In this document: one piece after another, positions 1 through 40,524 of the stretch | Numbering within the stretch: the stretch's first letter is position 1 | Layout: each line of letters opens with the position of its first letter | Virus record (IMG/VR): IMGVR_UViG_2627853794_000002 | Coordinates: 1 to 40,524 of that record | Source of the DNA: a virus | Lineage: Duplodnaviria; Heunggongvirae; Uroviricota; Caudoviricetes | Direction: 5' to 3' (one strand) | Length of the DNA: 40,524 nucleotides | Position numbers and translations under genes: made by a program | The notes under the pieces: model-generated | The model's database searches: none | Told to the model about the DNA's origin: nothing | The model's input: the letters and a program-made list of their open reading frames with translations, nothing else

Positions 1-753
1 TCAGATTCCCTGGTGAGTAAGAATTTTACTTTCTGAACTCCTCTGAGAGTATTGACTTGGAGAAACACCAAAATAACGTCTAAATACATAAGTAAAGTAT
101 GAGACACTGGCATAACCACAGACCTTAGCTACTTTACTAATAGGATAACAACGAGTGCTGAGTAAATATTCAGCCATTTGCATCCTCTCATCAAGTATGA
201 TCTTACTGAATGATACCCCCTCTTCTTTCAATTTCCTCTTTAGTAAACTTTCGCTGAGATATAATCTTGATGATATATCCTTAAGACGCCATGGTGCAGA
301 TAAATCCGTATGAATAATCGTTTTAACTTTAGCCCCTGTGCTTTTCAAACATCCAAACAGAAATACTCCAAATTGTTTTTCAGAAGAAAATGCAGAGAGA
401 CATGTAAAAGCAATAGACTCATCAAAAATTTCTATGTATTCAGCACAGTGATTAGCCCAACTAATTAATCCTTTAATTAAACTGAAGTCAGCAAAGTTTA
501 TTTTTAAATAAGATGGATATTCCCTACAATCAGAAATATCCCTTAAGTTATTAGCTTTCAAATAGCGACTAATAAACTCAGCGCCAAAATCCGCCACTAT
601 CACTCTTTCAGGATATGTCAGGAAAAAATCTCTAGAGCTAGAGTCGACAAGTACAGATGAACCTCTCTCCAGAAACACACTCTCTTTTCCGAAATAAACA
701 TCAAAGGACTCCAAAATCAATATAACTGAACATGTAGTTGCCATATCATCCAC
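1..753 (-). CDS. AraC/XylS-family transcriptional regulator (GadX/AppY/Rns-like)
   Basis: 250-aa ORF; C-terminal AraC-type HTH signature (CGYASVSYFTYVFRRYFGVSPSQY); AT-rich relative to the phage backbone. Confidence 0.7.
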   Translation of the reverse strand: MDDMATTCSVILILESFDVYFGKESVFLERGSSVLVDSSSRDFFLTYPERVIVADFGAEFISRYLKANNLRDISDCREYPSYLKINFADFSLIKGLISWANHCAEYIEIFDESIAFTCLSAFSSEKQFGVFLFGCLKSTGAKVKTIIHTDLSAPWRLKDISSRLYLSESLLKRKLKEEGVSFSKIILDERMQMAEYLLSTRCYPISKVAKVCGYASVSYFTYVFRRYFGVSPSQYSQRSSESKILTHQGI

Positions 754-1326
754 CCAATTTAACTGAAACCAGGATGAAGTATATGTATATAAAGTTCACT
801 TTGCCAAACTTCAGTATAAAAAACCACTAAAAATAGGGTGTGATAAAAAATACCGTAACAATAAAGCAAAGGATTATAAATTCCGTTACAGTTACAAATG
901 ATACTCAAGAAACAATTCCTTAGGAAAAACTTATTTACAGCCAATAAGTAAGACACTTATATGATATCAAGTTTTCATAAAACATAACTAGGCTAAATAG
1001 CTGCGCCTAATACCGCTACACTTTTGCCAGCCCATGTTTGCCTCCGGGTATTGACCCCTTCTCTACGCAACTTCAGTTCCCACCACCAACTTTGCGGCAG
1101 CTTTGTAGGATCAATGTCTAAAAGAATAATGGTGACCGATAAGAAAACGACTGAATAACTGCAGATTTTCGCTCAAAACCTTCCTGTCAGATCCATAGCG
1201 AATCAAGTGCTGAATGTCACAGTATCGAACAGAAAACAGTGACGATCTAACCCTTCAAGAATATTCTACGATTGTTCTGTTTAGGAAAAGCAAGGCGGGA
1301 AGTCGGGAGATAAGTCATTGATAAAG

Positions 1327-1388
1327 TGGCGGAGAGAGGGGGATTTGAACCCCCGGTAGAGTTGCCCCTACTCCGGTTTTCGAGACCG
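1327..1388 (-). pseudogene. Truncated tRNA-Ser(CGA)-like gene, 3' ~62 nt only (acceptor 3' strand, T-arm, variable arm, part of anticodon arm)
   Basis: Minus strand reads ...GGTCTCGAAAACCGGAGTAGGGGCAACTCTACCGGGGGTTCAAATCCCCCTCTCTCCGCCA; matches 3' part of E. coli serU as recalled; no D-arm or 5' acceptor strand upstream. Confidence 0.6.
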
Positions 1389-1471
1389 ACCCGATCATCA
1401 AACGAAACATAAAATTAGCTCACATTATGAGGAAAGGTATCTTTTTGCGCTATGTAAATTCAAAGGGTTAG

Positions 1472-2341
<870 letters not shown>

Positions 2342-2361
2342 GTCTTTAAGTGATAAGCATA

Positions 2362-2398
2362 AACCGCAGCACGATCTTGCATACGACGTGCTACGGTT
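2362..2398. terminator. Hairpin between convergent GIY-YIG gene and pin (candidate bidirectional terminator)
   Basis: Inverted repeat aaccgcagcacg / cgtgctacggtt with ~13-nt loop, directly after both stop codons. Confidence 0.4.
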
Positions 2399-2953
2399 TC
2401 ATTTATCTCCGACCGAAAACTTCTTATACAGTGTCGATATACCAACATCATAGATGATCGCCACCTTCTGGCGAGGAACGCCTGATGCAATTAATCGCCC
2501 GGCCTGCGCCCATTGTTCTGGTGTAAGTTTGGGACGACGTCCACCAATTCGTCCCTGTGCGCGAGCAGCTTCCAGTCCAGCTTTTGTTCGTTCAACAATC
2601 AGTTCACGCTCCATTTCAGCCGGGGCACCCATGACATGAAAAAAGAAACGGCCCATTGGGGTGCTGGTATCAATACTGTCAGTCAGGCTTCGGAAATTCA
2701 CGCCACGCTGACGCAACTCTTCTATCAGCGTAACAAGATGCCGCATACTGCGCCCCAACCTGTCCAGCTTCCAGACAACCAGAGTGTCTCCTGCCGATAG
2801 TGTCCTGAGCAGCTTTTTCAGCCCCGGTCTGTCGGACTTTGTACCGCTTATCTTGTCTTCAAAAATCAGCTCGCATCCTGCACAGTTCAACGCATTACGT
2901 TGTAGATCGGTGTTCTGGTCATTTGTTGATACGCGAACATAGCCAATAAGCAT
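2399..2953 (-). CDS. pin: Serine-recombinase DNA invertase (Pin/Gin/Hin family)
   Basis: MLIGYVRVSTNDQNTDLQRNAL... resolvase catalytic domain plus C-terminal HTH; near-identical to e14 Pin as recalled; start taken at internal ATG 2953. Confidence 0.9.
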   Translation of the reverse strand: MLIGYVRVSTNDQNTDLQRNALNCAGCELIFEDKISGTKSDRPGLKKLLRTLSAGDTLVVWKLDRLGRSMRHLVTLIEELRQRGVNFRSLTDSIDTSTPMGRFFFHVMGAPAEMERELIVERTKAGLEAARAQGRIGGRRPKLTPEQWAQAGRLIASGVPRQKVAIIYDVGISTLYKKFSVGDK

Positions 2954-3021
2954 GATAGCTCCTCCTGACAAAAACAGGAACGATGCCATTTGCGCGCTAT
3001 TTCTGCATTTTCATAAACGTT

Positions 3022-3042
3022 GGTTTGGGAGAGGCGGCAAAA
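3022..3042. repeat. Invertase crossover site, left copy
   Basis: ggtttgggagaggcggcaaaa; inverted copy at 4573-4593 with 1 mismatch; encodes GLGEAAK in both tail-fibre reading frames. Confidence 0.6.
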
Positions 3043-3366
3043 ATGTCTGCCGCTGCACTTGTCATTAACGGTAATACGTTGACAGCAAAAATCCCGGTAG
3101 TTATTAACGGCGTTAACAGGGAGTTTATTATTCAGGCATCTCAGATATCCAGCTCAGCAAGCAATGGTGTTATTACCTTCCCATCCGCATTTCCAAATGC
3201 GTGTATTGCGATTTTTGCGCATGACTTTGCGACAGCGTCTACGGATTTATCGAATGTTCGGTTCTATATGCCAGGAAGAACATCAGCATCATGGACAGGG
3301 CAAAATATGAGTACAGGCAGTGAATCATCACCTGCAACATGGTGTTGGCTGGCAATTGGCTGGTAA
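3022..3366 (+). CDS. Alternative tail-fibre C-terminal cassette (silent in this orientation)
   Basis: ORF 2983-3366 shares GLGEAAK with the expressed fibre at the crossover site; no own start downstream of site; would fuse to fibre N-terminus after inversion. Confidence 0.55.
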   Translation, partial: GLGEAAKMSAAALVINGNTLTAKIPVVINGVNREFIIQASQISSSASNGVITFPSAFPNACIAIFAHDFATASTDLSNVRFYMPGRTSASWTGQNMSTGSESSPATWCWLAIGW

Positions 3367-3786
3367 ATGGAGAAAACAATGAAATATTTTACATCTGCTC
3401 CGATTGCTCTTTATAACTCCGATATATCCTCTTATATACCCGGTGACGCAGTAGAAATCAGTGATGAAGTATATGACGCACTTATTGCTGGTCAGGAGGC
3501 AGGAAAGAATATTACGGCAGACAGTAACGGACTGCCTGTACTGGCAGAACCCGCACAACCAACTCATGATGAATTGGTTGCAGCATCTGAATTAATGAAA
3601 CAGCATCTGATTGATGCTGCTATGGCTTCCATCAGTCTGATTCAGCTGAAATTGCAGGCCGGACGTAAATTGACGCAGGCAGAAACAACCCGGCTTAACG
3701 CTGTGCTGGATTACATTGACGCAGTGACGGCAACAGATACCAGCACCGCGCCGGATGTCATCTGGCCTGAACTGCCGGAGGCGTAG
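3367..3786 (+). CDS. Tail fibre assembly protein (alternate-orientation copy, Tfa family)
   Basis: 139 aa; C-terminal ...APDVIWPELPEA typical of Tfa chaperones; follows silent fibre cassette. Confidence 0.7.
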   Translation: MEKTMKYFTSAPIALYNSDISSYIPGDAVEISDEVYDALIAGQEAGKNITADSNGLPVLAEPAQPTHDELVAASELMKQHLIDAAMASISLIQLKLQAGRKLTQAETTRLNAVLDYIDAVTATDTSTAPDVIWPELPEA

Positions 3787-4210
3787 GCCATTCAATATCT
3801 GGCGCACTGGAGGTATCAACCAGCTCCAGTGCATCCAGATAATCCAGCCACAAATTATATTGCGCCAGTTCCTCACCTTTCAGACGACCAATAGCGGCTT
3901 TACCGGGCCATTGCTTACTGTTCATGTATTCGTTGGCCTGGTTAATTAGTAGCTGTCTTTCTGATTCAGTAATTTCAATAAGCTCTTCATGCGTGGGTGG
4001 AGGAATATCTGCCCACGCAGGCAGCCCATCATCTCCGGCAATACGGATTTTTCCTTGTGGCGGTTCAGCCATAAACTCACTGATAATATTTTGATTTACT
4101 TCCTTAGCGTCTGATAAATCCCATCCCTCTGATTTATATTTATCAATCATATCCACAGGGAAAAAAGCATTATGCCTTGCGCTATAAACATATTCGTTCA
4201 TATAAATCAC
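3758..4210 (-). CDS. Tail fibre assembly protein (expressed-orientation copy, Tfa family)
   Basis: 150 aa; ...APDIEWPTPPAVQAR; immediately downstream of tail fibre gene. Confidence 0.75.
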   Translation of the reverse strand: MIYMNEYVYSARHNAFFPVDMIDKYKSEGWDLSDAKEVNQNIISEFMAEPPQGKIRIAGDDGLPAWADIPPPTHEELIEITESERQLLINQANEYMNSKQWPGKAAIGRLKGEELAQYNLWLDYLDALELVDTSSAPDIEWPTPPAVQAR

Positions 4211-4221
4211 CCTGAATAAAA

Positions 4222-4884
4222 TTACTCACCAACAGCCCACCAACTGTAATTCATCGATACCGTGTCGCTGGTTGATGACGTTCTGTAAGCAGAATTAAAG
4301 CCGGTTAACGTTGGGCCTTCTGCAGTCATCACGAACCCTCGCCCAGCGCCTAAAGGCGCACCGCCATCACCAGAATGAGTAAGCATGGCGCAGTCCGCTT
4401 TTTTGGGGAAAGGGATGCTGAATGTAATTCTCATTGTTTGCGTCGATAATGTCGGCGTAACCGCACCACGACCATATTGCAGGATTTTCCCGTTGGGTAA
4501 TTTCATCCACCCATCACCACTGGCAAAAGAGGCCATGTCCGGTATCTGATTTTCCCCTGTCCCCACATCCCGTTTTGCCGCTTCTCCCAAACCAAGGTTT
4601 TCGAGAGCCGTTTTCACCGTGCCATCCGATTTGATATCGCCAAACGGATTCTTGCGGCTTAACAGCAGCGCACGAAGCGCGGTAAGCAGCTGGTCGTGCC
4701 GCGCCTTCTCAAGACTGGCACCGGATGCCTCAACAACGCTACAAAGTTCTTCCTGCAACATGTCAAAGTAGTCATCATCCAGATCGGTGGCAGGCGTGCC
4801 AGTCTGGGGGTTACCACGGGTAAAACCGTTTTTACCCGCGCCGAACTTATCCTTCTGCGCGGTTTTCGTGTCTATACGATGCAT
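4222..4884 (-). CDS. Tail fibre protein (constant N-terminus outside, variable C-terminus inside the invertible segment)
   Basis: 220 aa; crossover site falls at codons 98-104 (GLGEAAK); followed by Tfa gene. Confidence 0.75.
4573..4593. repeat. Invertase crossover site, right copy (inside tail fibre CDS)
   Basis: ttttgccgcttctcccaaacc = reverse complement of left copy with one mismatch. Confidence 0.6.
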
Positions 4885-4887
4885 GGA

Positions 4888-5472
4888 TTACTCCGGATAT
4901 TTAAAAATTACGTAGGTATGCGACGGGCAGAGTTTGTTAAGCACACACTCGACAACGGTGTCGCCCCAGATACGCAGTGCGGAATCACAGGGATCGCCAC
5001 ATGTCATCCAGGTGGTGTTGGTGGTGGCTGGCATGTTGACCTGCCAGTAATACCGCCATTCCGGCGCATTCACCGCGTCAGTACAGGCCGATGAGCAGGT
5101 GAACGTGCTTTTGTCGTATCGCGTGATGGTGGCATCTGGTCTGCCCAGGGCAGCAAGCTGTGCAAGATAAAAATCCTCGTTGATGCCGCCCGCCAGGTTA
5201 ACCTTCGCATCCAGCCGTTGCTGACGCTGGCGAAGGGTCTGCGTTCCCGCCGGAATACATTCATCCGGCAGACCGCACAGACGCTCCCAGCGGTTTATCA
5301 GTTCAGTGGTGGTGCGCGGATCCAGCTCCCGCATCAGGGCATCCGCACGCTGATGAACACGGGTTAATGACGGTGCCGCACCGGCAATCGCCGGATCGCT
5401 GGCTGACCACGCCGGACCGGGCGGCAACAGTGCCGATAACAGGCGGATGTAATCATCGTTTGTCACGTCCAT
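4888..5472 (-). CDS. Baseplate/tail protein (YmfQ-like, Mu gp48-like)
   Basis: 194 aa; position between baseplate J-like gene and tail fibre; resembles e14 YmfQ as recalled. Confidence 0.55.
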
Positions 5473-6521
5473 GAAATCGTCCCCAGTACCGCCAGTTCGT
5501 TTTTCGCAATGGAGATATTGTCCACCGGTGCAAGCAACTGATGGCTGTATTCCCCGTTCGCACCGGAAATCGCCTCACTGATACGCGATACCTTCAGTTC
5601 TCCCTGCGGATAACCATCACGCAGCAGGAACGAACGCAACTCCGCGGTAATGGCAGCCCGTATTTCCGGTGTGTCCGGCGTCACGCGGATATGAAAATCC
5701 ACCGTATGTGCCACCGGCCTGAATACATACAAATCAGAGCCTGCCACCGGGGCCAGTGGCCCGATATGTTGTCTTGCTGCCGTTTCCGTTGATTCTTCCG
5801 GAATGGGATTAATCAGGTCACTGCTGGCAATCATCACACCGACAGTTCCCGTTCCCATCCAGTGACGGTATGTCCATGCGCGGGTAATGCCGGGCACTTC
5901 TTTAGCCCAGACGACATAGTCCCCGTCAGCCCCGCCCTGAGGCGTCCAGTAATACCGCTCAATGACGCGGGCGCGCCACGTTTCCAGCTCTTCAGTATCA
6001 AATCCACCTGTCAGGGTATCTGCCACGCCGGAAGACGGCAGACCATTAACCGGCGTGACCAGGATTAATGACGTACCGTCGTCAGCGTTACCGACCGCGC
6101 CTGCACTTGAGCAGGCGATCGGCACGCGCAGGACACCACCGGAGCTGGTTGCATCGGCAGTTGCCGTGTACTGAACCAGGTCATCGCGCTGAATAACACT
6201 CCCGGCGGTCACCTTCAGGCCATCGCTGACACCTTCCCAGCGCATATACCCGCTGGCAGCCGTGGCCCCCTTGCGCGGACACCGTTTCATCGCAGCATGT
6301 CGCGCCAGCCAGGACGCATCGCACAGGTCAGGCAGCATGTTCATTGCCAGATAATCGATGTACCCGTAAACCGTATGCAGCGCCGCCGCATACACCTTTG
6401 CCCGCACGTCTTCATCCATGCGCCGGAGCGTGTCGCTGACGTCCAGCCTGGCGAATAAATCGTTACGGAGCATACTGATATTTTCTGCCAGCGTCGGGCG
6501 CTGAAATTCACTGTCCGCCAT
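5463..6521 (-). CDS. Baseplate J-like protein (Mu gp47-like)
   Basis: 352 aa; synteny within Mu-like baseplate module. Confidence 0.65.
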
Positions 6522-6936
6522 GCGTTATCGCACTCCACAGATCATCAAAAGAAATCATTACCGGTCCGTCACGACGCCAGAGGGTGATACTGTTACCCAG
6601 TTCATTAATCCCGGTGCGGCGGATATCCAGATCAATACGGGACACCACGCCGTCATCAATCATCCATTGCAGGCATTCGCGGATATACCCCCTTACCGTC
6701 TGCACCAGCTGATTGGTCAATTTGCTGCGCTGAAGCAGCCACAGTCGGGAGCCGTAACGGTCATTCTGTACCGCAGGCCAGGTATCCCCCCACCATCCCA
6801 TCGGGACGTCGGCGTTGTCATCAGGCTCCGCCCGCCGCCAGGTAAACAGGGAAATCACCACAGCGCGGGTCAGCGGATCCAGCGGTGCGCTGGCGCAGGT
6901 GCGTTTACCGTTCACCGTCAGCCACAGTTCCATCAT
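6508..6936 (-). CDS. Baseplate protein (Mu gp46-like)
   Basis: 142 aa; overlapping coupled ORF in baseplate operon. Confidence 0.5.
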   Translation of the reverse strand: MMELWLTVNGKRTCASAPLDPLTRAVVISLFTWRRAEPDDNADVPMGWWGDTWPAVQNDRYGSRLWLLQRSKLTNQLVQTVRGYIRECLQWMIDDGVVSRIDLDIRRTGINELGNSITLWRRDGPVMISFDDLWSAITHGGQ

Positions 6937-7481
6937 GCCTCCATCGCTTTATCAGGTTTGTCGGTGTTACTGCCCTGACCGTTCTCTCTGTGACGATGCC
7001 CGTTATAGGCAAGCCGCATCGCTGACATGGTGGTGCCGCCGGAGTCGCACAGGTCTTTCACCTGTCCTGTCACTTCCAGGTCCATTTCAAAACGTGCTTT
7101 AGGTGAATTGCGAAACGTGATCGTTTTACCTGCACCGTCCACCACGATCCCCTCCCGGGTCAGCGTCACGGACTGCCCCTGATCGTCATAGACAGCCACC
7201 TCACCCGTCTGCAGCCCTTTCAGGCGGTAGCGCCGGTCCGACACCGTAACAACCACCGCATGAGAACGGTCACCATCCGGAAACAACACCACCGCTTCCG
7301 CACCGCTGTTTGCCCTTGCGGTAAAACCGTAGGGTTCAAGATGTTCAACCCCGGCTTTGGGTTCACCGGCAATCAGGGACACATCCACGGTCTGACATTT
7401 CGTGGCGGCACTGATGCTTTTCACCACCGCCCGCCCAATCAGGCCGAAGAGTTGTCGCTGTATGGTTTCAATCGCCTTCAT
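6933..7481 (-). CDS. Baseplate assembly/spike protein (gpV / Mu gp45-like)
   Basis: 182 aa; synteny; translationally coupled to neighbours. Confidence 0.5.
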   Translation of the reverse strand: MKAIETIQRQLFGLIGRAVVKSISAATKCQTVDVSLIAGEPKAGVEHLEPYGFTARANSGAEAVVLFPDGDRSHAVVVTVSDRRYRLKGLQTGEVAVYDDQGQSVTLTREGIVVDGAGKTITFRNSPKARFEMDLEVTGQVKDLCDSGGTTMSAMRLAYNGHRHRENGQGSNTDKPDKAMEA

Positions 7482-8560
7482 CAGAACGGGTCCTCCTGTA
7501 CTCTGGCCTTTTTCTTTTTCCGCGCGCCGGGGGCTTCGGGTTCAGGCAGATAAGCATCAGGTGGGCCGACACGGATTTCCGTCAGGGTGCCGTTCTGGTC
7601 CTGAGTAAACGTGACTTCCGAGACAAGCAGTTCGGTATTGTCGAAACCACAGACCGGATCGAAGACAATCACCCGCTGGTTGGGCTGCCACAGCGTACCG
7701 TTACCCTGTCGCCAGCCCTGCACCACATAGGTGGTTTCATCCGTCCGCGCCGCCCGTTGTCGGGCTTCAAAGTCAGCACGCGCAATACAGCCTGCCCCCG
7801 TAGCCTGCCCTGTCTGCCTGATATACATCGGACGGTAACGGGCAATAAATGCGTCCTCTGTGCGGGCCCGCAGCGCGGTGGTGGTGGCCTCACCGAAATC
7901 ATCGTCGTTTCCGGCACGCTGCCCCGCCACCTGGTAAACTGAAAACCGCTCCCGGATACTCTTCTCCGTATCGCAGGAAAGGATGTTTTCCCCGAGTACC
8001 AGCGCGGTATGTGCCCGCGTTGAGCCAATACCGCCAATCACCAGCCTGCCGTGCGGGTCGTCGTAAGCCAGCGCCTGCTGCTGACCGAGTATTTTGTTGA
8101 TCACCTCGATCACCGTTTCACCGTGATCAGGCTGGACATCAGGAATAACACCCGACGGCGCACCACTGTTCACCACCTCAATGCCGAAAGGCGCAGCAAG
8201 CGCCTGCGCAATCTGTACCAGCGATCGTCCGTTAAACTGTGTCGGTTCGGCTGCACAGTCAATCAGGTCAGCGGTCAGACTACGTCCGGCAATACCGGTG
8301 CTGACCGAACGGGCATCGTAACGAACGGGCGTCGCCTCCACCCAGCCGGTGATCACCAGCTCATCACCAATCAGCACCTCCACTTTTGAACCGTTTTTAA
8401 TGCGCGGCTGAAGCGTGGTGATACCCTCATCACCCGGCCACTGGCGGGTGATCTCCACACTGAAATCCCGCGCCAGCCGTTCAATACCGGCACCGATGCG
8501 CACCGATGTCCAGCCATTCCACTCCCGGCCATTTACCCGTAGCGTGACATTGTCGTTCAT
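7481..8560 (-). CDS. Baseplate hub protein (Mu P / gp44-like)
   Basis: 359 aa; synteny after DNA circulation-like gene. Confidence 0.55.
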   Translation of the reverse strand: MNDNVTLRVNGREWNGWTSVRIGAGIERLARDFSVEITRQWPGDEGITTLQPRIKNGSKVEVLIGDELVITGWVEATPVRYDARSVSTGIAGRSLTADLIDCAAEPTQFNGRSLVQIAQALAAPFGIEVVNSGAPSGVIPDVQPDHGETVIEVINKILGQQQALAYDDPHGRLVIGGIGSTRAHTALVLGENILSCDTEKSIRERFSVYQVAGQRAGNDDDFGEATTTALRARTEDAFIARYRPMYIRQTGQATGAGCIARADFEARQRAARTDETTYVVQGWRQGNGTLWQPNQRVIVFDPVCGFDNTELLVSEVTFTQDQNGTLTEIRVGPPDAYLPEPEAPGARKKKKARVQEDPF

Positions 8561-9927
8561 TGCACTGGCACCTTCAGAGGGATCACCGGCACAAAGCCGG
8601 GATGCGTAATGGCATTACGCCGAATAATGTCCGCGTCACGCGCCGCGTTATCAAACCAGGTCGCCGCCAGCACCAGCGCGGGTAAAACCTCATCCGGTGT
8701 GCGCTGAATGATCCGTGCAGACTGTTCAAGGCGCGTGTTGATATCCGCATTCAGATCTGCTTTCACCCGGCGCAGCGCCAGAAACAGCGCATCACTGGTT
8801 GTACGGGACAACTCCTTATCAATTGCCGTATTCAGTGTGTCGCGAATGTCAGTCAGTTCTTCCCACGTCGGCAGGTCAACTGTGTTTTTCACCGCCGGTG
8901 CATTGTTCAGTGCCGGATGCGTGACGGAAGGCCAGCCGGTGCTCTGCGCAGCTGTTGTTGCCTGCCCCACTGCGGCATTCTGCATCACCGCGGAAGTTGT
9001 TGGCGCAGGCAATCGGGTGACGGCATACGCCGCTTCGCTGATTGCGGTCGTACGAAGGGTGCTGGCAACCACGTTACGCTGCTGCGTCGCCGTAGCGGTG
9101 GTTTTACTGTCCGTTTTCCAGACGCCGCGCGGTTGCAGATCGCTGCCGAGGCTGACACCGGAAAGCGTTTTGATCATGGTGACCAGGTCGCTGGCGTTAC
9201 CATAAAGGCGTTTCCCGGTACGCCACATTTTCTGCACCTGCTCAACGAAATTTTTGCCTGACGATGGCGGCGGCAGAAGTACCGAGATATCCCCCTGCAA
9301 CAGCCTGGCGGCATCCGATACGGCAGAATCCACCACTTTCATCGCATCAGAAACATACCCAAGCATTATGCTGGCATTACCGATAACGTCGTTCTGCACG
9401 AAATCCGCCACGCCATCGATACTGAAACCTCTGAAGCTGTCACTGATGCAGTCATCCAGTGCAGAACAGGATGACATCAGCGTCTGCGCCGTCGCCGCAC
9501 CTGAAGTGGGGTAAGAGAGTTCTCCCGCTTCGACAAACTTCAGGTCAAAGCGGACAATACGCCCTTCACTCTTCGATGTGCTGACCCGAACTTCTCCGTC
9601 AACACAGACTTTCAGCTCACCGTATGTCGGATGGACAAGCGTGCCGGGACCGGGTTTATTCAGCGCGTCAATCAGGCGATCGCGCTGGTCAAAGCAGTCA
9701 TCTCCCACCACATAAGCCGTGATGGACGGGCGGAAAGTGATTTTCCCCAGGTCTTCGGTATAGGGTTTGTCGCGGTTCGGGTATTCGTGCGTTTCCACAC
9801 GACGACCGGTTCCCGTACTTTCTTCTTCAACCTTAAAAGGCACACCGCGAAATGACGCGTCCTGAAGTCTGTCTTTCCACGTCATATAAACTCCGTACAT
9901 AAAAAATCCCACCGGAGTGGGACTCAT
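8557..9927 (-). CDS. DNA circulation protein-like tail protein (Mu N / gp43-like)
   Basis: 456 aa; follows tape measure gene as in Mu-like tail modules. Confidence 0.55.
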   Translation of the reverse strand: MSPTPVGFFMYGVYMTWKDRLQDASFRGVPFKVEEESTGTGRRVETHEYPNRDKPYTEDLGKITFRPSITAYVVGDDCFDQRDRLIDALNKPGPGTLVHPTYGELKVCVDGEVRVSTSKSEGRIVRFDLKFVEAGELSYPTSGAATAQTLMSSCSALDDCISDSFRGFSIDGVADFVQNDVIGNASIMLGYVSDAMKVVDSAVSDAARLLQGDISVLLPPPSSGKNFVEQVQKMWRTGKRLYGNASDLVTMIKTLSGVSLGSDLQPRGVWKTDSKTTATATQQRNVVASTLRTTAISEAAYAVTRLPAPTTSAVMQNAAVGQATTAAQSTGWPSVTHPALNNAPAVKNTVDLPTWEELTDIRDTLNTAIDKELSRTTSDALFLALRRVKADLNADINTRLEQSARIIQRTPDEVLPALVLAATWFDNAARDADIIRRNAITHPGFVPVIPLKVPVQ

Positions 9928-9945
9928 TAACAGATTAATTTTTCA

Positions 9946-11781
9946 TTACCTGCCAAAGCGCGTATAGCCAACATCATGGCTGACATCAAAACCGCTGGAT
10001 CGCGTTTCCATAACCCGCATACCCGGAGGCGAATTCACAAAAGAGACCTTGATCTCACCATCAACTTTTGGCGCAGAAGCTTTGTTAATCATGAAGGGAT
10101 TCGGGCCTGTGGCACCGGAGGCGTTGTTTGACTGAGCCAGATCTACCGCCGGATAAGGTGTGTATCCCCGTGCCGGTATTCCCGTCCCATAAGCATCATA
10201 AGCACCCGCGCCCCACTGCGCAGAGTTAATGGCATCGACCGTGTCACCGGAACTGTCGGTAAACCACTCAATAATTGGCTTCAGCTTATCCCACATATCC
10301 TGAAACCACTTAACAACCGGTCCCCAGTTATTGATCACCATCTCCAGCGGCGACCAGGCAAAAACCTTCTTCAGAAGTTCCCAGCCAGCCTCAAAATAAG
10401 GACCAATGGTTTCCCAGAGTTTCTTAAAATAAGGTCCGACAACATCCCAGTTAGTGATAATTAATCCCGCAGCCAGGGCTATCGCCGTCGCAATCATGCC
10501 AATCGGCGTCATCGACATGATCCTGCTGACAATACTGATGGCACCGCCCACGCCCATCAATCCCAGCTTCAGAATCGCAAGACCGGCAGCAAGCCCGACG
10601 ACGCCGCGAATAACCCGGGGATTTTCATCCGCAAACTTCGTGAATTTCTCCCCCAACTCCCCCAGCCACTGCGTGATATTTTTGGCGTCACCAGAAAATG
10701 CGCCGCCAATAGCTGCAAGACCGTTAGTTGCGGTCCCCGTCATTGCCTCCCACAGGTTGGACAGCGTACCAAGCTGAGCCTGAACACGTTTATTCAGGCT
10801 GGCCTGTTTATTCATCTTCTGCTGGATCTGATCGTAGCCATCCTTTCCTTTATCGATTAGTGCATTGACCACCTGAAGGGTTTCGGCATCATCACCAAAT
10901 ATTGCCTTAAGTACGCCTGTTCGCTTAACGTCGGTCAGTTTTCGCAGCTTTGCCAGTTGCCTGAACATGTTATCAAGACCGCCAAAACTCCCTTTGCCGT
11001 CAGTAAAATCGAGCTGTACCCCGAGTTTCTGGCGGGCCATGATTTTATTGACGTCCCTGATTTTCTTAACGCTTAATCCGGACTGGATAACTTTTCGCAG
11101 GGCGTTACCTGCCGACTCCCCGTTCATCCCCATCTGATCCATCATGACGCTGATGGGGGCAAGGCTCTGTGCAGCCTGAAGACCGTCCTTGTTCACCATC
11201 TTCAGAACAGAACTGGTTTTAGTGAAGAAGGACAACATGTTGGTATCGTCAACGCCCAGATAAAACGCCTTCTGGATAGTGTCGAACAGCCCCATCATGT
11301 CTTCTGACGCCGTTCCGGTAGCATCCTGCATCTTTGCAGCAAACTCAGCAGCCGCTTCCGGTGTTTTTTTCAGTTGTACCGCAAGATAAGCTGTCGCTTT
11401 ACCCACACCACCCAGAATGTTTTCTGCCGGGATCCCCTGACGCACCAGCATCTGCATCATGTTCTGGAAATCAGCCGTTGTACCGGGTAGCTGGTTACCC
11501 AGGCCAATAGCCAGTTTATTGATGTCCTGAAAGCTCTTTCCAACCTCGCCGTTCGCATCCATCATGGCGACTTTCAGCCCGGTAGCGGCGTTTTCCTGAT
11601 CGGCATAAGATTTCAGGGAAAGCGTCAGCCCCGCTGCCAGTCCTCCACCAAGCGCCAGCCCACCCTGTGACGCTTCTTCCGCCTGGCGTTTAAATCCCCG
11701 GATTTTCTTTTGCATTTTCGACAGCGCGGGAGAAAGCCTGTCGACACCGGTGATCAACGCCTTAAGCTCAAATTCAGCCAT
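9946..11781 (-). CDS. Tail tape measure protein
   Basis: 611 aa; Ala/Gly-rich helical protein with hydrophobic segment near C-terminus; immediately downstream of chaperone frameshift pair. Confidence 0.8.
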   Translation of the reverse strand: MAEFELKALITGVDRLSPALSKMQKKIRGFKRQAEEASQGGLALGGGLAAGLTLSLKSYADQENAATGLKVAMMDANGEVGKSFQDINKLAIGLGNQLPGTTADFQNMMQMLVRQGIPAENILGGVGKATAYLAVQLKKTPEAAAEFAAKMQDATGTASEDMMGLFDTIQKAFYLGVDDTNMLSFFTKTSSVLKMVNKDGLQAAQSLAPISVMMDQMGMNGESAGNALRKVIQSGLSVKKIRDVNKIMARQKLGVQLDFTDGKGSFGGLDNMFRQLAKLRKLTDVKRTGVLKAIFGDDAETLQVVNALIDKGKDGYDQIQQKMNKQASLNKRVQAQLGTLSNLWEAMTGTATNGLAAIGGAFSGDAKNITQWLGELGEKFTKFADENPRVIRGVVGLAAGLAILKLGLMGVGGAISIVSRIMSMTPIGMIATAIALAAGLIITNWDVVGPYFKKLWETIGPYFEAGWELLKKVFAWSPLEMVINNWGPVVKWFQDMWDKLKPIIEWFTDSSGDTVDAINSAQWGAGAYDAYGTGIPARGYTPYPAVDLAQSNNASGATGPNPFMINKASAPKVDGEIKVSFVNSPPGMRVMETRSSGFDVSHDVGYTRFGR

Positions 11782-11956
11782 GTGTGCGTTTCTCCTGCTC
11801 TATCCTGTTTGCCTGACTGACCAGCAAGGGAATTTCACTGATCGGCATATTCAGCAATTCGAAGGGATTAATGCGCCAGTAGCTGGCGCAGTCAAAGAAG
11901 CGATCAGTGAGGTATTCAGCCGTCAGGCCTGGAGGAAAAAACCAGCCACAAGCCAC
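11774..11956 (-). CDS. -1 frame extension of tail assembly chaperone (frameshift product)
   Basis: Overlaps 3' end of 11923-12192 ORF in -1 frame; slippery heptamer at overlap; ends 7 nt before tape measure start. Confidence 0.45.
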   Translation of the reverse strand: MACGWFFPPGLTAEYLTDRFFDCASYWRINPFELLNMPISEIPLLVSQANRIEQEKRTHG

Positions 11957-12192
11957 GCCGCTGCATTCAGGTCTGCCGGAGACATCTGGTCGACAGAGCT
12001 TTGCGGCACTTTCGCCAGCCGCACAATGTATTTCGACACCACATGCGCCAGAAGTCTGACGGACTCATCCTGATTCATCTGGTAGGGATACCCCAGCTCG
12101 CGGACATCTTTCCCGGTGGGCTCATCAAACTCCAGTACGGAGAGTGTCTCGCCATGAGCGGTAATCGGTTTCTTTAACTCAAGCTCTTTCAT
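11923..12192 (-). CDS. Tail assembly chaperone (P2 gpE / Mu gp41-like)
   Basis: 89 aa ORF between tail tube and tape measure genes. Confidence 0.6.
   Translation of the reverse strand: MKELELKKPITAHGETLSVLEFDEPTGKDVRELGYPYQMNQDESVRLLAHVVSKYIVRLAKVPQSSVDQMSPADLNAAAWLVAGFFLQA
11935..11941 (-). other. Candidate -1 programmed ribosomal frameshift site T_TTT_TTC
   Basis: Minus-strand heptamer in zero frame (ggT TTT TTC) within the 34-nt overlap of the two chaperone ORFs. Confidence 0.45.
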
Positions 12193-12548
12193 TACTGGTA
12201 ATCCCCTTCTTCACCGTGGAACTCAAGATCGACCGTGCCTTCTTCGGCATTATGGTTCGCTTCGCCGTGCAGCCAGGCAGACGACAGTACATAGACCTGA
12301 CCGTTCGCCAGCTCGGCAGTGATGGTCATCTCATCAGACGAGGTGATTTTGCTCACCGGAAAATTCTTCGGCACCTTGAAGGTCCCTTTGACATAAGGCG
12401 CACGGTGAGTTTCCTTGCGGTCCACTGAACCGTCCAGGCCGATGATGTCATCATTGACCGTCCTGTTCATGGGCACCTCAATGCCGCCGGTCAGCGATAG
12501 CTGCTGACCGTCAATTTTGAAATAACAGGTTCCCCCGATACGGGCCAT
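12192..12548 (-). CDS. Tail tube protein (Mu M / gp40-like)
   Basis: 118 aa; directly downstream of sheath gene. Confidence 0.7.
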   Translation of the reverse strand: MARIGGTCYFKIDGQQLSLTGGIEVPMNRTVNDDIIGLDGSVDRKETHRAPYVKGTFKVPKNFPVSKITSSDEMTITAELANGQVYVLSSAWLHGEANHNAEEGTVDLEFHGEEGDYQ

Positions 12549-14044
12549 TATGCGGACTCCTCTGAATACTGAAGACGGAACTGGTTAACCACGGCAAAGA
12601 CACGCAACTGGTTAACATAGTCAGGCGGGAACAGCGTGTTCAGGCGGTTCGGATCGCTGGCATCACGCTCCACAACCAGGTACTGCTTAAACAGTGCGTA
12701 GTTTTCCACGATCCCCGCACGCTCAAGCTGACGGTAGGTTGCCAGCAGTTCCCCTTTGATCACCGCCGGGGTGACAATCGCCTGACCGGGACCAAAGCGG
12801 GTACCGTCACTGGCAAGCTTGTGACGCCCGTACTTACTGGTAATGACGGATTTCAGTTTGCGCAGTACATACGCGCTGGTATGCAGAGTCTCGCTGTCGA
12901 GGTAGCTGTTATCCGCAACCCCGTAAGCGTTTTTCCTGTACGTGGTGACATCACGCTGAATGCGCAGTACCCCGCTTTCGACATACGCCGTTGCCACGCC
13001 ATGAGACAGCAGGGTCTGTTGTTCGGTCATCGTGAACCGTTTCCCCTTCGGCGCAGGCAGCATACCCACCAGCTCACCGGTCTGCGTGGGACGTGCCGGA
13101 TCGTTGCGAATAAACACCGCTGCGCGGGCGGTACGGCTTGCCGCCAGTTCGTCGGCAGGCGTCTGGGTCTCTTTTTCGTACCCCGCCAGGGTAATGTGCT
13201 GCTGGTTAAACTGGTCACCTGCGGTCACCAGTTCTGACAGCGTGCCGATCTTTGCCGTATACACATGACCATACAGCTGACGCGCATAGCTCCAGCGACC
13301 GCTGGTATCGTTCATCTCGGTCACCAGCGTGTTAACGGAGGCCGTGTCGTTGAACGGCAGGCCGATATAATCAAACGGCTCATCCGCCATTGCAGCCACC
13401 GCGCCGGTGAGAACCGGAGCACCCGTTCCGGCGGTACCCGTCGCCACGGCAATCTGTACGCCCGCTGGCAGCACTTCGCCCCCACCAAAGCCGTAGTAAT
13501 TGAGGCTGACAGGAATTTCATTCCCGCAAAGCCCCTTATGACGCGCGGTCAGTGTGACCACGCCTGCCGAAGATGAAGCCGTAAACGGCAGGGCCGGAAC
13601 GGCATTGATGGCATCCTGGATACTGCTGGCAATCGTCGTGACGTTATCGCCGTTGGTCACCGGAGCCTGCACGCGGGTACGTCCCACATAGACATTCACC
13701 GTGCCGGTTTCGGTTGCCGCCCCGGTCACCGTCAGCGTAACCGTTGCCGCCGCGCCCGTGGATTCAGGAACGGCAATCACATACAGCTCACCAAACGGGT
13801 CGGTCTGGCGATAAGCCTCGACCATACGCGCCAGCTGACTTCCCGCACCACAAATCTGGCGTGCATAGTCTGCCGACGGCATCAGTACCAGACTGTTGGC
13901 AACAATCTCTGCACCGTTATTGGCATGACCAATCAGCAGCGATGCTCCGCTGTCCTGTGCAGTATTCGCCGCCTGGTTATCCATTTCCGCATAAAACAAC
14001 GGAACCAGCGTATTCGACGGAATGGTGTTAAAGCTTATCGTCAT
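12548..14044 (-). CDS. Contractile tail sheath protein (Mu L / gp39-like)
   Basis: 498 aa; sheath-tube-chaperone-tape measure gene order. Confidence 0.8.
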   Translation of the reverse strand: MTISFNTIPSNTLVPLFYAEMDNQAANTAQDSGASLLIGHANNGAEIVANSLVLMPSADYARQICGAGSQLARMVEAYRQTDPFGELYVIAVPESTGAAATVTLTVTGAATETGTVNVYVGRTRVQAPVTNGDNVTTIASSIQDAINAVPALPFTASSSAGVVTLTARHKGLCGNEIPVSLNYYGFGGGEVLPAGVQIAVATGTAGTGAPVLTGAVAAMADEPFDYIGLPFNDTASVNTLVTEMNDTSGRWSYARQLYGHVYTAKIGTLSELVTAGDQFNQQHITLAGYEKETQTPADELAASRTARAAVFIRNDPARPTQTGELVGMLPAPKGKRFTMTEQQTLLSHGVATAYVESGVLRIQRDVTTYRKNAYGVADNSYLDSETLHTSAYVLRKLKSVITSKYGRHKLASDGTRFGPGQAIVTPAVIKGELLATYRQLERAGIVENYALFKQYLVVERDASDPNRLNTLFPPDYVNQLRVFAVVNQFRLQYSEESA

Positions 14045-14198
14045 CGGTATTCACCTTTTTATTCACGCGCCGGATATCACCCGCTGCTTCACGGCGCAGC
14101 CAGTAGTTGTTCTCGTCAACATTTCGCCCTTCGGCGGGCAAAAGGTCGCCGCGGGCAGGGTCAGGAACTGACCGCCCTTTAACAGGTTTCACAAACAT
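14028..14198 (-). CDS. Small hypothetical protein preceding sheath gene (Mu gp38-like position)
   Basis: 56-codon ORF MFVKPVKGRSVPD... not in ORF track (below length cutoff); overlaps sheath start. Confidence 0.3.
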   Translation of the reverse strand: MFVKPVKGRSVPDPARGDLLPAEGRNVDENNYWLRREAAGDIRRVNKKVNTDDDKL

Positions 14199-14206
14199 GA
14201 AGATTC

Positions 14207-14767
14207 TCAGGAAGGAAGGGTTATTTCGGTGTGATGTTCGATATCGCCGTCAGGCCCGTTACCGGGATCGAGATAATCAACATCAATCGCCAGCGTTTGC
14301 AGTTCATCCAGACTGTTCAGATCATCCTGCTGGCGGGTATCGTCTTCGGTCAGCTCGCTGATGACCGAAAAATCGAACTGATAAATCAGCTCATGACGAT
14401 TCAGATCCAGCAGCGTGCCGCCGTCATAGGTAATCGGGTTACCGCACGCCTCCGGGTTCCAGCCCAGCAGAGCCTTAAAGAGCATCTGCCGGACATCGTC
14501 CACCACATCATACGAGGCAAACTGACCGCGCTCATCACGCCCGTTACTCAGTATGACAACCACGGAGAAACCCTCTTTCAGCTCCTGCCAGTAGTCGGTC
14601 TGGCTTTTGTTTTCTCCCGGAGAATCATCACCCGGTACAACATATGCTGCCGGGAGTTTCAGCTTTCCGACCTCCGGCAGATTTTTGAACTGGGCCGCGC
14701 CTGCAACCCGGTTTTCAAAATACGGACAGCGGGCACGCAGTGCAGCAATAACAGGCATCAGTTTCAT
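14207..14767 (-). CDS. Tail-associated protein (tail completion/terminator candidate)
   Basis: 186 aa; position between head-tail joining genes and sheath. Confidence 0.4.
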   Translation of the reverse strand: MKLMPVIAALRARCPYFENRVAGAAQFKNLPEVGKLKLPAAYVVPGDDSPGENKSQTDYWQELKEGFSVVVILSNGRDERGQFASYDVVDDVRQMLFKALLGWNPEACGNPITYDGGTLLDLNRHELIYQFDFSVISELTEDDTRQQDDLNSLDELQTLAIDVDYLDPGNGPDGDIEHHTEITLPS

Positions 14768-15270
14768 CTGTGTCGTCGCTCCGGCTTCAGTGATTTACGC
14801 AATTCCCGCGCCAGAAAATAGCGTGTCCAGCTGCGGTTCTTTTCAAGAGTTTCCACCATGAAGTTATTACGTGGAGCCAGTCGCCAGCCGCTGCCACCGG
14901 ATGCACCACGATGATGGCTGCGACGACGCTTTGCCCCGCGCCTCACGCCATAGAACAAAAAAGCCGGATAAAAATCACCGGTGATACGGCGGTTTCCCTC
15001 TCCATTACGCTGGTTAGGGGCTATACGTGCCATAAAACCAGGGCGATGTTTACTGGCTCTGGGTACCATGTAACCAATCGAACGAGCCAGGCGTCCGGTC
15101 TGATAACCGGGGTTTTCACCCGGTGCCGACCGCGCACGGCGCATCACCAGCCGACGGGCATCACGCATATGACGCTGACCAATCGTGACAAACGCCCGCC
15201 GGACACGGGCGCGGTTAAAGCGCATCTCCGCGGGCTGCTGAAAATCAACGTGCAAAAAGGAAGTCGTCAT
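14764..15270 (-). CDS. Virion morphogenesis / head-tail joining protein
   Basis: 168 aa basic protein; synteny. Confidence 0.4.
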   Translation of the reverse strand: MTTSFLHVDFQQPAEMRFNRARVRRAFVTIGQRHMRDARRLVMRRARSAPGENPGYQTGRLARSIGYMVPRASKHRPGFMARIAPNQRNGEGNRRITGDFYPAFLFYGVRRGAKRRRSHHRGASGGSGWRLAPRNNFMVETLEKNRSWTRYFLARELRKSLKPERRHR

Positions 15271-15655
15271 TGTTGCCTCCGTGACTCTGCCTACATTCGC
15301 CCAGCTCCGTACACTCCAGCAGCAGAAAGCGCCGCGCCCCGTTCAGATCGCGCTGACGTTTCACCCGGTACACACTGTCACCGCAGACCACCTCATAATC
15401 AGCGGTGATCCCCCGGCGGTAACGAATGGTGATGTAATGGGTGATGGCGTCCCCGGTCTGCGCGGTTTCCTGCCAGGTGGTGGCACTGGTCTGGACAACC
15501 TTCGCCCATGTCCGGAACGCAACCGGGTATTGAGGCTCCACGCCAAAGTTATCCGCGGGCATATCCACCCGCAGGCGGATCAGGACGCGTTTATTCAGTT
15601 CACCGGGGTCCGGCAGAATGTAGGTTGCGCTGGTCTGCGCCTGACGAATTTTCAT
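15245..15655 (-). CDS. Head-tail adaptor / head closure protein
   Basis: 136 aa; synteny downstream of connector-like gene. Confidence 0.4.
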   Translation of the reverse strand: MKIRQAQTSATYILPDPGELNKRVLIRLRVDMPADNFGVEPQYPVAFRTWAKVVQTSATTWQETAQTGDAITHYITIRYRRGITADYEVVCGDSVYRVKRQRDLNGARRFLLLECTELGECRQSHGGNNDDFLFAR

Positions 15656-15975
15656 TGCGGGAAATACCTGTACGGGCCGACAAGCCAGTTAAAGCTCATT
15701 GGCAACTCCATTTTCTCAACGTCTGTAACCGACGAGCGATTTTCGTAAAAATGGCTGATAAGCATCAGCATCCCCAGACGAATATCATCCGGCAGGTGCA
15801 GCCCGTCCGGATCGCTGTCCGGAATGGATTCATCCGGTGCATAGAGCTTCCGGTTCAGATACGTTTCCGTCCGCTTTTGCGCCGCACAGGCCAGCAGTTG
15901 CAGATGGCGGTCATCAGCATCGAAATCCTCATCCAGCCGGAGTTGGGCTTTAATCTCTTCCATTGTCAGAAGCAT
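15652..15975 (-). CDS. Head-tail connector protein (gp6-like)
   Basis: 107 aa; MLLTMEEIKAQLRLDEDF... typical of gp6-like connector family; follows capsid gene. Confidence 0.5.
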   Translation of the reverse strand: MLLTMEEIKAQLRLDEDFDADDRHLQLLACAAQKRTETYLNRKLYAPDESIPDSDPDGLHLPDDIRLGMLMLISHFYENRSSVTDVEKMELPMSFNWLVGPYRYFPQ

Positions 15976-15977
15976 AC

Positions 15978-16178
15978 TCAGCTCTCTTTACTGGTCGTGG
16001 CTTTTTTCTCTTTTGCCGCTTTACTGCTTTTTGCACTGGTTCCGCGCTCAGCTAACCCGGCCTGAAGTGCAATCTCCTGCACCCGGGCAGGAAGCGCCCC
16101 GTCGTCATACTCACCGGCCCGAATGACTTCAACACGCATACCGTCCGGTGACCATTTCAGATCTTGTTTCAGGATCAT
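15978..16178 (-). CDS. Small hypothetical head-region protein
   Basis: 66 aa, Lys/Ala-rich tail; between capsid and connector genes. Confidence 0.3.
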   Translation of the reverse strand: MILKQDLKWSPDGMRVEVIRAGEYDDGALPARVQEIALQAGLAERGTSAKSSKAAKEKKATTSKES

Positions 16179-16227
16179 GATTCTTCACCCGTCAGAACAG
16201 GGGGCGCGGTTCCGCGCCCCTGAATGA

Positions 16228-17433
16228 TTACGCCGCTGCAATCTTCAGCAGTTTGATGGCCTGCGAATCGACCAGCATCCCGCCGGTGCGCTTGGTGGTA
16301 TAAAAACCGACAAACGGTTTATTGGTGTACGGGTCACGCAGAATGCGGGTGCCGATACGGTCAACGATGGTGTAACCCCGTTTGAAGTTACCAAATGCAA
16401 TGGCTTTCGCATCAGCGGCGATATCCGGCATCTGTTCGTTTTCAGCGATAGCGTAACCCGCCAGAGAGGACGGCTGCCCCAGCTCCAGCCCCGGACGCCA
16501 CAGATAGTTACCCTCACTGTCTTTCAGCAGACGGATGGCAAACAGACTGTTGTTGTTCATCATGAACTTCGCGCCAGTGCGGTGTGCCTTACGCAGCGTG
16601 TAAATCAGTTTGATAATGGCATCTGCGGTCACCGCCGTCGCTTCGCCGGATACAATATGCTGAAGTTTGCCGAACGCCCGGACCTTGTCTGTTTCATCCG
16701 TGGACTCATACGCCAGGAACCCTTTCGGCTTCTTGGTACCATCGCCGGTGGTAAAGGCAATTTCTTCCTGTTCGGCAAATTCGGTTGCCAGCTCGCTGTT
16801 GATCCATGCTTCCACGTTGAAAAAGGCATCATCCAGCATTTTCTGGGTGGCCTGCGGGTTACCGTAGATTTCCCCCATGAAAGGTTCAATCAGGCCCAGT
16901 TTTGAGGTGGCAGTCTGGGAGCGCGCGTCAGTCTCGCCAACCCATCCGGAAGCCGTGCCGCCCAGATTCACCAGTTTTTTGTAGTCGGAACCACCAACGC
17001 TGATCACCGTGGCTTCCTGGCGCATCACCACTTCATCTTTCAGCAGGGTGAGAATGTTGCGATCCAGTGCTTCCGGCACGGCATAGCCGCCGTCTTCATC
17101 GGTGCCCACCTGTAATGCCTTGCGCTCCAGATCGCGCAGACCATCTTCACGGCCTTTACGCAGGAAGCCCACAAACGCTTCTTTATGCTCGGTGGCCAGT
17201 TTATTTTGCGCACCACCTGCCGGACGTTTCAGCTCAAGCAGCTCTTTTTCAAGATCGCTTTTGAGGTTTTCCAGCTCGCTGAGTTTCCCGTTCAGGGTTT
17301 CCACCTGCCCGGCAAGTTTGCCTTTTTCCTGCTCAATCGCATCCACGCGCTTGTCGTTCTTTGCTTTGAAGTCGTCAAACTTCTGCTGCAGCTCCTGCGC
17401 GACCTGTTCGACATCTTTAATATCAACCGCCAT
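16228..17433 (-). CDS. Major capsid protein (HK97 fold) with N-terminal coiled-coil delta domain
   Basis: 401 aa; coiled-coil N-terminus then capsid core; follows prohead protease. Confidence 0.85.
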   Translation of the reverse strand: MAVDIKDVEQVAQELQQKFDDFKAKNDKRVDAIEQEKGKLAGQVETLNGKLSELENLKSDLEKELLELKRPAGGAQNKLATEHKEAFVGFLRKGREDGLRDLERKALQVGTDEDGGYAVPEALDRNILTLLKDEVVMRQEATVISVGGSDYKKLVNLGGTASGWVGETDARSQTATSKLGLIEPFMGEIYGNPQATQKMLDDAFFNVEAWINSELATEFAEQEEIAFTTGDGTKKPKGFLAYESTDETDKVRAFGKLQHIVSGEATAVTADAIIKLIYTLRKAHRTGAKFMMNNNSLFAIRLLKDSEGNYLWRPGLELGQPSSLAGYAIAENEQMPDIAADAKAIAFGNFKRGYTIVDRIGTRILRDPYTNKPFVGFYTTKRTGGMLVDSQAIKLLKIAAA

Positions 17434-17447
17434 CGTATTTCTCCTGA

Positions 17448-18134
17448 TTAGAAGTTTAGATTTTTCAGTGCATTCAGTGCAGAGCCCACATCCTCAGCGT
17501 CGCGCAGGGACAGTGCGCCATAGCCCCCGGCCATGAATGCTTTGGCCTGGGTACGGGAGAGTCCGACATCACGCAGGACTCTTTCGATTTTTTTCTGTTC
17601 GGGGATTTCCCCGCGGGCCAGTGCGTTCTTGACGTCGCTGATCCGCGCCTCGTCGTTAGACGGGAACGTCACCAGGCTGACTTCCCAGAGGTCGATTTCT
17701 TTCAGCAGAAAGGCTTCTTTGCTCCGGTCGTATTCCCAGTCTTTCAGGACGTACCCAATAGAAAGGCCGGTTAACGAACCGGCCTTCATGTGTGCATGTG
17801 CGCGTTTTGCGAGGGGATCATCATCAATAAGCAACCGTCCCCTGACGTAAAGCCCGACATCGTCTTCCTTCATTTCGGTGTAAACACCGATGGGTTCATC
17901 CATGCGGTGCTGCCAGAGCAGCGCAGGTAACGCTTTTCTGTCACTCCACGCCCGCAGGGAAGCAGCAAATGCCCCGGACATCACCACATCATCGTGGCTG
18001 TCCTTTACACCAAAGACGGAGCCATACCCTTCAAACTCACCGGAGTCACTGACAGATTTCAGACTCAGCGGTACATCAAGACGTTGTTTCGTCTGCATTG
18101 GCGTTATCCTTCTGCTTACCGGCTTTACTGCCAT
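17448..18134 (-). CDS. Prohead protease (HK97 family)
   Basis: 228 aa; between portal and capsid; true start may be internal Met near 18098. Confidence 0.7.
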   Translation of the reverse strand: MAVKPVSRRITPMQTKQRLDVPLSLKSVSDSGEFEGYGSVFGVKDSHDDVVMSGAFAASLRAWSDRKALPALLWQHRMDEPIGVYTEMKEDDVGLYVRGRLLIDDDPLAKRAHAHMKAGSLTGLSIGYVLKDWEYDRSKEAFLLKEIDLWEVSLVTFPSNDEARISDVKNALARGEIPEQKKIERVLRDVGLSRTQAKAFMAGGYGALSLRDAEDVGSALNALKNLNF

Positions 18135-19317
18135 CGGAGGGTTTCGTGGTCATGTTCATCGGTGTGAGATAGACATCACCACCGGGACGCGGATTCATAT
18201 CTTCCAGGTCGCGGCAGTCATTGGGAGAGTAAATTCCCCAGTTGATCCCGGTGGCGTAGGCTTCAAAACGGGACTTCATATCCCCGCGCAGTAACGCCCC
18301 GGCGTTAAATTTGGCGTAATAAACGCCCTGCTTACTTTTTCGTACCAGTCCGGTGTTGATCCGCTGTTCGATGCGGGTCAGATACGGCACCAGTGAATAG
18401 TTGATAAATCCCAGCCCCAGCTCTTCGATATTGTTGAAGGTGGCGCGATCGGTGTTCTGCACCATGTGCAACGGCACCCGGAACAGACGACAGATTTCTT
18501 CAAGCTGAAACTTGCGGGTTTCCAGGAACTGGCTGTCCTCGGCGTTCAGCGCCATCGACTTCCAGTCCAGCCCCATCTCAAGGATCATCGGGCGGTGAGC
18601 ATTGCCAAGCCCGGTGTGACGCTCCTCAAAATCTTTCTTCAGGCGCTCATAAGCCTGATCCGACAGCGTCTGTTCTGTACGCAACACACCGGACGTCACC
18701 GCACCATTGCTGAACAGTCTGGCCCCGTGCTCTTCGGTCGCTGCTGCCAGCGATATTGCCTCGCGGGCATAGGCGATGGGATTCAGTCCCACCAGACCGT
18801 CCAGCGTCAGCGTGCGCACATGCCAGATATCCTCCTGGCTCAGTACATCCGTGGAACCGTCCGGGAATGTGACCTGATAGACCGGCTCCCAGCGACTGTT
18901 AAGCTTCGGTACCACACAGCCGGGATCGACGGGCAGCAGTTCAGCCACTTCGCCAAATGCTTTCACTTTGTAGGCGTAAAAGTTTCCCCTCAGGCACAGA
19001 CAGGTGACCACCAGCTCCCAGAACTCCTGCGGCGTCATATAGCCATTGGGATGCGTGGAGATCAGCTTATGCAGACGTTCGCCGGTGGCTCTCTGTTTCA
19101 GGCTGCCGTTCAGGTGATACAGATTGCAGGGCAACATCCCGACCGACTCTGCCAGCACTCTGACGCAGGAAAAAACCGCCGTCAGTCGCATGGCCCGCTG
19201 ACTGCTGATCTGCTTTCCGGTATAGGTGTCGTAAGACAACCCGATGGCATCCGCCAGCTCTGCTGGCGTGGTCACCGGCGCGTCACTTTTTCGTTGAAAT
19301 AATCCCGAAAAGAACAC
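18076..19317 (-). CDS. Portal protein (HK97 family)
   Basis: 413 aa (GTG start in track); terminase-portal-protease-capsid order. Confidence 0.8.
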   Translation of the reverse strand: MFFSGLFQRKSDAPVTTPAELADAIGLSYDTYTGKQISSQRAMRLTAVFSCVRVLAESVGMLPCNLYHLNGSLKQRATGERLHKLISTHPNGYMTPQEFWELVVTCLCLRGNFYAYKVKAFGEVAELLPVDPGCVVPKLNSRWEPVYQVTFPDGSTDVLSQEDIWHVRTLTLDGLVGLNPIAYAREAISLAAATEEHGARLFSNGAVTSGVLRTEQTLSDQAYERLKKDFEERHTGLGNAHRPMILEMGLDWKSMALNAEDSQFLETRKFQLEEICRLFRVPLHMVQNTDRATFNNIEELGLGFINYSLVPYLTRIEQRINTGLVRKSKQGVYYAKFNAGALLRGDMKSRFEAYATGINWGIYSPNDCRDLEDMNPRPGGDVYLTPMNMTTKPSDGSKAGKQKDNANADETTS

Positions 19318-19499
19318 TATTTACCTCCGCCGACAGACGGCTGTGTTCGGTCGAGATATCGCGCCACCAGCCACGACCAGAACAGGCACAGCACCCCGGC
19401 AACAACAAAACCCGCCGGGGGATAAATCAGCCAGGCACCATACGCCAGCAAAAGCGCACCCAGCACGCCCACCAGTGGCGCGAGAATTATCAGAAACAT
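19317..19499 (-). CDS. Small hydrophobic protein (two predicted TM helices)
   Basis: 60 aa [45 protein letters not shown]...; between terminase large subunit and portal. Confidence 0.3.
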
Positions 19500-19510
19500 A
19501 ATGACCTCGG

Positions 19511-21268
19511 TTAAAGCGAACGGATGCCCACGCTGACCAGATGTTCAGACAGATCCAGCTCCGGTTCACCACCATTGACCAGCATCCGGCTCATTGCTGT
19601 AAACATCGCAACAGGGCCGTCGATTTTGGCTTCCAGCGTGGATTTATTCGGGAAGATATTGTCGTTTTTGTCCGGTTTTACCGTAACGTTAGACATCATC
19701 CAGTTCATGACCGGATGATTGCTGTGATGGAAACGCCCGGCATAGACCAGTGATTCCGTTTCCTTCATGGCCTCTGACAGATTACGAACCGTCTGCGGAA
19801 CCTCCACCAGCGGTATCCCTTCTTCAGCCAGTGCCAGGCTGAACTGCATCGCGCTCCACGGGTCAAATCCCAGTTCCCTGAGGTTTTCACCACCAATCCA
19901 TTCCAGTAAGTCACTTTTTATCTGAGCATGATCGATAACATCACCATCCGTCAGAATCAGCTTATCCATCTCCGCCCACTTCCGGTAAAGTTCTGCCTGC
20001 TGCCGCGAGCATCGTTCCAGCCGTCCTTCCGGAAGCCAGAATTTAAAATCGGCATGAACATGCCCGTTATCCGTTCGCCAGAGTTTTGCCGCCGCACAGA
20101 TATCAATCTTATGAGCAAGGTCAACGCCGACCCACATGGGATACGTTTTCAGCTCATGTCGTGGGGCAATGTATTCGCACTTCTCCCACTTAATCATGTC
20201 CATCCAGGCAGACTCTGCTGTTACCCACACATTCATGTGTTTGGTAAAAAAATTCACCCGCGCAGAGACCTGTTCTTTCGCTTTTTTCGCCAGGCGACGC
20301 AGATCATCCCAGCGTTTACAGATGCCCAGGCCGGGATTCGCTTTCTGCCAGACCGTTTCATCAAACGGATCATCTCCCTCATCGAGGGTGTAAATAATCG
20401 CAAAGTAGGAGTCGTCTTTTACAGCGCCCTCCACATCGCTGTTATAGCCACGCAATACCTTGATGGCGTAATCACGCTGCTCGTAACAAATCCCTTCCTT
20501 GTTAAACCCTGCCGTGGTGATACCAAATAACAGGGACTGCAGGCGAGCACCGGTTGCCGTTTCCAGAACGTCCCACACGTCGCGGGTTTTATGTGCATGC
20601 AGCTCATCAATAATGGCGCAGTGGATGTTCAGACCATCCAGGTTGTTTGCATCCGAGGAAAGCGGTTCAAATTTTGATGCGCTCTGCTCCTGGTAAATCG
20701 CCAGCTTGTTGAAATCAAACAACCGCCCGAGTGTCGACCGGGCTTTTCTGACCATATTTTTGGCGTCTTCAAACACAATTCTGGCCTGGTCACGCGTGGT
20801 GGCGGCTGAATACACCTCAGCACCGCCTTCACCATCTGCCCCCGTCATATACAGGCCGATACCCGATGACAGAGTTGATTTTGCGTTTTTACGGGCGACT
20901 TCGTTGTACGCCGTCCGGAACCGGCGCACCATCACCGGACGTCCGCTGCCATCGCTGCGCATGACAACTTCCCCGGTCTCTTCATTCACCAGCGGAATGA
21001 CAAAACCAAAAATATTAATGAGGATAAATACATGCCAGTCCATCAGTTCAATGGGCTGGCCTGCCAGCGCCCCTTTTACATGAGGCACAAATTTGTAGAA
21101 ATTCAGGATGTGCTGCGCACGGGGTTCACTGAAATAAATCCCCCGCTCTTCGCCGTACTTCAGATCATCAAGAAAACGCTGGCAGGCCAGGCGGACAAAT
21201 TCGCCAGCAACAATTTCTCCTGCAACAACACGTTCGGCGTAGCGGATCCCGTCAGCCACTTTTGCCAT
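19511..21268 (-). CDS. Terminase large subunit
   Basis: 585 aa; ATPase plus nuclease architecture; ATGA overlap with small subunit stop. Confidence 0.9.
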
Positions 21269-21750
21269 CAGTCTCTCGCTTTTAAAAGCTCCGCCAGCGG
21301 ATCAACATCATCCGGTCCGGCGATATTTACTTTAGCCCGGCTTGCCGGTGACATACCAAACTCTGCAAGCATTGCCCGGATCCGCTTCCAGGCATCCGCT
21401 TTCATTGCCGCCGCGGGGTGCGCCTTAATCAGTACATCACCGCTCTGCGTTTCCGTGCGGTAGGTATACCCCTCAACATCGAGTGTTTCGCAGTGATGCC
21501 GATATTCGGTGTAGGCTTCCACCAGCAACTCGAGCGCACGCGCATCAAGCTGAGAAATGATCCCTTCCGCATTCAGCTCTTCCGCCATTCGCCTGAACCA
21601 GTACTTCCCCTGAGCCCCTAAATGCTGCGGAATTTTAGGAAGACCTTTTTCATCCTTTTTAGCGGTTTTTTTGTGGTCTTTAACGGGGCGCTTTGAGGGG
21701 TTGCCTCGAATCAAATGCAGGCGTGGCGGGGTTTTCGGAGGTCCTGACAT
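21268..21750 (-). CDS. Terminase small subunit (P27 family-like)
   Basis: 160 aa basic N-terminus; directly upstream of large subunit. Confidence 0.7.
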   Translation of the reverse strand: MSGPPKTPPRLHLIRGNPSKRPVKDHKKTAKKDEKGLPKIPQHLGAQGKYWFRRMAEELNAEGIISQLDARALELLVEAYTEYRHHCETLDVEGYTYRTETQSGDVLIKAHPAAAMKADAWKRIRAMLAEFGMSPASRAKVNIAGPDDVDPLAELLKARD

Positions 21751-21897
21751 AATCGGTCTTACCTATCAATCGTTTGTTCACATTTCCAAAAAAAAGTTTT
21801 CGAACCTGCGGCGATGTGAGGAAGGGTCAGGCGGCGGTACTGAGCAGCCAGGGTTGCAGAGATTTGACCCGCCCTCCCCTACAGATGGGAACTGTTA

Positions 21898-22248
21898 TCA
21901 ATTGATGCGTTCGCGCGCTGTTTTTGCTTTATGACAGGGCCAGCACAGACTCTGCAGGTTACTGTCTGCATCCGTGCCACCATGAGCTTTCGGAATGATG
22001 TGGTCCACAGTTCTGGCTTCAACGGCTCTCCCATTGCGCAGGCAGTTCTGACACAGATGATTATCACGCTTCAGTATGCGCGCACGTATGGCATCCCATT
22101 TCGAGCCATAGCCACGCTGGTGGCGGCTCAGTCCGCGTTGATGCTGTACCCATCCTTCGCCACGATGTTTATCGCAGTAACCAGAACTGTCTGTGGTTGT
22201 ACCTGCACATCCACGCTTACGGCAGGCGCGTGGGATTCGTGATGGCAT
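21898..22248 (-). CDS. HNH endonuclease (terminase-associated)
   Basis: 116 aa; Cys-rich HNH motif ...VDHIIPKAHGGTDADSNLQSLCWPCH...; immediately upstream of terminase genes. Confidence 0.85.
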   Translation of the reverse strand: MPSRIPRACRKRGCAGTTTDSSGYCDKHRGEGWVQHQRGLSRHQRGYGSKWDAIRARILKRDNHLCQNCLRNGRAVEARTVDHIIPKAHGGTDADSNLQSLCWPCHKAKTARERIN

Positions 22249-22290
22249 AAATACCTCATACCCTGCGAAATGTTTACCACGATAAAAAGG

Positions 22291-22755
22291 CTACTTAATG
22301 CACTGAGTGCGGATATACTCCTGTGCCCCTTCCAGTTGCATCTGCATCGTCATCAGCCGCTCTCTGAGGGTGAAATAATCCCGTTCAGCGGTGTCTGCCA
22401 GTCGGGGGCTGGTTGCATTATCCACGCCGGAGGCGGTGGTGGCTTCACGCACTGACTGACAGACTGCTTTGATGTGCAACCGACGACGACCAGCGGCAAC
22501 ATCAGCGCGCAGAGTTTCATTTTCAGCTTTCGCATTGGCTAATTCTCTCGAGTACTTTGCATCGAGCGCAGCAACATCACGCTGACGCTGCTGCATGTCA
22601 GCGATGGTGGCGATCGCCTGCTTCAGCTCACTGACTTTTTTATCACGCTGTTCTTTGTAGGCGATGGCGTTATCACGGTAATGATTGACCGCCCACGACA
22701 GGCAGACGATGATGCAAATAACCAGAGCATAAATAATCGCGGCGACTCTGCTCAC
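22291..22755 (-). CDS. rz: Rz inner-membrane spanin (i-spanin)
   Basis: N-terminal TM then coiled coil; near-identical to lambda Rz as recalled; GTG start overlapping endolysin stop. Confidence 0.85.
22353..22535 (-). CDS. rz1: Rz1 outer-membrane lipoprotein spanin, embedded in Rz in +1 frame
   Basis: 60 aa; lipobox ...VVVGC; proline-rich PPPPP; matches lambda Rz1 as recalled. Confidence 0.85.
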
Positions 22756-23285
22756 TGATCTATCCCCCAACAGGCTAATGCGCTTTCCTGGTCACGACGA
22801 ATAACCTGTCCATAGCAGTTATTTGAACGTATGCGGCAATCGCGCCCACCATCTTTTATCCACCAGCGAATCGCCTCGCATGCGCCCTTACGATCACCGG
22901 CATTCAGCCGCTTATAAAACGTCGACGGGAAACACTTACCGGGGCCAATGTTATAGGGACAGAATGATGCGATACCGGCTTTCTGTGGCTCGGTCAGTGG
23001 AACTTTTATATTGCGCTCCACCCATGCCAGCGCCTTATCACGCTCAATGGCATTAACCTGAGCGCATTTTTCCTTCGACAGTTTCATTCCTGGTACGACT
23101 GGCTTACCGTCCACCATCGTTGCACCGCGGCAGATGGTCCATATGCCGGAACCATCGCGGTATGCCGTAGTGTGGTTACCCTCTTTTTCATCCAGAAACT
23201 GGTCAAGTATTTGAGGAGCAGACGCGCCTGCAGCAATCAGCGCCAGAACAGCAGCTGACAGGCCGTATTTGATTTTTGCGCTCAT
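22752..23285 (-). CDS. SAR endolysin (T4-lysozyme-type glycoside hydrolase with N-terminal signal-anchor-release domain)
   Basis: 177 aa; hydrophobic Gly/Ala-rich N-terminus followed by lysozyme core; phage-21-type partner of pinholin. Confidence 0.85.
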
Positions 23286-23340
23286 GGATATTTATCAGGA
23301 TGCTACCAATGAAAGATACTGGAAAGCCAACTGCAAAAAG

Positions 23341-23655
23341 CTAACAACCCGTAATCGAGTTATCAGAACTGTTAATTTTTATGGTATACCGCGCCTCTGA
23401 ACAGGGGCGCGTTTGTGGCAACAGCTCGTCCCCTTCACATAACCCGGCAGCAACATCCAGGAAGACCTGTCTGATGCTCCTTCTGGCTGCTGCCTCATAA
23501 AACTCCAGCGCGGCACCTTCAACACGGTCCAGCGAGATGTCCAGGTCAAAAATTTCACCGTCAAAGCGTTTTTTGTCCCGTAATGCTACAGTTACCGCAA
23601 CTTTATTCTCAAAATTGCGGATCCCTTTCACAATCAGTTCATAGTTTTGAGTCAT
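23341..23655 (-). CDS. Hypothetical acidic protein inside lysis cassette
   Basis: 104 aa; ATG 4 nt after holin stop; no TM segment; not recognised. Confidence 0.5.
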   Translation of the reverse strand: MTQNYELIVKGIRNFENKVAVTVALRDKKRFDGEIFDLDISLDRVEGAALEFYEAAARRSIRQVFLDVAAGLCEGDELLPQTRPCSEARYTIKINSSDNSITGC

Positions 23656-23659
23656 TGAA

Positions 23660-23875
23660 TTACTCTCCCCGTGCAGCCTTACGCTTGTCTTCTCTGATTT
23701 TGAAGTACAGATTTGTCAGATAAGTCAGGAAGCCCAGAACCAGACTCCCCAGTACACCAATCGCAGCCCACTGTGACGGACTGACCTGATCAAGCCACTG
23801 TAAAAACCAGTAGCCAGCACTGCCTGCGGAGGTGCCGTAGGCAATGCCCGTTGAAATTTTGTCCATGGATTTCAT
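23660..23875 (-). CDS. Pinholin (phage 21 S21-like) with dual-start motif MKSM
   Basis: 71 aa; [59 protein letters not shown]... matches S21 as recalled. Confidence 0.85.
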
Positions 23876-24035
23876 AGCCTCACCTCCGCAAATAACGGAT
23901 GGCGTAGTTTTACACTGAGAAATGAAAGGGATTTGAAAAGAAAAAACCGCAAAAGCGGGCGAAACGATATATACGGAAAGGAAAGCACTCTATCCAACAA
24001 ACCACCCACAGTTAATCGGAATAAAAGCAGAGTGC

Positions 24036-24108
24036 TTATGAATGATCGCCTGCCCGAAGGTTAGTATTTCTGCACAGCAATTTTGCAAAAAAAGGCGATC
24101 ATTCATAA
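24036..24108. repeat. Perfect 15-bp inverted repeat with 43-bp spacer
   Basis: ttatgaatgatcgcc (24036-24050) and ggcgatcattcataa (24094-24108). Confidence 0.6.
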
Positions 24109-24115
24109 CTTAAAC

Positions 24116-24161
24116 GTCTTTCAGTCACTCCGGGATTTCCCATCATCGCAGACTGAAAGAC
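24116..24161. repeat. 11-bp inverted repeat hairpin just downstream of tRNA array
   Basis: gtctttcagtc (24116-24126) and gactgaaagac (24151-24161), 24-nt spacer, 6 nt from tRNA-Gly 3' end. Confidence 0.5.
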
Positions 24162-24167
24162 TCTAAC

Positions 24168-24242
<75 letters not shown>

Positions 24243-24245
24243 ATA

Positions 24246-24321
<76 letters not shown>

Positions 24322-24323
24322 AC

Positions 24324-24400
24324 TGGACCGCCACCGGGGACTCGAACCTCGCACACTCAACTTAAAGGGTTGACGCTCTTTCCTGATGAGCTAGTGGCGG
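24324..24400 (-). tRNA. Atypical tRNA, anticodon UUU (Lys?) with C33
   Basis: 77 nt; perfect 7-bp acceptor stem CCGCCAC/GTGGCGG, anticodon stem TCAAC/GTTGA, loop CCUUUAA, T-loop TTCGAGT with one A-C mismatch in T stem; CCA encoded. Confidence 0.55.
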
Positions 24401-24401
24401 C

Positions 24402-24477
24402 TGGTGGCCCTTGCTGGATTTGAACCAGCGACCTGGCGATTATGAGTCGCTCGCTCTCACCACTGAGCTAAAGGGCC
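24402..24477 (-). tRNA. tRNA with anticodon CAU, most similar to tRNA-Ile2 (ileX/ileY-like) rather than elongator Met
   Basis: 76 nt; loop CUCAUAA; acceptor GGCCCTT/AAGGGCC; CCA encoded. Confidence 0.75.
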
Positions 24478-24580
24478 GGGCGCAGGATAATAACGTTACG
24501 AAATCAATGTTGCAAGCATTCAAAAATCCCCCTTATCTCCTCCACCAGCGCATTCACCATGTCTATCCGAGATAAGTGGC

Positions 24581-24606
24581 ACAAAAAACCCGCTTGTGGG
24601 CGGGTT
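24581..24606 (-). terminator. Intrinsic terminator (tR'-like) between late promoter and tRNA array
   Basis: Minus strand: stem aacccgc/gcgggtt followed by TTTTTTG. Confidence 0.55.
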
Positions 24607-24659
24607 TTGTTTGCTTTTGCCATCACGTACAAAATCGGCAAAATATCAGATTTGCATGA

Positions 24660-24688
24660 AATATATGCCTTTCAATCTACTTTTGCAA
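24660..24688 (-). promoter_or_regulatory. Candidate late promoter (pR'-like), sigma70 type
   Basis: Minus strand TTGCAA - 17 nt - TATATT overlapping 3' end of Q-like gene; ~50 nt upstream of terminator. Confidence 0.4.
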
Positions 24689-25361
24689 CACTTTGCTTTG
24701 AAAATGCCACCTTTTGTTTTGAACGTGTTCTCATTACAAACAATAAAGCCTCACTATCAAGTCGGTGAAAAATGTGTTTCATTGCAACCCAGTGACGAGT
24801 AAATGTTTTGGACCAGTTTTTAGTTGTCACTCCCGCCAGTAATGCCAGCTCCTGGTATTCATAACCTTCCCCACCAAAAAGTTCTGCTTTTACTGCCTGC
24901 GCCGCCAGCCAGATTAATTTTTTCAGGCGTTCCTGCGTTTTCCCTGCAATTTTTCTGGTACCGGATTGAGTATTAAATTCATTCCACGCCCACTGTGTTA
25001 TCGCGATCTGATATTCCCAACAAATACTCCCGCTGTAACACCACAACAACCAGGCTTTATGATGTTCTTCAAGAGACAGAACTGCCCGTCGCCATGATGA
25101 TGTCGAAAACTCAACCTGACTTACCAGAGCAATTGATGAGCCTTTCGCCAGTGATTGTTTTCCCGGTATCGGTGGACTATCCCGCGTTATCATTCTTCCA
25201 GTCACTTCATCGCGGTACCGGATTTTTTTACGCCTGTAACGCCCTGTATCAAACATGGCATTCTCCTGCCAGGCTTCAAGCTGGCCTTTCGTTGCTCCGC
25301 TCAAATCAGCGGTAGCCACAATGAGTTGCTCGCGGACATACTGTAAATATTGGGTATTCAT
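24672..25361 (-). CDS. Putative late-gene antiterminator (Q-like by position); family not recognised
   Basis: 229 aa; located between rusA and late promoter/terminator/lysis genes as Q is in lambdoid phages; no recognisable zinc finger. Confidence 0.4.
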   Translation of the reverse strand: MNTQYLQYVREQLIVATADLSGATKGQLEAWQENAMFDTGRYRRKKIRYRDEVTGRMITRDSPPIPGKQSLAKGSSIALVSQVEFSTSSWRRAVLSLEEHHKAWLLWCYSGSICWEYQIAITQWAWNEFNTQSGTRKIAGKTQERLKKLIWLAAQAVKAELFGGEGYEYQELALLAGVTTKNWSKTFTRHWVAMKHIFHRLDSEALLFVMRTRSKQKVAFSKQSVAKVD

Positions 25362-25494
25362 GCGGCAGCTCCTTTCAGTGTTTTGGCGTAATTCTTCAGT
25401 ATCCGGTAATCGGTCAAAACAGAACCGGGGAAACGATATAAGCGCAGGCGCATCCAGCGGTGGCGAAGACGTTCTGTCACATAAAACTCAAACA

Positions 25495-25857
25495 TCATTC
25501 ATTCCCCAGTTCGGTGATGGTCAGCTCCAGCTTCCCACCTTTGGTAACGGGCATCTTCACAACACGGTAATCAACGACCTGAACATCATCCAGCCAGAAA
25601 CCTGCTTTGGTAAGTGCGTCAAAAGCAGCTTTTTGCAGATTATCCAGGTCACGGCGACGGCGATCCGGCATGTGACACTCAATGCGGATTTTCACAGGAA
25701 TAGCCAGGCCGATATCCAGCATTGCGTTTTTAATGATTCGGGCGACGTTATCGCGGTATGCCTGCCCCTCTGCGCTGATGTGCGTGCGCCCGCGATTATG
25801 GCGGTAATAGCGATTATTGCTCGGAGGCCAGGGTAATGTGATGCTGTAGGTATTCAC
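25495..25857 (-). CDS. rusA: Holliday junction resolvase RusA
   Basis: 120 aa [18 protein letters not shown]...; near-identical to E. coli RusA as recalled; GTG start. Confidence 0.9.
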
Positions 25858-26144
25858 GCCTTAATAACCCCCTCTTTCAGCCAGATAACCTGTGTTCTCG
25901 CCATACCTTCCAGCGCGCATTCTTTTGCATACTCAGCATCGACAAAATGTGTGCGGCGGTCGATTTCGTCGTGACAGGCAGAACATGCAATGGTGGCAAT
26001 CAGGTCTGGCGGTTTGGTACCGGTACCGCACAATCCAGCCAGCCGGATATGTGCCAGTACAGACGTTTCAGAATTGCCATTACATACGCCAGGGATTCTT
26101 ACCTGGCATTCCCGACCACGCGCTGCTTTTCTCAAATCAGCCAT
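25854..26144 (-). CDS. ybcO: YbcO-like protein (DUF1364, Cys-rich putative nuclease)
   Basis: 96 aa from internal ATG ([21 protein letters not shown]...); matches DLP12 YbcO as recalled. Confidence 0.7.
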
Positions 26145-26307
26145 GATTCCTCCTTGCTGCCAGTCGCAACCATTTTTTATCAACCAGGCTGGCGGTATAT
26201 CCGAGCAGAGTTGGTATTTCGGATGGCTTCAGCTCAGGTTTACGCTTACGACGATTTGGTACTTTGTAGATGTGTCCGTTCATGACACGAATAAGCGGTG
26301 TAGCCAT
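26137..26307 (-). CDS. ninE: NinE-like protein
   Basis: 56-aa [30 protein letters not shown]... not in ORF track; overlaps ninB stop (TAATG) and ybcO start. Confidence 0.6.
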   Translation of the reverse strand: MATPLIRVMNGHIYKVPNRRKRKPELKPSEIPTLLGYTASLVDKKWLRLAARRNHG

Positions 26308-26762
26308 TACGCCTCCTGCTTGTCGCGCAGCAGCTGGAACTCGCAGCTCTGCGGAATAGTCAGGTGGCAGCCAATATTCATCGCCCAGGCTTCAACCTTA
26401 CACAGGAAGACATACATCTCTCCGGTATCAAGATCGGAGGTATGGCGTAACGACTGGATAGTAGTGATTTCGCCGGTTACGACATCAACCAGGTCCTTGG
26501 TTTCATAACCGAGGTATGTGTGTTTGAGAGCATCTTTTACCCATGCTGCGGTAGCGAACGATTTCCCCCTGCTGATGAGGTATTCACTGATTTCGCTGTA
26601 CCACATGTGGCTGAGTGCATTCTGGGAAAGACTGCGTCTCTCTCGCCACGGTTTAAGCACCATGCGAAAGCATTTGCCTTCCTCCAGATAAGGCTGGATC
26701 TGCTGGCCGATAGCGGTGAAGTTACCACGATGCAATTTGATGCCATCTTGTAGGAGGTTCAC
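26307..26762 (-). CDS. ninB: NinB recombination protein (YbcN-like)
   Basis: 151 aa; nin-region synteny ninB-ninE-ybcO-rusA. Confidence 0.7.
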
Positions 26763-26953
26763 GATTCACCTCCGCAGAGGTCAAACGCTGGATGCAAAAA
26801 ATCGCAGGTACATTTCTGCATCTGTGAAGGGAGAAGAGAGTTTGGATTGTATGTGCGCATAAACGTCCCCGTTTAGCGCAGAAGTCACCGGAGTTGTTCA
26901 GGCTCCGGTGACTTAATTATGACAAGTTGATTATGGAAAATCAAAGCTTGTCA

Positions 26954-27499
26954 TCAGAACAACGAATAATTTAAAAACTCTATAATTTCTAAGATTTTTT
27001 CACTTATCGCTGGAATGAAACGTAAAGCAAAATAGAGCCCCAAAAAACCCAATATTGAGTACGAAACCGTGATAGCGACTCTGTATTTTTTCTCGCCTCG
27101 TTTCACTCTCTCCCACTCAGTTTTAAGAACACTGGAACTATATTCAAAATACTGTCTGACCACATCTGTAATGTTAGATGAGCGATCCATTTTTAAAATG
27201 TAATCCTCAATGATTTTCAAAAGCTGAGACTCTTCATTAGTTAAGTTTTTACTGGATAACCTAAGCTTCACTTTTGCGGAAAGAAAATAAATTTTTCCAG
27301 CTACCTCAGGGAGCTTCTCAGGCGGAGTCGTGCGTAATTGTAAAAAGTTCTCCATCAATTCAGCTAACTCTTCCCTTAAACCATCTATCCACGCTTGCCG
27401 AAACTCAGATGTTTTATTCTCCTTAGTGATAACAAGCCCCACTCCAGCTGCAGCTGCGGCAATAATTGCGGCGACAACTGAGGCTATCCCTGCATCCAT
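26954..27499 (-). CDS. Hypothetical membrane protein (N- and C-terminal predicted TM helices)
   Basis: 181 aa; MDAGIASVVAAIIAAAAAGVGLVI... and ...VSYSILGFLGLYFALRFI; AT-rich. Confidence 0.5.
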   Translation of the reverse strand: MDAGIASVVAAIIAAAAAGVGLVITKENKTSEFRQAWIDGLREELAELMENFLQLRTTPPEKLPEVAGKIYFLSAKVKLRLSSKNLTNEESQLLKIIEDYILKMDRSSNITDVVRQYFEYSSSVLKTEWERVKRGEKKYRVAITVSYSILGFLGLYFALRFIPAISEKILEIIEFLNYSLF

Positions 27500-27638
27500 G
27501 AATTACCCCTCAAAACAATATGAATATGAATATGATTCGATGCCTTCAGCAATTGAAAACTAAAACTCCCTGTAATGTCACATCTACCCATGAATGTGTT
27601 TTCTTCATACAGCTTTGCTGCAATATCTAAATCAGACA

Positions 27639-27965
27639 TTAGTCAGCGGTTCTCCCGCGCCAGCGTTTGTTACTTTCTGATATTCTTTCTGTATCAACGG
27701 ACTCAACCTCACCTTCTGAAAACCTAACTGCATTAGCTTTAGCCATTGCCTTCCTAGCATCTTCTTCCGCCTGGCTAAAATGCACCTTCTTTCTTCCCTT
27801 GAAACTACCAACGCGAATTTTGGAAGAGGCCTGCGTCTTGTACTTGCTAATCCGTAATTGTGCCGCCAAATGGGCTTTTGCCTCGGTGCGGTTCGCTGGC
27901 TTCTTCTTTACTAATTCAAGGTCTAAATGGTACTGCTGCTCAGCTCTTAGTTTCTTCGGTTTCAT
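27639..27965 (-). CDS. Hypothetical basic protein
   Basis: 108 aa from ATG 27965 (MKPKKLRAEQQYHLDLELVKKK...); AT-rich; upstream of membrane protein gene. Confidence 0.45.
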   Translation of the reverse strand: MKPKKLRAEQQYHLDLELVKKKPANRTEAKAHLAAQLRISKYKTQASSKIRVGSFKGRKKVHFSQAEEDARKAMAKANAVRFSEGEVESVDTERISESNKRWRGRTAD

Positions 27966-28290
27966 AATATCACTCTCAAACAAAGTCCATTTATCATAGA
28001 ATAAAAGCCCTCTAAGAGCTTTGATTTGTATCTATGCTAATTCCCGTCAATTTGTTCTTCATTTTACCTCCAGCTGTTGTGCTGCTGCAGTGGCATTCAA
28101 TAGTTTTCCTTCTAAGCATCCTACAAAATCGGTGACGAGTCATGACCAGTTCACGTAGTGCAATGAAATTACTGCAATCTATTATGACGCAAATGCGTCA
28201 ATACTCGAATCAACTGATCATCCTGCCACGACTGAAATCTCAAATAGGCCGTTTCTCAAGTAAGAGATTTTGAATGCATTATTGGCTACT

Positions 28291-28319
28291 GAAATAAAAA
28301 ACCCAGCGCCAACTGGGTT
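28291..28319 (-). terminator. Intrinsic terminator after exported-protein moron
   Basis: Minus strand stem aacccag/ctgggtt followed by TTTTTATTT, 18 nt after stop codon. Confidence 0.55.
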
Positions 28320-28336
28320 CATATGAAATTTTTTTG

Positions 28337-28831
28337 TCATTTCCAATTGCAAGACTGTGAAATTTTTTCCACAACCTTATCAATCTCAGACAAGTCAAAC
28401 TCAACTACTTGCATAGTTGATCCATAAGGTTCAAACCCAAAAATAGCTTTTTTATGCTTAGCCAAGGTCTTTATAAATTGTATTGGTTGTGGAGCAAATG
28501 CAGAATCACCGCCTTCCCCACCTCCCCAAACACTCTTGACCGGCTTTCCGCCATCTAACCGCACTGTAATTCTTGGGTTGTCCGACCCCATATAATCATT
28601 GAATGATAAATAGGCATCTGTTTTGTTATCACTACAACGCAACACCAGTGAAGTTGCACGATCAGTACCTGCTTTGTTATATGAATCTGGTGATAAATTA
28701 AGAGCCACAAAGTCAGTCTGGTCAGTCATTTTATTTATCTCAGACTTTGTTATCCACGGCCCTAACTTCTCTACACCAGCATTTGCTGTAAACGAGGCAC
28801 TTATGACAAAGGCTAAAATAAATTTTCTCAT
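28337..28831 (-). CDS. Exported (signal-peptide) hypothetical protein
   Basis: 164 aa; N-terminal MRKFILAFVISASFTANA signal peptide; AT-rich; own terminator. Confidence 0.55.
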   Translation of the reverse strand: MRKFILAFVISASFTANAGVEKLGPWITKSEINKMTDQTDFVALNLSPDSYNKAGTDRATSLVLRCSDNKTDAYLSFNDYMGSDNPRITVRLDGGKPVKSVWGGGEGGDSAFAPQPIQFIKTLAKHKKAIFGFEPYGSTMQVVEFDLSEIDKVVEKISQSCNWK

Positions 28832-28977
28832 AACCCTATCTCCTTGGATTTAAAGAACTAAATATTATCAAGTCTCTTGCCACTAGAAAACCCACTTTAT
28901 TTCCAAACTCTGACGGCATTCCTGAAAATCCGCTTCATACTCACTTGCCCCGCCCTATCATCCTGAGTAGCTAACCG

Positions 28978-29151
28978 TTAAACAAACGTTCGCCAGACCT
29001 TACCATCAATGACCAGGATTCCTGCCCGCGCCATTTTTGCCGCAGCCTGATTTATGCTGGTTAATGTCATACCTGTTGTCGCAGCAACGTCCGGCGCACA
29101 GAAGCTCTTGTGCGTCTCCAGATAATGAATAATTGCCTCTTTGCCCGTCAT
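28978..29151 (-). CDS. ren: Ren-like protein, C-terminally truncated
   Basis: 57-aa ORF MTGKEAIIHYLETHKSFCAPDVAATTGMTLTSINQAAAKMARAGILVIDGKVWRTFV, resembles N-terminal ~55 aa of lambda Ren (96 aa) as recalled; ATGA overlap with P stop. Confidence 0.5.
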   Translation of the reverse strand: MTGKEAIIHYLETHKSFCAPDVAATTGMTLTSINQAAAKMARAGILVIDGKVWRTFV

Positions 29152-29849
29152 ACAGTTGCTCCTTTCAGTCCGAACTTCGCTTTGATTTCTGCGATCTTCG
29201 CCAGAGCCTGTGCACGATTTAGAGGTCTACCGCCCATGACAGGAAGTTGTTTTACTGGTTCAGGTATCGCCTCACCACGGTTAATTCGCGCGGTCATACA
29301 AGTCAGTTCATCGGCAGCCTTGCGCCGTAATTCCGCATCAGTCAGCGCATTGGCCCGCATGTTCTGATACAGGTTGGTAACCAACCAGTAGTGCGCGTTT
29401 GATTTCCATGGATAAGACTCTGCATCCGGATAAAGGCCACGCTTCCGGCAATACTCGTAAACCATATCAACCAGCTCGCTGGCGTTTGGCAGCCCGGCGT
29501 TAACGGATGCTTCTTCCCGGCACCAGGCGACAAACTGCCCGGGTGATGGCAGGAATGGTCGATTCTGCCGACGGGCTACGCGCATTCCTGCGTTAACCTG
29601 TTCCATTGTGGTGATCCCGTTTTCCCGGAAAGCCAGAACCCACTGGCGGCGGATTTCGTTCAGTTCATTCTGGTCACGGTTAGCCAGGCTCGCCGGGAAA
29701 GTTGCCAGTAACTGGCTGAACACACCGTTGATGATCTGCGCTACCTGCTGTACCTGCGGCTTTTCGTCGTACTGTTCCGGCATGTTGTTGGCGATCCGGC
29801 GCATCTGCTCACGGTCAAAGTTAACCATCTGTGCGGCGATGTTTTTCAT
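29148..29849 (-). CDS. P: Replication protein P (DnaB helicase loader)
   Basis: 233 aa MKNIAAQMVNFDREQMRRIANNMPEQYDEK...; near-identical to lambda P as recalled. Confidence 0.9.
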   Translation of the reverse strand: MKNIAAQMVNFDREQMRRIANNMPEQYDEKPQVQQVAQIINGVFSQLLATFPASLANRDQNELNEIRRQWVLAFRENGITTMEQVNAGMRVARRQNRPFLPSPGQFVAWCREEASVNAGLPNASELVDMVYEYCRKRGLYPDAESYPWKSNAHYWLVTNLYQNMRANALTDAELRRKAADELTCMTARINRGEAIPEPVKQLPVMGGRPLNRAQALAKIAEIKAKFGLKGATV

Positions 29850-30865
29850 AAATCCACCCCGTAAATCCAGTCAGTGTTTGTCAGGTCGAGTTTTGATTTT
29901 CCGGCTGTCACGCCAGCCTGTTGCTTGTTACGGTTGATTTCGAGTTGGGTCCACTTGTCGCGGAGTTTGGCCGGACTCAGCACGTTACCTGACCAGAAGT
30001 TGTCCTGGCATGCCCAGCGGAACAGCACGCACATGTCGCGGTGGTTACGTCCGTCACGTTCACGCATCAGGCGGATATCGTTAGCCCACCCTGCAAAATT
30101 CGGTTTTCTGGCTGAGGGCGCGATGGTCTTCACCATGTCAAACATCCACTCTGCGGCGGTCAGGTCTTCTGCTGTCCCCCACTTGCTGCCGCTCTGAATT
30201 GCAGCATCCCGTTTCTCCACAGGAAAGTCGTTTTCTGGCTGGTCAGAGGATTCGCCAGAATTCTCGGACGAAAAAGGTTTTATATTGTCTTTTGTTAGTT
30301 TGTCTTTTGTGTTTACCTGATTCGGGTAAGTGCCTTTACCTGATTTGGGTAAACTTTTCTTACCTGATTCAGGTAAATTTACCTCTTTCAGGTAAACTTT
30401 ATTTTTCTTACCTGATTCGGGTAATGTTGACCATTCACTGACCACATTATTAATGCCGATATTCCGCCCGCTCTGAATAAAAATCCCACGCTTTACCAGA
30501 ACACTTTTTGCAGCAGAACACTTGTGCGGCAATATCCCGGTCAACTCGGAAAGTTGCTCGTTGCTCACCCAATCCAGTTTTTTATTAAAGCCATATGTTT
30601 TGCGCATGACAGCCAGGAAGACCAGAAGCTGGTGCTGTGTTAATCCGGCCAGCATCACAGCTTCCAGCAACTCATTTGCAATGCGCGTATAACCATCATC
30701 GAGATCTGCCACGCGCGGCTCCTTTTGTGCCGCATCCGGCACTGGAAAATTGAATATCTCAGCAGTGTTTGCCATAATTCCTCCCGCAATGAGTGTGTTA
30801 CGATTTGCACCTGAAAGTCGGTTCTGTTCCAGCAGACCGGCTTTCGCCATTTCTGAACCTGTCAT
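29846..30865 (-). CDS. O: Replication initiator protein O-like, ori iterons inside gene
   Basis: 339 aa; N-terminal DNA-binding region similar to lambda O, internal iteron array, overlaps P start. Confidence 0.8.
   Translation of the reverse strand: MTGSEMAKAGLLEQNRLSGANRNTLIAGGIMANTAEIFNFPVPDAAQKEPRVADLDDGYTRIANELLEAVMLAGLTQHQLLVFLAVMRKTYGFNKKLDWVSNEQLSELTGILPHKCSAAKSVLVKRGIFIQSGRNIGINNVVSEWSTLPESGKKNKVYLKEVNLPESGKKSLPKSGKGTYPNQVNTKDKLTKDNIKPFSSENSGESSDQPENDFPVEKRDAAIQSGSKWGTAEDLTAAEWMFDMVKTIAPSARKPNFAGWANDIRLMRERDGRNHRDMCVLFRWACQDNFWSGNVLSPAKLRDKWTQLEINRNKQQAGVTAGKSKLDLTNTDWIYGVDL
30313..30424. repeat. Replication origin iterons (5 copies of ~17-bp TTACCTGATTCGGGTAA) with adjacent AT-rich tract
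   Basis: Copies at 30313, 30336, 30360, 30379, 30408; AT-rich region 30270-30312. Confidence 0.7.
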
Positions 30866-31407
30866 ATCGCCCCCAGCATGGTAGTAACCATCGCCATCAA
30901 TGGACCAGCCAGATCCGGGTCCACACGAAACATCGACACAATACCTTCACTCATTTCCTTCAGTTTCTGGTGGCGTGGTGCGTTGAGAATGACAGCCTGT
31001 TTTGCCTCACTGAGTTCCTTTTCCATTTCAGCCAACCTAGCCATGAAGCTATCCTGCTCAACCAGGTAACCGCGATATTCCAGCGGTAGTACCGCCAGAA
31101 TTGCCGGGGTCAGTTCACGCACGTTATTTCGGTATTTTTCAGAATCGAATTTGTTATCGAGGAAGCGGAACAGCTTCTGGCGTGCACGGCTGACATCATC
31201 AGGGAAATCGATGGTGCCGCCGCCCTGCTCCCGATACTCATTCACAATGAGTGCGGCAACAACATCCTGATTATCTGCAGCCGACCAGGCGCGAACGGCA
31301 TCACGGATTTTTTCGTGGCCTGGCGCCTGTTTTGTTTGAGAACGATTTATCACCGCAGTCGGGCTAAATCCGCTAGTCTGTTGGTATGTAAGTGGTTGCA
31401 TAGTCAT
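30862..31407 (-). CDS. YdaT-like protein (CII-analogue regulator of Rac-type immunity regions)
   Basis: 181 aa; motifs EYREQGGG and PAILAVLPLEYR resemble Rac YdaT as recalled; directly downstream of cro-like gene. Confidence 0.5.
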   Translation of the reverse strand: MTMQPLTYQQTSGFSPTAVINRSQTKQAPGHEKIRDAVRAWSAADNQDVVAALIVNEYREQGGGTIDFPDDVSRARQKLFRFLDNKFDSEKYRNNVRELTPAILAVLPLEYRGYLVEQDSFMARLAEMEKELSEAKQAVILNAPRHQKLKEMSEGIVSMFRVDPDLAGPLMAMVTTMLGAI

Positions 31408-31431
31408 TGCCTTATCAGTTAACGCCGCAGT

Positions 31432-31659
31432 TTAGGCGGCAGAATTACTCGCGTTAAACAATGGTGCGAGGTCGGGACGAATATCTGCTGGTTTAATCTT
31501 TCCACCAGTGGCTGAGACAATTTTCATTACATAGCGGGCATCAATTCCGCCACCGTGTAGCCAACGCCAAACTGTGGGTTGGGCTACACCGCATAGATCT
31601 GCCAGTCGTTTTTGACTACCTGTAATACTGATTGCGAGTTGAATGGTTTGATTTGTCAT
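31432..31659 (-). CDS. cro: Cro-like HTH repressor (YdaS-like)
   Basis: 75 aa from ATG 31659; HTH ...LADLCGVAQPTVWRWLHGGG; divergent from cI. Confidence 0.65.
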   Translation of the reverse strand: MTNQTIQLAISITGSQKRLADLCGVAQPTVWRWLHGGGIDARYVMKIVSATGGKIKPADIRPDLAPLFNASNSAA

Positions 31660-31690
31660 TATCAATTCCTATTGGTATTACAATGAATGA

Positions 31691-31719
31691 ATAATAGCAA
31701 TGCGTATTAATCCAAGCAA
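31691..31719 (-). promoter_or_regulatory. Candidate pR promoter (toward cro) overlapping operator repeats
   Basis: Minus strand TTGCTT - 17 nt - TATTAT; operator motif copies CAATAGCAA at 31690-31729. Confidence 0.45.
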
Positions 31720-31733
31720 TAGCAAAACGTGTT

Positions 31734-31760
31734 TTGACCATCAATACGCAAGCGTATAAA
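31734..31760 (+). promoter_or_regulatory. Candidate pRM promoter (toward cI; near-leaderless transcript)
   Basis: TTGACC - 15 nt - TATAAA, ~10 nt before cI ATG; spacer suboptimal. Confidence 0.3.
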
Positions 31761-31769
31761 TTAAAACTT

Positions 31770-32462
31770 ATGAAAAAAGAAACTCTTGCTGATCGCTTAA
31801 ACCTAGCGATGGAACAATCTGGAATGTCTCAAGGCGCTCTTGCAAAGGCGTCTGGCGTAGCTCAACCCACAATCTGGAGACTGACAAGCGGCAACGCGCG
31901 CGGCTCAACAAAAATTGTTGAAATAGCTAATGCATTGGGTGTTCGAACAGAATGGCTCTCATCAGGCATAGGCCCGATGAGAAATGACGGTCAACAATCA
32001 GGGAAGCCTGCTGTCAGCCATTCAAAATACTTCAAGATTGACGTTCTTGATATAGAAGTCAGTGCCGGACCGGGTGTCATCAACCGTGAGTTTGTGGAAG
32101 TTCTACGCTCGGTTGAGTACTCGTTTGACGATGCTCGTCACATGTTCGATGGCAGGAAGGCGGAAAATATCCGCATCATTAACGTGCGCGGTGACAGCAT
32201 GTCAGGAACGATCGAACCAGGTGATCTGCTGTTCGTTGATATCACTGTTAAATCTTTCGACGGTGATGGTATCTATGCGTTTCTGTACGACGACACAGCC
32301 CATGTAAAGCGTCTGCAAATGATGAAGGATAAGCTGCTGGTTATCTCTGATAACAAGAGCTACTCACCGTGGGACCCGATCGAGAAAGACGAGATGAACC
32401 GGGTGTTCATCTTCGGTAAGGTTATTGGGAGCATGCCGCAGACTTACCGAAAGCATGGTTAA
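31770..32462 (+). CDS. cI: CI-like prophage repressor (HTH plus S24 LexA-like autopeptidase domain)
   Basis: 230 aa from ATG 31770; N-terminal HTH (SQGALAKASGVAQPTIWRL), C-terminal ...VRGDSMSGTIEPGDLLFVD... and K in ...HVKRLQ. Confidence 0.85.
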   Translation: MKKETLADRLNLAMEQSGMSQGALAKASGVAQPTIWRLTSGNARGSTKIVEIANALGVRTEWLSSGIGPMRNDGQQSGKPAVSHSKYFKIDVLDIEVSAGPGVINREFVEVLRSVEYSFDDARHMFDGRKAENIRIINVRGDSMSGTIEPGDLLFVDITVKSFDGDGIYAFLYDDTAHVKRLQMMKDKLLVISDNKSYSPWDPIEKDEMNRVFIFGKVIGSMPQTYRKHG

Positions 32463-32693
32463 ACGACCTGCATTGCGGGTCACACCGCATATTTATAGCC
32501 AAAGCATACCTAGCAATGGACTGAATGCAGCTTACAAGATATCATTGTTTTTCAAAGAAAAGGGAACAATACCCTTTTGAAAAGCAGCAATCATTGTCAA
32601 CGGCACTAATAGTACGCAATGAGCAAAACTTAGCTGTTTAATAAGCATGCAAATAATGAAGGTATCATCATATTAACAATGTGTTGGTGAAGC

Positions 32694-33017
32694 ATGAACG
32701 ACAATAACAAGAATACTCGATCGCCAGAAGAGCATGAAGCTGTAGAAAAAGCGTTATCTGTTACACGAGCAGATATCGCGGAGTATTTTACTTCATTCGA
32801 AAAGCAGCATGGCGATATGTTGTGTCCGCTATGCAAAACATCTCTTTGGGCCATCACGCCTAGAATTGATAGTGATGAGCATGCAGCTATTATCACTTTA
32901 CCATTGCCTAATGCATCTGGCAGGGGGGTTTGGGCATATCCTATTATATGCTCTGGATGTGGCTATATAATTCATCTTTCTGCAAGTTTTGTCGTAGGCA
33001 AAATCAAAGGAGAATGA
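32694..33017 (+). CDS. Hypothetical protein A with CxxC...CxxC zinc-ribbon-like motif
   Basis: 107 aa; C44PLC47 and C86SGC89; RBS ggtga; AT-rich; stop overlaps next start (ATGA). Confidence 0.6.
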   Translation: MNDNNKNTRSPEEHEAVEKALSVTRADIAEYFTSFEKQHGDMLCPLCKTSLWAITPRIDSDEHAAIITLPLPNASGRGVWAYPIICSGCGYIIHLSASFVVGKIKGE

Positions 33018-33472
33018 AAGTGGCTACTGTTGCAATAGATGGTTATTCATTCATCACGGTTTCCGATAGTTGCATCTCTGACACAGCGCTTCCACCTATT
33101 GAAAATACTTATGGTGACAATATATACATACCCAAAATCGTTGAAACCATAGGTCCGGTTTATCGCCAAAAAGACTTAGATCACAGATACATACTTTACG
33201 CAGTGGCTGTATCATTAGTGCTCACTTTAAGTGTTGTTGTATGGTCTATAGGAGGTAGGTTTATGGTCTACATTCCATTATACGTTGCACTTGCACCTAT
33301 CGTTTATTGGTTACTGAAGATTTCCTATGCTTACTGCCTCGTAAAATGTGCTGGCTCCAGTCTCCTAGATGACTTTGATTCTCACCATATTGAGAACAAC
33401 AGGTTTGTAAAGCGTATTAATAGTATTTCATTCAGAGTAGTTGCTATAACAAAAAAACTTTTCTGGAGATAA
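33014..33472 (+). CDS. Hypothetical small membrane protein B (2 predicted TM helices)
   Basis: 152 aa from ATG 33014 with aaggag RBS; hydrophobic segments YILYAVAVSLVLTLSVVVWSIGG and FMVYIPLYVALAPIVYWLL. Confidence 0.6.
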   Translation: MKVATVAIDGYSFITVSDSCISDTALPPIENTYGDNIYIPKIVETIGPVYRQKDLDHRYILYAVAVSLVLTLSVVVWSIGGRFMVYIPLYVALAPIVYWLLKISYAYCLVKCAGSSLLDDFDSHHIENNRFVKRINSISFRVVAITKKLFWR

Positions 33473-33473
33473 G

Positions 33474-33896
33474 ATGGCAGAAGGGCGTCTAAAAACCGCG
33501 GGTAAAAACAGCCTGCCTTTTGCCATTACCAGTGTTCTTTGTGGTTACATTAACCACATGGTTCCTGAAATTTTTCCGGAAGGGGAAATGCGCCAATGGG
33601 CATATAGCACGATCCCAATGCTATCGCTGGTTTTACTGTACATTATTAGGACAATTAAAGATTTTGGAACTATGAGTCTGGCTCGTCTGGCTATTACTAT
33701 ATGTGCTACCCCAGAGAAAAAGCGCCTCAAACTCATAATGTCTGATAAGCATGTCAGTGAGGAAACAAAAGCTATAGCCGAGGCTCGTTATAATCAAATT
33801 ATTCAAAAAGAATTAGAAATAGGCTCCAATGCGGTTGATTATGTAGTAGGTATGCCAATTGTACATAATCAACCCAGACCAACAATTGATGAATAA
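33474..33896 (+). CDS. Hypothetical small membrane protein C (1-2 predicted TM helices)
   Basis: 140 aa; ggag RBS; start 2 nt after B stop; hydrophobic segment TIPMLSLVLLYIIRTI. Confidence 0.6.
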   Translation: MAEGRLKTAGKNSLPFAITSVLCGYINHMVPEIFPEGEMRQWAYSTIPMLSLVLLYIIRTIKDFGTMSLARLAITICATPEKKRLKLIMSDKHVSEETKAIAEARYNQIIQKELEIGSNAVDYVVGMPIVHNQPRPTIDE

Positions 33897-33906
33897 TTCG
33901 TAAAAA

Positions 33907-33934
33907 ACCCGGCCACCGTGCCGGGTTTTCTTTT
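33907..33934 (+). terminator. Intrinsic terminator closing the cI-A-B-C transcript (tIMM-like)
   Basis: Stem acccggc/gccgggt, 6-nt loop, then TTTTCTTTTG. Confidence 0.65.
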
Positions 33935-34057
33935 GCCTCCCCTCATCACACAAACCGTTCAAAAAACCACCACACCTCACTTCAGTTATCGCTATGCGAT
34001 GCAAGTCACAAAATTAATTCTTTTTGCTATCAAACATTTAATATCAAAACACATCAA

Positions 34058-34102
34058 CCAATAGCAATAAGTATTGATATCACCAATAGCAATAGCTATT
34101 AT
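34058..34102 (+). promoter_or_regulatory. Candidate pL promoter with oL operator repeats
   Basis: Two copies of ACCAATAGCAATA (34058, 34082) sharing CAATAGCAA with the cro-cI intergenic repeats; TTGATA - 17 nt - TATTAT at 34074-34102. Confidence 0.5.
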
Positions 34103-34175
34103 CACCATATCGCAACAACACAACGATACGGCAACCACCTGATTCACCGTTGCGATGACCGCTTAGATCCGCAGT

Positions 34176-34586
34176 TTGAATTTCAGCAGGCTTCGGGGAG
34201 TGCGAGGGGTGAAACGGACGCGTGAACGTCGGTGTGACCAGCTGAAATCAACACAACACTTTATACCTCAGTCGCTTCAACGAGGCGGCTTAGTTATGAC
34301 AACCGGCGGCCATCCACCGCCTGAATACGCGCAGAAGTCTCTATATGTTCAGCAGCCCAGCTTACGGGCAGGAGTTTTTATGGTTCATCAACATTACGGA
34401 ACGCAGACCGTTAATCGAGGTGCGGTCATGCCAGGAATGCTGGTCAAACACAAAGATGGTACCTGGACTGCATCAGCTAATTTACGCGGACGGCTTTATC
34501 TGCATCGCGGCATCGAGCGCACTTATACCCGTGATTTGCTCGTGGAAGTTTTTCTCGACGGACGCGGTAACGGCCTGAATCGCTAA
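34176..34586 (+). CDS. First gene of leftward early operon; possible N-like antiterminator or Kil-like protein, start uncertain
   Basis: ORF track start is TTG 34176; Arg-rich stretch [15 protein letters not shown] near N-terminus; first ATG with RBS at 34296 gives 96 aa; ends just before gam. Confidence 0.4.
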
Positions 34587-34661
34587 TCCCCTTTCCTGTT
34601 TTCCTAATCAGCCTGGCATTTCGCGGGCGATATTTTCACAGCCATTTTCAGGAGTTCAGCC

Positions 34662-34958
34662 ATGAACGCTTATTACATTCAGGATCGTCTTGAGGCTCAG
34701 AGCTGGGCGCGTTACTACCAGCAGATCGCCCGTGAAGAGAAAGAGGCAGAACTGGCAGACGACATGGAAAAAGGCCTGCCCCAGCACCTGTTTGAATCGC
34801 TATGCATCGATCATTTGCAACGCCACGGGGCCAGCAAAAAAGCCATTACCCGTGCGTTTGATGACGATGTTGAGTTTCAGGAGCGCATGGCAGAACACAT
34901 CCGGTACATGGTTGAAACCATTGCTCACCACCAGGTTGATATTGATTCAGAGGTATAA
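34662..34958 (+). CDS. gam: Gam (RecBCD inhibitor), short form
   Basis: 98 aa [28 protein letters not shown]...; near-identical to lambda GamS as recalled. Confidence 0.9.
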
Positions 34959-34963
34959 AACGG

Positions 34964-35749
34964 ATGAGTACAGCACTCGCAACGCTGGCTGGGAAGCTGG
35001 CTGAACGTGTCGGCATGGATTCTGTCGACCCACAGGAACTGATCACCACTCTTCGCCAGACGGCATTTAAAGGTGATGCCAGCGATGCGCAGTTCATCGC
35101 ATTGTTGATCGTCGCCAACCAGTACGGCCTTAATCCGTGGACGAAAGAAATTTACGCCTTCCCTGACAAGCAGAACGGCATCGTTCCGGTGGTGGGCGTT
35201 GATGGCTGGTCCCGCATCATCAATGAAAACCAGCAGTTTGATGGCATGGACTTTGAGCAGGACAATGAATCCTGCACATGCCGGATTTACCGCAAAGACC
35301 GCAATCATCCGATCTGCGTTACCGAGTGGATGGATGAATGCCGCCGCGAACCATTCAAAACCCGCGAAGGCAGAGAAATCACGGGGCCGTGGCAGTCGCA
35401 TCCCAAACGGATGTTACGGCATAAAGCCATGATTCAGTGTGCCCGTCTCGCCTTCGGATTTGCTGGTATCTATGACAAGGATGAAGCCGAGCGCATTGTC
35501 GAAAATACCGCATACACTGCAGAACGTCAGCCGGAACGCGACATCACTCCGGTTAACGATGAAACCATGCAGGAGATTAACACTCTGCTGATTGCCCTGG
35601 ACAAAACATGGGATGACGACTTATTGCCGCTCTGTTCCCAGATATTTCGCCGCGACATTCGCGCATCGTCAGAACTGACACAGGCCGAAGCAGTGAAAGC
35701 TCTTGGATTCCTGAAACAGAAAGCCACTGAGCAGAAGGTGGCAGCATGA
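34964..35749 (+). CDS. bet: Bet (Red-beta single-strand annealing protein)
   Basis: 261 aa [30 protein letters not shown]...; near-identical to lambda Bet as recalled. Confidence 0.95.
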
Positions 35750-36426
35750 CACCGGACATTATCCTGCAGCGTACCGGGATCGACGTGAGAGCTGTCGAAC
35801 AGGGGGATGATGCATGGCACAAATTACGGCTCGGCGTCATCACCGCTTCAGAAGTTCACAACGTGATAGCAAAGCCCCGCTCAGGAAAGAAGTGGCCTGA
35901 CATGAAAATGTCCTACTTCCACACCCTGCTGGCTGAGGTTTGCACCGGTGTGGCTCCGGAAGTTAATGCTAAGGCGCTGGCGTGGGGAAAACAGTACGAG
36001 AACGACGCCAGAACCCTGTTTGAATTCACTTCCGGCGTGAATGTTACTGAATCCCCGATCATCTATCGCGACGAAAGTATGCGCACCGCCTGCTCTCCCG
36101 ATGGTTTATGCAGTGACGGCAATGGCCTTGAGCTGAAATGCCCGTTTACCTCCCGGGATTTCATGAAGTTCCGGCTCGGTGGTTTCGAGGCCATAAAGTC
36201 GGCTTACATGGCCCAGGTGCAGTACAGCATGTGGGTGACACGAAAAGATGCCTGGTACTTTGCCAACTATGACCCACGAATGAAGCGTGAAGGCCTGCAT
36301 TATGTCGTGGTTGAGCGGGATGAAAATTACATGGCGAGTTTTGACGAGATGGTGCCGGAGTTCATCGAAAAAATGGACGAGGCACTGGCTGAAATTGGTT
36401 TTGTATTTGGGGAGCAATGGCGATGA
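35746..36426 (+). CDS. exo: Exo (lambda 5'-3' exonuclease, Red-alpha)
   Basis: 226 aa [40 protein letters not shown]...; near-identical to lambda Exo as recalled. Confidence 0.95.
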
Positions 36427-36605
36427 AGCATCCTCACGATAATATCCGGGTAGGCGCGATCACTTTCGTCTACTCCGTTACAAAGCGAGGCTGGGTATTT
36501 CCCGGCCTTTCTGTTACCCGAAATCCCCTGAAAGCACAGCGGCTGGCTGAGGAGATAAATAATAAACGGGGAGCTGTATGCACAAAGCATCTCCTGTTGA
36601 GTTAA
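36417..36605 (+). CDS. Lambda orf60a-like hypothetical protein
   Basis: 62 aa; overlaps exo stop; resembles lambda b-region ORF as recalled. Confidence 0.55.
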
Positions 36606-36769
36606 GAACGAGCATTGAGATGGCACATAGCCTCGCTCAAATTGGAGTCAGGTTTGTGCCAATACCAGTAGAAACAGACGAAGAATTTCATACGTTAGCC
36701 GCATCCCTTTCACAAAAGCTGGAAATGATGGTGGCGAAAGCAGAAGCAGATGAGAGAGACCAGGTATGA
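36578..36769 (+). CDS. Lambda orf63-like hypothetical protein
   Basis: 63 aa [23 protein letters not shown]... Confidence 0.55.
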   Translation: MHKASPVELRTSIEMAHSLAQIGVRFVPIPVETDEEFHTLAASLSQKLEMMVAKAEADERDQV

Positions 36770-36845
36770 CAACCACTGAATGCATTTTTCTGGCAGCGGG
36801 CTTCATATTCTGTGTGCTTATGCTTGCCGACATGGGACTTGTTCA

Positions 36846-37061
36846 ATGACACCTCAGCAGGAAAACGCCCTTCGCAGCATTGCCCGTCAGGCTAATTCTG
36901 AAATCAAAAAAGCCAGACAGCAGTTTCCGGATAAAAACGTCGATGACATTTGCCGTAGCGTACTTAAGAAGCACCGCGAAACGGTAACGCTGATGGGATT
37001 CACACCGACTCATTTAAGCCTGGCGATCGGCATGTTAAACGGCGTCTTTAAGGAACGGTGA
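36846..37061 (+). CDS. Lambda orf61-like hypothetical protein
   Basis: 71 aa from ATG 36846 (MTPQQENALRSIARQANSEIKK...). Confidence 0.5.
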   Translation: MTPQQENALRSIARQANSEIKKARQQFPDKNVDDICRSVLKKHRETVTLMGFTPTHLSLAIGMLNGVFKER

Positions 37062-37083
37062 ACATGAAAAGCAAAATCATCAG

Positions 37084-37104
37084 GGAGCTACAGGCTCCTT
37101 TTTT
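37084..37104 (+). terminator. Intrinsic terminator in leftward operon upstream of int region
   Basis: Stem ggagc/gctcc, loop tacag, then TTTTTT. Confidence 0.5.
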
Positions 37105-37159
37105 ATTGTTCGCATTCATCCTCAAGCGTATTAACCAACAATTCAGGGATTAATGGAAG

Positions 37160-37378
37160 ATGGCAGACATCATTGATTCAGCATCAGAAATCGAAGAATT
37201 ACAGCGCAATACAGCAATAAAAATGCGTCGTCAGAACTACCAGACTGTATCCGCAACTCATTGTTGTGAGTGTGGCGATCCGATAGATGAGCGAAGACGC
37301 CTGGCTGTTCAGGGTTGTCGGACTTGTGCAAGTTGCCAGGAGGAGATCGAACTTAAGAACAAACAATGGGGACTGTGA
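37160..37378 (+). CDS. TraR/DksA-family C4 zinc-finger protein
   Basis: 72 aa; CCECGDPIDERRRLAVQGCRTCASCQ four-Cys motif. Confidence 0.7.
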   Translation: MADIIDSASEIEELQRNTAIKMRRQNYQTVSATHCCECGDPIDERRRLAVQGCRTCASCQEEIELKNKQWGL

Positions 37379-37425
37379 TGGCCTCAAAGCAGCAAATTTC
37401 AACATCGTCCAACTGAGGTGTAAAA

Positions 37426-37704
37426 ATGTTCAGAATCATTTTTCCTAACACCTGGTACGTCGACCACCACGGCACTCCCTGCAAAATCCTGCGTTCTACC
37501 CACAACAAAGTTCACTACATCCGAAAAGGCAGAACATGTATCGCCAGCATGTTCCGCTTTAATCATGACTTTGAACCTGTGAATAAAGCTGATGCAGATC
37601 GGATAGTAGAAGAGATCGAAACGGCAGAACACATTAAGAAGTTACGTGACATGCGTTCAAAAAGCAGAGGTAACCATGGAATCATACAGCCTCACACTCG
37701 ATGA
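37426..37704 (+). CDS. Hypothetical protein
   Basis: 92 aa; gaggtg RBS; upstream of excisionase-like gene. Confidence 0.45.
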   Translation: MFRIIFPNTWYVDHHGTPCKILRSTHNKVHYIRKGRTCIASMFRFNHDFEPVNKADADRIVEEIETAEHIKKLRDMRSKSRGNHGIIQPHTR

Positions 37705-38026
37705 GGCCTGTCAGTTTCTCAAGATATCCAGACCTACCGCTACCAACTGGATACGAACAGGCCGCCTACAGGCAACACGCAAAGACCCCACTAAACCAAA
37801 ATCTCCTTACCTCACAACGCGACAAGCCTGCATTGCGGCGCTTCAGTCTCCGCTGCATACTATCAAGGTGAGCGCGGGTGATGGCATAACAGAGGAAAGA
37901 AAATGTCACTCTTCCGCAGAAGTGAAATATGGTACGCCAGTTTCACATTGCCGAACGGTAAAAGATTTAAACAGTCTCTTGGAACAAAGGACAAAAGGCA
38001 GGCGACAGAGCTCCATGACAAGCTAA
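37676..38026 (+). CDS. xis: Excisionase-like HTH protein (AlpA/Xis family); 3' end overlaps int
   Basis: [33 protein letters not shown]... HTH; ORF runs 124 nt into int in another frame, true C-terminus uncertain. Confidence 0.5.
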
Positions 38027-39066
38027 AGGCTGAAGCATGGCGGGTCAGCAAACTTGGTGAAATACCTGATATGACGTTTGAGGAAGCGTGTGTCAGGTGG
38101 CTCGAAGAGAAAGCACATAAGAAATCACTGGACGATGACAAAAGCCGGATCGGATTCTGGCTTCAACATTTCGCAGGGATGCAACTAAGAGACATCACTG
38201 AATCAAAAATTTATTCAGCGATGCAGAAAATGACAAACCGGCGTCATGAGGAAAACTGGAAACTCAGGGCAGAAGCATGCAGAAAAAAAGGGAAACCTGT
38301 TCCAGAATACACGCCAAAACCAGCGTCCGTTGCAACGAAGGCTACGCATCTTTCATTTATAAAGGCCCTGCTAAGAGCCGCAGAGCGTGAATGGAAAATG
38401 CTGGATAAGGCACCAATTATTAAAGTGCCTCAACCAAAGAATAAACGGATCCGCTGGCTGGAGCCCCATGAAGCACAAAGGCTGATTGATGAATGTCCGG
38501 AGCCATTAAAGTCTGTTGTTGAATTTGCACTGGCAACAGGCTTAAGACGCTCGAACATCATCAACCTTGAATGGCAACAAATAGATATGCAGCGCCGGGT
38601 GGCATGGATAAACCCGGAAGAGAGTAAATCAAACCGCGCAATTGGCGTTGCGCTGAATGATACTGCATGTCGCGTATTGAAAAAACAAATCGGGAATCAT
38701 CACCGTTGGGTATTTGTGTACAAGGAAAGCTGTACCAAACCAGACGGAACGAAAGCGCCAACAGTAAGGAAGATGCGGTATGACGCAAACACAGCCTGGA
38801 AAGCGGCGCTGAGACGGGCTGGTATTGATGATTTCAGATTTCACGACTTGAGACACACCTGGGCAAGTTGGCTGGTTCAAGCCGGAGTCCCGTTGTCAGT
38901 GTTACAGGAAATGGGGGGTTGGGAGTCTATCGAAATGGTTCGTCGATATGCTCACCTTGCACCTAATCACCTTACCGAACACGCACGGCAAATAGACTCG
39001 ATCCTGAATCCATCGGTCCCAAATTTGTCCCAGTCAAAAAATAAGGAAGGTACTAATGATGTGTAA
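37903..39066 (+). CDS. int: Tyrosine integrase (lambdoid prophage integrase)
   Basis: 387 aa; N-terminal [14 protein letters not shown]...; catalytic region ...[39 protein letters not shown]; stop 14 nt from tRNA 3' end. Confidence 0.9.
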
Positions 39067-39080
39067 CTTATTGATTTAAA

Positions 39081-39156
39081 TGGTGCCGATAATAGGAGTC
39101 GAACCTACGACCTTCGCATTACGAATGCGCTGCTCTACCAACTGAGCTATATCGGC
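39081..39156 (-). tRNA. thrW: tRNA-Thr (anticodon CGU), intact; prophage attachment site
   Basis: 76 nt; minus strand GCCGATATAGCTCAGTTGGTAGAGCAGCGCATTCGTAATGCGAAGGTCGTAGGTTCGACTCCTATTATCGGCACCA; adjacent to proA as in E. coli. Confidence 0.9.
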
Positions 39157-39270
39157 CCTGAAAGGACATGTTCACGAACGTGAATCACGGTGGACAAGGT
39201 TAAAACTAACCGGGCGATGCGTCAATGGCCTTGTGAATCAAACGGCTACTTTTGCATCACCCGGTTTTAT

Positions 39271-40524
39271 TTACGCACGAATGGTGTAATCACCAATGCC
39301 GATCCACTTGTAAGTGGTCAGTGCTTCCAGCCCCATTGGGCCACGCGCGTGGAGTTTTTGTGTGCTTACCGCCACTTCCGCACCCAGTCCAAACTGGCCG
39401 CCGTCGGTAAAACGCGTAGAGGCGTTAACGTAAACAGCGGACGAATCCACTTCGTTAACAAAACGCTGGGCGTTGCGCATATCGCGGGTCAGGATCGCAT
39501 CGGAGTGTTGTGTGCCGTGTTCACGAATATGGGCGATGGCATCGTCAAGATCGCTGACGATTTTGACGTTCAAATCTAATGACAGAAACTCATCGTCATA
39601 CTCTTCAGCTTTAACCGCCACCACCTTCGCAGGGCCTGCCTGCAACTGTGTCAGCGCAGCTGCATCTGCGTGTAATGTCACGCCGCTTTCCGCCATTTGT
39701 TTGCTTAATGCGGGCAGGAAGCTATCGGCGATGTTTTTATTCACCAGCAACGTTTCTACCGTATTACATGTGCTCGGACGCTGAGTTTTCGCGTTGACGA
39801 TCACTTTTAATGCTTCAGCGATCTCTGCACTTTCATCAACGTAAATATGGCATACGCCTATACCACCAGTGATCACCGGGATCGTCGACTGTTCACGGCA
39901 CAGTTTATGCAAACCAGCGCCACCACGCGGGATCAGCATGTCGATGTATTTATCCATACGCAGCATTTCACTGACCAGCGCACGGTCAGGATTATCAATC
40001 GCCTGCACGGCACCCGCCGGTAAGCCACAGGATTTCAGGGCGTCCTGAATCACCGCTACCGTTGCCGCGTTAGTGCGACAGGTTTCTTTGCCACCACGCA
40101 GGATCACCGCATTACCGGTTTTCAGGCACAGCGAAGCGACATCAACCGTCACGTTCGGGCGCGCTTCATAAATCACGCCAATAACCCCCAGCGGTACGCG
40201 ACGACGCTCAAGACGCAGGCCGCTGTCCAGTACGCCGCCATCGATTACCTGCCCCACCGGATCGGCGAGGTTACACACCTGGCGTACATCGTCGGCAATG
40301 CCTTTCAGCCGTGCGGGCGTCAGTGCCAGACGGTCAAGCATCGCTTCGCTAAGGCCATTGGCTCGCGCGTCAGCAACATCCTGGGCGTTAGCGTTGAGGA
40401 TGATTTCGCTTTGTGCTTCCAGTTCATCGGCGATTTTTTCCAGCACGCGATTTTTTTCGCGGCTGGAGAGTTGCGCTAATTTATACGAGGCTTGCTTCGC
40501 GGCAATGCCCATTTGTTCCAGCAT
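39271..40524 (-). CDS. proA: Gamma-glutamyl phosphate reductase
   Basis: 417 aa, full length; aldehyde dehydrogenase-type fold; matches E. coli ProA as recalled. Confidence 0.95.

Follow-up and report, generated by a model that had tools for sequence, protein, structure and literature searches.

The prophage in the window (the whole 40,524-bp stretch of DNA that was analysed) is integrated at thrW. Its cI gene (31770-32462, plus strand) and cro gene (31432-31659, minus strand) are divergent and separated by 110 bp. cI encodes a 230-aa protein with a 434-like helix-turn-helix (HTH) N-terminal domain (HTH_3, E-value: 1.8e-6; recognition helix AQPTIWR) and an S24 autocleavage domain (Peptidase_S24, PF00717; E-value: 1.3e-18, 67.2 bits against a cut-off of 23.3). 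All of the expected S24 features are present: GDSM with Ser143, VKRL with Lys180 and a linker cleavage site SAG/PG at Ala99-Gly100. Among proteins of known structure, cI matches UmuD and the 434 repressor, the latter being the closest solved relative of the N-terminal domain (E-value: 1.6e-5). Cro is a 75-aa, all-helical HTH protein of the YdaS type (Pfam YdaS_toxin, E-value: 9.6e-15; PHROG 35, transcriptional repressor) whose nearest solved structure is the Xfaso1 Cro protein (3bd1). The recognition helices of the two proteins are nearly alike (QPTVWRW in Cro, with AQPTVWR corresponding to AQPTIWR in cI), and a 24-nt inverted repeat common to both genes (repeat I5) encodes GVAQPT(I/V)W.

The 9-mer CAATAGCAA has three exact copies in the window (31717, 34059 and 34084, all on the plus strand), and a one-base variant, TAATAGCAA, is found at 31692. 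This 9-mer is a half-site rather than an operator: it forms the left half of imperfect 18-bp dyads with the consensus half-sites yAATAGCAA and TTGCTATTr (in looser form, yAATAGCAA and TnnnTATTr). In the cI-cro gap (OR), three such dyads are spaced 25 bp apart and overlap the predicted pR and pRM hexamers. OR1 (31692-31709; TAATAGCAA and TGCGTATTA) scores 23.4 bits with a dyad matrix, the second highest value in the window, and spans the pR -10 element and spacer. OR2 (31717-31734; CAATAGCAA and AACGTGTTT; 17.0 bits) has a strong left half of 12.3 bits and a weak right half; it overlaps the pR -35 element and adjoins that of pRM. OR3 (31742-31759; CAATACGCA and AGCGTATAA; 17.9 bits) lies in the pRM spacer and -10 element.

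The candidate pR promoter (31691-31719, minus strand) was identified by direct reading and consists of TTGCTT (31719-31714), a 17-nt spacer and TATTAT (31696-31691), the latter within ATAATAGCAA, a stretch that is invariant in seven phages. It was not listed by the promoter scanner because its -35 element matches only 3/6 positions. The candidate pRM promoter (31734-31762, plus strand; TTGACC, 17-nt spacer, TAAATT) scored 9/12 in the promoter scan. The scan returned seven sites in total against 7.5 in shuffled sequence, so hexamer matches alone are not evidence, and the scanner was used for location only. No Shine-Dalgarno sequence precedes the cI start codon (ATG at 31770), and because the predicted pRM -10 element ends 7 nt before this ATG, the cI mRNA would be leaderless or almost so. 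A leaderless repressor mRNA has been demonstrated for the analogous paaR2 gene of CP-933P (PMC8630535).

Downstream of cI, at the position of rexAB in lambda, are three small ORFs (32694-33896, plus strand) of low GC content (38-42%, compared to 50% in the window). They are function-unassigned, with a single marginal PHROG match and no Pfam, PADLOC or NCBIfam family. These genes are probably co-transcribed with cI from pRM, and they are cargo that lies outside the switch. An intrinsic terminator with a 10-bp stem and T run (33904-33929, plus strand), conserved in phage PhiR34_1, is predicted to end the cI-cargo transcript directly before a second operator region (OL). The candidate pL promoter (34074-34102, plus strand; TTGATA at 34074-79, 17-nt spacer, TATTAT at 34097-102) scored 10/12 in the promoter scan, and equivalent hexamers with 17-nt spacers are found in phage ST104 and in Klebsiella phage ST11-VIM1phi8.2. 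Two conserved dyads overlie this promoter. OL1 (34084-34101; CAATAGCAA and TAGCTATTA) has the highest score in the window (24.0 bits) and spans the pL spacer and -10 element, while OL2 (34059-34076; CAATAGCAA and TAAGTATTG; 22.0 bits, rank 3) ends in the three bases TTG of the pL -35 element.

The preliminary description of this DNA placed near-palindromic motif copies at 31690-31729 and 34058-34102, between divergent cro-like and cI-like genes and upstream of the leftward operon. Both intervals do hold two copies each (31692 and 31717; 34059 and 34084), as left halves of imperfect dyads, and the -35 and -10 hexamers with 17-nt spacing that it reported are present for pR and pL, although the pR -35 is poor. 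Its list of OR sites was incomplete: the OR1 and OR2 copies were included, but the third dyad, OR3, was overlooked because the exact 9-mer is absent there. Weaker auxiliary sites at 31663-31680, 34039-34056 and 34015-34032 were missed as well.

The first of these, designated ORx (31663-31680), is a candidate auxiliary operator that overlies the ribosome-binding site of cro within the leader predicted for pR. It falls short of a clean dyad: a single strong half-site (TAATACCAA, minus strand) is paired with a weak one. OL3 (34039-34056; TAATATCAA and AACACATCA; 2.4 bits) is a weak candidate with a good match in its left half only, and was proposed from the geometry of the region, in which a half-site, N6, an 18-mer, N2, an 18-mer, N7 and an 18-mer follow one another. 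A weak distal site, tentatively OL4 (34015-34032; 9.2 bits, rank 12), has a good match only in its right half (TTGCTATCA, 34024-32); TTGCTATCAA at this site is invariant in five phages of three genera.

One explanation for these repeats is that they are not operators at all: the 9-mers could be chance repeats of an AT-rich region, or promoter elements that recur because promoters resemble each other. The number of exact 9-mers is only modestly unusual (a mean of 0.45 copies in shuffled sequence, with at least three copies in 2/100 shuffles), and the motif ends TATTG and TATTA coincide with -35 and -10 elements. When the search across the prophage suggested in the preliminary description was run, the exact 9-mer was restricted to its three positions, the pattern AATA-N8-TATT matched only 31693, 34060 and 34085 in the whole window (0.39 matches expected), and sites of the OR and OL regions held ranks 1-6 among 40507 positions, such that the top six dyad scores in 40.5 kb are all inside the two intergenic regions. 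In cross-validation, the best score in shuffled sequence averaged 11.9 bits, compared to 16-26 bits observed. The two regions also predict each other. A matrix trained on OL sites alone had its best non-training matches at 31663 (ORx, the top match at 19.0) and 31692, in the OR region, and one trained on OR alone had them at 34084, 34059 and 31663. ORx was outside the training set, yet ranked 4/40507 (18.2 bits) with the dyad matrix. In addition, OR1-OR2 and OL2-OL1 are linked by a 49-nt direct repeat (repeat D2).

Comparison with related phages gives a similar picture. Within 7-9 kb, the best matrix matches in Klebsiella phage ST11-VIM1phi8.2, Salmonella phages ST104 and BTP1 and coliphages 4A7 and PhiR68_2 are found only at OR and upstream of the leftward operon. 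Phages from three genera whose cI and Cro have the same recognition helices keep the motif at each of the two loci. In Fraca and ASU11, the top match is the OR dyad, followed by one downstream of cI. The compared phages have the cI helix AQPTIWR in common, and the outer bases of their dyads are invariant while the centres vary; this is the case for OR1 across seven phages, and in the same seven the CAATAG of OR2 is also invariant. OR3 is kept in the Klebsiella, ST104 and BTP1 phages. Among E. coli phages, conservation is largely a result of recent common descent rather than selection; only the cross-genus and heteroimmune comparisons are informative.

One heteroimmune relative, PhiR34_1, is identical to the window in the C-terminal domain of cI, in YdaT and O and in the pL leader. 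Relative to this phage, exactly two segments of the window are replaced, with 90-98% identity in the surrounding DNA. The first (31403-31905) includes cro, OR and the first ~45 codons of cI, encoding the HTH; it cannot be aligned with PhiR34_1, and is flanked by blastn blocks of 98% identity (29820-31402) and 90% identity (31906-32461). The second (34019-34108) is a 90-bp OL/pL cassette swapped as a unit, unrelated in pairwise alignment between nearly identical flanks. Of 5426 complete E. coli genomes, 722 (13%) contain the first module at ≥95% identity. Phages with different cI and Cro helices have other dyads at the same positions. The window's pairing of cI QPTIWR and Cro QPTVWRW with AATAGC dyads is replaced in HK639 by cI QPAIQK and Cro QPAVHK with ATAACCnnGGTTAT, and in PhiR34_1 by cI QAAIQK and Cro QQAVYK with ACAAC..GTTGT; the HK022 operators (TGAAC..GTTCA) show no match with the window's dyad matrix. 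Promoter similarity is rejected as the cause of the repeats because it does not predict the fixed 25-bp spacing, the symmetry and cross-prediction of the dyads, the cross-genus conservation of half-site outer bases beyond the hexamers or the joint replacement of both loci in relatives with a different repressor HTH. An origin by chance or from promoter elements can be considered extremely improbable.

These observations are consistent with the claim of the preliminary description that OR and OL are operators of one repressor, for which gene identities, cross-prediction, conservation and the module swap provide in silico support. The reader of the dyads could instead be mainly Cro, or another protein of the module, with cI acting through other or additional sequences such as direct repeats. 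Cro does co-vary with the operators as cI does, and direct half-sites offset by 6 nt overlap in OL1 and ORx. The same possibility was left open for CP-933P, where the exact sequences could not be assigned to PaaR2 or YdaS (PMC8630535). The cI and Cro helices of the window are nearly identical, however, and Fraca and ASU11 retain the cI helix and the AATAGC dyads despite a differing Cro helix (QPSVSRW). The 434 repressor, to which the cI N-terminal domain is most closely related among solved structures, also binds dyads as a dimer. A switch read mainly by Cro is therefore quite unlikely, and cI is the much better candidate.

A separate question is how many of the sites are functional. If only the strong dyads OR1, OR3, OL1 and OL2 were used and OR2, ORx, OL3 and OL4 were decayed or fortuitous, the switch would be simpler than that of lambda, without OR2-dependent activation or higher-order looping. 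The weak halves would be explained in this way (right halves of 4.8 bits in OR2 and -5.2 bits in OL3; left half of 2.3 bits in OL4), and other lambdoid switches have been recorded that differ in the number of sites and lack cooperativity, such as that of the 933W repressor (PMC3317979). Against this, the same OR2 sequence is found in phages of E. coli, Klebsiella and Salmonella though the flanks differ, and the OL half-sites keep their exact spacing across these genera; their layout recurs in the Klebsiella phage, where the OL3 position has a full dyad. Lambda OR2 is likewise intrinsically weak, and is filled cooperatively. A switch reduced to its strong dyads is accordingly a minority reading, though one with some weight. 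Overall, the region very probably is a lambda-style immunity switch of a lambdoid E. coli prophage, with the dyads of OR and OL read by cI; what is directly established is where the sites lie, how they score statistically, that they overlap the hexamers, that they are conserved and that they co-vary with the DNA-binding helices.

The leftward operon begins beyond OL (34109-34586, plus strand) with a ~270-nt leader followed by kil (about 34381-34586; PHROG 294 Kil, E-value: 3.1e-38), gam, bet and exo. The leader is common to heteroimmune phages from 34109 onwards. It has a fold z-score of -1.0, no Rfam match and no second copy downstream of pR. A long TTG-initiated ORF at 34176, in frame with kil, has an arginine-rich N-terminus; only its residues 60-135 match the Kil family. 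Searches of the window for an N-like protein (tblastn with lambda N, P22-type gp24, BTP1 N and HK022 Nun) returned nothing below an E-value of 3. A put-like antiterminator RNA following pL, as annotated in HK639, was considered but is not supported, there being no significant similarity to the put regions of HK022 or HK639. Because the operon has neither an N gene nor a put-like RNA, early antitermination may use an undescribed route. Such a leftward route, together with conserved sites that go beyond the lambda plan (a fourth OR site 29 bp from OR1 and two distal OL half-dyads), is a tentative and rather doubtful proposal. For ORx, the Klebsiella phage retains both the location and the half-site, as do ST104 and BTP1 to a lesser degree. 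If the repressor fills these extra sites, the operators would have a four-plus-four arrangement, with a possible roadblock on cro and an OL-OR looped complex larger than the octamer plus tetramer of lambda.

The organization of the region is similar to that of lambda in several respects. In both, a divergent repressor and cro surround three operators ~24-25 bp apart that overlap pR and pRM, OR2 adjoins the pRM -35 element, the repressor mRNA is leaderless (apparently so in the window), the repressor has a self-cleaving S24 C-terminal domain and a second set of operators covers pL ~2.4 kb away, past cargo genes and a terminator. The lambda operator is a 17-bp site with the consensus TATCACCGC, compared to the 18-bp yAATAGCAA dyad of the window. 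Unlike lambda, the window has a 434-like HTH_3 domain in cI, an all-helical YdaS-type Cro, a YdaT-type protein at the cII position, no N gene and possible fourth sites. The 434 operators share the conserved outer bases and variable, uncontacted centre, but are 14 bp in length (ACAA-N6-TTGT), and sequence identity is low.

The PaaR2/YdaS/YdaT switch of CP-933P from E. coli O157:H7 has been characterized by EMSA, footprinting and reporters (PMC8630535, PMC9986795). Four 18-bp palindromes at OR and three at OL serve as its operators (PMC8630535). The switch also shares with the window YdaS as Cro, YdaT as the CII equivalent and cargo behind the repressor, whereas the PaaR2 half-site consensus is different (GTTTAGTAA). 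The window's repressor should be SOS-inducible, unlike that of CP-933P, because it has an S24 domain. The YdaT operator consensus TTGATTN6AATCAA has one exact match in the window, at 26927, and a one-mismatch match over the cro start; in total, the number of matches lacks significance. HK022 and HK639 encode homologous cI proteins (40% and 45% identity, respectively), and HK639 has a cro/ydaT-type layout with three 14-bp-core dyads at the same spacing. Both differ from the window in their operators and in their put or put-like antiterminator RNAs. The ST104 annotation describes cI and cro as similar to HK022, but HK022 immunity was rejected for the window. The 40% cI identity is mostly in the C-terminal domain, the recognition helix is unrelated and the HK022 operators (TGAACCATAAGTTCA type, consensus TGAACnnnnGTTCA) are unrelated and have no matrix match.

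Salmonella P22-like phages ST104, BTP1, SE1 and ST160 and Klebsiella phage ST11-VIM1phi8.2 are among the closest known systems, having the window's cI HTH type and the same dyads at OR and OL. In ST104, cI is 86% identical overall, the HTH is identical and the Cro recognition helix is the same. Phages of the ST104/BTP1 type differ in their virion and replication modules, an N-like gene 24 and their cargo (BstA in BTP1). They are predicted to be homoimmune with this prophage because they share its cI and Cro helices and its dyads. The 'ST104' repressor specificity type was named previously (PMC2629481); the epsilon34 paper does no more than list ST104 as a separate repressor specificity type. 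No published operator for this type emerged from literature searches based on the motif or on the operators of ST104 and BTP1, and no binding, footprint or transcription-start reports on this system were found in the searchable literature. The operator motif itself appears to be undescribed.

The proposed model for the switch, in which binding order, cooperativity, activation, looping and induction are drawn by analogy, is as follows. A cI dimer would recognize 18-bp dyads (half-sites yAATAGCAA and TTGCTATTr) by contacting the outer AATAGC, leaving the centre unread. The OL dyads' own ends, TATTG and TATTA, would supply the TTG of the pL -35 element and the TATTA of the -10 element. Because the dyads supply or cover promoter elements, bound repressor would occlude RNA polymerase. 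In the lysogen, cI on OR1, OR2, OL1 and OL2 would silence pR (cro-ydaT-O-P) and pL (kil-gam-bet-exo...int). At OR2 it probably also stimulates pRM, while OR3 probably serves in negative autoregulation, possibly aided by an OL-OR loop across 2.4 kb. Judging from the S24 motifs, the prophage would be induced through RecA-stimulated self-cleavage of cI at Ala99-Gly100. Cro, with the shared QPT(V/I)WR helix, would bind the same sites and shut off pRM.

Because this design is a textbook one, the finding brings little conceptual change. Its practical value is an operator consensus for a very common immunity type, with a repressor HTH that is also found in Salmonella BTP1, ST104 and SE1 and in Klebsiella prophages. 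With this consensus, pR, pRM and pL can be located during annotation, and homoimmunity between such prophages can be predicted. These phages also offer a natural series for the study of HTH specificity, in which three recognition helices, each with its own operator, are set in a repressor scaffold that is otherwise the same.

The window is a lambdoid E. coli prophage. It matches E. coli strain MB15 at 99.9% identity over the region, and its integrase gene (37903-39066) adjoins tRNA-Thr(cgt) (39081-39156). The gene map runs in the reverse of the customary lambda orientation. The minus strand carries cro (31432-31659), which encodes an all-helical HTH protein of the YdaS type (closest to Xfaso1 Cro). 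The cII position on this strand is taken by a YdaT-type gene (30862-31407), and O (29846-30865) and P (29148-29849) are also encoded here. The plus-strand genes begin with cI (31770-32462), which is followed by three small ORFs (32694-33896), a terminator (33904-33929) and, downstream of a 270-nt leader, kil and then gam, bet and exo. CI has an N-terminal HTH_3 domain and a C-terminal Peptidase_S24 domain, with Ala99-Gly100, Ser143 and Lys180 all in place, and the solved structures closest to it are those of 434 repressor and UmuD. This arrangement bears out the lambda-like divergent cro/cI architecture of the preliminary description.

That description had also claimed a repeated near-palindromic motif both between cro and cI (OR) and upstream of the leftward operon (OL). 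The copies are indeed there: CAATAGCAA occurs three times in the 40.5-kb window (31717, 34059 and 34084; shuffle mean 0.45) and TAATAGCAA is located at 31692. Every copy of the 9-mer forms the left side of an imperfect dyad of 18 bp (OR1, 31692-31709; OR2, 31717-31734; OL2, 34059-34076; OL1, 34084-34101). A third OR dyad adjoining cI (OR3, 31742-31759; halves CAATACGCA and AGCGTATAA) had been overlooked because the exact 9-mer is absent there. The claimed coordinates are refined by this dyad, by the distinction between half- and full sites and by the auxiliary candidates discussed below. The half-sites CAATAGCAA, TAATAGCAA, TAATAGCTA, TAATACGCA, CAATACGCA, CAATACTTA and TTATACGCT give the consensus yAATAGCAA|TTGCTATTr. 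In a motif search across the prophage, the dyad pattern AATA-N8-TATT is confined to 31693, 34060 and 34085 (0.39 matches expected).

A dyad matrix trained on the five sites was used to score 40507 window positions. The training sites rank first, second, third, fifth and sixth (score order OR1 > OR3 > OR2 and OL1 > OL2), and 31663-31680, which was outside the training set, ranks fourth. Circularity was avoided by training the matrix on one locus and testing it on the other. The best non-training matches are at 31663 (19.0 bits) and 31692 (16.7) for an OL-only matrix, and at 34084 (18.9 bits), 34059 (15.9) and 31663 (15.7) for an OR-only matrix; the mean best score of 60 dinucleotide shuffles is 11.9 bits (sd 2.1). 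A 49-nt direct repeat joining OR1-OR2 to OL2-OL1 also came out of an unbiased search for repeats. The sole dyad-matrix match beyond the immunity region at shuffle-maximum level (15.3 bits, OL-trained matrix) is CATTAGCTTTAGCCATTG at 27731-27748, which is without the AATA and TATT ends and probably arose by chance.

The -35/-10 hexamers with 17-nt spacing described for a pR-like promoter on the minus strand and a pL-like promoter on the plus strand can be read directly. Predicted pL has TTGATA (34074-79) and TATTAT (34097-102). Predicted pR has TTGCTT (31719-14; only 3/6 matches to the -35 element) and TATTAT (31696-91). Predicted pRM (plus strand) has TTGACC (31734-39) and, also after 17 nt, TAAATT (31757-62). 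The number of sites found by a promoter scanner is not above that in shuffles, so these hexamers locate the promoters and do not prove them. The TATTG end of OL2 provides the TTG of the pL -35 element and the TATTA end of OL1 provides most of the pL -10 element. OR1 overlies the -10 element and spacer of pR, OR2 contacts the -35 elements of both pR and pRM, and OR3 overlies the spacer and -10 element of pRM. As the pRM -10 element ends 7 nt ahead of the cI ATG and a Shine-Dalgarno sequence is absent, a leaderless cI mRNA is predicted. The predicted transcription starts are ~31769-31770 (plus strand) for this mRNA in a lysogen, and ~31684 (minus strand) and ~34109 (plus strand) upon induction.

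The cro-OR-cI and OL segments are also found in coliphages 4A7, Lambda_4C10, PhiR68_2 and others, and at approximately 76% DNA identity in Klebsiella phage ST11-VIM1phi8.2 and the Salmonella P22-like phages ST104, BTP1, SE1 and ST160. The cro-OR-cI-HTH module (31403-31905) is present at ≥95% identity in 722 of 5426 complete E. coli genomes. In the related loci (7-9 kb each), the top matrix matches are confined to OR and to the stretch immediately ahead of the leftward operon; the OL sequences of these relatives differ from that of the window and none entered matrix training. Alignments show invariant outer AATAGC/GCTATT bases and four to six variable central bases, the pattern expected for a putative 434-like HTH dimer. 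One OL dyad in each of BTP1 (5550-5567, TAATAACAA) and 4A7 (5740-5757, CAATAACAA) has A in place of G within the AATAGC core, which is invariant elsewhere, and in BTP1 OR3 TAATACTCA replaces TAATACGCA. The window and ST104 repressors are 86% identical, with identical helix-turn-helix motifs. In Fraca and ASU11, identity in the N-terminal domain is only 73-79% and the cI helix QPTIWR is kept; the Fraca OR includes the perfect palindrome TAATAGCAATTGCTATTG.

Among the phages compared, a change in the recognition helix is accompanied by a change in the operator at the same positions. The window, the Klebsiella phage, ST104 and BTP1 pair cI QPTIWR and Cro QPTVWRW with AATAGC..GCTATT, HK639 pairs QPAIQK and QPAVHK with ATAACCnnGGTTAT, and PhiR34_1 pairs QAAIQK and QQAVYK with ACAAC..GTTGT. 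HK022 immunity is ruled out, as the operator of that phage is TGAAC..GTTCA and the matrix finds no match in HK022. A 24-nt inverted repeat (83% complementary) links the cro and cI coding sequences (31567-31590 and 31854-31877). In each arm the encoded peptide is GVAQPT(V/I)W, which covers the turn and the beginning of the recognition helix, and CI and Cro therefore share DNA-reading residues at the nucleotide level. This fits with both proteins reading the same DNA.

The most telling of these comparisons is with PhiR34_1, a heteroimmune relative that represents a natural module swap. Its DNA is 98% identical to the window over O and ydaT (29820-31402), 90% over the remaining cI (31906-32461) and 96% from the terminator on. 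Replacements are limited to 31403-31905 (cro, OR and the cI HTH) and to 34019-34108, a 90-bp cassette with all OL sites and the pL hexamers. Such a two-segment replacement is the genomic hallmark by which an immunity region is defined, known classically from the imm434 and imm21 hybrids. The PhiR34_1 repressor is the same as that of the window from approximately residue 84 on and has a different HTH. The mosaic junction within cI (31905/31906, codon ~46) lies just past the recognition helix, at ...TKIVEIANALGV.... PhiR34_1, PhiR5_1, PhiR47_2 and Turner have the downstream 80% of cI in common (90-100% identity) and differ in the HTH, a mosaic that shows exchange of repressor specificity at the domain level. 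The cross-locus matrices, helix/operator co-variation and PhiR34_1 swap support the reading of these sites as predicted OR and OL operators of one repressor.

Three further sites are candidates only for an auxiliary role. ORx (31663-31680) has one strong half-site and overlies the ribosome-binding site of cro, at approximately +4 to +21 in the predicted pR transcript. It is conserved in the Klebsiella phage as CAATTCCTATAAGTATTG, and ST104 and BTP1 keep a half-site at an identical 29-bp distance from OR1. Two half-good sites (34039-56 and 34015-32) lie upstream of OL2. The Klebsiella phage shares the OL layout (half-site, N6, 18-mer, N2, 18-mer, N7, 18-mer) and shows a complete dyad at the position of window OL3 (34039-56); TTGCTATCAA is invariant in five phages. 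The CP-933P switch, which is of the YdaS/YdaT type and has been studied by experiment, likewise carries four 18-bp palindromes at OR, together with three OL operators (PMC8630535). CP-933P YdaT binds the inverted repeat TTGATTN6AATCAA (PMC9986795), an exact copy of which occurs at 26927-26944, and a one-mismatch version (TTGATTTGTCATTATCAA, 31648-31665) lies across the cro start codon, beside ORx. Allowing ≤2 mismatches, the window has five such repeats (2.3 expected; not significant).

The leftward operon starts with a leader of approximately 270 nt (34109-34380, plus strand) ahead of kil. This leader is common to several heteroimmune phages (~97% identity), starting exactly at the predicted pL start (34109). 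It has no similarity to the HK022 or HK639 put RNAs, no Rfam match and a fold z-score of only -1.0, and no N or Nun homologue is encoded in the whole window. The three plus-strand ORFs between cI and the terminator (107, 152 and 140 aa) occupy the position held by rexAB in lambda. Their GC content is 38-42% (50% for the window) and they match no family in Pfam, PADLOC or NCBIfam; two CxxC pairs are present in ORF1 and two hydrophobic segments in ORF2. The complete cassette is found in only 4 of 5426 E. coli genomes, and in relatives the same slot holds a HipA-family kinase and DUF3037 protein, GevT/GevA, an ASCH-domain protein or BstA (BTP1). On these grounds the ORFs are a candidate exclusion or defence cassette. 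Within O (30308-30424), a ~22-nt repeat with palindromic core TTACCTGATTCGGGTAA is present five times at spacings of 19-29 nt, and this array resembles the iterons of a lambdoid origin of replication. Four adjacent tRNA genes (Gly-tcc, Thr-tgt, Lys-ttt and Met-cat; 24168-24477, minus strand) lie inside the prophage, flanked by ORFs of 229 aa (24672-25361) and 177 aa (22752-23285).

The proposed model for the switch, by analogy with lambda, 434 and CP-933P, is as follows. CI would fill OR1 and OR2, and OL1 and OL2, cooperatively, repressing pR and pL. The predicted order of OR sites resembles that of lambda, in which OR1 is strong and OR2 is weak and cooperatively filled. The window OR2 is centred ~43 bp ahead of the predicted pRM start, the geometry in which lambda cI activates pRM, and OR2-bound cI would probably do the same here. 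OR3 would mediate negative autoregulation, perhaps with an OL-OR loop over 2.39 kb, and Cro would act through the same sites, in reverse order. The prophage would be induced when RecA stimulates cleavage of cI at Ala99-Gly100.

All of the sequence-level defining features of the lambdoid immunity-region class are found in the window, which belongs to this class and whose switch would work like that of lambda. The design departs nowhere from the textbook switch. Its immunity appears distinct from imm-lambda and groups with the 'ST104' repressor specificity type. This type was named by Casjens and colleagues, who did not describe its operator (PMC2629481). As a literature search for the motif strings and for ST104 and BTP1 operators found nothing, the consensus reported here is apparently a new finding on a known kind of system.

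What the first reader, a model, noticed from the sequence alone, without database searches (positions are those of the whole stretch)
32694..33934. Unrecognised three-gene cassette in the rexAB slot of the immunity region: candidate lysogen-expressed exclusion or abortive-infection module
Seen: three tightly coupled ORFs (A 107 aa with C44xxC47...C86xxC89; B 152 aa and C 140 aa with strongly hydrophobic helices) sit directly downstream of the cI-like repressor on the same strand, with ATGA and TAA-N-ATG junctions, good RBSs, visibly lower GC than the phage backbone, and a strong intrinsic terminator (33907-33934) just before the oL/pL-like repeats. Established: in lambda this slot holds rexA-rexB, co-transcribed with cI in lysogens and acting as an abortive-infection system; the cI-to-pL interval is a known variable cargo site in lambdoid phages. 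Inference: this is a different, small membrane-associated module expressed in the lysogen. I do not recognise A, B or C as RexA, RexB, SieB or any characterised defence protein.
Basis: partly seen in the sequence, partly recalled or inferred. Interest (0 to 1): 0.85.

Follow-up and report, generated by a model that had tools for sequence, protein, structure and literature searches.

The report
Uncharacterised repressor-linked membrane cassette in prophage
A rare three-gene cassette (a small zinc-ribbon protein and two small membrane proteins) fills the exchangeable cargo slot just after the repressor gene of an E. coli lambda-like prophage. It belongs to a previously undescribed family that nearly always sits next to phage repressors, so it is a good but untested candidate for a new lysogen-expressed anti-phage system.

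Summary
A (32694-33017, 107 aa, four Cys) and C (33474-33896) are as described. B most likely starts at GTG 33020 (150 aa), not ATG 33014. The terminator (33904-29), low GC and oL/pL are real.

The window is a thrW/proA lambdoid prophage (E. coli O157:H16 Santai). Homology with sister prophages stops at the cI stop codon and resumes at the terminator, so 32464-~33900 is swappable cargo. The same cI C-terminal domain occurs in 2209/5426 complete E. coli genomes; this cargo is in 5. Five of nine other cargos sampled match PADLOC defence candidates, including a SIR2 protein.

A, B and C match no Pfam, NCBIfam, PADLOC or PDB family. All three genes recur in order in at least six diverged lineages (35-54% identity to the window), with pN well below pS.

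A belongs to a small family (32 clusters among 1.84 billion proteins) with four invariant cysteines. It lay directly downstream of a repressor gene in 14 of 16 lineages. It is nearly always followed by a tightly coupled membrane protein, most sharing B's N-terminal "ΦENxxG" motif.

Best reading, inferred only: a lysogen-expressed, Rex-like exclusion module. Expression and phenotype are untested.

The parts
31770..32462 (+). cI-like repressor (HTH_3 plus Peptidase_S24). Its stop codon is the left boundary of the cargo slot.
   Evidence: Pfam S24 E=1.3e-18 and HTH_3 E=1.8e-6; phrog_4 'transcriptional repressor' E=5e-69. Homology with sister prophages ends at 32461-32463.
32463..32693 (+). 231-bp cargo-specific leader. 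It contains a weak hairpin (32474-32489) and a promoter-like site (32517-32545). Whether it carries its own promoter is unknown.
   Evidence: The leader is not shared with sister prophages or with the Klebsiella version, whose spacer is 83 bp.
32694..33017 (+). Gene A: a 107-aa cytoplasmic Cys4 zinc-ribbon protein (C44, C47, C86, C89) with an N-terminal helix. It is the conserved hub of the family.
   Evidence: 32 representative clusters in 1.84e9 proteins, all 85-117 aa, with the four Cys invariant and P70 nearly so. Only weak, generic Zn-ribbon Pfam hits. phrog_4293 (unknown function) E=6e-5.
33020..33472 (+). Gene B: a 150-aa inner-membrane protein (152 aa if read from ATG 33014). It has an N-terminal ~55-aa domain with the motif P-I-E-N-x-x-G-D, a two-helix transmembrane hairpin (~58-80 and 84-110) and a basic C-terminal tail.
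   Evidence: Hydropathy. Alignment A11: TM2 segment M-x-Y-I-P-L-Y-x-A-L-x-P nearly invariant. The N-terminal motif is shared with partners of distant A homologues. Start codon argument.
33474..33896 (+). Gene C: a 140-aa helical protein. Helices 1-2 probably form a membrane hairpin (about 14-31 and 43-60). Helices 3-4 form a cytoplasmic amphipathic domain. C is the most conserved of the three proteins.
   Evidence: Alignment A12. AF2 model with pLDDT 70 and four helices: 2-33, 38-60, 66-90, 96-125. Hydropathy. No informative structural neighbours.
33904..33937 (+). Intrinsic terminator shared with sister prophages. It is the right boundary of the cargo slot and corresponds in position to lambda t_imm.
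   Evidence: Homology with sister prophages resumes at 33896-33908. 578 E. coli genomes match this ~40-bp stretch, with other cargo genes annotated there in the listed rows. Every family member examined ends with a similar hairpin.
34060..34102 (+). oL/pL: operator half-sites AATAGCAAT at 34060 and 34085, and a promoter-like TTGATA-17-TATTAT at 34074-34102.

Best explanation
The cassette is horizontally exchanged cargo in the cI-to-pL slot of a lambdoid prophage. It is most likely transcribed in the lysogen, either by read-through from the repressor promoter or from a promoter in its own 231-bp leader, and it ends at the shared terminator before pL.

It encodes a small membrane-anchored complex:
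- A is a cytoplasmic Cys4 zinc-ribbon protein.
- A docks on the cytoplasmic N-terminal 'PhiENxxG' domain of B, an inner-membrane hairpin protein.
- C is a second small membrane protein with a cytoplasmic helical domain, and it completes the effector.

The proposed function is exclusion of other phages in the Rex manner. A acts as the cytoplasmic sensor or gatekeeper. When an infection cue appears, B and C compromise the inner membrane, causing loss of membrane potential and growth arrest or death, which aborts the infection.

Shown: the anatomy, the cargo boundaries, the coding status, the family, the link to repressors and the absence of any known family.

Inferred: expression in the lysogen, the A-B contact, the topology, the defence role and the membrane-depolarising mechanism.
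For: 1. Exact cargo boundaries at the cI stop codon and the shared terminator.
2. The same cI C-terminal domain is in 2209/5426 E. coli genomes, but this cargo is in only 5.
3. Of nine alternative cargos sampled, five match PADLOC defence candidates: PDC-M66 (HipA-like kinase plus DUF3037), PDC-M63, PDC-S42, PDC-M11, and PDC-S25, a SIR2 protein with a ThsA-like region.
4. Established knowledge: lambda rexAB and BTP1 bstA occupy this slot, and the cI-N interval is a known mosaic hotspot (PMC8585504).
5. A, B and C are conserved in order in six or more lineages at 35-54% identity to the window, with pN well below pS.
6. A-family genes sit directly downstream of a repressor gene on the same strand in 14 of 16 lineages, with gaps of 17-388 bp. 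The next gene starts within 13 nt of the A stop codon, overlapping it by 4 nt in six lineages.
7. In 14 of the 16 lineages that next gene encodes a membrane protein. Most of those partners carry the same N-terminal PhiENxxG motif as B (hhalign E=0.0012 over 16 columns; alignment).
8. Each module examined is followed by an intrinsic terminator.
9. Hydropathy and charge distribution place the N-terminal domain and basic tail of B, and the C-terminal domain of C, in the cytoplasm, where A is.
Against: - There are no expression data. In this window a 231-bp leader with a weak hairpin right after cI (32474-32489) could stop read-through.
- No protein of the cassette matches any defence model. No structural neighbour is informative.
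- 'Guilt by location' is weak evidence. The slot also holds cargos with no defence signature, such as a BamE-like lipoprotein.
- The PhiENxxG link between B and the distant partners rests on a short motif (hhalign probability 20%).
- A Yersinia phage pairs an A-like protein with two soluble proteins, so membrane damage is not a universal output of the family.
- Nothing distinguishes abortive infection from injection block or from a non-defence role.
Confidence: 0.4

Rival explanations
1. It is a superinfection-exclusion complex. B and C, held or regulated by A, sit in the inner membrane and block genome injection of incoming phages without killing the cell, in the manner of P22 SieA, HK97 gp15 or T4 Imm.
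For: - The proteins are small inner-membrane proteins expressed from a prophage immunity region.
- In distant relatives the partner of A is a single-pass protein. Its long coiled coil would face the periplasm if the N-terminal domain is cytoplasmic. There are weak Rz-like spanin hits, E about 0.003.
Against: - From my own knowledge, the Sie proteins named here act as single polypeptides and need no cytoplasmic zinc-ribbon partner.
- B and C in this window expose only very short periplasmic loops.
- There is no homology to the SieA, SieB or Imm families.
Confidence: 0.2
2. It is a toxin-antitoxin-like stabilisation or addiction module. A is a zinc-ribbon antitoxin, and B and C are membrane toxins. 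The primary role would be retention of the prophage rather than phage defence.
For: - The operon is tightly coupled, with the small soluble protein first and hydrophobic proteins after it.
- Family members keep this order and coupling.
Against: - A has no DNA-binding HTH or RHH domain of the kind typical of type II antitoxins. There is no match to any TA family in Pfam, NCBIfam or PADLOC.
- The strict placement after repressor genes and before a shared terminator is typical of lysogeny-expressed cargo, not of free-standing TA loci.
Confidence: 0.1
3. It is an accessory to the lysis-lysogeny switch, for example a membrane-tethered modulator of repressor activity or of induction, comparable to the RexA effect on the lambda switch. 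It would not be a defence system.
For: The A family is found directly after repressor genes in 14 of 16 lineages. RexA has such a secondary role (abstract of PMC11077077).
Against: - The adjacent repressors are of unrelated types: S24 cI-like and short ~124-131 aa non-S24 regulators.
- Identical cI proteins (WP_001295669.1) occur with entirely different cargos. The cassette is therefore dispensable for this switch.
Confidence: 0.1
4. It is some other lysogenic-conversion cargo that benefits the host, such as envelope stress tolerance, colonisation or bacteriocin-like competition, and has nothing to do with phages.
For: - The slot also carries cargos with no defence signature, for example a BamE-like lipoprotein.
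- The cassette has no recognisable domains.
Against: - The family is confined to prophages and phages. It is absent from 185,579 species-representative genomes.
- The cargo turns over rapidly alongside defence candidates.
Confidence: 0.1

Closest known systems
Lambda RexA/RexB
   Same: - Same genomic slot: directly after cI, same strand, closed by a terminator before oL/pL.
- A soluble cytoplasmic component plus small inner-membrane component(s).
- Cargo of lower GC than the phage backbone.
   Different: - No sequence similarity to RexA or RexB (no Pfam, PADLOC or NCBIfam hit).
- Three genes, not two.
- The soluble part is a 107-aa Cys4 zinc ribbon, much smaller than RexA.
- B and C are predicted to have two transmembrane helices each.
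- A 231-bp leader separates the cassette from cI.
BstA of Salmonella prophage BTP1
   Same: A lysogen-expressed defence gene family that is conserved directly downstream of prophage repressor genes and has its own terminator (PMC8585504). The A family shows the same positional conservation.
   Different: BstA is a single protein that localises to sites of phage DNA replication (abstract of PMC8585504). There is no homology to A, B or C, and BstA has no membrane components.
Mycobacteriophage prophage defences such as Butters gp30/gp31 (recalled from memory, not tested here)
   Same: A repressor-proximal, lysogen-expressed pair of a cytoplasmic protein and a multi-pass membrane protein that excludes heterotypic phages.
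   Different: Unrelated host and phage lineage.
phrog_4293 (phage protein family of unknown function)
   Same: A and its distant homologues match this profile (E=6e-5 for A, about 1e-7 for distant members). It is probably the same zinc-ribbon family.
   Different: The PHROG family carries no functional annotation. The match of the window protein covers only residues 81-106.

Membership tests
RexAB (lambda) | Sequence homology to RexA and RexB | tested here: not met
   No Pfam, NCBIfam or PADLOC hit for A, B or C at E<=1 other than generic zinc-ribbon noise and a chance Cas3 match.
RexAB (lambda) | Located between cI and oL/pL, co-oriented with cI, and ended by a terminator | tested here: met
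RexAB (lambda) | Co-transcription with cI in lysogens, and exclusion of superinfecting phage by membrane depolarisation | not testable with these tools
   Needs RNA-seq of a lysogen, plaque assays and membrane-potential measurements.
SieB, SieA or Imm-type superinfection exclusion | Homology to the known Sie families | tested here: not met
   No Pfam, PHROG or PADLOC hit.
BstA | Homology to BstA | tested here: not met
   No match to any PADLOC or Pfam model at E<=1, apart from one chance Cas3 match. All three proteins are 107-150 aa.
Type II toxin-antitoxin with a zinc-ribbon antitoxin (MqsA/YgiT-like) | Zinc-ribbon N-domain fused to an HTH DNA-binding domain, plus a recognisable toxin family | tested here: not met
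   A has no HTH. No Pfam or NCBIfam hit to YgiT/MqsA or to any toxin.
Holin/spanin lysis proteins | Match to holin or spanin families, and location in a lysis cassette | tested here: not met
   No PHROG or Pfam lysis-family hit for B or C. The location is the immunity region. Only distant single-pass partners give weak Rz-like hits, E about 0.003.
Cys4 zinc-ribbon proteins (generic fold class) | Two CxxC knuckles that are invariant across homologues | tested here: met
   C44, C47, C86 and C89 are invariant in 37 sequences. Sub-threshold hits are exclusively to zinc-ribbon Pfam families. Metal binding itself was not tested. The AF2 single-sequence model is poor (pLDDT 47.6).
phrog_4293 (unknown function) | Significant match to the profile | tested here: met
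   E=6e-5 for A (partial coverage). E=7e-8 to 3e-7 for four distant A homologues.
Known or candidate defence systems in PADLOC-DB v2 | Match of any component to a PADLOC model | tested here: not met
   Only chance-level Cas3 and Cas12a hits, E about 0.002.

The most novel reading that the evidence does not exclude
The A-type zinc-ribbon protein and its PhiENxxG membrane partner define a previously undescribed family of prophage immune modules that sit next to the repressor gene. The ABC form in this window is one subtype. The conserved zinc-ribbon hub senses superinfection, or reports the state of the resident prophage. It then triggers interchangeable effectors: a transmembrane hairpin plus C, a single-pass coiled-coil protein, or soluble proteins. 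This would be a new sensor-effector logic, functionally parallel to RexAB but built from unrelated parts.
Probability: 0.3. Interest if true: 0.7.

Novelty: new variant of a known kind. Interest (0 to 1): 0.55.

Why it matters
The cI-to-pL interval is the classic home of RexAB, whose mechanism remains poorly understood (PMC8585504). This work shows three things:
- In a very common E. coli prophage lineage the interval behaves as a precise cargo slot.
- Five of nine other cargos sampled there match candidate defence genes.
- One rare occupant belongs to a compact, uncharacterised family that lies directly after a phage repressor gene in 14 of 16 lineages examined.

If the cassette excludes phages, it would add a new, very small (about 1.2 kb) membrane-based defence system with a new type of zinc-ribbon component. 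It would also provide a simple experimental model for how lysogen-expressed membrane effectors are held in check and triggered.

If it does not exclude phages, the strict repressor linkage still points to an unknown aspect of lysogen biology.

Tried and rejected
Searches that found nothing useful:
- Pfam, PHROGs, PADLOC and NCBIfam scans of A, B and C gave no informative hit. Scanning all 37 A-family members gave only sub-threshold generic zinc-ribbon hits.
- PDB sequence and profile searches gave nothing. The best was RNase P Rpp21, E=0.37.
- The AF2 model of A from a single sequence was too poor to use (pLDDT 47.6).
- Rfam found no RNA family in 31000-35500.
- Folding the cI-A leader and the pL leader gave unremarkable z-scores of -1.7 and -1.0.
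- Two scans of 185,579 species-representative genomes, using the C and A patterns, found nothing.
- Megablast against 50,697 phage records found only the terminator.
- Literature and supplement searches for the protein accessions found nothing, and a search for 'GevA' returned nothing relevant among the listed titles.

Ideas rejected:
- That C corresponds to the coiled-coil half of the single-pass partners (hhalign E=0.19).
- The ATGA-overlap start for B.

Full report
**Observation.**
- The region holds three co-oriented ORFs downstream of a cI-like repressor (31770-32462; HTH_3 plus Peptidase_S24).
  - A is 32694-33017, 107 aa, with C44xxC47 and C86xxC89.
  - B can be read from ATG 33014 (152 aa).
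  - C is 33474-33896, 140 aa.
- The GGAGA ribosome-binding site ends at 33013. This leaves no spacer for ATG 33014 but 6 nt for GTG 33020.
- GTG 33020 is the start PGAP chose. It gives an N-terminus, MATVAID, that aligns with MAAVCLD of the homologues.
- I therefore place B at 33020-33472 (150 aa). The A/B junction becomes TGA-aa-GTG, the same stop-N2-start geometry seen in the Klebsiella copy. The B/C junction is TAA-g-ATG.
- GC content is 0.38-0.42 in the cassette against 0.49-0.54 in the flanks.
- An intrinsic terminator lies at 33904-33929. A pL-like promoter lies at 34074-34102.
- All three exact AATAGCAAT operator half-sites in the 40.5-kb window lie at oR (31693) or oL (34060, 34085).
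- B has two strong hydrophobic helices at about 58-80 and 84-110. C is only moderately hydrophobic.

**Origin and boundaries.**
- The stretch 32463-33940 is 100% identical to a prophage at tRNA-Thr/proA of E. coli O157:H16 strain Santai. All three genes are annotated there as hypothetical proteins.
- Only 5 of 5426 complete E. coli genomes carry the cassette. No record among 50,697 phage genomes matches it at the DNA level.
- By contrast, the C-terminal half of the cI gene is present in 2209 of the 5426 genomes.
- I aligned the window against nine sister prophages. Homology ends at the cI stop codon (32461-32463) and resumes at 33896-33908, the foot of the terminator, in seven of the nine. In the other two it resumes further downstream.
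- So 32464 to about 33900 is a discrete cargo cassette in a slot framed by the end of cI and a shared terminator. This is the architecture of lambda cI-rexA-rexB-t_imm.
- The cI-N interval is described as a mosaic hotspot that houses rexAB in lambda and bstA in BTP1 (PMC8585504, read).

**What else sits in the slot.** The nine alternative cargos are:
- a HipA-like kinase plus DUF3037;
- DUF6932 plus a 310-aa protein;
- a 313-aa protein;
- a 353-aa protein plus an ASCH protein;
- a 533-aa SIR2 protein;
- four cargos without annotation, or with only a BamE-like lipoprotein.

The first five match PADLOC candidate systems: PDC-M66, M63, S42, M11 and S25, the last with a ThsA-like SIR2 region. The other four match nothing. 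Identical cI proteins (WP_001295669.1) occur with different cargos. The cargo is therefore swapped independently of immunity specificity. This is positional evidence only that the slot is a defence hotspot.

**The proteins themselves.**
- A, B and C have no significant match in Pfam, NCBIfam or PADLOC, and none in PDB sequences.
- A has one partial hit to phrog_4293, a family of unknown function (E=6e-5).
- In a 5.8-billion-protein collection, A has one cluster, B four and C five.
- All three genes recur in the same order in the following:
  - a Klebsiella prophage (45%, 40% and 54% identity for A, B and C);
  - three further IMG/VR lineages;
  - Escherichia phage PHB10;
  - another enterobacterial lineage.
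- Synonymous sites are saturated (pS 0.6-0.86) while pN is 0.12-0.43 in every pairwise comparison of all three genes. All three are therefore real genes under purifying selection.
- The most conserved features are:
  - the four cysteines and the I-T-x-P-x-P...G-R-G-x-W-x-x-P segment of A;
  - the second membrane helix of B (M-x-Y-I-P-L-Y-x-A-L-x-P);
  - most of C.

**A wider family.**
- An exhaustive HMMER search with A against 1.84 billion representative proteins found 32 clusters. All are 85-117 aa, with four invariant cysteines and a nearly invariant proline.
- Members give only sub-threshold hits to generic zinc-ribbon Pfam families, and none to PADLOC models.
- I examined the genomic context of the A gene in 16 lineages: the window plus 15 others. 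In 14 of them it lies directly downstream of a repressor gene on the same strand, with gaps of 17 to 388 bp.
  - In one of the 14, a lipoprotein-like gene is interposed.
  - The repressors are S24 cI-like proteins or short HTH regulators of ~124-131 aa.
- The two exceptions are a borderline homologue after a lysis cassette in a contig of a 3.3-Mb bacterial genome, and a 1.3-kb contig too short to judge.
- The next gene starts within 13 nt of the stop codon of A. It overlaps the stop by 4 nt in six lineages.
- In the non-ABC members this gene usually encodes a 139-176 aa protein. It has an N-terminal soluble domain, one membrane helix and a long C-terminal coiled coil.
- These partners share with B a short N-terminal motif, Φ-(E/D/Q)-N-x-x-G, at the same position (hhalign E=0.0012 over 16 columns, probability 20%; alignment).
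- A Yersinia phage pairs an A-like protein with two soluble proteins.
- Each module examined ends with an intrinsic terminator.
- The family was not found in 185,579 species-representative genomes. This fits an accessory element borne by prophages.

**Structure.**
- The single-sequence AF2 model of A is unreliable (pLDDT 47.6).
- From hydropathy and charge, B is N-in and C-in with a tight periplasmic turn. C probably has an N-terminal membrane hairpin and a cytoplasmic C-terminal domain of about 80 aa. This topology is inferred, not shown.

**Mechanism.**
- The best-supported reading is that the cassette is lysogen-expressed cargo encoding a small inner-membrane complex. The complex is B and C with a cytoplasmic zinc-ribbon subunit A, docked on the N-terminal domain of B.
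- By position and by analogy with RexAB, I propose that it excludes other phages. A would act as sensor or gatekeeper, and B and C as the membrane-damaging effector (confidence about 0.4).
- Rival readings are an injection block (0.2), a toxin-antitoxin-like stabilisation module (0.1), an accessory of the lysis-lysogeny switch (0.1) and unrelated lysogenic conversion (0.1).
- None of these can be separated without experiments. In this window the 231-bp leader, with a weak hairpin at 32474-32489 and a promoter-like site at 32517-32545, leaves open whether transcription comes from pRM or from a promoter in the cassette.

**Comparison and novelty.**
- The cassette works like RexAB in genomic logic: same slot, same orientation, a soluble part plus membrane parts, and a terminator before pL. 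It fails the homology test for RexA/RexB, SieB, BstA, holins and spanins, known toxin-antitoxin families and every PADLOC model.
- It is not a member of any described system.
- It is a new variant of a known kind, namely cI-adjacent cargo of temperate phages expressed in the lysogen. It is built from an undescribed zinc-ribbon family and its membrane partners.
- Literature and supplement searches for the accessions found nothing.

Noticed in passing
window 33934-34380: No N-like gene lies between pL (34074-34102) and kil (34380-34586). The leader from about 34108 to 34300 is GC-rich. Rfam finds nothing there and the fold z-score is only -1.0. How this prophage achieves antitermination is unclear; an HK022-like RNA-based mechanism is one possibility, offered as a guess.
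   Followed up: partly
window 32040-32462 versus L003 7100-7591: The C-terminal S24 domain of cI is about 90% identical between the E. coli prophage and a Klebsiella prophage, while the N-terminal DNA-binding domains are unrelated. In E. coli the same C-terminal domain occurs in 2209/5426 genomes with several different N-terminal domains. This points to domain-level recombination of repressors.
   Followed up: partly
P0010 (ENA contig, 760 bp) versus window 33801-33896: A 78-aa protein has an unrelated N-terminus fused to the last 31 residues of C. It looks like a recombination scar inside C in another cargo.
   Followed up: no
P0005 (ENA contig) versus window 32832-32834: A near-identical copy of A carries C47F, which removes one zinc ligand. 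It could be a sequencing error or an inactivated allele.
   Followed up: no
L005-L013 (sister prophages, locus coordinates about 3424-5150): The same slot carries at least nine other cargos. They include a SIR2 protein (PDC-S25), a HipA-like kinase plus DUF3037 (PDC-M66), DUF6932 plus a partner (PDC-M63), a 353-aa protein plus ASCH (PDC-M11) and a 313-aa protein (PDC-S42). Four further cargos match no defence or Pfam family and would make a pool of additional candidates.
   Followed up: partly
L035 3405-4404 (Yersinia phage vB_YenM_30.14): An A-like zinc-ribbon protein directly after cI is followed by two overlapping genes for soluble proteins of 103 and 124 aa with no membrane segment, and then a terminator. 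The zinc-ribbon hub therefore pairs with non-membrane partners too.
   Followed up: partly
L029 3397-3969: In one lineage a 190-aa lipoprotein-like gene, with a weak DUF4156 match, is inserted between cI and the A-like gene.
   Followed up: no
window about 28337-29151 (L001 1875-2689): In the nin/ren region of this prophage, PGAP annotates a frameshifted ren pseudogene and a gene named 'type VI secretion system-associated protein TagO'. The second name looks odd for a lambdoid phage gene.
   Followed up: no
L034 1-1721 (Escherichia phage PHB10, MK524177): The record of this 'phage' includes host-like genes (a LysR regulator, an aldo/keto reductase and MdaB) next to the replication module. This suggests it is a prophage-derived or chimeric assembly.
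   Followed up: no

Follow-up and report, generated by a model that had tools for sequence, protein, structure and literature searches.

The open reading frame (ORF) 34176-34586, which encodes 136 aa from a TTG start on the + strand of the 40.5-kb (40,524-nucleotide) stretch of DNA analysed here (the window), is very probably not one gene. It appears to consist of two things, the untranslated leader of a predicted leftward promoter, pL, and the gene kil, for which both the gene model (34380-34586) and the membership in the KilR/phi80-Kil family are firmly established. The last ~120 nt of the leader (34261-34379) form a sense-strand RNA module of three hairpins, which ends at the kil Shine-Dalgarno sequence and of which hairpins 1 and 2 are well established both in their existence and in their strand. 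The features of the locus are, in order:

31432-31665, minus strand: YdaS-type cro.
31734-32462: S24/HTH repressor, facing the YdaS-type cro and a YdaT-type gene.
34057-34100: oL operators, two 19-nt direct repeats ACCAATAGCAATA(A/G)(G/C)TATT, 25 nt apart, overlapping the promoter hexamers (repeat search).
34074-34102, + strand: predicted pL, sigma-70-like, TTGATA-17 nt-TATTAT (promoter scan, 10/12 matches).
34109-34379, + strand: pL leader of ~270 nt, very probably untranslated (variation profile of 70 distinct relatives).
34176-34379, + strand: spurious 5′ extension of the ORF, judged non-coding, with the TTG start, an Arg-rich stretch (34188-34232) and an in-frame ATG (34296).
34261-34299, + strand: hairpin 1, with a basal stem TTATA/TATGA, two 1x1 mismatches, six covarying pairs, an apical UUC/GAG stem and a 3-nt loop.
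34305-34321, + strand: hairpin 2, GGCGG-CCATCCA-CCGCC, nearly invariant (99.6% paired, G-U variants only).
34355-34369, + strand: tentative hairpin 3, GCCC-AGCTTAC-GGGC, abutting the Shine-Dalgarno sequence (stem swaps, minimum free energy (MFE) fold).
34370-34374, + strand: Shine-Dalgarno sequence AGGAG, 5 nt before ATG 34380 (read from the sequence).
34380-34586, + strand: kil, 68-aa cell-division inhibitor of the KilR/phi80-Kil family, stop codon included.
34580-34661, + strand: remnant of the N-terminal extension of lambda long Gam, not coding in the window (blastn against lambda, 96% identity, 1 gap).
34662-34958, + strand: gam, 98 aa, short-Gam form (Pfam PF06064, 2.3e-64, full length).

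The + strand of the window represents the leftward arm of a lambdoid prophage, with the gene order pL - leader - kil - gam - bet - exo, and the other arm carries O, P, NinB, RusA and the Q antiterminator. At the rex position there are three family-less ORFs ending in a terminator hairpin (33904-33929), and between them and ORF 34176-34586 lies an AT-rich control region. The pL-like promoter that the sequence-only reading had placed upstream of the ORF is indeed found there. Since the operator repeats lie over it and the oL half-site AATAGCAAT/CCAATAGG is found again in the repressor-cro intergenic region (31664-31727), it behaves as an operator-controlled pL, from which transcription probably starts near 34109. 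Citrobacter and Kluyvera loci have the same promoter-leader-kil architecture, and 2020 of 5426 complete E. coli genomes contain 33900-34700 at ≥80% coverage. From 34580, in the last codons of kil, onwards the sequence is homologous to lambda. The long-Gam remnant located there had correctly been read as out of frame: a 1-nt insertion in the T-run 34645-34648 (CATTTTC versus TATTTC), a single extra T near 34645, breaks its frame relative to gam.

The 68-residue protein matches NCBIfam NF008465 (“FtsZ inhibitor protein”, the Rac KilR model) with 62.1 bits (3.6e-17) over model positions 1-67 of 73, the alignment covering ORF residues 69-133, that is, residues 1-65 of the short protein; as this score is below the curated cut-off of 92 bits, the window protein is a relative within the KilR family and not an equivalog. 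PHROG 294 (Kil) is matched at 1.7e-37 over profile positions 13-79 of 83, BLASTP aligns the protein to Rac KilR from Met1 of both (36% identity, E 9e-13) and the identity to phi80 Kil is 40%. At a 99.1%-identical E. coli locus the corresponding 68-aa CDS is RefSeq WP_000233576.1, “phage encoded cell division inhibitor protein”. The conserved N-terminus of the family, M-x-x-H-[YF]-G-T, is found at ATG 34380 and the protein has the small size typical of the family (~68-73 aa); in eight loci from other genera, in phi80 and in HK225 the start reads M[VI]HQHYGT or MINHYGT, and the sequence upstream of it is unrelated. The location in an early leftward operon near recombination genes is shared with phi80, HK225, KO-TP1 and S9-5. 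Among 70 distinct alleles, variant codons of kil are 19 synonymous versus 2 non-synonymous, distributed 0/2/19 over the codon positions, and there are no indels. The earlier suggestion of a Kil-like protein therefore holds as to the family but not as to the boundaries, the protein being 68 aa from 34380 and not 96 or 136; the family-conserved start at ATG 34380, with its AGGAG, had been overlooked.

Rac KilR is reported to block division via FtsZ rings and also to disturb MreB, its toxicity being suppressed by extra FtsZ (PMC12482147). Judging from the family likeness, the window Kil probably inhibits cell division as KilR does. As the first gene of the operon kil-gam-bet-exo, kil would be expressed early after loss of the repressor, and its product would then block division of the host cell. 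The C-terminal tail of KilR is essential for toxicity (PMC12482147); the tail of the window protein (DGRGNGLNR) is not alignable with KilR beyond residue 59-61.

The 5′ extension of the ORF, judged by how it varies, is clearly non-coding. Of the 70 alleles, 4 distinct ones have a CAG-to-TAG change that creates an in-frame stop at 34269, frame-breaking indels are found in 3 further ones, and in codons 34176-34295 the substitutions fall 9/5/8 by codon position, with 8 synonymous changes, 12 non-synonymous changes and 1 stop. In the eight loci from other genera (Citrobacter, Kluyvera, Enterobacter, Silvania and Pseudocitrobacter; a ninth locus, L003, is cut off just upstream of kil) the in-frame sequence 5′ of kil is unrelated and stays open for just 4 to 73 codons. 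The first 68 residues gave one chance-level PHROG match (E 0.09) and nothing else in Pfam, NCBIfam and PHROGs. Both the non-ATG start and the Arg-rich N-terminal stretch that had originally drawn attention to the ORF are present, the TTG at 34176 being without a Shine-Dalgarno sequence. The stretch, however, does not go beyond chance, as the six-frame translation of the 40.5 kb contains five 15-residue windows that are free of stops and have ≥8 K/R and ≥6 R; this “N-terminus” is one reading frame of the G+C-rich leader. In the 70 relatives 34140-34379 is kept together with kil, and 5′ of ~34140 the sequence differs by immunity type. Distant blastn with the 5′ part of the leader (34103-34265) against 50,697 phage records found no homologue beyond its own phage group, so that there is no sign of a decayed N gene here, and 34109-34262 folds no better than shuffles (z = 0.17).

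The evidence for the RNA module comes from an alignment of 95 distinct copies, from which RNAalifold predicts hairpins 1 and 2 unaided. In the structure as we wrote it down 97.6% of cells are paired, versus 29-53% with the partners slid by 1-3 columns; cells with double changes number 163 (at most 51 with slid partners), the covariation score reaches 0.289 (at most 0.063 in controls), and none of 500 shuffles reached the values observed for the module. Hairpin 1 has 7 pairs that change on both sides, with pair 13-27 showing 6 pair types, and its six consecutive pairs occur in up to six pair types each, giving at least 7 different stem sequences. No covariation occurs in hairpin 2 or in the basal stem of hairpin 1 among the 95 copies, so the pairing there is supported by conservation only, and the invariance may reflect another constraint, such as a start codon or a protein site. 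The structure has many U-G and G-U pairs, which would turn into A-C mismatches in the opposite strand, and it therefore belongs to the pL-sense transcript; an RNA from the antisense strand was rejected for the same reason. Hairpin 3 is more tentative. At its position different copies have the stem types GCC/GGC, GCGC/GCGC, GCCC/GGGC and TGCC/GGCA, the MAFFT register being inconsistent in this area, and all three hairpins are part of the MFE fold of the leader; taken as a whole, the leader does not reach a lower MFE than shuffles do (z = 0.85). A covariance model, R1, gives 108.9 bits for the window copy, which was in its training set; neither the rest of the window nor lambda 31.0-36.0 kb nor Rac gave a copy with it. 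Among close relatives 34290-34379 is almost invariant.

Distant blastn with 34255-34379 gave matches in HK225, phi80, HK639, Enterobacter phages, a Klebsiella phage and P22-like Salmonella phages. The same sequence is also present in S9-5, CobraSix, BHUENT6 and KO-TP1, and a pattern scan found the module in more than 120 further IMG/VR contigs among the matches listed. The common layout is an intrinsic terminator with its T-run, CATACC, hairpin 1, TTATGA, hairpin 2, a linker of variable length, GCGCAGAAGTCTTGT.TTAAC.GTTC, a small G+C hairpin, a Shine-Dalgarno sequence and the next gene. The module thus usually sits right after a tL1-type terminator; the window lacks this terminator and has an ordinary leader in its place. 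In HK225 the module is found directly before kil, and in phi80 just after N and the terminator tL1A, with a 28-nt stretch including hairpin 2 identical to the window. The gene content upstream of the terminator is extremely varied, with phi80-type N making up just 5/111, and the genes downstream of the module also differ. A T-run follows hairpin 2 in a minority of copies (HK639 and a few others) and is absent from the window.

Rfam, at gathering as well as permissive thresholds, has nothing that covers the leader or the module in the window, phi80, HK225, HK639 or S9-5. The phage records of phi80, HK225, HK639, CobraSix, S9-5 and KO-TP1 do not describe the three-hairpin module as such; existing annotation is at most “terminator”, or the module falls inside a broad “t-L1 regulatory signal terminator” feature in the old phi80 record. 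Literature searches with the 17-mer core, phi80 tL1 and HK639 returned no description of it, and since the older phi80/tL1 papers lie outside this search, we would call the module undescribed with about an even chance of being right. To the fuller proposal, that it represents an undescribed cis-regulatory RNA family of enterobacterial lambdoid phages, marking the entry to the delayed-early leftward genes and controlling processing, stability, Rho sensitivity or translation of the following gene (often the toxic kil), we give slightly less than an even chance.

What, then, might the module do? We tentatively suggest a leader acting in cis on the following gene, whose stability, processing and translation it would set, a role that seems reasonable to us but falls somewhat short of probable. 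Hairpin 1 starts directly after the U-rich stretch where one exists, and behind the U-tract of a terminator it could serve as a site of processing or as a stem-loop protecting the 5′ end, while hairpin 3 could position the ribosome-binding site. The long untranslated leader would be a plausible target for Rho, as reported for Rac kilR, which is kept silent by Rho/NusG (PMC12482147). Alternative roles are uORF-dependent control, modulation of Rho and a weak terminator. Pairing between the terminator and hairpin 2 was considered and rejected, because the terminator stems are too variable. The conserved linker GUCUUGUUUAAC has what we take to be a resemblance to rrn boxA; the linker is variable in length and degenerate in the window, and we treat this as a lead and do not claim it.

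The most durable of the other readings is that the module acts via a short translated uORF starting at the AUG of hairpin 1, with slow decoding of Pro-Pro-Pro opening hairpins 1/2 and so tuning Rho access or translation of the next gene. This AUG is invariant in 95/95 distinct copies, and the basal stem in which it lies lacks covariation, so that there is a constraint on the sequence beyond pairing. The ORF that begins there is 16 or 21 codons long in most copies and ends at the conserved TAA in GTATTAAC, and between two common variants of the linker the length difference is 15 nt, so that the frame is retained. However, six spacings between the AUG and hairpin 2 occur (6, 7, 8, 9, 10 and 12 nt), with the result that no single peptide frame is maintained across hairpin 2. 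Measured to the GAAGTC anchor there are 16 length classes, spread 7/4/5 over the three frames, and the AUG is base-paired and has no good Shine-Dalgarno sequence. We therefore consider a uORF unlikely. A leader peptide MTTGGHPPP was also rejected, its frame not being kept across copies.

The same AUG is the in-frame ATG 34296, from which a 96-aa protein had been envisaged. The codon is there and would give this length, but the ribosome-binding site ascribed to it does not hold up: it is a GAGG 11 nt upstream, in the apical stem of hairpin 1, and the ATG itself (34296-34298) is in the 3′ strand of the basal stem, so that both are paired. An N-terminally extended Kil of 96 residues, made alone or beside the 68-residue form, would fit the frame 34296-34380 being open in all 70 alleles of the window lineage and nearly invariant (3 synonymous and 2 non-synonymous changes), the presence of the GAGG as such, and the longer forms annotated in some phage records, e.g. 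139 aa in Perceval. Against these points, ATG 34380 has its AGGAG at a distance of 5 nt, and the family profile and all the distant homologues begin at this later Met. The reading frame from the module ATG runs into kil in the window lineage only; in the four other arrangements in which kil directly follows the module, it ends at a stop codon (HK225, L179) or lies in another frame (L108, L129). The RNA module, just as well conserved before unrelated genes, accounts for the invariance. On balance the 96-residue form appears quite improbable.

Could the shared sequence be a mere recombination linker, or a recently spread mosaic joint without a function of its own? The module lies exactly at the junction of highly variable upstream and variable downstream genes, and large parts of it are nearly identical between phages. 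Nevertheless, hairpin 1 remains paired in at least 7 different stem sequences, by way of changes on both sides, and the wobble pairs are strand-specific, which is unexpected for a neutral linker, and we regard such an origin as very improbable.

Two negative observations made originally, that there is no recognisable N protein and no boxA/boxB in the leader, are borne out: neither the 136-aa ORF nor its first 68 residues match N in Pfam, NCBIfam or PHROGs, and the + strand at 34103-34380 contains no boxA-like match and no RNA family from Rfam. There is no N homologue anywhere in the window either, and the number of boxA-like matches over the window is that expected by chance (106 versus 101.7); the cro region has one match with 2 mismatches, inside the cro coding sequence. 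By eye, the window leader shows no put resemblance to the annotated putL-like region of HK639. The module itself as a put element was rejected, since HK639 has both putL and, 1 kb further on, the hairpin module. That the full 136-residue ORF is a divergent N-like antiterminator, with its Arg-rich motif binding an unrecognised RNA site, can practically be dismissed: it is the first ORF after pL, the window offers no other N candidate and KRTRERR presumably resembles the Arg-rich motifs of N proteins, but the codons of this motif are broken by TAG in 4 alleles and by frameshifts in 3 and are substituted without codon periodicity, N family matches and boxA, boxB or put-like elements are all missing, the TTG start lacks a Shine-Dalgarno sequence, comparable Arg-rich windows recur in the six-frame translation, and the C-terminal half is a complete Kil, clear homology to Kil being the outcome that had been named beforehand as speaking against an antiterminator.

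A pattern scan for terminators found only weak matches on the leftward strand before 37082-37100, which is beyond exo, and a strong terminator-like site in the rightward arm between P and Q (28320-28299). As there is no convincing terminator between pL and exo, no antiterminator would seem to be needed up to exo, and transcription from pL would reach kil-gam-bet-exo unaided. The idea that antitermination works differently at this locus is thus correct only in a trivial sense, for a phage that has neither N nor a tL1-type terminator.

The analysis corrects the gene model and removes a false lead to a new N-like antiterminator. The kil part was already known, as RefSeq has the 68-aa form (some phage records have a 96-139-aa “Kil” or “hypothetical” protein at the locus), and as such is an ordinary finding. 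It does characterise a type of lambdoid prophage very common in E. coli, in which kil opens the leftward early operon and, the tL1 terminator being absent, N appears not to be needed. The RNA module is the part that deserves follow-up, being a strongly covarying sense-strand structure at a fixed landmark of many lambdoid genomes and absent from Rfam. It could provide a handle on how toxic early genes such as kil are restrained and on the fate of the pL transcript just past tL1.

Among known systems, phi80 is comparable in both parts of the locus, since its Kil (PHI80_42, 69 aa) is likewise encoded in the leftward operon, with the same RNA module upstream of it. Unlike in the window, N, nutL and tL1A precede the module in phi80 and two further ORFs separate it from kil. 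Hairpins 1 and 2 of the window are the same element as phi80 L093 2991-3060 and HK639 L095 2482-2552; in HK639, however, hairpin 2 with its T-run is annotated as a (second) terminator, whereas the window hairpin 2 has no such run. KilR (YdaD) of the Rac prophage of E. coli K-12 is like the window Kil in its small size (73 versus 68 aa), in its NCBIfam/PHROG family and in being encoded by the first or an early gene of the leftward operon, next to recombination genes, although these are recET in Rac and gam-bet-exo in the window. Rac kilR also has a long 5′ UTR, which holds the sRNA KilS (PMC8175672), but the two leaders are not homologous (R1 8.2 bits, E 0.92).

Lambda provides the comparison for both the rejected and the accepted view of the ORF. 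As with lambda N, the ORF is the first after pL and has an Arg-rich stretch in one frame; in contrast to the N/nut system it shows no sequence homology, no coding constraint over this stretch, no boxA/boxB and no convincing terminator before exo. The 47-aa lambda Kil occupies the same slot as the window kil, directly upstream of gam, and belongs to an unrelated sequence family, so the window kil is a non-orthologous replacement of lambda kil at this slot. Lambda Kil and KilR are both FtsZ-directed inhibitors of cell division (PMC12482147).

A three-hairpin RNA module, encoded on the sense strand, is conserved at the junction between tL1 and the early-left genes in many enterobacterial lambdoid phages, with strong covariation in its hairpin 1. 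A search of Rfam with the window, phi80, HK225, HK639 and S9-5 returned no family matching the module. Copies were located as follows:

window 34261-34379, leader copy
L093 2991-3131, phi80 copy
L094 3364-3504, HK225 copy
L095 2482-2617, HK639 copy
comparison loci L099, L100 and L101, and L102-L221 (IMG/VR contigs, among the matches listed), further copies

Hairpin 2 (GGCGG-CCATCCA-CCGCC) has no directly adjoining T-run in the window and most other copies. In a minority (L117, L156 and L172 from IMG/VR, HK639 at L095 2524-2552, and L099) a T-run follows directly 3' of it, and because of this the element looks, by its sequence, like an intrinsic terminator in these copies.

Upstream of the module, the window leader contains an 11-nt inverted repeat (34180-34190 with 34238-34248, 91% complementary, 47 nt apart) which exactly spans the Arg-rich codons and pairs into a long stem in the leader's predicted MFE structure. 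Still further 5', a mosaic joint lies at about position 34140: on its 5' side, comprising operators and promoter, relatives are only 83-91% identical and split by immunity type, while on its 3' side they differ very little in either leader or kil.

In IMG/VR loci L102-L221, among the matches listed, a common stretch precedes many of the variable genes located 5' of the terminator; its in-frame translation reads KAFLPHQRVTTEG. It is likely to be a further conserved leader without coding function, and may be a site of the nut or put type.

Elsewhere in the window, three ORFs without any family match (32694-33896) occupy the rex/moron position between repressor and pL, encoding products of 107, about 150 and 140 aa, the smallest of them with Cys motifs, and the group is closed by a clean intrinsic terminator at 33904-33929. 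The N gene is absent from this phage, and a strong terminator-like hairpin separates P from Q in the rightward operon:

29148-29849, P
28337-28831, VasI-like ORF, with the hairpin behind it
28320-28299, minus strand, terminator-like hairpin (9-bp stem and T-run)
24672-25361, Q

Directly downstream of Q, at 24171-24477 on the minus strand, is a cluster of four tRNA genes with a weaker fifth match. Another tRNA gene, standing singly (39084-39156, minus strand), adjoins the integrase (37903-39066) and probably marks the attachment site.

Phage HK225 also carries an Rfam match to the Hfq-binding RNA isrB (L094 4274-4371, minus strand), its 38.2 bits exceeding the gathering score of 35. The Rac region has an annotated sRNA, KilS, in the 5' UTR of kilR (L012 6406-6503, NC_000913 1418405-1418502), with a terminator hairpin that resembles DicF. 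KilS shares no homology with the leader in the window, but Rac kilR and the window kil are alike in that each stands behind a long structured leader.
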